Made by a program: the position numbers and the translations under genes. 43,258 bases of DNA from an uncultured Saprospiraceae bacterium. GTDB taxonomy: Bacteria; Bacteroidota; Bacteroidia; Chitinophagales; Saprospiraceae. The DNA lies in NCBI GenBank assembly GCA_964574485.1, contig CAZNNX010000004.1, positions 1 through 43,258 of the forward strand, read 5' to 3'. Positions 1 through 43,258 of this stretch are shown here, in pieces (position 1 is the first letter of the stretch; every line of letters begins with the position of its first letter). The notes below the pieces were generated by a model that made no database searches, was not told the DNA's origin, and saw nothing but the letters and a program-made list of their open reading frames with translations.

Positions 1-1
1 A

Positions 2-334
2 ACTTACACATGGAGCACGGGTGCCACAACTGCCGTAATATATGTAAATCCTACTGTTGCAACTACTTATGTAGTGACTGCTACAGATGTTAATGGTTGT
101 ACAGCAACTCAATCTCAATTGATCAACATAAGTGCTTCACCTACAGCGGCTATCAATGGAGCTGGTACTATTTGTAGTGGTCAGTTAATCACGTTAACAG
201 CTTCAGGAGGTGGAACTTATTTATGGAGTAATGGAGCCTCTTTAAATTCAATTTCAGTAAATCCAAGTAGTAATACTTCATATACTGTAACTGTTACTAA
301 TACCAAAGGTTCTACTACTAAAACAACTATAAGT
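2..334 (+). CDS. 5'-truncated upstream part of the giant Cys-containing Ig-like repeat T9SS cargo protein (out of frame with the remainder)
   Basis: Frame 2 is open from base 2 (TYTWSTGATTAVIYVNPTVATTYVVTATDVNGC...) with the same repeat consensus as the downstream ORF. Repeat-like sequence stops at about 334; the frame runs on with unrelated residues to a stop at 421. Confidence 0.8.
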
Positions 335-3300
335 AGGGCCTTCCAGTTCTACAACTTATTCTGTAACAGCTACCAATGCGAACGGTTGTACAAGTTCATC
401 CAGTTCCACCGTAAATGTTAATGCATTGCCTATTGTTTCCATAAGTGGTAATAATGCAGTTTGTAATGGTTCCGCAACAATACTAACTGCAGCGGGAGGT
501 AGTACTTTTATTTGGAATAATGGTTCTACTTCAAGTAGTATTTCAGTAGCACCAACAGCAGACTCAACTTATGTTGTCACTGCTACCAACTCAGTAGGCT
601 GTTCTGCTTCATCTGCCATTACTGTTACAGTAAATGCCCTACCTAATGGTGCTTCTATTTCAGGGGTTAAGGTTATTTGTCAGGGGCAATCTACTACTTT
701 ATTTGCCAATGGAGGTTCTTTATATCTCTGGAGTACGGGGGCAACCTCACCTTCAATAAATGTATCAACTGCTGGCACTTATACAGCAACTATTACGAAC
801 TCGGCAGGTTGTAGCGTTCAGGTTAGTGAAAATGTAATTGTCAATAATTTACCAACTCCTTCCATAATTGGTCCATTCAGTGTATGTTCTGGTGAAATTG
901 CCAATCTAATTGCAACAGGAGGAGGAAATTATGCATGGTCAAATGGTTCCAACAATGCCAGCATTAGTGTGATACCAGCAACTGCAACTACATATACTGT
1001 AACAGTAACAAATGCTGCAGGATGTTCTGCAACCTCAGGACAGTTGGTCAATGTAATTTCAAAACCAAGCCCTCAAATTTCGGGTAGTACGAATGTTTGT
1101 CTGGGAAGTTTAACATCTTTATCAGCAGCAGGAGGCAATACATACTTATGGAGCAATGGATCAACTGCAACTACTATATCTGTTTCTCCAACAGTCAATA
1201 CAAATTACGTAGTTACAGTAACTAATAGTTTAGGCTGTTCTGATACAATTTCCCGTTCTATTATAGTAAATTCATTACCTACACCCACAATCACTGGTAG
1301 TACTGTAATTTGTCAAGGTCAAAGCACTACTTTGACAGCAACTGGTGGTTCCAGCTATTTGTGGAGTAATGGATTTAATACTACATCAATAAACGTTAGT
1401 TCAGGTTCAACTTATAACGTAACCACAACTGATATAAACGGCTGTACTGGTACGAATTCAGTAACGTTAACAATAAATGCTATCCCAACAGCAGTTATTT
1501 CTGGTCTGACAGCTGTTTGTCAGGGGGCGAGCACAACTTTAACAGCAACGGGAATTGGATCTTACCTATGGAATACGGGTGATACTTCCACTAGCATTGT
1601 TGTCACACCATCCGCTGCTACAACCTATTCCTTAACTGTTACCAATTCATCAGGATGTTCCAGCAATACAAATCAAACAGTTTTTGTAAATGCATTGCCA
1701 ATAGTTACAATTGTTGCGATCGATACAGTCTGTTCTGGTCAAGCTGTTACTTTAACAGCGAGTGGAGGAAATACCTATCTTTGGAATAATGGAGGTACAA
1801 CAGCTGTATATACGGCTAATCCTACTGGCACAATTTTATATGCTGTAACAGCAACAACGGCTTCTGGTTGTGTCGGTTCTGCAACTAAATTAATAGTGGT
1901 TCCAACTCCTGTAGCCAGTATAATTGGTGATACCGCTATTTGTTCCGGTCAAACAGCATTATTGTCAGCATCCGGGGGAGTATCTTATGTATGGAGTAAC
2001 GGTGCTGTAAATTCTACTATTACAGTATCGTCAGCGAATACATATAATGTAACCATTACAGATGCAAGTGGTTGTACAGCCTCTACCTCACATATAGTAC
2101 AGGTGGGAGCCAATCCAAATGCGCCAGGGGTTAACAATACCGCTATTTGCTCTGGTAATAGTGTTACCTTAGGTGCTACTGGAAATGGAATCATCAACTG
2201 GTATTCAGATTCAACACTTACGAATCTGGTATTTATCGGAACTAATTTGGTTACACCTGCATTAACAAGTAATACCAATTATTATTTAAATCAAGTTGAC
2301 GCTCAAGGTTGTATATCCTCAATTTCAGTTTTGAATGTAACGGTAAATAATAACCCGAATGTGATTTCAACAACTTCGGATACTATCTGCGAAGGAAATG
2401 TGGCTTATTTAACAGCTAATGCTTCTTCTGGTACTATCAATTGGTACGATCAATCTTTAATTGGTAGTTTGGGAACAGGACCAGTTTTTGTTTCTCCTAA
2501 TTTAGCTCAGACTACTCAATATTATGTGGTTGTTACGGACAGTAATGGATGTAATAGCTCACCAGTTCAAGTAATTGCTGAAATTATACAAAGACCAAAT
2601 CCTGTAACAAATATCAATAGCATTAGTTATTGTGAGAATGATTCCATTTTTATTAATGTTACTGGAAGTGGAGTAGGAACAATTCAATGGATGGATTCTT
2701 CATTGGCTATTTTAGGTAACTATCCTATGTTAGGTCAAGCCAATCAAAGACTTTTTGTAGGAAATTTAGTCAGTGGAACCTATATGTACTATTTTGCTGA
2801 GTCCAATGGTTCTTGTGTTTCATTGCCAGAGGCAGCTTATGTGACTGTTAATGCCAGACCTATTACGCCCAACTTGTTTAATGATAGTCCGGTTTGTGCT
2901 GGTGAAGATGTATTTCTTCAGTCTACTACAGTTCCTGGTGCAACTTATAATTGGAGTGGTCCAAATGGATTTACAAGTACGCAACAGAATTTTATGTTAA
3001 ATCAAACATTAAGTTCGCAAGCGGGTATTTACAGTTTGATTGTATCTGTAAATGGTTGTCCATCTGCTGCGGCAACAACAACTGTTACAATCAATTCAAT
3101 TCCTGTTATTAGTTCGGCAATAACCAACAATGGACCTGTTTGCGAGGGTAGTCTTATTGAATTCTTTGCACCCGCTATTTCAGGTGTGTCATATGTTTGG
3201 TCCGGGCCTTCAGGATTTAGTTCCGGTTTACAGAATCCAACCATTGCACAGGCAAATGAAGATGATAATCAGGGTTTTTACAGTTTATTTGTAATTGATT

Positions 3301-4100
3301 CTGTAAGTGGTTGTTCTTCAGTAATAAGTTCAAGCTTGTTAATGGTGAACAGGTTACCTGCTGCTGGATTAGCATTAAATAATGGTCCTGTTTGTTCTGG
3401 TGATAGCATTGGTTTAATCGTTCAATCTGTATTTGGAGGAAGTTATCAATGGGATGGACCTAATGGTTTTAATTCTAACAACAGAATTGTAACCTTATAC
3501 AACACCAATACAAATATGTCAGGTATCTACAATGTTACTGTTTCAGTGAATGGTTGTTCAACGGTTTTATCGACTAATGTTTTGATTAGAACATTAAATG
3601 GATCAGGTATCACAGCAGATACCAGTGTTAGTGCAGGTACAAATCTTACTTTGAATGCAAGTGGTGGAATTATTTATCAATGGTCACCTGGTCAATATTT
3701 ATCGAATAGTAATGTTTCTAATCCTGTATTAAATGTACCTGTTGCTGGTGTCTACAACTATGTAGTTACAATAACTGATGCACAAGGTTGTTCGGGTACG
3801 GAAGACATTACGGTTACAGTATTACCTTCAGACAGAATGGTTATTCCAGATCTAATCACACCAAATGGCGATGGAATGAATGATGTGTGGGAATTAGATT
3901 TCTTACAAAATCTAACAGATTATCGGGTTAAAATTTACTCGAGAGGTGGAATTTTGGTTTGGAATACAGAATTGTATCAAAATGATTGGAATGGAACACA
4001 TTTCCAAAATGGTAAGATACTTCCTGATGGAACTTATTACTACTTAATCCAGTTATCTGACGGAACAGAATTCAAAGGTCCTGTAACTATTAAAAGATAA
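333..4100 (+). CDS. Large surface adhesin-like protein: tandem ~70-aa Ig/PKD-like repeats plus C-terminal T9SS type-B sorting (gliding-motility-associated, CHU_C) domain
   Basis: Frame 3 is open from 333 (VGPSSSTTYSVTATNANGC...); the TTG at 426 is not a credible start. Repeats read C-x-G...LTAxGGxxYxWSNG...YxVTxTNxxGC. The C-terminus IPDLITPNGDGMNDVW...WNG...LPDGTYYYLI...KGPVTIKR is a typical type-B CTD. A PorP/SprF gene follows immediately. Confidence 0.92.
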   Translation, partial: VGPSSSTTYSVTATNANGCTSSSSSTVNVNALPIVSISGNNAVCNGSATILTAAGGSTFIWNNGSTSSSISVAPTADSTYVVTATNSVGCSASSAITVTVNALPNGASISGVKVICQGQSTTLFANGGSLYLWSTGATSPSINVSTAGTYTATITNSAGCSVQVSENVIVNNLPTPSIIGPFSVCSGEIANLIATGGGNYAWSNGSNNASISVIPATATTYTVTVTNAAGCSATSGQLVNVISKPSPQISGSTNVCLGSLTSLSAAGGNTYLWSNGSTATTISVSPTVNTNYVVTVTNSLGCSDTISRSIIVNSLPTPTITGSTVICQGQSTTLTATGGSSYLWSNGFNTTSINVSSGSTYNVTTTDINGCTGTNSVTLTINAIPTAVISGLTAVCQGASTTLTATGIGSYLWNTGDTSTSIVVTPSAATTYSLTVTNSSGCSSNTNQTVFVNALPIVTIVAIDTVCSGQAVTLTASGGNTYLWNNGGTTAVYTANPTGTILYAVTATTASGCVGSATKLIVVPTPVASIIGDTAICSGQTALLSASGGVSYVWSNGAVNSTITVSSANTYNVTITDASGCTASTSHIVQVGANPNAPGVNNTAICSGNSVTLGATGNGIINWYSDSTLTNLVFIGTNLVTPALTSNTNYYLNQVDAQGCISSISVLNVTVNNNPNVISTTSDTICEGNVAYLTANASSGTINWYDQSLIGSLGTGPVFVSPNLAQTTQYYVVVTDSNGCNSSPVQVIAEIIQRPNPVTNINSISYCENDSIFINVTGSGVGTIQWMDSSLAILGNYPMLGQANQRLFVGNLVSGTYMYYFAESNGSCVSLPEAAYVTVNARPITPNLFNDSPVCAGEDVFLQSTTVPGATYNWSGPNGFTSTQQNFMLNQTLSSQAGIYSLIVSVNGCPSAAATTTVTINSIPVISSAITNNGPVCEGSLIEFFAPAISGVSYVWSGPSGFSSGLQNPTIAQANEDDNQGFYSLFVIDSVSGCSSVISSSLLMVNRLPAAGLALNNGPVCSGDSIGLIVQSVFGGSYQWDGPNGFNSNNRIVTLYNTNTNMSGIYNVTVSVNGCSTVLSTNVLIRTLNGSGITADTSVSAGTNLTLNASGGIIYQWSPGQYLSNSNVSNPVLNVPVAGVYNYVVTITDAQGCSGTEDITVTVLPSDRMVIPDLITPNGDGMNDVWELDFLQNLTDYRVKIYSRGGILVWNTELYQNDWNGTHFQNGKILPDGTYYYLIQLSDGTEFKGPVTIKR

Positions 4101-4110
4101 AAAATAATCA

Positions 4111-4131
4111 GCTGGGGAGATTCTCCCCAGC
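4111..4131. other. GC-rich intergenic hairpin between the adhesin and porP/sprF
   Basis: GCTGGGGAG-ATT-CTCCCCAGC is a perfect 9-bp stem flanked by A-rich sequence, with no sense-strand U-tract. Confidence 0.7.
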
Positions 4132-4139
4132 AAAAAAAT

Positions 4140-5726
4140 ATGATCATGAAAAAAATTAATAATATTTCATTTATCAAGACTGTACTTTTATTGTTTGCTA
4201 CGTTTCAACTTTTCGCACAGCAATTGCCAGTAACCAGTCATTATGTTTACAACCCTTATTTATATAACCCAGCCCGTACTGGTCAGAATGATTTTGGTTC
4301 AATAAACATCAATTTTAAAAAACAATGGGTCAATATGCCTCAATCTCCAATTACTGGCATTTTAACTGGAGAAACCCGACTTTCTGGTAAATTTTTCAAA
4401 AATATGGGTGTAGGTGGTATGATTTATACTGATCAAATGCATATCATTGATAAGATAGGAGGTATGGCTACATATGCTTATCATATTCCTTTTGGAGATC
4501 AAGTGAAATTTCCTCACAGATTCAGTGCAGGCATTTCACTCGGTGTATTGTATCAAAGATTCAATTTTAATGATGCAACTGTTATCAATTCTAATGATAT
4601 GCAAGTATTGGCAGAATCCTCAAATGGTACCACCTTTGACTTCAGTGTAGGTGTTGACTACCAATTCAGAAATTTGCATATCGGTGCATCCATGCTACAA
4701 GGATTGAATAACAGTCTAAAATTTATCAATCCAAATAATGATAATGACATTCAGTTTATCAATACCAGACATTACATTTTTACAGCATCTTATAGATTTA
4801 ATCTATTGAATGTAGGGGCAAACAAATTATTTGTTGAACCTACTGCGATGGGTAGATACATTGATGGATTGCCATTTCAAGGAGAAGGAACCTTACTTCT
4901 TGGTGTGAGTAATATTGGTTTTGTAGGTGCGGGATATCGTTCAAGCAACACTGAGACTGCAACCTCAGCTCTTAGTTTTACTGCCGGTTTTGAAATTGCT
5001 AAAAAAGTACATTTGATTTATACAATAGATTTAGGTGTTGGTCAGGATTTTAGCAACAGTTTGGGCACTCAACATGAATTCATGATTTCCTACAAATTTG
5101 GAACAGAATTAAGCAGATTGAATCAGGAAATTGAGAATCTAAAAAACAAGGCCAAAGTTCTTGAAGATGAGTTAATTAATAAAAATGATTCTATCAGAAG
5201 AGAAACTAAAAAGTTGAAACAAGAACAGCAAAAGAAGCATGAAGAGCATGAGCAAAAGCAGGAGGAATTGAAAAAAAGAATTGATGAACTGAATAACAAC
5301 TCAAATAATTACAAGGAAACCATTATCACAAATAATAAAGAGATAGAGCGTTTGAAGACTGAAGTTCAGGTGAAGAAAATTACGCATAAAAATATTGGAC
5401 AAGTTTATTTTGACAAAGGTTCAGATAAATTGAATGAGGAAATTAAAGCTCATTTAGAATCGATGAAAAATGTTCTGGCCAATTATCCTTCAAATATTAC
5501 AGTTTATTTATATGGTAATGCAAGCGTAGAAGGAGATGCAAAATTAAATATGGAGTTGGCTATACGAAGGGGCTCTGCTGTAAGAAATCAATTAATTAAA
5601 CTGGGCTTGAAACCAGAAAAGCTAATTGTAATTCCTATGGGTGAACATAATCCAACGAATGGTGATCCCTCTAAAGTAGATCGTCGTGATAGAAGAATTG
5701 ATATTATGGTCAATGAAGAAGATTAA
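4140..5726 (+). CDS. PorP/SprF-family T9SS outer-membrane barrel fused to a coiled coil and a C-terminal OmpA-like domain
   Basis: Signal peptide, then QQLP..SHYVYNPYLYNPA.TG, KQW...P.T and barrel end GTQHEFMISYKF (PorP/SprF pattern). A K/E/Q-rich heptad region spans about aa 325-415, followed by VYFDKGS...LYGNASVEG...NMELAIRRGSAV...DRRIDI (OmpA_C-like). Confidence 0.88.
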   Translation: MIMKKINNISFIKTVLLLFATFQLFAQQLPVTSHYVYNPYLYNPARTGQNDFGSININFKKQWVNMPQSPITGILTGETRLSGKFFKNMGVGGMIYTDQMHIIDKIGGMATYAYHIPFGDQVKFPHRFSAGISLGVLYQRFNFNDATVINSNDMQVLAESSNGTTFDFSVGVDYQFRNLHIGASMLQGLNNSLKFINPNNDNDIQFINTRHYIFTASYRFNLLNVGANKLFVEPTAMGRYIDGLPFQGEGTLLLGVSNIGFVGAGYRSSNTETATSALSFTAGFEIAKKVHLIYTIDLGVGQDFSNSLGTQHEFMISYKFGTELSRLNQEIENLKNKAKVLEDELINKNDSIRRETKKLKQEQQKKHEEHEQKQEELKKRIDELNNNSNNYKETIITNNKEIERLKTEVQVKKITHKNIGQVYFDKGSDKLNEEIKAHLESMKNVLANYPSNITVYLYGNASVEGDAKLNMELAIRRGSAVRNQLIKLGLKPEKLIVIPMGEHNPTNGDPSKVDRRDRRIDIMVNEED

Positions 5727-5748
5727 AGTACAATAATTTAGAATTCAG

Positions 5749-5791
5749 ACAGCCTTCAATAGATATCTAATCTTTGAGGGCTGTTTTTTTT
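5749..5791 (+). terminator. Rho-independent terminator
   Basis: ACAGCCTTCAA...TTGAGGGCTGT stem (one G-U pair) followed by a T run, between convergent genes. Confidence 0.8.
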
Positions 5792-6401
5792 ATAGTAGTA
5801 AGGTAAATTCATTCAAAATCATAGCCGTTGCCCCCCAAATTATCTCGCCCTGATGATCAAAACATGGTGTTTTATATAGATATTTATTAGACCCAATGGC
5901 TATATCTTTCTCCACTTTTGATTTGGATAATGTAGTTAATGGAATTTCAATGATTTCATCCACTTCCCTTTTATCTGGATAAAATAGTATATTTTGTTCT
6001 GAAATAGCTATGAAAGGATGAACAAGATAATTGCTTACAGGTATATAAACTTCTGTTAAAGCCCCAATAATTTTCATTTGTTTTTGATTAATTCCAAATT
6101 CTTCTTCGGTCTCTCTTAGTGCAGTTTGTTCTAAAGTTTGATCTGTTTCTTCAAATCCACCTCCGGGTAAACTGATTTGTCTACTATGGTGATAGGGCGA
6201 TTCTGGCCTTCTCATGACAGGCAGGTGTAAGGAATCATCTTTTTTGTAAACCAATATCAATACAGCTGCTTTTTTATGATTTTCCGGATAGCTCAATCTT
6301 TGTGCTACTGTATAGTTCGAACTCCACATTTCTTTATGTGCCTTCCAACCAGGTAGAGGTTCCTTTAACTTTTTTTCAATTCTAGAGATCCATTCTTTCA
6401 T
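5790..6401 (-). CDS. NUDIX hydrolase, CoA pyrophosphatase (NudL/PCD1-like)
   Basis: AAVLIL, H..QISLPGG, Nudix box GGGFEETDQTLEQTALRETEEEFG, C-terminal IWGATAMIL. Confidence 0.92.
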   Translation of the reverse strand: MKEWISRIEKKLKEPLPGWKAHKEMWSSNYTVAQRLSYPENHKKAAVLILVYKKDDSLHLPVMRRPESPYHHSRQISLPGGGFEETDQTLEQTALRETEEEFGINQKQMKIIGALTEVYIPVSNYLVHPFIAISEQNILFYPDKREVDEIIEIPLTTLSKSKVEKDIAIGSNKYLYKTPCFDHQGEIIWGATAMILNEFTLLL

Positions 6402-6457
6402 CCCATAAAAATAATTAAATGTCTTATATTTACGTAGAGGAACCTAAATGAGAAAAA

Positions 6458-9064
6458 GTGTTTTTATCCAAATCAGATACTATACAAATATTAAATACTT
6501 ATGCGATTGAGTTGGAATCCAACTTAGTAGCCTTAAGAAATATTGATTTAGAGAAAAAGTTACTTATTTCCTACATTCTTTATGATAGACTTTTCTATAT
6601 CTCAGAAAATAATTCTTTGTACCACATACTAGAGTCAAGAGATTTTTTTGAAGAAATAGTTGACCTTTTCATTTTTAAGAAAGATAATCTCATTGAAGAG
6701 GTCAGGCAATTGTATATTGATTTAAAGAATAGTCGGAATCATTCGGAATTGATTTCGTTTTTATTTGAGCCTTTTTTGTTGAATGAACATAATCTTTCTA
6801 TTTTTTCTGGCTTGCTTCATATATCAAATGCATATAAATCCAAATGCAAAGAAATTTCTAATGAAGATTTTTTTGAGTTTTATACAACTCTCATTCAAAA
6901 GAAATATTTGAATTTTTCAAATCAAGAGGGCAATCACAATGTAATCAAAGAAATCTTAGGTTTTTTTCAAGAGAATTTTAAAGGAAATTGGATTTTTCCT
7001 TTTTCAGGTTTGGAAGATTTATTTTGTATGGGCAATAGCTGGAAAGGTCATTTCTTTTTATCTGATTCTTTTGAAGAAATGTTATTTCGATTGATACTGA
7101 CCCTAAATGAAAATTCTTCGAATGCACAAATCTCTCCTCAATATTTAAGTTTTGAAGATCAAGAAATGAAATATAATTCATTTTATGTGGTAGGGGAAAC
7201 TGCTAAGATACATTCTAGAAAATTAGTCAACAGACCTTTTTTTGATGAAAAGTCAGCAGTTGTAGAAAATGAAGAGGTGTATATAGCAGAAGCTTGTATT
7301 CAAAAAATGATTTACTGTCTGGGTGATGATCAGTGTGCACTTTTATTCATTTCAAATCATTTACTGGAAGGTGAAAATACTTTTAAATCATCTCGAAATT
7401 TTTTACTGAAAAAAGATTGTTTGGCTTTTGTTATTGGATTGCCCAAAGTTTTAGACGAAGCTAAGTCTAAAAGTTTTTCACTATTGGTTTTGAAAAAGCA
7501 AAAATTTCGTTCTGGCTTTATTGGATTTATTGATTTACAACGAACCAAAACCGAAGAGAGCATAACTGAAATTTTAGAACTTTTGATGCAGCCTGAAATT
7601 AATTTTTCAATATCTGAGGAAATTCAATGGGCTGATACATTCAGTATTCGCGAAAAAAAATTAAATCTAAATCCAAAGAGATATACATCTAAAATTGTAA
7701 GGGAGATTCAGTTGTTGCAATCAGTTCATAATTTTGTTCCACTTCAGCAATTAATTAAGGATGAAATGGCACAACTGTGGCTTCATTCTAATGATACGCT
7801 TGTTTCTCAGTACAAATATATAGGTATTGACGAACTTGTTTCTGCTCAGAATACCAGATATTTTTTGACTTCGGGTTTGGTGAACTGTCAAGACATTTTA
7901 AAAAATTTGGAAGGAAGGCTTTTAGATCAACCGGCTATCCTATTTGGTAGTCGCGACGGGATTATTTTTACTGCTATTTTACAGTCGAACGAAAAATTTT
8001 TTCTGAGTGACGAGATTAGCTTTTTGATTCCCACAGAGCAGGTTGAATTAGAATACTTGTTTTTTGTGTTGCAATCATCTTACTTTAAGGAACAGTATGA
8101 ATTGTATAAGGAAGATGATACTGTTGAATTGTATCAAATCCTGGATAAAATTCTCTTACCCATAAGTCATCGCGAAAATCAATTACTTCAAATCCAAAAA
8201 GAAAAGGAGAATTGGTTGATACAGGAAGAGAAAAAATTAGAATTGGTGCGCGATATGCTTCAAGTTAAAGGTAATGTGGCTAGCCAGAAACAATATCAAC
8301 TTTTATCATCCCTACAACATGAATTGGGAAATAAATTACCTGCCATTTATAATCAATTTTATAGTTTAAAAGACTATTTACAAAAATTGGAAAGTTCTGG
8401 AAAAATTTCACTATTAGATTCGATTTATGAAGAAGAATTGCAGTTAGAGTTTGGTATTGAAGGACCTAAATTGGAAGGATTAATTGGTTCCATAGAAAAA
8501 TTGATTAGACAATCGGTAGAAACCTTAGAGGCTACGAATTCAATAATTAGAGCTGATATCAGTCACATGCAAATTGAAGTTCTTTCGCCAATTGAATTTT
8601 TTAAAGATCTTATCAGGCCCTTTCAAAGGATTAAAAAATATCATATTCATCTGGAGTATGATGAAAAAAGTACTTTGGTGCATGATTTAAAACTTAAATG
8701 CGATAGGCGGCAGCTTGAAACTCTTGTTTCAAACCTACTTTTGAATGCAGAGAAGCATGGTTTTCAGGAAGGTGAAAATCACAGAATTCTTTTCAAATTA
8801 CATTTTCCATTAGAAAAGGAAATGATGATTGTTGAATATACTAATACTGGAAAAGCTTTTCCTAAAGATTTTACTATGCAGGACTTTTTAAGTTTTGGTA
8901 AATACGCCGGAAATACTGGTAATACTGGAATTGGTGGATTTTTAATTCATCAGATTTTAGAAAATCACAATGCACAGATGAAATTTTATAATGAAAATAT
9001 ACTTGAAAACCTTTACAAGTTTAAAATTGAGTTTTATTTTCCTTTAATGAAGATCAAAATATAG
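6458..9064 (+). CDS. Soluble histidine kinase with degenerate HsdM-like N6-methyltransferase and HsdS/TRD-like input domains
   Basis: aa ~285-410 match the HsdM C-terminal half (RNFLLKKDCLAFVIGLP...LLVLKKQK...FIDL...I.EKKLNLNPKRY). aa ~425-580 match a TRD (VPLQQLI, YIGIDEL, VELEYLFFVLQSSYFKEQ, ILLPISHRENQ). H-box SSLQHELGNKLP (His621, codon 8318-8320), N-box NLLLNAEKHG, G1 NTGKAFP, G2 GNTGNTGIGG. GTG start is uncertain. Confidence 0.85.
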   Translation: MFLSKSDTIQILNTYAIELESNLVALRNIDLEKKLLISYILYDRLFYISENNSLYHILESRDFFEEIVDLFIFKKDNLIEEVRQLYIDLKNSRNHSELISFLFEPFLLNEHNLSIFSGLLHISNAYKSKCKEISNEDFFEFYTTLIQKKYLNFSNQEGNHNVIKEILGFFQENFKGNWIFPFSGLEDLFCMGNSWKGHFFLSDSFEEMLFRLILTLNENSSNAQISPQYLSFEDQEMKYNSFYVVGETAKIHSRKLVNRPFFDEKSAVVENEEVYIAEACIQKMIYCLGDDQCALLFISNHLLEGENTFKSSRNFLLKKDCLAFVIGLPKVLDEAKSKSFSLLVLKKQKFRSGFIGFIDLQRTKTEESITEILELLMQPEINFSISEEIQWADTFSIREKKLNLNPKRYTSKIVREIQLLQSVHNFVPLQQLIKDEMAQLWLHSNDTLVSQYKYIGIDELVSAQNTRYFLTSGLVNCQDILKNLEGRLLDQPAILFGSRDGIIFTAILQSNEKFFLSDEISFLIPTEQVELEYLFFVLQSSYFKEQYELYKEDDTVELYQILDKILLPISHRENQLLQIQKEKENWLIQEEKKLELVRDMLQVKGNVASQKQYQLLSSLQHELGNKLPAIYNQFYSLKDYLQKLESSGKISLLDSIYEEELQLEFGIEGPKLEGLIGSIEKLIRQSVETLEATNSIIRADISHMQIEVLSPIEFFKDLIRPFQRIKKYHIHLEYDEKSTLVHDLKLKCDRRQLETLVSNLLLNAEKHGFQEGENHRILFKLHFPLEKEMMIVEYTNTGKAFPKDFTMQDFLSFGKYAGNTGNTGIGGFLIHQILENHNAQMKFYNENILENLYKFKIEFYFPLMKIKI

Positions 9065-9066
9065 AG

Positions 9067-10023
9067 ATGAATAGAAGAAGACCCATACTTGTATTAATGA
9101 TTGATGATGACCCTGAATTTGCTTCCTCATTGGTTTCGAGAGCGTTAAAGTATCAGGTTATCATTCATTACAAACAAAATTTAAAAGATGGATTGGATGC
9201 ATTAGAAGCCAATTCAAAATATCAGGCTATTATTTTGGATGGAAAGGCACCAATTGATGCCAACCAACTCTATGGTACCGAGTCTGAAAATTTTGTATTT
9301 GAGGCTATTTTAAAACTAAAGGAAATTGAGTTGACGCAAGGTCGACTTTTACCATATTGTGTACTTACCGCATGGTCTGCTCAGTTAGAGAATGCTCTCA
9401 GGGACAGAGCAAAAATATTTGACAAAAAACAGATTGCCTTAAGCGAGCAGATATTGACTGACATGTTTGAGTATTTACATGAAGGTGTAGCACAATTGGA
9501 GGAAACCAGAATAATTCATTTGCATCCGGAAATTTTTGATTTTGCATCAAAATATCTGGATAACGAAGATTATAGTTTTTTAATGGCTTTACTTATGGCT
9601 AAGCCAACCAGCAAAAGAGAACAAATAATTGAAAAGTTGGCATTTTTAAGGAGGTTGGAAGAATCCTTGTTAAATATTTTTTGCAAGGAGGTATTACAAG
9701 TAGATCCCCTTCTTTATGGATTGGATGGCCAGAGCAGAACGAAGGATTTAATAGAATTAGTGAAAAATAGAAAATTAGCCCCTCTGCATATATCTTTTTT
9801 AACTTATGTAATTTATACTACTTTAAGTGCTATCGTTCAGCACAAGGCACCTGAAAACAGTGAATACAATCAGTATCCGGTTACTTCTTATACGCTCCAA
9901 ACATTCACGGGGGCTATGTTAGAGATGATATTATGGGTCAAGGAGAGTATTGAAAAAGGTCCCAGAGAAGGATCGCTTATGGCTGATTATTTACCACCAC
10001 AAAGTAGAAAAAGAAATGAGTGA
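9067..10023 (+). CDS. Response regulator: receiver domain plus helical HEPN/DUF4145-like output domain
   Basis: Receiver residues are intact: D13-D14-D15, D58 (IILDG), T101, K120. The C-terminal helical domain carries LRRLEESLL and LSAIVQH; no HTH is recognisable. Starts 2 bp after the kinase stop. Confidence 0.8.
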   Translation: MNRRRPILVLMIDDDPEFASSLVSRALKYQVIIHYKQNLKDGLDALEANSKYQAIILDGKAPIDANQLYGTESENFVFEAILKLKEIELTQGRLLPYCVLTAWSAQLENALRDRAKIFDKKQIALSEQILTDMFEYLHEGVAQLEETRIIHLHPEIFDFASKYLDNEDYSFLMALLMAKPTSKREQIIEKLAFLRRLEESLLNIFCKEVLQVDPLLYGLDGQSRTKDLIELVKNRKLAPLHISFLTYVIYTTLSAIVQHKAPENSEYNQYPVTSYTLQTFTGAMLEMILWVKESIEKGPREGSLMADYLPPQSRKRNE

Positions 10024-10789
10024 AATTATTTACACTGAAAAAGACAGAATTGCCTGGATTTTTTTGAATAGACCTGAAAAAAGAAATGCATTACATACTG
10101 AAATGCTTGAGGATTTGAGAGCTTATTTTAAAAAGGCGGAAACAAATGAAGAAATCAGGGCTGTTTGTTTGGGAGCTAAAGGGAAATACTTTTGCAGTGG
10201 TGCAGATTTGAGTATGCTTTTGCAGTCTTTTCAAAATACTAACGAACAAAATATTGAAGATTCAAGGAGAATGGCTGAATTGTACGTCTATTTATATACC
10301 TTTCCCAAACCTTTCATTACGCTATTGGAGGGGCCAGCCTTAGCCGGGGGTGCAGGTTTAGCTACAATTTCTGATTATTGTTTTGCAACAAAAGAGGCAT
10401 TCATTAGTTATCCTGAAGTTAAAGTTGGCTATGTACCTGCCATAGTTTCTCTTTTTTTAAATCAAAAATTGGGTCTTCATAACGCAAAGAAACTTTTATT
10501 GACAGGTGCAGAGTTAAGTGCTGAAGAGGCAAAAAAATGGGGACTCATAGAGGAAATTTACTCAAGTGAGGAAATAATGGATCAGGTAAATTTCTTTTTA
10601 CAAGAGCTCTGTCTGAAAGTGTCTCCTCAGTCTTTTGCTCAAACAAAAAAGTTAATGCATTGTTATGATGAGGAATCTTTTGCAAAAAACTTAGAAAAAG
10701 CCGTATTTTTAAATGTGGAGGCAAGGAAGACAGAGGATTTTATAAAAGGCGTACAGTCTTTTATGAATAAGGAAAAAATAAATTGGTAA
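10016..10789 (+). CDS. Enoyl-CoA hydratase/isomerase (methylglutaconyl-CoA hydratase-like)
   Basis: LNRPEKRNAL, FCSGADL, GPALAGGAGL, YPEVKVGYVPA. ATG at 10016 (MSEIIY), overlapping the upstream stop, is preferred over the TTG at 9950. Confidence 0.92.
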   Translation: MSEIIYTEKDRIAWIFLNRPEKRNALHTEMLEDLRAYFKKAETNEEIRAVCLGAKGKYFCSGADLSMLLQSFQNTNEQNIEDSRRMAELYVYLYTFPKPFITLLEGPALAGGAGLATISDYCFATKEAFISYPEVKVGYVPAIVSLFLNQKLGLHNAKKLLLTGAELSAEEAKKWGLIEEIYSSEEIMDQVNFFLQELCLKVSPQSFAQTKKLMHCYDEESFAKNLEKAVFLNVEARKTEDFIKGVQSFMNKEKINW

Positions 10790-10795
10790 AATTAT

Positions 10796-11494
10796 ATGAA
10801 TATGAAATATGTATATTTAGTCTATGTTTTTTTGGTGTGCAACAATCTTATGCTGTTTGCACAGAAAACTATCTCAAATGTTTCCATTACTTATGAGCTA
10901 AAAATGGATAAGGATAATCCTGCAGCATCTATGTTGAACGGAACAACGATGACCTTAAGTTTTAAAGAATTTAAGTCTAAATCCAATATCTCAGTAATGG
11001 GTGGTATGATGAACATGGATATGATTGCTGATGCGAAGAATAAAAAAGGTTTGATGTTGATGGCAATACCTATGATGGGGAAAAATGTGGCCGTTGAGAT
11101 GAATACTGATGAAATGGATCAGAATCAGGAAAATTCTGTAAAGCCTGAGATTACATATGATAAAAAATCAAAAAAGAAAATACAGGGTTTTTTATGTTAT
11201 AAGGCAATAGTAAAAACAAGCCTTTCCGGAGACCCTTTGATATTTTATGTTACTGATAAAATTAAACCTAATGCCAGTTCACAAATTCAAAATCAGGTTC
11301 CAGGTTTAAATGGATTTCCTCTAGCATTTGAAATTAATCAAATGGGTTTGAAATTAACAATGGAAGCTGTCAAGATTGATAAATCCCTTCCTTCAGATGA
11401 TCAATTTGAAATGAAGATTCCAGATGGTTTTGAGAAAATTACGATGGAAGAATTCAAGCAAATGGGCGGAGGTTTAGGAAGTTTTGGTTTGTAA
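10796..11494 (+). CDS. Secreted DUF4412/GLPGLI-like protein
   Basis: Signal peptide; KKKIQGFLCYKA, GLNGFPL and F..KIPDGF motifs. Confidence 0.75.
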   Translation: MNMKYVYLVYVFLVCNNLMLFAQKTISNVSITYELKMDKDNPAASMLNGTTMTLSFKEFKSKSNISVMGGMMNMDMIADAKNKKGLMLMAIPMMGKNVAVEMNTDEMDQNQENSVKPEITYDKKSKKKIQGFLCYKAIVKTSLSGDPLIFYVTDKIKPNASSQIQNQVPGLNGFPLAFEINQMGLKLTMEAVKIDKSLPSDDQFEMKIPDGFEKITMEEFKQMGGGLGSFGL

Positions 11495-11504
11495 AGCAAT
11501 TAAT

Positions 11505-12224
11505 ATGAACAAGTTATCACTAGTTATACTTATTTTCATCTCTAACTTTTTTTACTGCAAGGGACAACTTTTATCTGAAGCTACCAAGCAAAGTTCTGTA
11601 ATAAAAAATGGACTTGTGAAATACAAAATGGTTGTGGAATCTGAAAACCCACAAGCAAAGATGATGAATAATTCTACCTTGGAAATTGCATTTTGTGGAT
11701 CAGATACCAAAGCAAATGGTCTTCTCATGGGCGGTTTATTAGGGGCTCAGATTACCATGGACCTGTTGAATGGTAAGGGTTTGGCCTTACTGACTATCAT
11801 GGGACAAAAAAAAGCTGTAAAGATGAATAACGATGATTTTAAATGGGCACAAAATTCTACTAATAGCCTCTCAGGTGAGGTTAATTTTACTCCAGTTAAA
11901 GGAACTCAGAAAGTAGCGGGCTATGCTTGTAAAAAATATCTGGTAAAAGATCCGAAAAATCCAGATGTTCAAACAACAGTGTTTATTTGTGAATCTATTA
12001 AACCAGATTCCGGGGGACTAATGGATAATATTCTCAAAACATACAAGGGATTTCCACTAGGTTTTGAAGTAAAATCAAAAGACGCTAAAATGTCTTTTAT
12101 GGCCTCAGAAGTTTCAACAAAATTATTAAAGAAATCTGATTTCAAACAAGAAATTCCGGCTGAATTTGAATTAACTACCATGGAAAACTTGATGAGAGAT
12201 ATGGGACCTATGTTTAAAAACTAG
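11505..12224 (+). CDS. Secreted DUF4412/GLPGLI-like protein, tandem paralog
   Basis: ATG 11505 gives a signal peptide (MNKLSLVILIF); TQKVAGYACKKY, KGFPLG and IPAEF motifs; collinear with the previous gene. Confidence 0.75.
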   Translation: MNKLSLVILIFISNFFYCKGQLLSEATKQSSVIKNGLVKYKMVVESENPQAKMMNNSTLEIAFCGSDTKANGLLMGGLLGAQITMDLLNGKGLALLTIMGQKKAVKMNNDDFKWAQNSTNSLSGEVNFTPVKGTQKVAGYACKKYLVKDPKNPDVQTTVFICESIKPDSGGLMDNILKTYKGFPLGFEVKSKDAKMSFMASEVSTKLLKKSDFKQEIPAEFELTTMENLMRDMGPMFKN

Positions 12225-12226
12225 TT

Positions 12227-13561
12227 TTATTTCAGAAGGAACTTAAATTTTTGTCCATTTTGAAAAAGTATAAAACTCTTGTAGTCCATGTCAAATAGTA
12301 TTTTTACAGCTGCTTTTTCAAAAGTAAATTGATTATCACCAACATATGTAAGTGGAAATTCGGGTTGATTAGTTCCTTGGGCAAAGAGGTACCCATTCTT
12401 TTCAAAAATTTTAATATCAAATTGTAGATCAGAATTAGAATAGGTTTGGGTTATTTTGTCAATCAAATCTTTATCAAGTTTATTGTTTTTCAAAATTTGT
12501 GGCAGCTCGAATTTTTTGTTGTAAACTGCACTTAGCATGTAAATCAGAATATCGTTCATCGTCATATCATTTCCGTTTAAGCATAAGCTGACAGATATTT
12601 CTTGATTATCAAAGTAAAAGCTTGCAGATTGATAGCCATCAATTCCACCCGTATGTCCATAGCCTGTATTTTCATAAAAGGGTACTTTAAACAGACCTTT
12701 TCCAACATTATTTTCTGTTTCCTTCATTACAGCAAGGGTCTTTTTATTTACTATTTTACCACTGAGTAATTGATAAATAAACAGATTTAATTCATTGGGA
12801 GTTGAAATCATATTACCCGCAGAAAAGGGGATAGATGCATCTGTTCGAGATGTTTTTATCCATTTATTTTCCTTTTTTTCATAAGAATTTGCATCTGGAA
12901 AAACATTTGTTTGATAGACCTTAGTTTTTTTATATTTTAATTTGTCAACGCATAATTTCTGAATCAGGTTTGCAAAAGTAGTTTTATGTATATCTTCCAG
13001 TATCCATCCTAAAATGATATAATTTGTATTGGAGTAGCTCATTTGAGTTCCTGGATCAAAGTCTGAAGGAAGGTTTATTATTTTTTCTAAAAGTTTTTCC
13101 TTTGATTGGTAATTTTGATTCCACTCTAAATAATCAGAGGCATCTGTAATATTATACAGCCCAGATTTATGACTCAACAACATGGCAATGTTAATGCGGT
13201 TCGAATTGGGAATTTGTGGATAGAATTCCGACAATTTGGTATCCAGGTTAAGCATCGAACCATTGGGTAGTTGATGAGAATTTTCCATGGCTTCAAAAAG
13301 TAGGGTAGCAGTAAAGGTTTTTGTTATAGAACCGATGCAATAGCTCGTATTTTCATTATTTTTTATTTTTTGATCAATATCAGCATATCCGATAGACTTT
13401 TGATAAATGATTTTGCCCTTTTTAGCAATGGAGAAAGAACCCAAGCATTGATTTTGATTTTCTAAAATTTGGAAGACTGAATCAAGTTTAGCTTGTTGAA
13501 ATTGGCTAAATAAATGTAAAGCTTGTATTACAAAAAAGATAGGAATAATTTGATTTTTCAT
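12227..13561 (-). CDS. Serine hydrolase, class C beta-lactamase/D-Ala-D-Ala peptidase family
   Basis: SxxK (GSITK), YxN (YSNTNY), HTG (GHTGG), LLSHKSG; signal peptide. Confidence 0.9.
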   Translation of the reverse strand: MKNQIIPIFFVIQALHLFSQFQQAKLDSVFQILENQNQCLGSFSIAKKGKIIYQKSIGYADIDQKIKNNENTSYCIGSITKTFTATLLFEAMENSHQLPNGSMLNLDTKLSEFYPQIPNSNRINIAMLLSHKSGLYNITDASDYLEWNQNYQSKEKLLEKIINLPSDFDPGTQMSYSNTNYIILGWILEDIHKTTFANLIQKLCVDKLKYKKTKVYQTNVFPDANSYEKKENKWIKTSRTDASIPFSAGNMISTPNELNLFIYQLLSGKIVNKKTLAVMKETENNVGKGLFKVPFYENTGYGHTGGIDGYQSASFYFDNQEISVSLCLNGNDMTMNDILIYMLSAVYNKKFELPQILKNNKLDKDLIDKITQTYSNSDLQFDIKIFEKNGYLFAQGTNQPEFPLTYVGDNQFTFEKAAVKILFDMDYKSFILFQNGQKFKFLLK

Positions 13562-14217
13562 TTGTCAATAATTTGGGCATTTTTTAAAATATATGCCATT
13601 TTTAAATAGTCCAACTCATTTAATTCTAGCTTTCCTTTAATTGTAACGGCGTTCTTACTGAAAGGAATTGGTTTGGAGGGATATACTTCCATAACAGATT
13701 CAGGACCAGCACCTTTACAAAAAAAGCAGGTTGCTGTAGGAAAAGCGGATAACATAAACATCGTACCATTTCCCCTTGCTCCAGCAGCACCATGAACAAT
13801 ATCATTAGGAATAATATAACCCTTAATTTCAATCCATTGATTATTATACTTTTTAATCTCTGGGGTGAATTTTGGCCTCATAACCACATCGTCGATGGCA
13901 ACATCGTAGCTTATGTCAAACCTTAATTTTAGAAATATTTCCCAAAGACCGCCTGCAGATTGTTGTATGATTTCCTCTTCAGTTTTGAACATTTCTTCCG
14001 GTTCTTTAATGGAATTAAAATCAGATTCATTGTAGCCCTCTGCATAGCTGACTTTTGAGTTTTTAGATTTTTCATTTACAATTAAAGACGGTTTTTGGGA
14101 AGACTCAGCATCTTTAGTATCTTTTTTGAATGTTTTAATTTGACTTTTTTCAATAAGGAAAGAAGCCGAGGCGGTTAGGCCCAATGCAATAGCGAAAAAT
14201 AAGATATATTTTAACAT
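13558..14217 (-). CDS. DUF3299-like exported protein
   Basis: IKGYIIP, LSAFPTATCFFCKGAGPESVMEV, IKGKLELN; N-terminal hydrophobic segment. Confidence 0.75.
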   Translation of the reverse strand: MLKYILFFAIALGLTASASFLIEKSQIKTFKKDTKDAESSQKPSLIVNEKSKNSKVSYAEGYNESDFNSIKEPEEMFKTEEEIIQQSAGGLWEIFLKLRFDISYDVAIDDVVMRPKFTPEIKKYNNQWIEIKGYIIPNDIVHGAAGARGNGTMFMLSAFPTATCFFCKGAGPESVMEVYPSKPIPFSKNAVTIKGKLELNELDYLKMAYILKNAQIIDK

Positions 14218-15149
14218 GATGCTGTCATTTTACCATCTAACTGACTTCCATTAACAAAGCTTTGAATGTCCATTTTTTTTCTCGCATCTTCTTGAATTTC
14301 CAGAATATGTATAAAGCCATCAGTACAGGCTATCTTTAATGATTTTTTGTCTTGGATGCATGTTCCACAAGGAATTTCATGTATTTCTATCTGAATTTGG
14401 GAAGCGTAAATCTTGTATTTAGTTCCTTGAATGATAGTCCAGGCCACAGGAGAAGGGCTAAGACCTCTGATGAAATCATGTACTTCCTTTGTGGTTTTAT
14501 TAAAATCTATGAGACAGGTTTCATGGAAGATTTTAGGCGCAGAACTTGCTTGAGAGTTGTCTTGAGAAATAGGGTTGAAATCATTTTTTTCAAGAGAGAA
14601 AATGGTATCAACTAAAAGTTGCGCTCCAATGATTTTCATTTTTTGGTAAAGAGTTCCAAAGTTATCATGCTCTTCTATTTGTACTTCTTTTTGCATTAAT
14701 ATATCACCGGTATCGATTTCATGTTTTAATTGAAAAGTTGTGAGGCCCGTTGTCTTTTCCCCTCTTATGATGGCCCAATTGATAGGTGCTGCGCCTCTGT
14801 ATTTAGGTAATAATGATCCATGCAGGTTGATTGTTCCCAGTCTTGGGAGCGACCATACTTTGGTGGGCAACATTTTGAAGGCTACAACAATTTGGAGATC
14901 TGGATTTAATTCATTAAGTATATAGATGAAAGTAGAGTCACTTAATTTTTCAGGTTGTAAGATGGGAATATGGTATTTTAAAGCAGATTTTTTAACATCT
15001 GATTCTAGCAGTGTCTTATTACCACGTCCTCCCCATTTATCTGGGGTTGTAACAACAGCAATTACATCAAATCCGTTTTGAATTAATGCTTCAAGTGAAG
15101 AAACTGCAAAGTCTGGGCTTCCAAAAAATATAATTCTTAATTTCATCAA
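14211..15149 (-). CDS. fmt: Methionyl-tRNA formyltransferase
   Basis: IIFFGSPDFA, VVTTPDK..GRG, INLHGSLLPKYRGAAPINWAI, DTGD. Confidence 0.97.
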   Translation of the reverse strand: MMKLRIIFFGSPDFAVSSLEALIQNGFDVIAVVTTPDKWGGRGNKTLLESDVKKSALKYHIPILQPEKLSDSTFIYILNELNPDLQIVVAFKMLPTKVWSLPRLGTINLHGSLLPKYRGAAPINWAIIRGEKTTGLTTFQLKHEIDTGDILMQKEVQIEEHDNFGTLYQKMKIIGAQLLVDTIFSLEKNDFNPISQDNSQASSAPKIFHETCLIDFNKTTKEVHDFIRGLSPSPVAWTIIQGTKYKIYASQIQIEIHEIPCGTCIQDKKSLKIACTDGFIHILEIQEDARKKMDIQSFVNGSQLDGKMTASC

Positions 15150-15814
15150 TAACCTTTTTCACTGCCTACTTGCATTAATTTTTCAATCATTCCCATGGGA
15201 TTTTTATCTCCAAATACCGCATTACCTGCAACGAGAACATGAGCTCCTGCGTTTAGTATTAGTTCTGCATTCTGTAGACCTACACCTCCATCAATTTCAA
15301 TCAGTGTATCTAAATTACGTTCGTCAATTTCTTTTCTGAGTGATTTTATTTTTTGTAAACTGGAATAAATAAATTTTTGCCCTCCAAATCCAGGATTCAC
15401 TGACATGATAATCACAAGATCTATATCTTCGAGAATATCAAAAATCATTTGTACGGGGGTGTGAGGATTCAAGGCTACACCTGCTTTGGCTCCAGTTTCT
15501 TTGATTTGTTGCAGTGTTCTGTGAAGGTGTGGACAAGCCTCATAATGAACCGTAATAAAGTCTGCACCTGACTTTCTAAATGATTCAATATATTTTTCTG
15601 GTTCAATCATCATGAGATGAACGTCAAGTATTTTATCTGTCAGTTTGTCTATAGCTGCAACTAGTGGCATTCCAAAAGTAAAATTAGGAACAAATTTACC
15701 ATCCATCACATCCAAATGAATCCAAGGCGCAACACTTTGATTCAGCATTTGGATTTCTTCGTTTAATTTAGAAAAATCAGATGATAGTATTGAGGGAGCG
15801 ATTATATGTTTCAT
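15146..15814 (-). CDS. rpe: Ribulose-phosphate 3-epimerase
   Basis: IAPSILS, HLDVMDGKFVPN, DVHLM, MSVNPGFGGQKF, IEIDGG. Confidence 0.98.
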   Translation of the reverse strand: MKHIIAPSILSSDFSKLNEEIQMLNQSVAPWIHLDVMDGKFVPNFTFGMPLVAAIDKLTDKILDVHLMMIEPEKYIESFRKSGADFITVHYEACPHLHRTLQQIKETGAKAGVALNPHTPVQMIFDILEDIDLVIIMSVNPGFGGQKFIYSSLQKIKSLRKEIDERNLDTLIEIDGGVGLQNAELILNAGAHVLVAGNAVFGDKNPMGMIEKLMQVGSEKGY

Positions 15815-15816
15815 AA

Positions 15817-17517
15817 TTAAAATTTCATGATAAAACCAATTCTACCATTTAACCCAAGTTGTGGATATAAGTACCAGCGAGGATTTACATTATTTGCAAT
15901 ATTATTCAACTCAGCATAAATTCCAATATTTTGCTTTGTTTTACCAAACCAATAATAGGCTGCCAAATTAATATCATACAGGAAGCCTAAATTTTTATTT
16001 TCTTTAGTTAAAAGCTCCTGGTAGGCTACTCCAGAATTCAGAAAAAATTCTGCCTTTAATAAAAGGTTTTTTAGTTTGTATTGCAAAGCAATATTTGATT
16101 CCAATACGGGAAGATGGTATGCCCTTTGATAATTTTTTATTTGCGTATAGAGGTTATAAGCCACGAAAGCCTTTACGTTTAAGTTTTTGAAAATTTCGAT
16201 ATCGAAAGTGCCTTTTAAATGAACATAATTTATATCGTCGTAAAGGATATTGAATCTGAGGTATTTTTGGGTTGAATCATTTAAAAATAAAGGCATCTGA
16301 CTGTTCATAAAATAAGAAGCCCTTAGTTCATAAGAGATACCTCTTGCAGTTCCGCCCAAGCCACCGTAGAATTCGTAGCTACCAGTATGTCTGAATTCGT
16401 TTTGGGAAGAAATGAAAGGAAGATATAATGATATTGATCTGAAGGTATTCATTTTCATTTGACCATTTACCCCTGCAAAAGGTTCTATAAATCCGTCCAC
16501 CAGGGATAATTTCAAATGAACATCAGGGTATATAAAAAATTTATTTTCTGAAGCACCCAGGTTGGCAGCAATCTTAGCCTTGAAAATTCCAAAGTTTAAT
16601 TCAGCAAAAGGGTGGAAGTTGAATAATACTCTTCCTGCACCAGTACTGTCATTATTAAATGAAGTAAAATTAAAAAAGAGATCAGCACCTAATCTATGTT
16701 TATTTTTTCCATTCCCCAGCCATTTTTCAACAGATGTTTTGGGTGTAATCGAAAATTCATTGGCGTTATAACGATCATTTAGGTAGTAAAAGTCTAAATC
16801 ACCTCTGTAATTTAACTTCAACGAATTTTGAGCGTGATTAAACAGATGGAGATTTCCAAAGAATTCAAAAAAGTTTTGTTGTACTGAGTCTTTTGATACT
16901 CTGGCTTGACCTGGAAATAAATCAATTGAGTCCGGAAGTATTTCACTTAATTGATGGTGCCCGTAAAATCGATAAGCATCCAAATTGAATCCCAATTGCG
17001 TGCCCAGAGCAACTCCTTTTTCGTGGAAATAAGTAGCACCAAAATCAAAATGTGTTTTACCAAAACCTTGATTGTAATTTTTAGCACTATCCATAGCAAT
17101 TAGGCTGATATGGGATAACTGTGCAGATATTTTCAGGTTTTTATTAAAAATATCATGGTAGCTTAATTCAGCATTGGGAGAGAGGGGATAACCAATACCA
17201 CCTTTCAGATAAAATTTATGAAAAGACTGATTTTCACTGACTGTATAAGCCAAAGGACGAACTGTGGGTGATGGGTAAATTACTTTAATCGTATAATCCG
17301 GATTATTATACTCTTGTTTTTGAGGTTGGTTATCGATCGGAGGCAAAAGAGGAATGGAAACTTTTTTAGAACTTTCCTGTAATCTGGCTCTAAATGGTTT
17401 CAAAAGTTCAGCGCCTTCGTCTTCTTGTGCTGTAATATTGGAAGCAAATAAGAAGAAACTTGTGCAAATCAATGCGAATCGTATTATATTATATTTTGTC
17501 ATACTCATGTTAGTCAT
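15817..17517 (-). CDS. Outer-membrane beta-barrel protein (often annotated TonB-dependent-receptor-like), partner of the TPR protein
   Basis: Signal peptide, Pro-rich N-terminal segment, alternating aromatic strands, C-terminal ...GRIGFIMKF; overlaps the TPR gene stop. Confidence 0.75.
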   Translation of the reverse strand: MTNMSMTKYNIIRFALICTSFFLFASNITAQEDEGAELLKPFRARLQESSKKVSIPLLPPIDNQPQKQEYNNPDYTIKVIYPSPTVRPLAYTVSENQSFHKFYLKGGIGYPLSPNAELSYHDIFNKNLKISAQLSHISLIAMDSAKNYNQGFGKTHFDFGATYFHEKGVALGTQLGFNLDAYRFYGHHQLSEILPDSIDLFPGQARVSKDSVQQNFFEFFGNLHLFNHAQNSLKLNYRGDLDFYYLNDRYNANEFSITPKTSVEKWLGNGKNKHRLGADLFFNFTSFNNDSTGAGRVLFNFHPFAELNFGIFKAKIAANLGASENKFFIYPDVHLKLSLVDGFIEPFAGVNGQMKMNTFRSISLYLPFISSQNEFRHTGSYEFYGGLGGTARGISYELRASYFMNSQMPLFLNDSTQKYLRFNILYDDINYVHLKGTFDIEIFKNLNVKAFVAYNLYTQIKNYQRAYHLPVLESNIALQYKLKNLLLKAEFFLNSGVAYQELLTKENKNLGFLYDINLAAYYWFGKTKQNIGIYAELNNIANNVNPRWYLYPQLGLNGRIGFIMKF

Positions 17518-20500
17518 TACCGTTAATCATTTCTAATTCACCGTTTTCGTTATTTCTTTTCAATCTACTTTTTGAATTTTTTGCTTCTTTGTACTTGTTT
17601 AATTTTGATTTGGCCTCATCTACAATTTCTGTATTGCCGGCATAATTTTTTAATAAACTCTCCAGTGTGCCTATAGCTGCATCCAACTTACCTTGTTCTG
17701 CATAGAGGTCAGCAATGAGAATGAAATTTTTAGCAAGCCAGTCATGATGATTCCCTAAAAGCTTATTGTTCTGAATCGCTACTTCCATAGATTTTTCATT
17801 ATTTCTTTGCAGGTATAATATCTGAGCAATTCTGTATCTGCCCTCAGAAGCACGAATATCATCTGGTATTAATTTGATCAGATCTTCGAAATATTTTTTT
17901 GATAAATCAAAGTTCTTAGATTGAAAATTAACTTTAGCCAGATAAAAACTTGCTTCTGCCTTTTGAGAACTTGTTATTTGGGTTTCCGACAGATATTTTT
18001 CTGCAAGAGGGCCTAGTTCAGTGTAATTATTAGTTTGGAATGCCGATTTCATAGCCAATTGTAGTGCTTCGGATTTGAAATCAGAATTTTGAGTTAAATT
18101 ATACAGTTGTTTATAATTCAAAAGGGCATCAGCATATTTTTTTTGAATATGATACTGTATCCGGGCAGCCAGTAAAAGCGAATTTTCAAGAATCAAGAAT
18201 GGCGCTGTAGGCTTACTGTTGATGATATAATCGAAGTCTTCAAGCGATTTTACATAATCTTTTAAATTATAATAGCAGATTCCTCTGTTATTTCTTGAGG
18301 CAATACTATTCATTCCATTGGCAAAACGATTAAGATACTTTGTGAAAGCCTCGGCAGACTCTTGCCATTTGTCTTCATCATAAATACGGGATGCTGTTTC
18401 GTAAAGTAATGAATCAGCTTCTACATCACTGAAATTATAACCTTGGATAGTGGAAACAAAGGCCATAAATCCGTCTGCATCTCCTGTTTCCACATAAATT
18501 TTGCGGATATAAGAAAGTGCATCTTTGGCTTCCTCACTTTGCAGGTTATTTTTTACTACAGATTTAAAATAATCCAGGGCTTCTCTTTCCTGATTCTTGG
18601 CATAACTAATTACGCCCAATTTGTAGAGTGATCTACTTATAAATTCACTACTTGGATACGAATTAATCAGTTTTTCGAATGTCTGTTTTGCTTCATTCAA
18701 TTCATTCATATTGATAAGCGTGCTTCCTTTCGCATATAGAGCATCGTCTGAAAATTGAGAATTAGGATATTTGCGAACCAATTGATCCGTAGTTTTGATT
18801 TGAAGATTGTTTTTATTTAAAATATTGTAAATCAAGCTTAATTGGTATAAGGCATAATCTTCATTACTGTTTGCAAAGCTGACAACCCTCTCATAGTAAT
18901 CTGAGGCTTTGTTGTAATTTTCTTTTGAATCTGATCCTAGATATAAAAAACAATCAGCTGTTCTGATGAGTGCATCCGGATATAAAACCTGCGTTATAAA
19001 GGGGTCGGAAATATTATCTATTTTATCTTCATAATATTTGATACACATTTCAAAATTTTGAGCGGCTTTACGGTGGTCATTCATTTTGAGAAAGGCATAA
19101 CCCATTCCATAATAGGCTGACCCCTTAGTGGAGTTGATGGGAAGTCTTTGCGTTGCTGTTGATGATAGAATAAATTTTTCATAGTCGTCAATGGACTCAT
19201 TGTATTTTTCAAGTCCATACATCGATTCGCCCTTCCAAAAATGAGATAGGGTAGTAGTTTCATTATGCACGGCAATTTTAAGAGATTCATCGAAGAGTTC
19301 TGAGGCACGGGTTAGATTTTGTTCATTAAATAGTTGTAAACCTCTCAAGTAGCAAACTTTTTGATAGGTTTCATTAAGGGAAGGTGTCCTTTGAGGCATT
19401 TTTCTCAAGATGTCCAGTGCCTTTTCATAATCTCTTGTATTCAGAAAAAGTTTACTTAATAAGTTTTGAGATTCATTATAATACTTCGTTGCGGCAGGTA
19501 TTTTCATAAAAGCACTGATAGCTTCATTGTCATGACCCGTTTCGTAAGAGAGTTTTGCAAAACTCATAAGGGCATCCAAAGCCATGTCTTTGTCAAAATT
19601 ATGGTTGGATGCTTTTTCGTAAGAAATCCGAGCCTCTTCCTTCTTATTCAATTGTAATAAAGAATTGGCTTGATAATATAGTGCGTGTTGACCCATCAAA
19701 CTATTCAAATCGTTGATTTGTTCAAAATTTTGAGCAGCCTTGTCAAATTTTTCAGCCTTATATTGCGTAAAAGCAAGCTGATAAAATACATCCTCTGTAA
19801 CTTTAGGAGTTTTCTCAACAAATTCTTCTATGTAGGGTAAGGCTTTTCTGAAGTTTTCAGTTTCATAGTAAGATTGTCCCACGGCCTGTACTAAACTTAA
19901 ACGCTCTCTTTGGCCGTTATTTTTCAAAAGTGGTTCTCCATAAGTGATTACCTCATTGTATTTTTTTTGATTGAAATATATCTGAACAATGTAGGTAGGG
20001 ACAACTTCATCGTATTTTTTACTTTTATCAATGCTTTTAAAATCTTCCAGTGCTGTTTTATAATCTTTTAAGAAATATGCGCTCAGTCCGTGGTAGTAGG
20101 TGGCAGCTTCCGTATCGCTGTCTTTTACGGTTTTGATCTGACCAAATAAATCTAAAGATTGACTGAATTGCTTTTTTACAAAATAGCAATAGGCAAGCTC
20201 AAATTTAGCTTTAGCAACTTCTTCATTTTTGAGGTCACCTAATCTCTTCCAGCTGATCTTGGAGTAAAACTGTATAGCTTTGTCATAATCTTTTTGAACA
20301 AAATAATAATGCCCAATTTCAATCCTTGCCTTTGAAACCAAGGTGCTGGGTTCAAATTTCTGAATGAAGTATAATAATTTAGACTCTGCATCCGGTTCAT
20401 TTCTTTTCAAGGCACACATCGCATCATAGTATGATGCCTGTTGGAAATACAAGGGAACTGCATTTGATTTATTGAGTAAATCTGCATTTGATTTCAGTAT

Positions 20501-20665
20501 TTTTTGAAATTCAGATTGAGCTTTGCCATACAATTTTAAATCGTATGACTGAAGGGCAGATTTAATGATTTCATTTGGATCTTCATAAGTCTTACTCAAA
20601 GGTTGAGCTGAGGTCCAAAGACTGATACAGGAAAGTAAGACGAATAAATAATAATTTCTTTTCAT
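17510..20665 (-). CDS. Large periplasmic tetratricopeptide-repeat protein
   Basis: Signal peptide followed by TPR motifs along the whole 1051 aa, including YbgF/BamD-type YPNS..DDALY repeats. Confidence 0.9.
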   Translation of the reverse strand: MKRNYYLFVLLSCISLWTSAQPLSKTYEDPNEIIKSALQSYDLKLYGKAQSEFQKILKSNADLLNKSNAVPLYFQQASYYDAMCALKRNEPDAESKLLYFIQKFEPSTLVSKARIEIGHYYFVQKDYDKAIQFYSKISWKRLGDLKNEEVAKAKFELAYCYFVKKQFSQSLDLFGQIKTVKDSDTEAATYYHGLSAYFLKDYKTALEDFKSIDKSKKYDEVVPTYIVQIYFNQKKYNEVITYGEPLLKNNGQRERLSLVQAVGQSYYETENFRKALPYIEEFVEKTPKVTEDVFYQLAFTQYKAEKFDKAAQNFEQINDLNSLMGQHALYYQANSLLQLNKKEEARISYEKASNHNFDKDMALDALMSFAKLSYETGHDNEAISAFMKIPAATKYYNESQNLLSKLFLNTRDYEKALDILRKMPQRTPSLNETYQKVCYLRGLQLFNEQNLTRASELFDESLKIAVHNETTTLSHFWKGESMYGLEKYNESIDDYEKFILSSTATQRLPINSTKGSAYYGMGYAFLKMNDHRKAAQNFEMCIKYYEDKIDNISDPFITQVLYPDALIRTADCFLYLGSDSKENYNKASDYYERVVSFANSNEDYALYQLSLIYNILNKNNLQIKTTDQLVRKYPNSQFSDDALYAKGSTLINMNELNEAKQTFEKLINSYPSSEFISRSLYKLGVISYAKNQEREALDYFKSVVKNNLQSEEAKDALSYIRKIYVETGDADGFMAFVSTIQGYNFSDVEADSLLYETASRIYDEDKWQESAEAFTKYLNRFANGMNSIASRNNRGICYYNLKDYVKSLEDFDYIINSKPTAPFLILENSLLLAARIQYHIQKKYADALLNYKQLYNLTQNSDFKSEALQLAMKSAFQTNNYTELGPLAEKYLSETQITSSQKAEASFYLAKVNFQSKNFDLSKKYFEDLIKLIPDDIRASEGRYRIAQILYLQRNNEKSMEVAIQNNKLLGNHHDWLAKNFILIADLYAEQGKLDAAIGTLESLLKNYAGNTEIVDEAKSKLNKYKEAKNSKSRLKRNNENGELEMINGND

Positions 20666-20705
20666 ATCTTGAATAATAAATTCTTTATAAAATTTTAAAA
20701 ATCTT

Positions 20706-21551
20706 ATGCAATTACAATATTCAATCTATGTAGGTCGATGTCTGAATGTAAGCTATCTTACATCATTTTTTATATACTTCAGTCTATTACTTCAAGTTCA
20801 ATATTTGAAAGGACAGTGGTCAGAGGCTTTGCCCTATGCACATGCCCATAATGATTACGCGAAATGTTTCAGAAGACCTGCTTTCAGAGCGATATCTTAT
20901 GGTTGTACAAGTATTGAAATTGACATTTTTCACTACAAAGATAAGTTAAAAATTGCACATGTTCCACTTTTTTTATCGTTAAGAAAAGAATTTGAATCGA
21001 CCTATTTAAAACCTTTACATGATTATTATCAAACGAAAGGGCAATTTTTTCAGTCAAAGGATCAAAAATTAATTTTAATGCTGGATTTTAAACGCTCAGC
21101 CGAATCCATTTATTATCTTCTAAGACCAGTTTTAGATAAATACAAGGGTATTTTAAGTTATTATGATCAAGGTAATTGGATTGATGGACCCATTCAAATT
21201 TTAATCTCAGGAGCAAAACCATACCAGGAAGTTTTTGCTGATTCAATACAAATTATGTTTTTAGATGGTAATCCATCTGATTTGGATAAAGAAGGGTTTT
21301 CCTCTACAATTTTTCCAAGAATCAGTTGTTCTTATCGCTCTTTAGTTAGTGGTAAATTGGATGACGAAGAGATGTTAGCTATAAAACAATTGTCTCAAAA
21401 GGTTCACGATAAGGGGTCCAGTCTGAGATTTTGGGCTGTGCCCAATCGTATAAATCTTTGGAAAAAATTGCGGGAACTGGGAGTAGATTGGTTGCAGGTG
21501 GATCAATTGGACAAGCTCAAAAAGTTTAAAAAAATAAAATCCAGTGAATAG
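20706..21551 (+). CDS. PI-PLC/GDPD-like phosphodiesterase (AIM6-like)
   Basis: HAHNDY, G.TSIEIDI, LMLDFK, LRFWAVP, LGVDWLQVD; start codon uncertain. Confidence 0.8.
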   Translation: MQLQYSIYVGRCLNVSYLTSFFIYFSLLLQVQYLKGQWSEALPYAHAHNDYAKCFRRPAFRAISYGCTSIEIDIFHYKDKLKIAHVPLFLSLRKEFESTYLKPLHDYYQTKGQFFQSKDQKLILMLDFKRSAESIYYLLRPVLDKYKGILSYYDQGNWIDGPIQILISGAKPYQEVFADSIQIMFLDGNPSDLDKEGFSSTIFPRISCSYRSLVSGKLDDEEMLAIKQLSQKVHDKGSSLRFWAVPNRINLWKKLRELGVDWLQVDQLDKLKKFKKIKSSE

Positions 21552-22377
21552 AAATGAGCATATAAATTTTCAACCATTTACTTAATTCTGATAAGTCCTC
21601 TTTTGAATTGTATTTATAAATTTTACTTAATAAAACCATATTTACAGGAATTATTAAAAATAAGCTGTACAAGTTGAGCCAAATATAAGGACTTCTGTAC
21701 CAACCCAGCAGATAAAGCGTGAAGGCAAAAGAAAGTAGGGAATAGAATAGCCTTTTCAATGATTTGACAGGTAGTATAGTGGCCAAGGTATTGATTTTAT
21801 TTATTTTATCACCTCTTAAGTCTTCTCTGTCCTTTACAATTTCTCTCATTAAATTGATTAAAAATGCCTGCGATACGTATAGGAGCAGGTCAAATCCCAA
21901 GGGCTGTTGATAAAGTATATAAGGTTGTATCAGTGCTGTTGAAATCAAAAAGCTAACTAAAAAATTTCCCCAAAAAATAGTTTTTTTTAAGAGGTAAGAG
22001 TAGAGCCATAAGCTAAAAATGCTAAACAATTGAACCCCTACTATCAAAGGATTAGGCAGAAAATATAAGAGAATTAAAGATAGAATTGTAAGTATCAGGT
22101 AAAACAGAATTGCTTCTCTGGGGCTGATGAATGTTCCGATCCAAAGTTTTTCAGGCTTGTTGATCAGATCTGTTTTGTAGTCATAAATATCATTGATGAT
22201 ATAACCGGAGGCAGTGATTAAAACTGTGGATAAGGTCAGAATAATAAATGAACCTGAATATATTAAACTGCTATGAATATGTATCGTGACATAGCTTAAT
22301 GATAGAAAAATCAATACCAAATTGGGCCATCTTAGCAAGGCAGGTATTACCCTCCACCGGTGTATTTTGTTTGTCAT
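21526..22377 (-). CDS. UbiA-family prenyltransferase (DGGGP synthase-like)
   Basis: RWPNL, GYIINDIYDYKTDLINKP, REIVKDREDLRGD; multiple TM helices. Confidence 0.9.
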   Translation of the reverse strand: MTNKIHRWRVIPALLRWPNLVLIFLSLSYVTIHIHSSLIYSGSFIILTLSTVLITASGYIINDIYDYKTDLINKPEKLWIGTFISPREAILFYLILTILSLILLYFLPNPLIVGVQLFSIFSLWLYSYLLKKTIFWGNFLVSFLISTALIQPYILYQQPLGFDLLLYVSQAFLINLMREIVKDREDLRGDKINKINTLATILPVKSLKRLFYSLLSFAFTLYLLGWYRSPYIWLNLYSLFLIIPVNMVLLSKIYKYNSKEDLSELSKWLKIYMLISIHWILFF

Positions 22378-22895
22378 TGGTTTTTATTCGGTTGAAACCA
22401 ATTGTTTTGCACACGTAAGACTTTCTCAATAATATCTCTGACGCAACCCTTTCCTCCTTCATGGTTGGATACATAGGCTGCCAGTTCTCTTATTTCAACT
22501 ACGGCATCTTTGGGGCAGCAGGGTAAATGAACAAGTCTCATACAAGGATAGTCAGGAAGATCATCACCCATATAAACCGATTTTGATAAATCAAGACTTT
22601 GATTTTTAACTAATTGTGTAAGGACGGGCACCTTATCTTGAGCATCCATAAAGATGTGATGTTCGGGTATTCCTAAACTATGAAGTCTTTTGAACAGAGA
22701 AATTGATTTTCCTCCGGTGATAATAAATATTTTGTACCCTTTGTCTAGGGCAAAACGAAGGGCATAACCATCTTTGGTATTCATTTTTCTAAATAGGTCC
22801 CCATCCTCATTGATGAGAACAAAACCATCTGTCATTACTCCGTCAACATCAAAAATAAAGGTGTCAATGTCTGCTAGTTTGTCTAGAAAATTCAT
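22374..22895 (-). CDS. kdsC: KDO 8-phosphate phosphatase (HAD family)
   Basis: FDVDGVMTDG, KDGYA, IITGG, YMGDDLPD, GGKGCVRD. Confidence 0.93.
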   Translation of the reverse strand: MNFLDKLADIDTFIFDVDGVMTDGFVLINEDGDLFRKMNTKDGYALRFALDKGYKIFIITGGKSISLFKRLHSLGIPEHHIFMDAQDKVPVLTQLVKNQSLDLSKSVYMGDDLPDYPCMRLVHLPCCPKDAVVEIRELAAYVSNHEGGKGCVRDIIEKVLRVQNNWFQPNKNQ

Positions 22896-24235
22896 AAAAA
22901 TAATTTTTCAATGATTGGATGTAATAAGAAAAAAGATATTACTCCTGTTAAAAAACCCAATAAGGCCAGCCAGCTTACTTTTTTTAGGTACCACATGAAA
23001 TCAATTTTTTCCATACCCATGGCCGCAACACCAGCCGCTGAACCTATGATTAACATGGATCCACCTGTTCCGGAAGTAAACGCGAGCAAATGCCAAACTT
23101 TTGAATCTGTTATAAAATCTTCAGTAGAGTACATTCCCATTGATGCTGCAACCAAGGGAACATTATCGATGATGGCAGATCCAAATCCCAATAATATCAT
23201 GATGAGTTCTGTACCATGTACCGATGGAATTATTTCTTGATTGTATGGGAAAAAATGATTGAGTTGATTTGCTGCACTTTGTAATATTCCTAAAGATTCC
23301 AGTGAACTTACGGCAAGTAAAATTCCTAAAAAAAACAAAATACTGGAGCTGTCTATTCGAGACAGAGCTTCTTTGGGCAATGCCGAGTTATGTTTTTTAA
23401 TATTTTCATCAGGATGTATAAATTCAGATACGATCCATAAAAAAGATAGTGATAACAACATTCCTAAATAGGGTGGAAGATGTGTTATTGTTTTAAAAAC
23501 TGGCACAAAAATCAAGGCTATAATACCCAAAATAAATATCAATTGACTTCCTTTTGAACTTACAGATTGAGCTTTGTTTTGTTCCAAATTCTCCGGGATC
23601 TGTCCTCTCATGCTTTTATATCTACTCAAAATAAAAACAGGTAATAGCATAGACAAAACAGAGGGAAGTATCAAATAAAGTATAAGCGGAACAGTGGATA
23701 CCCTTTTACCTATCCACAACATTGTTGTGGTGACATCTCCTATGGGTGACCAAGCACCACCTGCATTGGCTGCAATTATAACGGCAGATGCATAATACCA
23801 TCTGGTTTTAGATTCGGGTAACAATTTTTTTATCAGAGAAACCATCACTATAGTTGTGGTAAGGTTGTCTAGCAATGCAGAAAAAAGAAATGAGAGAATC
23901 GCAATAATCCAAAGGAGACTGGTTTTGTTTTTTGTTGTGATTCTTTTTGTTACAAAGGAAAATCCATCATGTAAATCTATAATTTCAACAATCGTCATTG
24001 CGGCGAATAAAAACAAAATAATTTCAGAGATCTTTCCAATGTGATGAAGTAAGGTAGGCTCCAAAAGCGCTGTATGTCCTTCCTCGTTCAGTACAGGCAG
24101 ATGGCCCAGTGAAATCAAGCTCCAGCAGATTACTCCCATGAGTAAGGCAGGTACAGTTTTGTCTAATTTTAGAGGATGTTCAAACACTATTGCCAGGTAA
24201 CCAATAATGAAAATTAAAATAATAGTGAAAGTCAT
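22892..24235 (-). CDS. nhaD: Na+/H+ antiporter NhaD
   Basis: SALLDNLTTTIVM, AANAGGAWSPIGDVTTTMLW, SAIIDNVPLVAA, GTGGSMLIIGSAAGVA. Confidence 0.95.
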   Translation of the reverse strand: MTFTIILIFIIGYLAIVFEHPLKLDKTVPALLMGVICWSLISLGHLPVLNEEGHTALLEPTLLHHIGKISEIILFLFAAMTIVEIIDLHDGFSFVTKRITTKNKTSLLWIIAILSFLFSALLDNLTTTIVMVSLIKKLLPESKTRWYYASAVIIAANAGGAWSPIGDVTTTMLWIGKRVSTVPLILYLILPSVLSMLLPVFILSRYKSMRGQIPENLEQNKAQSVSSKGSQLIFILGIIALIFVPVFKTITHLPPYLGMLLSLSFLWIVSEFIHPDENIKKHNSALPKEALSRIDSSSILFFLGILLAVSSLESLGILQSAANQLNHFFPYNQEIIPSVHGTELIMILLGFGSAIIDNVPLVAASMGMYSTEDFITDSKVWHLLAFTSGTGGSMLIIGSAAGVAAMGMEKIDFMWYLKKVSWLALLGFLTGVISFFLLHPIIEKLFL

Positions 24236-24250
24236 TTTATTAAATTCTGA

Positions 24251-24799
24251 TTAATTATTTTTTTCTAATCTCAATATTAATGTTCCAATTTTTTGATCTG
24301 CTGAAAATATGGAATAAACACAGAATAATTGGTCCTTCTTCACGCTGAGTGAAAGTTGTTCACTGTTGACCAGGTCATTATCCAAAATCTTATCAATGGG
24401 TTGTCCCTCGTTTTTCTTATTCGTTGAGACTTTTATCGTAGAACTATTGGCATCAACATAGATGGCTTCCATGATTAAATCCTGATTTTTTATCAAATCC
24501 AAAAGTTTAACATTGATTTCATCCATTTGGTTATGGATCGCAGCATTTTGTATTGACCAACCCAATGATTTGGTGAGTAATAAATAGGTTTCCTTTTGTT
24601 TAGAGAAATAAGTGTTTCTCTTGTTATCAGCGTCTAATTTCCACTGAATGAGGCAGTAGGAATTGGAACATATTAAAATAAATAAAAACAGATACCAAAT
24701 TTTGAATTTCTGCCAATGTGACTGAGCTATTGACTCATTATTTTTAATTTCTGAAGGATTTTGTTCTTTTTCAGTGTTGGGATTTACTTCTTGAGACAT
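24251..24799 (-). CDS. Hypothetical single-pass membrane protein
   Basis: ATG 24799 (MSQEVNP) lies 5 bp after the GH1 stop; one hydrophobic segment (IWYLFLFILICSNSYCLI) precedes an alpha/beta domain. Confidence 0.7.
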   Translation of the reverse strand: MSQEVNPNTEKEQNPSEIKNNESIAQSHWQKFKIWYLFLFILICSNSYCLIQWKLDADNKRNTYFSKQKETYLLLTKSLGWSIQNAAIHNQMDEINVKLLDLIKNQDLIMEAIYVDANSSTIKVSTNKKNEGQPIDKILDNDLVNSEQLSLSVKKDQLFCVYSIFSADQKIGTLILRLEKNN

Positions 24800-24804
24800 A
24801 TTAT

Positions 24805-26238
24805 TTATTTTTTGAGAAATTGTGAAAACCATTTGCCCGAGTCCTTGATTCGTCTTTCCTGAGTTGTATAATCAACGTGTACGAGTCCAAATCTGGGTTT
24901 GTAACCCTCTGCCCATTCAAAATTGTCCATAAAGGTCCATACAAAGTAGCCTCTTATATTGACACCTTCCTTTTTGGCTTTTAATATATGGTTTAAATAA
25001 TCTTTAAAAAATTGAATTCTCCGGTAATCATGTATGGATTGGTCATTTTGAACTTCATCAGGAAAAGCGGACCCATTTTCAGTTACAATTATCGGAGGAA
25101 TATTTTTGTAATTTGAAAACTGTTTGATGATCTCGTAAATCCCTTGGGGATATACTTCCCAACCCATATCTGTAATTTCATTTTTAGGAACAGATCTTTT
25201 TTCCGGTTTTACCTGATTGGCAGCCAGGAAAGGTATAAATGCAGCAGATTTTGTAACTACTCTCGTATAATTTTGAATGCCGATAAAATCAAACTGAAAG
25301 GGTAGTTTTTCCATATCTCCTTCTTTTACATATTTGTAAATCCCTTTTAAAAAAGGGAATCCCTCCGTGGGATAACCTAGTCCGAGTGCAGGTTCAATAT
25401 AGAGGCGATTTAGTAAAATATCCATTCTGTGTGCAGCAGATTTATGAATTTTAGTTTCCTTTACCGGCATAACCTTAGAGCAGGAAAAAGTAGTGCCAAT
25501 TTGCGCATTGGGGTGGTTTTGTCTCAGTATTCTGGCTGCATGAGATTGAACCATTGAGGTGTGGTGCGCAGATTTCAAAAAAAGATTAGGGGCTATTTTA
25601 CCGGGGGCATGCATTCCAATCAGGTAGCCCAAGGCGGTAAAAGCCATGGGTTCATTGAGTACCATCCAGTTTTTCACTCTGTCGCCCAATGTTTTGCTCA
25701 TTAGCTCAGTGTATTCAGCGAACCAGGAGATTATATCACGATTGGCCCAACCTCCTTTTTTTTCTAGCGCCAGTGGTAAATCCCAATGATATAGTGTAAG
25801 CCAAGGTTCTAAATTATTCTCCAAACATGTATCCACAACCTTATTATAAAAATCCAAACCTTTATTGTTTACCTTTCCTGTTCCTTCTGGCAAGACACGG
25901 CTCCAGGCACTTGAAAATCTAAAAACATCAAATCCCATGGAGGAAATGAGTGGAATATCCGTTTGAAATTTGTTGTAAAAATCACAGGCAACATTACCAT
26001 TTTCTTTTGTTTTTATTTTTCCAGGTCTTTTTTGAGTGAAATGATCCCAAATAGATGGACCCTTACCATCAGCATCCCAAGCCCCTTCAATCTGATAGGC
26101 GGCAGCTGCAACGCCCCATTTAAAATCCTGGCCAAAGTCCGATTTTTGAAAAGGATTATTAGTTTGATTCTTGAGCAGAATGGCTCCTGCAGCCAACCCA
26201 TTCCATTTGAGAAAAGACCTGCGATTCATATTTTGCAT
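24805..26238 (-). CDS. GH1 beta-glucosidase with twin-arginine signal
   Basis: FKWGVAAAAYQIEG, TLYHWDLP, acid/base NEP, nucleophile TENG, DNFEWAEG; N-terminal NRRSFLK. Confidence 0.95.
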   Translation of the reverse strand: MQNMNRRSFLKWNGLAAGAILLKNQTNNPFQKSDFGQDFKWGVAAAAYQIEGAWDADGKGPSIWDHFTQKRPGKIKTKENGNVACDFYNKFQTDIPLISSMGFDVFRFSSAWSRVLPEGTGKVNNKGLDFYNKVVDTCLENNLEPWLTLYHWDLPLALEKKGGWANRDIISWFAEYTELMSKTLGDRVKNWMVLNEPMAFTALGYLIGMHAPGKIAPNLFLKSAHHTSMVQSHAARILRQNHPNAQIGTTFSCSKVMPVKETKIHKSAAHRMDILLNRLYIEPALGLGYPTEGFPFLKGIYKYVKEGDMEKLPFQFDFIGIQNYTRVVTKSAAFIPFLAANQVKPEKRSVPKNEITDMGWEVYPQGIYEIIKQFSNYKNIPPIIVTENGSAFPDEVQNDQSIHDYRRIQFFKDYLNHILKAKKEGVNIRGYFVWTFMDNFEWAEGYKPRFGLVHVDYTTQERRIKDSGKWFSQFLKK

Positions 26239-27024
26239 TTATTTTTTTAATTGAATGATAAAAAAACCATCGTTTCCTTTCTTTTGGTACAAAGGCATGA
26301 GGATAAATCCTTGACAAGGAGCAAAAATCTTTCCATGTATATCATCAGCCAAATACTCGTCTTTTTGAATAGGATCGAAATTTTTATACACTTTATCCTG
26401 TCTCATTAGGAATTGATCACCCGATTGAATGGAATGTCTGTATACAAGTTTTGCCTCTTTAGGCAGGGTAAAGGAATTATCCTCCAGGAGTAGTTTATGT
26501 TTATCTTCTATATCTTCTTGAAGAAATCCTCCCAGAGCAGAAAAGAATTGGATGATCATTGAACAGGCTAGCTCTGAAGAATTGGGGTCGTCATGTTGAC
26601 CCGATTCAAAACATAAGGTGTGTAGCTTTACATGTTGGTATGCGTTTCCATTAAAATAATGTAGCAATGTGCCATTTAATTCATTTAAAAAACCATGGAT
26701 CAAAGGAGCGTTGAGTTGTTTTGCTATCTCTATGGATGATTCATTTTCAGCTGGGATTAAAAAGATTCGATCTGGGATAAACATTCTGTTAAGGTCTTCA
26801 TCAATAAATCTTAACTTCTGCCGGGTTGCATTCAGGTTTCCTACCAGACCTACTATTCTTCCAGACATATAAAAACCGGGATTTTGGTCCAATTCATCTT
26901 CAAGTTTCTTGAAGAATTTATGCATGGCAATAATACCTGCATGTTCATTTCCATGAATTGATCCAATGATAATCAGCAAAGGACCTTTTTCCTTTCCATT
27001 AATTTGGTGTAAGATGCGATTCAT
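26239..27024 (-). CDS. Succinylglutamate desuccinylase/aspartoacylase (M14-like) family protein, apparently with an internal in-frame deletion
   Basis: IHGNE, RFIDEDLNR, FESGQH and C-terminal ILMPLYQKKGNDGFF are present; no DLH motif follows DLNR. Confidence 0.8.
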   Translation of the reverse strand: MNRILHQINGKEKGPLLIIIGSIHGNEHAGIIAMHKFFKKLEDELDQNPGFYMSGRIVGLVGNLNATRQKLRFIDEDLNRMFIPDRIFLIPAENESSIEIAKQLNAPLIHGFLNELNGTLLHYFNGNAYQHVKLHTLCFESGQHDDPNSSELACSMIIQFFSALGGFLQEDIEDKHKLLLEDNSFTLPKEAKLVYRHSIQSGDQFLMRQDKVYKNFDPIQKDEYLADDIHGKIFAPCQGFILMPLYQKKGNDGFFIIQLKK

Positions 27025-27028
27025 CAGA

Positions 27029-27478
27029 CTATCCTTTATAGTATGTTACATCTGTCATGATATACATCAATCTGAGGGGATCTGTTCTGTTTAATTTAAG
27101 TTTTCCTTGTAAAGTTATTGGTTTATCCAAACGATATATCAAGGGTCCGTTTGTGACCAATTCAATAACTGATTCCGGACCTGCGCCACCACAAAAGAAG
27201 CAGGAAGAGTAGGGAAAAGCAGATAGGGTCATTTTGCCTTTACTCATCTCAGCTGGTATAACATAACCTTTTAGAAAGATGGTTTTACCTTCAAAGGCTT
27301 CTATGGATTTATTGAAGATCGGCGTGTAAATAATTTCTCCGCTTTCAGCATCCAGGTTCGATTTATATTTTACTTTGCTCAAAATTTTCCAATAATACAT
27401 ATCGTCGGTTTCAGGTGTACTTTGTGCTAGTAAAATGAAAGGACTGAGCAATAGTGACAAAATGGTGAAAAACTTCAT
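27029..27478 (-). CDS. DUF3299-like exported protein
   Basis: Signal peptide; LKGYVIP, LSAFPYSSCFFCGGAGPESVIEL, LQGKLKLN. Confidence 0.8.
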   Translation of the reverse strand: MKFFTILSLLLSPFILLAQSTPETDDMYYWKILSKVKYKSNLDAESGEIIYTPIFNKSIEAFEGKTIFLKGYVIPAEMSKGKMTLSAFPYSSCFFCGGAGPESVIELVTNGPLIYRLDKPITLQGKLKLNRTDPLRLMYIMTDVTYYKG

Positions 27479-27513
27479 AGCAATTTATTTAGGATGTAAA
27501 GTTAGTAATAATG

Positions 27514-27529
27514 GCTAAAATAATGCCAA
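27514..27529 (-). promoter_or_regulatory. Candidate sigma54 (-24/-12) promoter
   Basis: Minus strand TTGGCATTATTTTAGC is GG-N10-GC, 35 bp upstream of the ATG at 27478. Confidence 0.4.
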
Positions 27530-27609
27530 GACTTTCCAAACAACTCAATTTCTCTCGTTTAGTAATAAAATAAATTTTTAAAAATATTGTTTAATTAAAG
27601 AAATGCCGT

Positions 27610-27617
27610 TATATTTG
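27610..27617 (+). promoter_or_regulatory. Bacteroidota housekeeping promoter -7 element for tRNA-Arg
   Basis: TATATTTG matches TAnnTTTG; TTG lies 20 bp upstream (27587-27589). Confidence 0.75.
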
Positions 27618-27635
27618 CATCCGCATAAAATGTGA

Positions 27636-27709
27636 GGTTCCGTAGCTCAGCTGGATAGAGCATCTGCCTTCTAAGCAGACGGTCACAGGTTCGAATCCTG
27701 TCGGGGCCA
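27636..27709 (+). tRNA. tRNA-Arg(TCT)
   Basis: Acceptor GGTTCCG/CGGGGCC, D-arm GCTC..GAGC, anticodon arm TCTGC-CT-TCT-AA-GCAGA, T-arm ACAGG-TTCGAAT-CCTGT, discriminator A; CCA not encoded. Confidence 0.97.
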
Positions 27710-27710
27710 C

Positions 27711-27744
27711 AAAGCCTTCAGTCTTAGACCGGAGGCTTTTTTTT
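27711..27744 (+). terminator. Rho-independent terminator after the tRNA
   Basis: AAAGCCTTC...GGAGGCTTT stem followed by a T run. Confidence 0.8.
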
Positions 27745-27751
27745 ATTAGAC

Positions 27752-28171
27752 ATGAAAAAAATGATTTTATCAATGGCTTTGTTGTGCTTTTTTGGTTGCA
27801 AAGACCAAAAAAACGCCTTTGTTTATTGTAAATCTAAGGAGCTGTTGATTTTAAAAAATGCATTCGATAAAGAATCAGCCTTGATCGTATTGTATCGTGG
27901 CGATTCAGTTCAACTATTGGGAGATACAATTTACAACAGAAGTGAAAATCAAGAAGAAAGCATTGACAGCTCGGTCTATTATGTTTTAGTTAAAGCTAAA
28001 AGAGGGGTGAAGGGCTGGGTTTTATCGTCTGATTTACAAAAGAATCCAATTAAATTCAATACATTTGACAAAAATAAAAGAGTTAAATCTATTCAGGATG
28101 ATACATCTGATAGTTTGAAGTCTTTACAATCAGATACCTTTTTTAAACCTCAAAAAGACAGTTTACATTAG
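27752..28171 (+). CDS. Lipoprotein with SH3-like domain
   Basis: Lipobox FFGC; L.RGDSVQLL...YVLVK...GVKGWV resembles bacterial SH3. Confidence 0.65.
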   Translation: MKKMILSMALLCFFGCKDQKNAFVYCKSKELLILKNAFDKESALIVLYRGDSVQLLGDTIYNRSENQEESIDSSVYYVLVKAKRGVKGWVLSSDLQKNPIKFNTFDKNKRVKSIQDDTSDSLKSLQSDTFFKPQKDSLH

Positions 28172-28172
28172 C

Positions 28173-29216
28173 ATGAAAACTAATAATTCACTTACCATAC
28201 TCTTCATTTTTTCCCTCTTATTTACTTCTTGTATGGGAACAATACAATTTAGAGTGATGAAACCGGCAGATATTGATGTTCCTCAGAGTATACAGTATTT
28301 GGCAACAGCCAACCGTTATAAACCTGATAAACCCTCTCGTGCCTGGAATGTTATTGAAGGAATTTTATCTGGGGAAGGAATTGGGATGGATAGAAGAAGC
28401 GCAGAAGTTTGTCTGGAGGGATTAAACGCAGTCTTGAATGAATCTCCCAGATATAAGTATGCCCAGTTGGCAATAGATTTGCCAGGAACCGGAACGGCCA
28501 ATTTTCCTGAACCACTGCAAGCATCAGAGATAGACCGTCTTTGTCAAATGTCCAAAGCAGATGCATTGGTGACAATCGAAGCTTTTGATTCAGACTCAAA
28601 GGCTGATTTTAGTACATATACAAGAAAAGTTACCCAAAATAATGAATCGAGAGATGTAACTTACCATAGGGTGGAATCAAATGTTAGAGTAACAGTGGGT
28701 TGGAGAATGTACAGAGCGAAAGATGGTGTTATCTTGGATCAATATCGAATGAATGAAAATTTAGTTTTTAAAGGTGAGGGTACTTCTCGCAATGATGCAG
28801 TTTCTAAACTTCCTTCTAAAGAAAATATGGTAAGGGAAGTTGGAAGAAGGTTAGGCAACTTATATGCAAGCCGTATTTCTCCAGCATGGTTTTGGGTGAG
28901 TAGAAACTATTTTACACAGGCACCTAAAACTCCCGAAATGAAATTAGCCAGAAGAGCAGTTCGTGTAAATAATTGGGAAGAGGCTGCTCGTATTTGGAAA
29001 ACGGTTTTATCCAAAAATGATCCAAAATCTGCTTCAAGAGCTATGTATAATTTGGCTTTGGCCTCAGAATATACAGGTGATTTGAAATCTGCTACAGATT
29101 GGTCAGAACAGGCCTATAAAAATGGTTTGCAAAGAGCTTTGGGATATAATGGAACGTTAAGACAAAGACTGTTTGATGAAGAAAGATTGAAAAATCAACT
29201 ATCAAAACCAGAATAG
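28173..29216 (+). CDS. Lipoprotein with C-terminal TPR (DUF6340-like)
   Basis: Lipobox FTSC; VMKPADIDVP; WEEAARIW...AMYNLALASE. Confidence 0.75.
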   Translation: MKTNNSLTILFIFSLLFTSCMGTIQFRVMKPADIDVPQSIQYLATANRYKPDKPSRAWNVIEGILSGEGIGMDRRSAEVCLEGLNAVLNESPRYKYAQLAIDLPGTGTANFPEPLQASEIDRLCQMSKADALVTIEAFDSDSKADFSTYTRKVTQNNESRDVTYHRVESNVRVTVGWRMYRAKDGVILDQYRMNENLVFKGEGTSRNDAVSKLPSKENMVREVGRRLGNLYASRISPAWFWVSRNYFTQAPKTPEMKLARRAVRVNNWEEAARIWKTVLSKNDPKSASRAMYNLALASEYTGDLKSATDWSEQAYKNGLQRALGYNGTLRQRLFDEERLKNQLSKPE

Positions 29217-29217
29217 T

Positions 29218-29640
29218 ATGTTAATGCCTTTTCATTTGGCTATACCCGTTAAAAATCTAGAGGAATCAAGAAAGTTTTATTCAGACTTGTTACAATTGGA
29301 AGAGGGAAGAAGCTCTGATTCCTGGATTGATTATAATTTTTACGGACATCAGTTGGTTATCCATTTGAAACCTGAATATTTTGATTCCCTTCAAAATAAT
29401 TTATCTAATCTGGTTGATGGACATGGGGTGCCTGTTCCGCATTTTGGAATGGTATTGGAATGGAGCGATTGGGAAAATTTGGCCGGAAAGTTAGATGGTT
29501 ATGTTGATTTCAAGATAAAACCTTATATTCGTTTTCAAGGACAGGTAGGGGAGCAAGGAACATTCTTTTTTTTAGACCCCTCAGGCAATGCCTTGGAATT
29601 CAAAGCCTTTAAAAATCTTGATACTTTATTCGCTAAATAA
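29218..29640 (+). CDS. VOC/glyoxalase family protein
   Basis: PFHLAIPV, EGRSS..WIDYNFYGHQLVIH, VPVPHFG, DPSGNALEFK. Confidence 0.93.
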   Translation: MLMPFHLAIPVKNLEESRKFYSDLLQLEEGRSSDSWIDYNFYGHQLVIHLKPEYFDSLQNNLSNLVDGHGVPVPHFGMVLEWSDWENLAGKLDGYVDFKIKPYIRFQGQVGEQGTFFFLDPSGNALEFKAFKNLDTLFAK

Positions 29641-29646
29641 ATTTCC

Positions 29647-31854
29647 ATGAACAAATTTTTATCAACCCTATTTCTTTTGATTTTATTTTCTACCGTATCA
29701 TTTGCGCAGGAAGACCTAAAAAAGGCTGAAAAAGCGTATAGAATGAGCGATTATTACACAGCAATCTATTATTTTGAAAAAGCATTTGAGGTTAAAACCT
29801 TCACCAAGAAAAAGAAGTCAAAGGTGATTGAGAGTTACTTTAAATATGCAGAATCATGTAGAAATACCTTTAATTTCCCCAAAGCTGAAACTTATTATAA
29901 ACTTGTGTATTCCGATCCTATTGAGGGTGTGAAATATCCATTGACCAGGTTTCATTATGCATCGGCTTTGAAGCAGTTGGCAAAATATGAGGAGGCAAAA
30001 ACTTCATTTCAAGAATTTATCGATTTTAAATCCAATTCAAGAGAAATAGAAAAATTTAAGACTATTTCACTGCAAGAACTTAAATCCTGCGATCTGGCTA
30101 TTGAACTAATGAAATCCCCTGTCAAAGAAGTTAATATTGAGGCCTTACCCAATACTGTGAATACTAAATATTCAGATTTTGCTGCGCATATCTATGGAGG
30201 TGAATTATATTATTCTTCATTGAAATTCGAAACTGTTGAATCCAAAAAAGGCGGAAAAGAGAAAAAAGAGTTGTTTGGCAAGCTAATGTATGCTGGCGAT
30301 TTGGGAAAGAAAAAAGGAATGTTAATTCCCATACTAAATCAAAGACTTACCAATGTGGGCAATTCAGCATTAAGTTTGGACAATACCAAACTTTACTATA
30401 CGATTTGTGCAAAGAATGAGGTAAATGAGGTGATCTGCAAGATCTATGTTTCGAGTCGAAACAAGGACGGTAAGAATTGGACCAAAGGTAAAATTCTGGA
30501 TATCAATAATGTTAAGGGAACAAATACACACCCTCATATTGCCTTCGACAGCATGCAAAGAAAAGAAGTGATGTATTTTGTTTCAACCCGCGAGGGGGGG
30601 CAGGGTGATATGGATATTTGGAGGGTATTTATAGAATCTGATGGAACCCTAGGTGATCCGGAGAATTTAGGTGCAATAGTGAATACGATAGGTAAAGAAG
30701 CTACACCATTTTTCCACACGCGTACTCAAACCTTGTATTTCAGTTCAAACTGGCATCCCAATCTGGGGGGGTATGATATTTTCAAAACACAATTTGTGAA
30801 TGGAGCTTGGACAGAACCTATCAATTTGGGGACACCAATGAATTCCGCAGCTAATGATATCTATTTTTACATTACTCCCAACAATGATACGGCTGGATAT
30901 TTTTCAAGTAACAGACCAGGTTCTAAAATTTTGGTGGGGGAATCCTGTTGCAATGATATATATAGCGTTAGCTTTCCTTCTGTTCTGGGAAGAGCTGTTC
31001 AACTTGTTGATTACAGTTTACCAGAAAAATTAGCAGATAAAAATTCATTGATAACTAAAAATGGCAATGAGGAAAATACAGAAGAAGAAGAAGAAGAAAT
31101 TGTAGTTGCGCCAGTTCCTACCGTAGAAGAAAATTCTCAGGTTGAAACAGAGAAAAATATAGAAAAACCTATCACAACAACTGAAAATACATCTTCCAAA
31201 ACAGAGCTGAAGGAAAATAAGAATGAAGAAAATAAAGAGCTAGAAGATGAATCGAATGAAGATGTTGACATCAACGATTTGGAAAGAATGTTACCCATTT
31301 CCTTGTATTTTCATAATGACGAGCCAGAACCGAAAACAAAACAAACATTAAGTAACACAGATTATTCCAGGTCTTATCAAAGCCTGATGAGTTTGAAACC
31401 AACTTACTTGAGTGAATACAGTGGACAATTTTCGGATAATCTTGAAATTGTAAGGGCTAAAAATAATGTCAATGTTTTTTTTGATAAGGTTAAAACAGAA
31501 TATGATTATCTAAATGTCTTTATCAAAGGAGTCAAAACTTTTCTTGATAAAAATGTGAATTTAGAAATTCAGATTCGTGGTTATTGCAGTCCTTTATCTT
31601 CTACAGACTACAATAAAAACTTGGCAAAAAGAAGAATCTCAAGTTTGAAAAATAAATTTTTAGAGTTTGAAAAAGGAGTATTGGTAAAATACGTGGCCAG
31701 AGGAAATTTAAAAATTATTGAATTGCCAATTGGAGAGGAAGAGATAAGTTCTGCCATTAGTGATGATCCAAACGATCCGGCTAATTCGATTTACAGCCCT
31801 GAAGCTTCAACAGAAAGAAGAGTAAAGATTGAGGCAATAAAAATTGTCAAATAA
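29647..31854 (+). CDS. PorE-like TPR-PD40 propeller-OmpA periplasmic protein
   Basis: N-terminal TPRs; PD40 motifs (YFVSTREGGQGDMDIW, LYFSSN..LGGYDIF, NLGTPMNS); acidic linker; LYFHNDEP...GYCS...YNKNLAKRR...ERRVKI OmpA-like domain. Confidence 0.85.
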   Translation: MNKFLSTLFLLILFSTVSFAQEDLKKAEKAYRMSDYYTAIYYFEKAFEVKTFTKKKKSKVIESYFKYAESCRNTFNFPKAETYYKLVYSDPIEGVKYPLTRFHYASALKQLAKYEEAKTSFQEFIDFKSNSREIEKFKTISLQELKSCDLAIELMKSPVKEVNIEALPNTVNTKYSDFAAHIYGGELYYSSLKFETVESKKGGKEKKELFGKLMYAGDLGKKKGMLIPILNQRLTNVGNSALSLDNTKLYYTICAKNEVNEVICKIYVSSRNKDGKNWTKGKILDINNVKGTNTHPHIAFDSMQRKEVMYFVSTREGGQGDMDIWRVFIESDGTLGDPENLGAIVNTIGKEATPFFHTRTQTLYFSSNWHPNLGGYDIFKTQFVNGAWTEPINLGTPMNSAANDIYFYITPNNDTAGYFSSNRPGSKILVGESCCNDIYSVSFPSVLGRAVQLVDYSLPEKLADKNSLITKNGNEENTEEEEEEIVVAPVPTVEENSQVETEKNIEKPITTTENTSSKTELKENKNEENKELEDESNEDVDINDLERMLPISLYFHNDEPEPKTKQTLSNTDYSRSYQSLMSLKPTYLSEYSGQFSDNLEIVRAKNNVNVFFDKVKTEYDYLNVFIKGVKTFLDKNVNLEIQIRGYCSPLSSTDYNKNLAKRRISSLKNKFLEFEKGVLVKYVARGNLKIIELPIGEEEISSAISDDPNDPANSIYSPEASTERRVKIEAIKIVK

Positions 31855-31932
31855 TAGGATGATATGAGTCATTAACTTTTCAAATATATTTAATTAATTT
31901 GCAGAGATTATAATAAAAAAATAAATAAGATT

Positions 31933-32889
31933 ATGGGTACAATAACGGGAATACCACAGGTTGATTTGGCGCAATTTGTTCATGGAAATTCATCAGAAAA
32001 AGCAGCTTTTGTTCAGGAATTAGGTAGAGCATTTTCTGAAATTGGTTTCGTAAGTGTAACAAATCATGGCATACCATTAGAATTGGTTAATCGATTTTTT
32101 GCTTTGTCAACTGAATTTTTTGCAATGGAAAGTGACAATAAAACAAAGTATGAAGTGAAGGGTGGAGCCGGACAAAGAGGTTATACATCTATTGGTAAAG
32201 AACACGCCAAACACTCTAATGTAGGCGATTTAAAGGAATTTTACCAGTTTGGTCAGGAACTACCGGAAGGACATGAATTAGAAAATGAATATCCTGCCAA
32301 CATTTATGTGGATGAAATGCCTGAATACAATAAAGTTGCGAGAGACTTATATGTTTCTTTTGAGAAGTCTGGTGAGTATCTATTGCAGGCTATTGCCCTT
32401 TATTTGGGTTTGGATGTTGATTATTTTAAAAAGCATATCGAGGGAGGAAATAGTATTTTAAGAGCAATTCATTATCCGCCTATCACTTCTGAACCCAAGT
32501 CGGCCATCAGAGCTGAAGAGCATGAGGATATAAATCTGATTACCTTGCTATTTGGTGCTTCTGCTGACGGACTTCAGGTGAGACCTATTGGTCATGATTG
32601 GATTGATGTGAAAGCTCTTGGTGACAGTATAGTAATCAATGTAGGTGATATGTTGCAAAGACTAGCAAACAACACCTTGAAGTCCACAACACACAGAGTT
32701 GTGAATCCACCTAGAGAATTATGGGGAACTTCACGTATCTCAATTCCATTTTTTCTACATCCCAGAAGTGACATGGATTTAACTTGTTTGCCCTCCTGCA
32801 TCACTGAAGAGAATCCTTTACAGTATGAACCCATCACTGCGGGGGCCTATTTAGATGAAAGATTAAGAGAAATTGGTTTGAAAAAGTAA
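31933..32889 (+). CDS. 2-oxoglutarate/Fe(II) dioxygenase, isopenicillin N synthase family
   Basis: IPQVDL, GFV.V.NHG, HxD (HEDINLITLL), NVGDML, HRV, RxS (RISIPFF). Confidence 0.93.
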   Translation: MGTITGIPQVDLAQFVHGNSSEKAAFVQELGRAFSEIGFVSVTNHGIPLELVNRFFALSTEFFAMESDNKTKYEVKGGAGQRGYTSIGKEHAKHSNVGDLKEFYQFGQELPEGHELENEYPANIYVDEMPEYNKVARDLYVSFEKSGEYLLQAIALYLGLDVDYFKKHIEGGNSILRAIHYPPITSEPKSAIRAEEHEDINLITLLFGASADGLQVRPIGHDWIDVKALGDSIVINVGDMLQRLANNTLKSTTHRVVNPPRELWGTSRISIPFFLHPRSDMDLTCLPSCITEENPLQYEPITAGAYLDERLREIGLKK

Positions 32890-32931
32890 TCTAATCTCTT
32901 CGAGATTAAGTTTAAAATAAATTAAATGTTA

Positions 32932-32939
32932 TATATTTG
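32932..32939 (+). promoter_or_regulatory. Bacteroidota promoter -7 element upstream of the skp cluster
   Basis: TATATTTG matches TAnnTTTG. Confidence 0.6.
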
Positions 32940-32943
32940 CTGC

Positions 32944-32970
32944 GTCTCGTTACAAGTATAGTAACGAGAC
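32944..32970. repeat. Perfect 10-bp inverted repeat (hairpin/terminator or operator)
   Basis: GTCTCGTTAC-AAGTATA-GTAACGAGAC followed by TCTTTGTT. Confidence 0.75.
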
Positions 32971-33048
32971 TCTTTGTTAATATTTAGTTAAGCTTTCTTT
33001 ATTTTACCGATTGGCACGAAAATCGAAAGTAACATTTAAAATAAAAAC

Positions 33049-33552
33049 ATGAAGAAATTATTTTTATTGACTTTAGTTTGTTTCAGTTTTCAATTGCAAG
33101 CTCAAAAAAGTGCATATGTAAATATGGAAAAAATCATGGAATCTGTTCCAGAGTATGCACAGGCGCAAAAAGAATTGGAGGAAACAGCCGAAAAATGGCG
33201 ACAGGAAATTTCGAAGGAGTATGATCGGATAGATCAGTTGTATAGAGAATATCAAGCCAAAGAAGTATTGATGAGTGATGAAATGAAAAAGCAAAGGCAG
33301 GATGAGATATTGGCCAAAGAAAAAGAGGTAAGAGAATTACAAAAGAAAAGATTTGGTCCGGAGGGCGAGTTATTTCAAAAAAGACAATCTTTGGTTAAGC
33401 CTGTGCAAGAGAAGGTTTACAACGCAATAGAAAAATTTGCAGGCGATCGTAATCTTGATTTTATCTTCACTGCTCCGGAAGGTACCACCATTATCTATGC
33501 AAAGGCAGATAAAGACATGACCAACGAGATTATCAAATTACTTCAAAAATAA
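33049..33552 (+). CDS. skp: Skp/OmpH periplasmic chaperone, copy 1
   Basis: Signal peptide, AYVNMEKIM..VPEY, long coiled coil, FGPEGELFQKRQ.LVKP.Q, LDFIF. Confidence 0.92.
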   Translation: MKKLFLLTLVCFSFQLQAQKSAYVNMEKIMESVPEYAQAQKELEETAEKWRQEISKEYDRIDQLYREYQAKEVLMSDEMKKQRQDEILAKEKEVRELQKKRFGPEGELFQKRQSLVKPVQEKVYNAIEKFAGDRNLDFIFTAPEGTTIIYAKADKDMTNEIIKLLQK

Positions 33553-33557
33553 ATAGA

Positions 33558-34088
33558 ATGAGAATCATCTGTAAGATATTTACCCTTTCCTCTCTTTTAA
33601 TTCTGATGTCTTGTACATCTGAGAAAAGTAGCCCTTCCATTAAAGGACAGAAAATTGCTTATGTGGATCCTGAACAAATCATCCCTTCTATGCCAGAATA
33701 TATCAAAGCGAAGGAAGAATTTGAGTCTTTAAAATCTAAAATGCAATCAGAATTAGAAGCTGAACAAGGAAAAGCCCAGTCTTATTATGCCAATGTAATG
33801 AGCAGAGTTCAGCAAGGTTCCATGTCTCCTGCCCAACAAAAACAAGAGGAAGAGAAATTGATGAAAATGCAGGAAATTTTGCAGAAAAAAGCCATGCAAA
33901 TGGAGGAGCAAATGGTAGCAAAAGAACAAGAAATGACCAAGCCTATGTATGATAAATTTAACGAAGCTTTAAAAGAGATTGCAAAAAGCGAAGGTTATAT
34001 CTATGTTTTTGATAAAAAAATGATGCTTTACTCTGAAGGTGGTATTGATGCTACCCCCAAATTAAAGCAGAAGCTGGGAATTAAATAA
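33558..34088 (+). CDS. skp: Skp/OmpH chaperone, copy 2, predicted lipoprotein
   Basis: Lipobox LMSC; KIAYVD...MPEY; GYIYVFD; DATPKL. Confidence 0.88.
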   Translation: MRIICKIFTLSSLLILMSCTSEKSSPSIKGQKIAYVDPEQIIPSMPEYIKAKEEFESLKSKMQSELEAEQGKAQSYYANVMSRVQQGSMSPAQQKQEEEKLMKMQEILQKKAMQMEEQMVAKEQEMTKPMYDKFNEALKEIAKSEGYIYVFDKKMMLYSEGGIDATPKLKQKLGIK

Positions 34089-34108
34089 TAAACAACAAAT
34101 TATAAACT

Positions 34109-34618
34109 ATGAAATTCACGAATCTTTTCTCATTGTTCTTTATTCTCATCGTAACAAGCCAAAGTTATGGGCAAAATCAGAAAATTGCCTTTGTAGATGT
34201 TGACCAGGTGCTTCCTAACATGACAGAATATAAGGCAGCAAAATCTGAACTTGAATCTTACAAAAATATTTTAAAGAAGCAATTAGAAGGTGACCAAAGC
34301 AAGGCGCAACAATATTACTCTGAGGTTATGAAAAAAGTCCAGGAAGGTTCTCTTTCTCCCGCTCAACAGAAAATTGAAGAGGATAAATTAATGAAAATGC
34401 AGGAAGAACTTCAGAAAAAGGCTTCAAAAGCCGAAGAAGATATCCTTGCCAAGGAACAAGAACTTACGAAGCCTATGTATGAAAAATTTAATGAGGCACT
34501 TAAGTCAATTGCCAAGTCTAGTAATTATGCCTACATTTTAGATAAAAAATTACTTCTTTACTCAGAAGGAGGCGAAGATGCAACACAAAAATTAAAAACA
34601 GCACTTGGTGTACAATAA
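34109..34618 (+). CDS. skp: Skp/OmpH chaperone, copy 3
   Basis: Signal peptide; KIAFVD...MTEY; YAYILD; DATQKL. Confidence 0.88.
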   Translation: MKFTNLFSLFFILIVTSQSYGQNQKIAFVDVDQVLPNMTEYKAAKSELESYKNILKKQLEGDQSKAQQYYSEVMKKVQEGSLSPAQQKIEEDKLMKMQEELQKKASKAEEDILAKEQELTKPMYEKFNEALKSIAKSSNYAYILDKKLLLYSEGGEDATQKLKTALGVQ

Positions 34619-34625
34619 TATATCT

Positions 34626-35126
34626 ATGAAATTTATTATCATTCTTATTGGATTTACTTTCTTTGGGTTTTATTCATTGCAAGCTCAAATGACTTTGGCA
34701 CATGTAGAATCTGACTCTGTAATACCTTTTATGCCTTCTTATCAGGAAGCTATGAATACATTACAGTCTTATGCACAAATTTTACAAAAGCAATTGGAAG
34801 GGAAAGAGGCAGAGGCTCAAGCTTATTATATGGAGTATGCTGAAAAAAAGAAAAAGGGATTGTTGGCACCCAAAGAAGAACAGGATTACCAAACAAAATT
34901 GCAGCAGATGGAAGAAAAATTAAAAACATCTGCTCAAGAAATGGAGAAGAAATTAGAAGATAAGGAGGTGGAACTGATGAAACCTATTGAAGATGCTTAC
35001 AATAAAGCCATTCTTGAAGTTTGTAAGGAGAATAAATATGCCTATATAATCGATAAAAAAATGGTCTTATATGCAGAAGGAGGAATCAATGCTACACCTA
35101 AGGTAAAAGCCAAATTAAATTTATAG
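34626..35126 (+). CDS. skp: Skp/OmpH chaperone, copy 4
   Basis: ATG 34626 gives a signal peptide (MKFIIILIG...LQAQ); LAHVES...MPSY; YAYIID; NATPKV. Confidence 0.88.
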   Translation: MKFIIILIGFTFFGFYSLQAQMTLAHVESDSVIPFMPSYQEAMNTLQSYAQILQKQLEGKEAEAQAYYMEYAEKKKKGLLAPKEEQDYQTKLQQMEEKLKTSAQEMEKKLEDKEVELMKPIEDAYNKAILEVCKENKYAYIIDKKMVLYAEGGINATPKVKAKLNL

Positions 35127-35127
35127 A

Positions 35128-35616
35128 ATGAAACCAAGTACATTAGCTTGTCTGTTCCTGTCTTTTTTATTCATATTATCATGTCAACCCAAAAAAGGTT
35201 TGGCAGATACCAAGGCAACTACAAATTATTTCCCATCTGTTTTAGGGGATTTGCTTTTTAATCTTCCTTTGGATGAAGTATTAAAGAGAAGACCAGATTT
35301 AGCTCCGGTGAACTATGTGAATGATGCCTTTGTATTTAGAAAAGAATTTGTAGAGGAATTAAAGTTTGAAGGCTTGTGTAAGGTTATATATTATTTTGAT
35401 ACTGATAATTTCAAACCTCTCTATGAAGTAATTTTAGTATTTGAGGATGAAAAGTCTAGAGACGTACAAGCCCAAAATCTTTTAGGTAAACCCAATGCCG
35501 AATCAAATTCTGAGTGGCTGTTCGATTCAGGTTCAGGGTATAAAATTAAGGCTTGGAAATTTGAAAAAAAATTGGTTCTTGCTGCCTTATTGAGTGGCAC
35601 TGAATGGGAGCCTTAG
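35128..35616 (+). CDS. Hypothetical lipoprotein
   Basis: Lipobox ILSC; starts 1 bp after skp copy 4. Confidence 0.7.
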   Translation: MKPSTLACLFLSFLFILSCQPKKGLADTKATTNYFPSVLGDLLFNLPLDEVLKRRPDLAPVNYVNDAFVFRKEFVEELKFEGLCKVIYYFDTDNFKPLYEVILVFEDEKSRDVQAQNLLGKPNAESNSEWLFDSGSGYKIKAWKFEKKLVLAALLSGTEWEP

Positions 35617-37142
35617 TTCTTTTTGGATCTTCTTTTGATATCAATTGCCCTCCAGTCATCAACTTTATCTTTGGGAAAAACCGGATCATTGGTAACAATA
35701 TCCATTAAAACCTGGGTATCTGTAATTCCTTTGGTTTTTACATAATATGTTTTTCTACTGATAAACAAATAATAAATTCTAAAATGGAAAAATGATTTTA
35801 CTACGGTGATATCAGGCTTCCAAGCATTCAGTCCCAGTCGTGAATAGAAATTTGGTTTTATAGCCAAGGCAGAGTCTTCTGTGATTACCAGTTTTACATG
35901 CTCAAGATCCATAACTACAATTCTTCCAAAATCGCGTGTGATTTTTTTGAAGAGTATTTTTCCGTTGATATCTAAGGGTTGATTGAATTCTGGTTGTAAT
36001 TTTCCACCAACGGCTAATTTTATTTCTGAACCTAAATCCAGGTCCCAGAGGTAGATTACAGCTTCAGCATCTCTTAGGGGTACATAACTAAGCAATCCCT
36101 TTCCCTCTTGAAGTAACCATTTGAGTATTTCTGTATTCTCACCCGTTCCCCCTGCTCCAACTACATCTGATGAATCACAAATGGTTATTGTTCCTAATTT
36201 TCTGGCAATAAATGACCTTTTTGCTTTTTGTAGAACCTGAGAAATTTCTTCAGGCCTGGGAGCTTCAATGAATCGAAGGTTCCAACATTTTTCAGCTAAT
36301 TCATCAGCCCATTTCTCAGCTTCTTCCCGTTGATTATTTGTTATTATATAAGTACTCCATCCAATATTAGGATGTTTAATAAAAGGATGACACATATAGA
36401 TGTTCGCATTTAAAACACCGAAGTTTGCTTCAAGAATATCCATTCTTGCGAATAATGAAAACATGGGAGCTAAAAAATCTACTCCAGCACCGCCCCCTTG
36501 AATCATCGGTAAACTTCTCCAGGCAACATAGGGATTTATTTCTCCTAATAGAGTTCTTATCAGCATATCGGCTGCTTTGTAACCTGTTTTTTGATAATCC
36601 CTGTGAGGATTCGTTCGATAGGCACAAATAATATCTGTGGCATCAACCATAGCCTGGGTAAGCGTGGCATGCAGGTCAAGAGTTACTGCTATTTTTAATT
36701 TATTTGTTGACTGTTTTTTTAGTTGATCTATGAAATAAACCTCTGCATTTTCCATATCTTCAACATCTAAAGCGCCATGAAGTGACAGAAAAAGAGCATC
36801 CAGTTCAAGCCCTTCGATTTTCTTTATGAAACAGTCTAAAAAATAATAAAAATCATCTTTCTTTAAAGGACCACCCGGTATTGCAAAGGCACTAATCAAA
36901 GGAAATATTTCAATGGATCTGTGGAATCTATGTCTCTCAACTGCTTTGTAAAATCCGGTAAGTTCCATGTTTTTAAGAAAACCTTTGATTTCCCATTGAC
37001 CTGGTTTACAAGCTTCAAGCAGTTGATTTCCAGTGATGAAATGTTTAAAATCAGATTTCGTGGTAAGAACAGAAGAAAATGAATTAGTTTCCTGCATAAA
37101 TCTTCCAAATCCAATTCTGAGTGGTCTTCCGTTTTCTATCAT
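35613..37142 (-). CDS. M81 family metallopeptidase (MlrC-like)
   Basis: QETNSFS, LSLHGA, LDLHA, YRTNPHRD, DSSD..GAGG.G, VVKS..HFR. Confidence 0.9.
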   Translation of the reverse strand: MIENGRPLRIGFGRFMQETNSFSSVLTTKSDFKHFITGNQLLEACKPGQWEIKGFLKNMELTGFYKAVERHRFHRSIEIFPLISAFAIPGGPLKKDDFYYFLDCFIKKIEGLELDALFLSLHGALDVEDMENAEVYFIDQLKKQSTNKLKIAVTLDLHATLTQAMVDATDIICAYRTNPHRDYQKTGYKAADMLIRTLLGEINPYVAWRSLPMIQGGGAGVDFLAPMFSLFARMDILEANFGVLNANIYMCHPFIKHPNIGWSTYIITNNQREEAEKWADELAEKCWNLRFIEAPRPEEISQVLQKAKRSFIARKLGTITICDSSDVVGAGGTGENTEILKWLLQEGKGLLSYVPLRDAEAVIYLWDLDLGSEIKLAVGGKLQPEFNQPLDINGKILFKKITRDFGRIVVMDLEHVKLVITEDSALAIKPNFYSRLGLNAWKPDITVVKSFFHFRIYYLFISRKTYYVKTKGITDTQVLMDIVTNDPVFPKDKVDDWRAIDIKRRSKKN

Positions 37143-37792
37143 TTGAAACTAAGATCAAAAAAGCTTATTAATTCACGATTTAATTCATGTTTTCCCTCAA
37201 AACTAAAAAAATATGTTTCTTCAAAAATAGATTTACACCCCAGGTAAATTTTATTTATTTCAGAAGCTTTGTAATAGGGATCTGATTGCCCTATACAGAA
37301 TGATAGCCTGTCTATTTTAGGAAAAACAAGCTTCATGTCAACATCATCAGGGAGAGAAGAGCCCCAAAGTATTAAATTATTAACTTTTATATGGTGTTTA
37401 CTTTTAGCTAACCATCTTAAGGCAGTGGGTACACCCTGTGAAAATGCATGTAAATAAATAGGAAGCGCATTCAAATGGCTTAGATAATTTTCAAAAAAAG
37501 AATCAAGATATTGGACGTATTCTTCTATGTCTATCAAACGATCCTCTTTGGTCATCCAATTAGCACCTACCAGGGTATGTTCTTTGTCCCAGTAAAATCT
37601 GGAAAGTCCTTCGGGTGCATAGACAAAACTCGAATCAGGTAAATGATTGAATTTATTGATGAAGCTGTGCAAATCCTGTCCATAACCATGTAAAACTACA
37701 TGTATGGATTTGGTGGTGGCAGATAAATGACCTAAACTAAAAATTCGGGCCTTTTTTTCAACTCTGAGGTAATCAATCTGTATATTCTTCAA
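37139..37792 (-). CDS. Alpha/beta hydrolase (phospholipase/carboxylesterase-like)
   Basis: LHGYGQ, APEGLSRFY, WMTKEDR, nucleophile elbow AFSQG, D in SDPY, H in FEGKH; TTG start. Confidence 0.88.
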   Translation of the reverse strand: MKNIQIDYLRVEKKARIFSLGHLSATTKSIHVVLHGYGQDLHSFINKFNHLPDSSFVYAPEGLSRFYWDKEHTLVGANWMTKEDRLIDIEEYVQYLDSFFENYLSHLNALPIYLHAFSQGVPTALRWLAKSKHHIKVNNLILWGSSLPDDVDMKLVFPKIDRLSFCIGQSDPYYKASEINKIYLGCKSIFEETYFFSFEGKHELNRELISFFDLSFK

Positions 37793-37875
37793 AGTATTGA
37801 ATATTAAAACTATCTAAATATCTATGTTTTGGAGAAATAATTCAATTTGCCATTACTAAATTTATAATAAATTAT

Positions 37876-37883
37876 TAGTTTTG
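37876..37883 (+). promoter_or_regulatory. Bacteroidota promoter -7 element upstream of nusB
   Basis: TAGTTTTG matches TAnnTTTG, 67 bp before the ATG. Confidence 0.5.
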
Positions 37884-37950
37884 TGCTATTATTCAATGAG
37901 ACCATAAAATAGAGTAGATTTGAAAGGTCTATAAAAGTTCTTCAAATATA

Positions 37951-38886
37951 ATGTTAAGCAGAAATAACATTAGGACTAAAGTGTTACAAACCTTGTACGC
38001 CAATGAGATGAATCCTATGGATGGGATTGAATCTGAAAAGTTCTTAATTAAATCGATCAATAATAGCTATCGCCTCTATCTTCTGGTAGTTTTATATCTC
38101 CAGAAAATTGCAAGTTTCAGTTTGAAAGATTTTGAAATCAAACAAAAGAAATTCGTTCCAACCGAAGATGATAAAAAAGCGTCTACTAGATTGTATGAAA
38201 ATCCTGTAATTCAATCATTAAGAGATAATGATGTTTTTCAAAAAACCTTAAAGAAAGAAGGAATTTTTCAATTAATTGACGAAGATTTAATACGCCAAAT
38301 GTACAAAATATATTCTGAATCAGAATATTATGAATCGTACCGAACAGCAGAAATCTTGCCATTAAGAGAACATCAGTATGCCATTGTTAAAATGTATATG
38401 ATTTTGAGGGAGCAGGAAATATTTGTAGAACATATTTCTGATTTATTTCCGAGTTGGGAGGATGATGAGTCTTTAGTCTATGGTTCTATAAAAAGGAGTA
38501 TAAGAGATTTGCCCGATAATCAACTTTTTTTTATAGATCAGTTGCCCAATACAGAATTTGTAGATGAATTAGGGAAGGATTTATTATACAAGGTTTTAAA
38601 ATATGATCAGGATTTTCAAAACATGGTCGCATTGAAATTAAAAAACTGGCAGGAAGATCGGGTGGCCTTGCTTGATATGTTTTTAATGAAAATGGCAATT
38701 TGTGAGTTTATGTATTTTGATTCAATTCCTACCAAAGTAACTATTAATGAGTATGTCAATATTGCTAAAATATATAGTACTGACAAGTCGAAACGTTTCA
38801 TCAATGGTATTTTGGATCGACTAATGCAGGAATTGACAGATGAAGGTAAAATTGTAAAATCGGGCCGCGGATTGTTAGACGAATAA
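37951..38886 (+). CDS. nusB: Transcription antitermination factor NusB (long Bacteroidota form)
   Basis: MLSRNNIRTKVLQTLYA; NWQEDRVA..D; IPTKVTINEY; FINGILD; KSGRGL. Confidence 0.95.
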   Translation: MLSRNNIRTKVLQTLYANEMNPMDGIESEKFLIKSINNSYRLYLLVVLYLQKIASFSLKDFEIKQKKFVPTEDDKKASTRLYENPVIQSLRDNDVFQKTLKKEGIFQLIDEDLIRQMYKIYSESEYYESYRTAEILPLREHQYAIVKMYMILREQEIFVEHISDLFPSWEDDESLVYGSIKRSIRDLPDNQLFFIDQLPNTEFVDELGKDLLYKVLKYDQDFQNMVALKLKNWQEDRVALLDMFLMKMAICEFMYFDSIPTKVTINEYVNIAKIYSTDKSKRFINGILDRLMQELTDEGKIVKSGRGLLDE

Positions 38887-38896
38887 ATCGAGTAGC

Positions 38897-39574
38897 ATGA
38901 AACTATCAAAACTATTATTTATTTTTTTCCTTTACAGCAGTAGCTTTTTATTTGGACAAACCAAAGAAAATAAAAATGCTATCAGTTATCAATTTTTAAT
39001 AACGGATTACAATACTATCGATACACAGTACAGGAAAGAAAATCCCAAACGTTTTTTCCATCCCGATGATGTAAATTATGCTTTAGAAATTGGATATGCC
39101 AGATATATAAATTCATCAGTCACTGTTTCTGCCCCTCTAAGATTCGGAACCATTGATGCATATCATTTACTGATTGATTCAACAGATGGCAACTGCATCG
39201 GAACCCCTTGTAATAAAAGGTATTTCAGAAACGAGTTATTCGGAAGTATTGGCCTGCTGGCCAAATATAAATTTAATAATGGTTATATATTAAAGGAAGA
39301 TTATTTTCTACAGCCTTACATACAATCTGGAGTTCATTTTAATTATATGCAAAACAGAGCTGGTAATTTTGATGTACAATTGCCGCTTACCTTAGGATTA
39401 CAATTTAGGTTGAATGCTCATTTTTCATTACAAGTGCAAGCCGATTACAATTTTTCATTCCTGGCTAAAAAAGATAATATGATCGTTGGTTTGGGATTTG
39501 TTTGGTTGCCAAAAACGAGAAAAAATAAATTGGATTTAATTTCCCCAAAAGCACCTGATGTTGATGAAAACTAA
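38897..39574 (+). CDS. Small outer-membrane beta-barrel protein (OmpA-type barrel-like)
   Basis: Signal peptide; amphipathic strands; KYKFNNGYILKED...PY resembles Bacteroidota OmpA barrels; a loop carries a Cys pair (CIGTPC). Confidence 0.6.
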   Translation: MKLSKLLFIFFLYSSSFLFGQTKENKNAISYQFLITDYNTIDTQYRKENPKRFFHPDDVNYALEIGYARYINSSVTVSAPLRFGTIDAYHLLIDSTDGNCIGTPCNKRYFRNELFGSIGLLAKYKFNNGYILKEDYFLQPYIQSGVHFNYMQNRAGNFDVQLPLTLGLQFRLNAHFSLQVQADYNFSFLAKKDNMIVGLGFVWLPKTRKNKLDLISPKAPDVDEN

Positions 39575-40049
39575 AATTTTTGTTTTGAGTCTTTTTGTTT
39601 TTGCTTATTGTTTTCAATCCTGTGGAAATAAATCAGATTTCCCCAGTGCAGAAGAGGTTTTATCTCAAGACAAAATTGAAGGCTCTTCATTATATTACAA
39701 CCCTATTTCAGCAGATAAGCCTCTTTCCAAAGAGGAAGCCCCTCAAATGAAATTTGAAGAAGATGTCTTTCATTTTGGTAATTTGAAGGATGGTGAGATT
39801 GTCACACATGAATTTGTTTTTAAAAATACGGGCAAAGCACCCTTGGTTATTAGCAATGCAACTGGTTCTTGTGGCTGTACAGTTCCTGAATATCCTAAAG
39901 AACCCATAGCACCTGGTAAAAAAGGAAAAATTAAAGTTTCATTTAATAGTACGGGGAAAGAAGGTGCGATTGAAAAATATGTTACTATATTAGCTAATAC
40001 TGTTCCCAATCGCAATATTATTACAATCAAAGCAAGAGTTCAAAAATAA
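39564..40049 (+). CDS. DUF1573 domain lipoprotein
   Basis: Lipobox FQSC; F.FKNTGKAPLVI...GSCGCTVP..PKEPIAPG; start at 39558 or 39564. Confidence 0.9.
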   Translation: MKTKIFVLSLFVFAYCFQSCGNKSDFPSAEEVLSQDKIEGSSLYYNPISADKPLSKEEAPQMKFEEDVFHFGNLKDGEIVTHEFVFKNTGKAPLVISNATGSCGCTVPEYPKEPIAPGKKGKIKVSFNSTGKEGAIEKYVTILANTVPNRNIITIKARVQK

Positions 40050-40053
40050 TCTT

Positions 40054-40419
40054 ATGAATACAAGTGTTTTATTATGGCAATCTAATGCAAATTCTGGATC
40101 AGCCACTATTATGAATTATGTGATCATCATCGCAGCTATGGCTATTATTTATTTTATGATGATTCGCCCACAATCTCAATTGAGAAAAAAACAAGCTCAA
40201 TTCAACAGTTCTTTGAAAAAAGGTAAAAAAGTTGTGACGACTGGAGGGGTGCATGGTACCATCGCCGAAATCAATGAGAATACTGTTGAACTTATCGTAG
40301 CTCCCAAAACGCATCTTACCTTTCAAAGAGAAGCCATTTCTATGGATTTTACACTAGCTGCCTTTGGTCAACAGCAAGACAGCCCCGCCAATGAAAAGTC
40401 GACAGACGATACTAAGTAA
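40054..40419 (+). CDS. yajC: Preprotein translocase subunit YajC
   Basis: IYFMMIRPQ, LKKGKKVVTTGGVHGTI. Confidence 0.95.
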   Translation: MNTSVLLWQSNANSGSATIMNYVIIIAAMAIIYFMMIRPQSQLRKKQAQFNSSLKKGKKVVTTGGVHGTIAEINENTVELIVAPKTHLTFQREAISMDFTLAAFGQQQDSPANEKSTDDTK

Positions 40420-41350
40420 ACTTAAAAGTCTTTCCGGTTCAGAAAGAAGAATATTGGCAATTTGTGTCAGTATATCTTTCATATTGTGGCTGTTTACAAA
40501 GTTTTCCTATCCTTATCGAAGTACGATAAAGGTGGGTTTGGATTATAATCTTCCCATGGGTAAAACTTACAGTAAGGCCTTACCTGATGCCATTGAATTG
40601 GATATCGAAGCAAGTGGTTGGGAACTATTGGGTTTTTATCTACAGTTTAAGAAGTTTAATATTGATTTGGAGTTTGAAAATAATGAGCCTAAAATTATTA
40701 ATTCAATAAGTCTGAAGGCCAAACTCCAGAAAAATTTAAGTCCGGATGTAAAAATTATTGAATTTAGACCTGACCAAATTGAATATGTTCCGGATGATAA
40801 AATTGAAAAATGGATTCCCGTTCTTTTAAAATCAAATCTGCAACTGGCAGATGAATACATGCTAAAAGATTCTATTCTCATTGAGCCTAAAATTGTTAAA
40901 ATGATTGGACCCGCTACAGTACTCGAAAAAATTGATTACTGGGAGACAGAAATTTTGCAACTGGATCAGGTTCAAAATAATTTCAGACATGCTGTTCAAT
41001 TGAAGAGTCATGCTTTAAAAAATATAGACTTTCAGCCCAACCGGATTGAGGCAATAGGTAAGGTTGAACAAATAACAGAGAAAAAAATAGAGGTTGAAAT
41101 TCAAAAAAGGAATGTCCCTGATAGTCTTCAACTAATTCTTTTGCCCAATAAAATAGATTTGCTCTGCCTCGTAGGAATCAGCGATTATGAATTAATTCAG
41201 GCTGATCAATTTGTTGTAGTGGCAGACTTTGATAAAATTGTAAAAAGCAAGGAAAATAAAATCAGATTAGAATTGAAGGATTATCCCGAATACATATTAA
41301 AGGTAAATTTGACCTCCAAGGAAACGGATTTTATTATTAGAAAGAAGTAA
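40391..41350 (+). CDS. YbbR/CdaR-like membrane-anchored protein
   Basis: N-terminal TM (ICVSISFILWLF), ASGWELL, P.IVKMIGP; follows yajC as is usual in Bacteroidota; ATG 40391 preferred. Confidence 0.8.
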   Translation: MKSRQTILSKLKSLSGSERRILAICVSISFILWLFTKFSYPYRSTIKVGLDYNLPMGKTYSKALPDAIELDIEASGWELLGFYLQFKKFNIDLEFENNEPKIINSISLKAKLQKNLSPDVKIIEFRPDQIEYVPDDKIEKWIPVLLKSNLQLADEYMLKDSILIEPKIVKMIGPATVLEKIDYWETEILQLDQVQNNFRHAVQLKSHALKNIDFQPNRIEAIGKVEQITEKKIEVEIQKRNVPDSLQLILLPNKIDLLCLVGISDYELIQADQFVVVADFDKIVKSKENKIRLELKDYPEYILKVNLTSKETDFIIRKK

Positions 41351-42249
41351 TGATAGGAATTTATTTTTCATCTTATCAATCATTTTTACTCTTAGAGAAA
41401 GGGTTGTCGGCAGCTACGATAGAATCCTACCAGAATGATCTTGATAAATTTGATCAATACTTGCAATTGAATCAACTGCAGGAAATGAAACAAGTTGATT
41501 TACCCCTTTTGAGAAAATATATACAATTTTTAAATGAGCTGGGTCTGGCTGTAAGATCTCAAGCCAGAATGATTTCCAGCTTGAAATCCTTTTTTTCCTT
41601 TTTAATTTTAGAAAAAATTTTAGAAATAGATCCTTGTGAATTATTGGAAGCACCCAAATTAGATAAAAAGCTTCCTGAGGTTTTACATTTGGATGAGGTT
41701 GAATCTTGTTTTGAGGTAATTGATCTTTCCAAAGAGGAGGGGCATAGAAACAGAGCTATGCTTGAAGTTTTGTATGCATGTGGCTTGCGTGTTTCGGAAT
41801 TGGTACAGCTGAAAATATCACATATCTATAGAGAAATTGGATTTATCCGGGTGTTGGGTAAAGGAAATAAAGAAAGATTGGTTCCAATTGGAGAATCAGC
41901 CCTGCAACAGATTGATTTTTATTTGACACAGAGAAATCAAATGAAAATAGTATCTCAGTATGCAGATATTTTATTTTTGAATCGAAGAGCGAAACCACTG
42001 ACAAGAAATATGATTTTTATTATTGTAAAGGATACAATCCAAAAAGCAGGGATTAAGAAAAATATTTCACCGCATACTTTTCGACATAGTTTTGCAACAC
42101 ATTTGATAGAGGGTGGGGCTGATTTAAGGGTAGTGCAGCAACTTCTGGGTCATGAATCAATTACCACTACTGAAATTTATACACATTTAGATATGCAATA
42201 CCTGAAAGAGACTGTCAGAAGTTTTCACCCAAGGAATCAGAATCTATAA
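41350..42249 (+). CDS. xerD: Site-specific tyrosine recombinase XerD
   Basis: LEKGLS..T..SY..D, RSQAR, LYACGLRVSEL, GKGNKERLVP, SPHTFRHSFATHL, LLGHESITTTEIYTH, FHPR. Confidence 0.93.
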   Translation: MIGIYFSSYQSFLLLEKGLSAATIESYQNDLDKFDQYLQLNQLQEMKQVDLPLLRKYIQFLNELGLAVRSQARMISSLKSFFSFLILEKILEIDPCELLEAPKLDKKLPEVLHLDEVESCFEVIDLSKEEGHRNRAMLEVLYACGLRVSELVQLKISHIYREIGFIRVLGKGNKERLVPIGESALQQIDFYLTQRNQMKIVSQYADILFLNRRAKPLTRNMIFIIVKDTIQKAGIKKNISPHTFRHSFATHLIEGGADLRVVQQLLGHESITTTEIYTHLDMQYLKETVRSFHPRNQNL

Positions 42250-43182
42250 TTTGATCCATTTTCCTTTTTGCCATTGCCATTGATGCAATTGATTGGATCT
42301 GTCCAATAGACTAAACCGATTGCTGCTGATTGCGCCCCATTGGAGGAGAACCCCCTTGCTATTCGACATTTTGTACAAAATTTCATCGGTATAGGGAACT
42401 TGGATTTCTTTCAGTTGTAAGCCTTCTAACTTCCATGTTTTAAAACTTAGACTAATCAATTGATTTTTATTTTCTCTGTACACCCATTCTGTAAAAAAAG
42501 GTTGTGGGCTATCTTCATCAAGTAATTGCCAATGAACATTAGTTGAAAGACTATCTGTGTCCTTTGCACTGTTGTAATCAGCTAAAACCAAAAAATCAAA
42601 ACCATAAAATTTGACCTTGCTACTAATTTTTTCATTTAATCTATATCCTTCTGCGATAGACAAATACAAGGTTTGGGGAAGCCAATTATAGCCAATGTAA
42701 TGTATAGAATCTTTTTTTATTTGTGCATTTCTCAGATTTAAGGCTACAGCGAAACCGTTGAGAAGGGAACTACTTTTTTGAGACAGGTCTGGTGTTTGAA
42801 GCATAAGGTCACCTGATTTTTGCTTGTATTTCCATTTTCCTATTTGTGAGAGTTCGGTTTTTTGTAATTGTTTAAAAACAAAACTTATACTGTCCTCTAT
42901 AAATGGATAACTTTGAATTAGCATGGAATCATTTTGAATAAATCCTTCCACCTTTAGCTTTTTTGCCTTATCAATCAAATAAAGTTGTCCATTTATCTTT
43001 GAACCTTTTCCGTCAAGCATGTTTTCAAAATCTTCAAAATGAACATGTAAAATGAATTTGGATAACCCTTTACATTCTCCCACCCAACAAAAACTCATGG
43101 GGTAAGTCGTTTGAGATTTTAATAGGAGCTGTAAAGACAAAAAACAAATTATTAGAATTGCATTCCGGATATTGAAAGACAT
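42244..43182 (-). CDS. Hypothetical secreted protein
   Basis: 312-aa ORF with a signal peptide and an upstream promoter motif; no family recognised. Confidence 0.7.
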   Translation of the reverse strand: MSFNIRNAILIICFLSLQLLLKSQTTYPMSFCWVGECKGLSKFILHVHFEDFENMLDGKGSKINGQLYLIDKAKKLKVEGFIQNDSMLIQSYPFIEDSISFVFKQLQKTELSQIGKWKYKQKSGDLMLQTPDLSQKSSSLLNGFAVALNLRNAQIKKDSIHYIGYNWLPQTLYLSIAEGYRLNEKISSKVKFYGFDFLVLADYNSAKDTDSLSTNVHWQLLDEDSPQPFFTEWVYRENKNQLISLSFKTWKLEGLQLKEIQVPYTDEILYKMSNSKGVLLQWGAISSNRFSLLDRSNQLHQWQWQKGKWIKL

Positions 43183-43205
43183 AATTATTTATACTAATTT
43201 TGAAG

Positions 43206-43213
43206 CAAAGATA
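43206..43213 (-). promoter_or_regulatory. Bacteroidota promoter -7 element for the 312-aa gene
   Basis: Minus strand TATCTTTG matches TAnnTTTG, 23 bp upstream of the ATG. Confidence 0.65.
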
Positions 43214-43258
43214 ATGATTATGTTTAGAACTATTCTAGTGGAGCAAGCTGTCGTATGG

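What the first reader, a model, noticed from the sequence alone, without database searches (positions are those of the whole stretch)
6458..10023. Two-component system built from restriction-modification parts: HsdM/HsdS-like sensor kinase plus REC-HEPN-like regulator
Seen: an 868-aa protein with no signal peptide or obvious TM helix, ordered HsdM-like region, one TRD-like region, coiled coil, H-box (His621), then HATPase with N/G1/G2 boxes. A regulator with every phosphoacceptor residue intact (D13-15, D58, T101, K120) starts 2 bp later. No hsdR or other nuclease gene is in the window. Established: Type I RM M/S subunits bind DNA and are targeted by DNA mimics such as Ocr and ArdA, and PrrC and PARIS show that cells guard against RM inhibition. 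Inference: the RM scaffold has been repurposed as a cytoplasmic sensor or decoy. It would convert binding of DNA, methylation state or a phage anti-restriction protein into His-Asp phosphotransfer. I recall similar methylase-kinase fusions as uncharacterised annotations in Bacteroidota and know of no functional description. This is the best candidate in the window for an undescribed system.
Basis: partly seen in the sequence, partly recalled or inferred. Interest (0 to 1): 0.88.

Follow-up and report, generated by a model that had tools for sequence, protein, structure and literature searches.

The report
Disarmed restriction methylase turned sensor kinase
A gene pair fuses likely inactive copies of the DNA-binding parts of a restriction enzyme to a signalling kinase beside its partner protein; relatives often sit in type I restriction operons and likely act as an alarm for them, while this copy is a settled chromosomal descendant whose sensor has worn down and whose job is untested.

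Summary
Gene 6458-9064 encodes HsdM-like + one TRD + coiled coil/DHp (His621) + HATPase. Gene 9067-10023 encodes an intact receiver domain plus a helical, predicted dimeric, HEPN-like output domain. The methylase part looks dead across the family: NPP[FY] in 1 of 47 fusions, against 10 of 10 true HsdMs. The family is patchy in Bacteroidota (12 of 401 genomes). There, 10 of 12 loci lie beside type I R-M genes and 8 of 12 beside a WYL gene. The output domain is swapped for Schlafen in 5 of 45 partners, as expected of a defence effector. This copy is different. It belongs to a Saprospira/Aureispira clade that is single-copy and vertically kept, with R-M genes in 0 of 20 loci. Its genome gave no hsdM/R/S hit, and its sensor is strongly eroded (11-23% identity to orthologues). 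Best reading: a pseudo-M2S2 clamp wired to His-Asp signalling, likely a guard of type I R-M in relatives and domesticated here. It works like Detocs but is not a member. No description was found in the papers searched. This scan already noted the R-M-linked form in another genome (e1-9748031). Ligand, phosphotransfer and RNase activity are untested.

The parts
6458..9064 (+). Sensor histidine kinase gene, 868 aa, soluble
   Evidence: intact 91%-identical homologue P0003
6458..6967 (+). aa 1-170: helical HsdM N-terminal-like domain
   Evidence: all-helical in the model; orthologue L004 hits HsdM_N at E 0.001
6968..7690 (+). aa 171-411: degenerate N6-adenine methyltransferase fold; motif I eroded, no NPP[FY] motif IV
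   Evidence: Pfam N6_Mtase 256-411
7730..8167 (+). aa 425-570: single HsdS-like target recognition domain (half of an S subunit)
   Evidence: PADLOC Specificity_I 464-553; Methylase_S in relatives at E 2e-9; HsdS chains
8171..8557 (+). aa 572-700: long helix (572-644) running from the TRD into the DHp hairpin; His621 at 8318-8320
   Evidence: model; H621 invariant in 50 rows
8558..9043 (+). aa 701-862: HATPase_c domain (N box N759/N763, G1 with Asn796, G2 G824/G826)
9067..9495 (+). aa 1-143 of the partner: receiver domain, D13-15, D58 (9238-9240), T101, K120
9496..9957 (+). aa 144-297 of the partner: all-helical HEPN-like output domain (R195, E199, H259, W290), predicted homodimer
5790..6401 (-). 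Context: divergent NUDIX hydrolase, syntenic in same-genus genomes
10016..10789 (+). Context: enoyl-CoA hydratase; its likely ATG (10016) overlaps the regulator's last 8 nt; syntenic in same-genus genomes

Best explanation
This is a two-component pair whose sensor is a likely inactive HsdM plus half-HsdS, predicted to dimerise into a restriction-methylase-like DNA clamp that would pass a phosphate from His621 to Asp58 and switch a predicted HEPN-like dimer; relatives likely use it as an alarm for type I restriction, and this copy is likely a domesticated descendant. Shown: domain order, family-wide loss of the catalytic motif, intact His/Asp residues, pairing of the two genes, R-M/WYL neighbourhoods of mobile members, swap of the output domain for Schlafen, and core-genome status and sensor erosion of this copy. 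Inferred: kinase dimerisation through the DHp helices brings two M-TRD halves together like the engineered symmetric enzyme EcoR124I-NT. Occupancy of that clamp, most plausibly by a DNA-mimic anti-restriction protein or by unmodified DNA, turns the continuous TRD-DHp helix and changes kinase output. The phosphorylated receiver then releases an RNA-targeting effector and causes growth arrest as a back-up to restriction. In the Saprospira/Aureispira lineage the pair has left the R-M operon and become single-copy. In this genome, where no type I R-M genes were found, the clamp has diverged furthest, so it probably reads a different or residual input while the phosphorelay still works.
For: Architecture. 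The top Foldseek hits include a type I MTase solved with Ocr (7eew, E 4e-11, 689 columns). NPP[FY] is in 1 of 47 fusions against 10 of 10 HsdM controls, and motif I is kept in 37 of 47. The receiver gene is next to the kinase in 21 of 21 and 12 of 12 mobile-type loci, and is present elsewhere in 5 of 5 genomes where the kinase stands alone. Type I R-M genes lie in 10 of 12 loci from a context-blind phylum draw and in 10 of 21 further loci (the two sets share 2 loci). That compares with 0 of 15 Geobacter loci that have the same kinase core and receiver but a membrane sensor (identities). In 8 of 12, hsdM or hsdR is the very next gene. The linked HsdMs best match at least four different PADLOC models, so the pair is an add-on, not part of one R-M lineage. 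The output is Schlafen AlbA_2 in 5 of 45 partners (E 8e-18), and an OB/CSD-like tail is added in others. The output-domain homodimer scored 0.76 against a best control of 0.00 (contacts agree at least 93%, pLDDT at least 85; the mark was reached by 20 of 30 solved pairs and 1 of 23 single chains). Its interface is the His-bearing helix and the last helix. Half-S dimerisation through the coiled coil and inhibition by Ocr are stated for EcoR124I-NT (PMC3320862, passages). Domestication.
Against: No ligand, phosphotransfer or phage data exist. The output domain lacks the HEPN Rx4-6H motif: an Arg 4-6 residues before the His in only 12 of 90 scorable rows, and none in this copy. A profile comparison with five DUF4145 domains was not significant, and Pfam DUF4145 hit only 2 of 130 members, at best E 0.077. 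This copy's clade has no R-M or WYL neighbours (0 of 20), and its genome gave no hsdM/R/S hit, so a guard role here has nothing obvious to guard. Eleven of 21 other Bacteroidota loci have no R-M gene within the fetched flanks. The same kinase core and receiver are used with a membrane sensor in Geobacter, so the output is not specific to R-M. The tree is rooted at the midpoint only, and this copy is a long branch.
Confidence: 0.5

Rival explanations
1. The pair is a controller of restriction rather than a killer. The pseudo-methylase reads the chromosome's methylation state or SAM, and the phosphorylated receiver with a non-catalytic HEPN-like domain tunes hsd expression or binds HsdR (restriction alleviation).
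For: The pair heads hsd operons, with hsdM or hsdR next in 8 of 12 loci and a WYL gene adjacent in 8 of 12. The output lacks Rx4-6H. Several linked HsdRs begin with a DUF4145 domain that could pair with a HEPN-like partner. Motif I is kept in 37 of 47.
Against: Swap of the output for Schlafen in 5 of 45. Linked HsdRs of L094, L097 and L098 show no DUF4145 hit. The pair is kept in a genome with no type I R-M found.
Confidence: 0.22
2. In this lineage the pair is an ordinary housekeeping regulator. The pseudo-methylase senses a metabolite (SAM/SAH) or a protein partner, and the output domain binds RNA or protein with no link to defence.
For: Single copy, present in 9 of 11 other same-genus genomes, conserved synteny with NUDIX and enoyl-CoA hydratase, regulator 63-66% identical across the genus, and 0 of 20 loci with R-M genes. 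Differences from P0003 are spread evenly over the domains (6-11%), so the sensor is not now decaying faster than the kinase.
Against: It does not explain the mobile members. Motif I is eroded in this copy, which argues against SAM sensing here. It is compatible with the best explanation as the end state of domestication.
Confidence: 0.2
3. The protein is an active solitary M-S fusion methyltransferase (type IIG-like) that happens to carry a kinase.
For: Strong N6_Mtase scores in orthologues (E 5e-49); fold match to the type IIG enzyme BpuSI; one member keeps NPPF.
Against: NPP[FY] is absent in 46 of 47; both motifs are lost in this copy; mobile members sit next to a separate intact hsdM.
Confidence: 0.04
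4. This copy is a decaying relic with no function.
For: Sensor only 11-23% identical to clade orthologues, against 39-62% among four same-genus copies; long branch.
Against: Intact 868-aa frame in both this genome and P0003; all catalytic residues kept; even divergence across domains; regulator 66% identical to L034 while neighbours are 42-58%.
Confidence: 0.04

Closest known systems
Detocs (DtcA/DtcB/DtcC; bioRxiv 10.1101/2023.01.24.525353, passages read)
   Same: Soluble sensor kinase plus receiver fused to a non-DNA-binding, swappable output domain; His-Asp relay intact.
   Different: The sensor here is pseudo-HsdM + TRD, where the Detocs figure legend lists TPRs. No stand-alone receiver (DtcB). 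The output is HEPN-like or Schlafen, not PNP (80% of Detocs). Tied to type I R-M operons. Defence not shown.
Type I R-M methyltransferase M2S1 and the symmetric half-S enzyme EcoR124I-NT (PMC3320862, passages); solved MTases PacII 7vs4 and V. vulnificus 7eew
   Same: HsdM N-terminal domain, MTase fold, TRD and following helix; half-S can dimerise by its coiled coil.
   Different: M and half-S are fused, the catalytic motif is lost, and the helix continues into a DHp/HATPase kinase. No HsdR belongs to the pair.
R-M guards PrrC/RloC and PARIS (recalled; HEPN nature of PrrC/RloC seen in PMC3710099 passages)
   Same: Accessory to or back-up for type I R-M; an RNA-targeting effector is proposed to fire when restriction is attacked.
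   Different: Those use ABC-type ATPases as sensors and no phosphorelay (recalled). Here the cell would carry its own decoy M-S copy wired to a kinase.
DUF4145-type HEPN domains (PF13643)
   Same: Helical bundle with conserved R..E, a His at the end of the penultimate helix and a Trp in the last helix; predicted dimer through those helices.
   Different: The Arg/Asn before the His is replaced; no significant profile match.

Membership tests
Class I His-Asp two-component system | DHp His, HATPase N/G boxes | tested here: met
   H621, N763, H767, G798, G824, G826 invariant in 50 rows; Pfam and fold hits; G1 has Asn in place of Asp
Class I His-Asp two-component system | Receiver with acidic pocket, Asp, Thr, Lys | tested here: met
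Class I His-Asp two-component system | Phosphotransfer between the two proteins | not testable with these tools
   needs in vitro assay
Active type I / IIG N6-adenine methyltransferase | Motif IV NPP[FY] | tested here: not met
   absent in this copy; 1 of 47 fusions against 10 of 10 controls
Active type I / IIG N6-adenine methyltransferase | SAM-binding motif I (DPxxGxG) | tested here: not met
   eroded in this copy; kept in 37 of 47 family members
Type I R-M system | hsdR, hsdM and hsdS genes at the locus or in the genome | tested here: not met
   no tblastn hit at E<=1e-4 for 7 HsdM, 5 HsdR and 3 HsdS queries in G000 (96% complete, 329 contigs); only one A1 match in the genome
Detocs | Three genes including stand-alone receiver DtcB | tested here: not met
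   neighbours are NUDIX and enoyl-CoA hydratase; none seen in ORF maps of related loci
Detocs | TPR-type sensor and PNP (or listed alternative) effector | tested here: not met
   sensor is MTase/TRD; no PNP hit in 45 or 130 partners
Detocs | Match to DtcA/B/C profiles | tested here: inconclusive
   no PADLOC family for the receiver; whether that 2023 library holds Detocs models was not checked
Detocs | Anti-phage activity needing His and Asp | not testable with these tools
   needs phage challenge
HEPN superfamily | Helical bundle fold and homodimer through the motif helix | tested here: inconclusive
   all-helical 145-297; dimer 0.76 against 0.00; domain not folded or searched alone, REC filled the fold lists
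HEPN superfamily (active RNases) | Rx4-6H catalytic motif | tested here: not met
   His conserved, preceding Arg absent here and in 78 of 90 scorable rows
HEPN superfamily | Profile match to a HEPN family | tested here: inconclusive
   hhalign to a 5-sequence DUF4145 profile not significant; Pfam DUF4145 2 of 130, best E 0.077

The most novel reading that the evidence does not exclude
Bacteroidota have built an integrated-decoy receptor from type I R-M parts. A dead M2S2 clamp catches phage DNA-mimic anti-restriction proteins and fires a kinase that activates a swappable RNase, including a HEPN-like family with a non-canonical R/E/H active site. The Saprospira lineage has domesticated this immune receptor into a core signalling pair.
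Probability: 0.3. Interest if true: 0.86.

Novelty: new variant of a known kind. Interest (0 to 1): 0.7.

Why it matters
It would be a bacterial decoy receptor made from the target of anti-restriction proteins and read out by His-Asp phosphorylation. That joins two ideas, R-M guarding and defensive two-component signalling, in an architecture for which no description was found. It names a testable ligand class (Ocr/ArdA, unmodified DNA) and a large unnamed output domain (1067 clusters at 50% identity). This locus adds a case of an apparently immune-derived receptor becoming a fixed core gene pair and losing sensor motifs in a genome where no type I R-M was found.

Tried and rejected
Active methylase: rejected on motifs. 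The stretch near aa 258-262 that looks like motif IV aligns downstream of the relatives' motif IV position. Defence island at this locus: rejected. HEPN by profile: hhalign against five DUF4145 domains scored within the shuffled controls (14.3 against a maximum of 16.2). A PDB sequence search with the domain profile gave nothing better than E 0.07. The ESM Atlas gave only unnamed clusters under 0.9. Fold searches of the full regulator were filled by REC domains, and the Csm6 row (E 1.4e-3, rmsd 19.6) is not used as evidence. Expression: one river metatranscriptome held 5% of the words and gave 7 short pieces at depth 2-5. This does not show transcription. The synonymous/non-synonymous tally from those pieces (sensor 10/5, kinase core 5/3, regulator 9/1) is too thin to use. 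Binding of Ocr to the sensor was not modelled. Literature: nine full-text searches found no description of this fusion. Passages only were read in PMC3710099, PMC12839542, PMC3417536, PMC8195603, PMC3320862 and the Detocs preprint; no supplements were read. The HARE-HTH paper (PMC3272235) and two comparative-genomics papers on conflict systems recalled from memory were not held; they or their supplements could list this architecture.
Full report
OBSERVATION. The two ORFs are as described: 6458-9064 (868 aa) and 9067-10023 (318 aa), 2 bp apart. Pfam finds N6_Mtase (256-411, E 6e-6) and HATPase_c (749-847, E 3e-7) in the first and nothing in the second. PADLOC adds a weak type I specificity hit (464-553, E 0.0019). 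Orthologues make the anatomy plain: HsdM_N, N6_Mtase (E down to 5e-49), Methylase_S (E 2e-9) and HATPase_c in one chain. A 50-row profile hits solved HsdM, HsdS and HisKA kinases. The AlphaFold model (pLDDT 76, pTM 0.53, so domain packing is uncertain) has one helix from 572 to 644 that joins the TRD to the His621 helix. Its best Foldseek matches are type I MTases, one of them solved with Ocr, followed by WalK/HK853. There is no TM segment. The partner has a true receiver fold and an all-helical domain at 145-297.

THE METHYLASE LOOKS DEAD, THE RELAY DOES NOT. Among 47 fusions, NPP[FY] occurs once, against 10 of 10 true HsdM controls. A motif I pattern is kept in 37 of 47, and in 8 of 10 controls. 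In this copy both motifs are eroded. His621 and the N and G boxes are invariant in 50 rows, and D14, D58, T101 and K120 in 45 partners. The G1 box carries Asn instead of Asp in over 90% of rows; I recall that this occurs in AgrC-type kinases and lowers ATP affinity without abolishing activity.

DISTRIBUTION AND NEIGHBOURS. Full-length fusions were found in 12 of 401 Bacteroidota genomes; an earlier, overlapping draw gave 7 of 300. In about 20 kb around these 12, type I R-M genes occur in 10 and a WYL gene within 2 kb in 8. In 8 the gene after the receiver is hsdM or hsdR; the exceptions for R-M are L101 and L058. Among 21 other Bacteroidota loci from a GTDB scan, 10 have R-M genes and 11 do not. 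Several of the latter have other defence-type neighbours such as retron XIII, Lamassu, DrmB and OLD-like ATPases (67 hand-picked neighbours scanned). L058 and L080/L099 are in both sets. One frameshifted locus (L081) and four partial ones (L009/L033, L010, L046) were left out of these counts. The R-M profiles were built from neighbours first identified by Pfam or PADLOC. Many mobile members have an N-terminal HARE-HTH. Fifteen Geobacter-type loci carry the same kinase core and receiver with a membrane sensor; none has R-M genes. Kin are not independent, so these are counts, not a statistical test.

THE OUTPUT DOMAIN. The receiver's C-terminal domain is replaced by Schlafen AlbA_2 in 5 of 45 partners and extended by an OB/CSD-like tail in others. 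Effector swapping of this kind is reported for Detocs. The common helical version forms 1067 clusters at 50% identity, with Arg (99%), Glu (97%) and Trp (99%) conserved, and His in at least 90% of a MAFFT alignment. It resembles DUF4145-type HEPN by eye. It is predicted to form a homodimer through the His-bearing helix and the last helix: score 0.76 against a best control of 0.00, runs agreeing in at least 93% of contacts, pLDDT at least 85, with the mark reached by 20 of 30 solved pairs and 1 of 23 single chains. That this is HEPN geometry is recalled knowledge. Against: there is no Rx4-6H motif, and profile tests were not significant. HEPN-like is therefore likely, but RNase activity is open.

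THIS COPY IS DOMESTICATED. Nine of 11 other same-genus genomes have the kinase; the two misses are 63% and 74% complete. A relative in that genus matches Saprospira grandis at 95%. Synteny with NUDIX and/or enoyl-CoA hydratase is kept in L001, L002, L007, L008 and L009. The Saprospira/Aureispira kinases form one branch (100/98), with R-M or WYL neighbours in 0 of 20 loci. In 14 of the 20 no receiver follows within the fetched DNA (some end near a contig edge), yet 5 of 5 such genomes tested hold one orthologue elsewhere, which argues for a working cognate pair. Across the family draw the regulator was found in 10 of 151 genomes. R-M-linked lineages lie on both sides of the midpoint root, which fits descent from an R-M cassette, but the root is not established. 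The window's genome gave no hit for 15 Hsd queries. Seven of the 9 same-genus carriers have extra matches limited to the MTase part, which I read as ordinary hsdM without inspecting them. The window's sensor domains are 11-23% identical to eight clade orthologues, against 39-62% among four same-genus copies. Its kinase core is 30-38%, its regulator 66% and its neighbours 42-58%. Differences from the 91%-identical P0003 are even across domains, so the sensor changed sharply once and now seems constrained. The link between R-M loss and sensor erosion rests on one genome.

MECHANISM. Kinases dimerise through DHp helices (established). Half-S subunits dimerise by their coiled coil into a symmetric enzyme that Ocr inhibits (PMC3320862, passages). 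The fusion would therefore assemble a symmetric, catalytically dead M2S2 clamp whose helix runs into the His helix. I infer that clamp occupancy, by a DNA mimic or unmodified DNA, alters kinase output, and that the phosphorylated receiver releases an RNA-targeting dimer as a back-up to restriction (confidence 0.5 for the whole account). Rivals are control of restriction (0.22), a purely housekeeping role in this lineage (0.2), an active methylase (0.04) and a relic (0.04). The chance that this particular copy still acts in defence I put at about 0.3.

KNOWN SYSTEMS AND NOVELTY. It works like Detocs but fails membership: there is no stand-alone receiver, and the sensor and effector differ. It is built from type I R-M parts but is not an R-M system. 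It parallels PrrC/PARIS guards (recalled) with a different sensor. Nine literature searches found no description; three potentially relevant comparative-genomics papers were not held, and no supplements were read. Databases label members only as 'type I restriction enzyme M protein' or 'response regulator receiver protein'. This scan has an earlier, unchecked note of the WYL/R-M-linked form in another genome (e1-9748031). I had reached that context independently and took the Detocs comparison from it. Verdict: real, an undescribed variant of defensive two-component signalling at family level, here in a domesticated and eroded form; interest 0.7.

Noticed in passing
L053, L055-L057, L059-L061, L063-L066, L069, L073-L075: Geobacter-type genomes carry the same kinase core and REC-HEPN-like partner with a small membrane sensor instead of the MTase/TRD; no R-M neighbours.
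   Followed up: partly
L067, L070, L072, L077, L084 (and L081 by eye), gene after the kinase: Receiver fused to Schlafen AlbA_2: a phosphorylation-gated Schlafen candidate with no PADLOC family for the one member scanned, L072.
   Followed up: partly
P0073, P0089, P0110, P0123: About 345-aa members with a longer, divergent receiver-like N-terminus fused to the same output domain; partners not examined.
   Followed up: no
L062:6534-8444, L068:6139-8121, L071:6478-8493: HsdS genes directly upstream of the kinase are 637-672 aa, with about 200 extra C-terminal residues beyond the two TRDs.
   Followed up: no
window:33049-35126: Four tandem OmpH/Skp genes.
   Followed up: no
window:426-5726: Large repeat-rich 1224-aa protein followed by a PorP/SprF-OmpA fusion, a likely type IX secretion cargo and partner.
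   Followed up: no
L045 (record titled Luminiphilus): The kinase falls inside the Saprospiraceae clade on a 3.5-kb contig; possibly mis-binned or transferred.
   Followed up: no
G000 contig C68, about 12013-12585: The genome's only hit to the WYL queries lies on another contig, unlinked to this locus.
   Followed up: no
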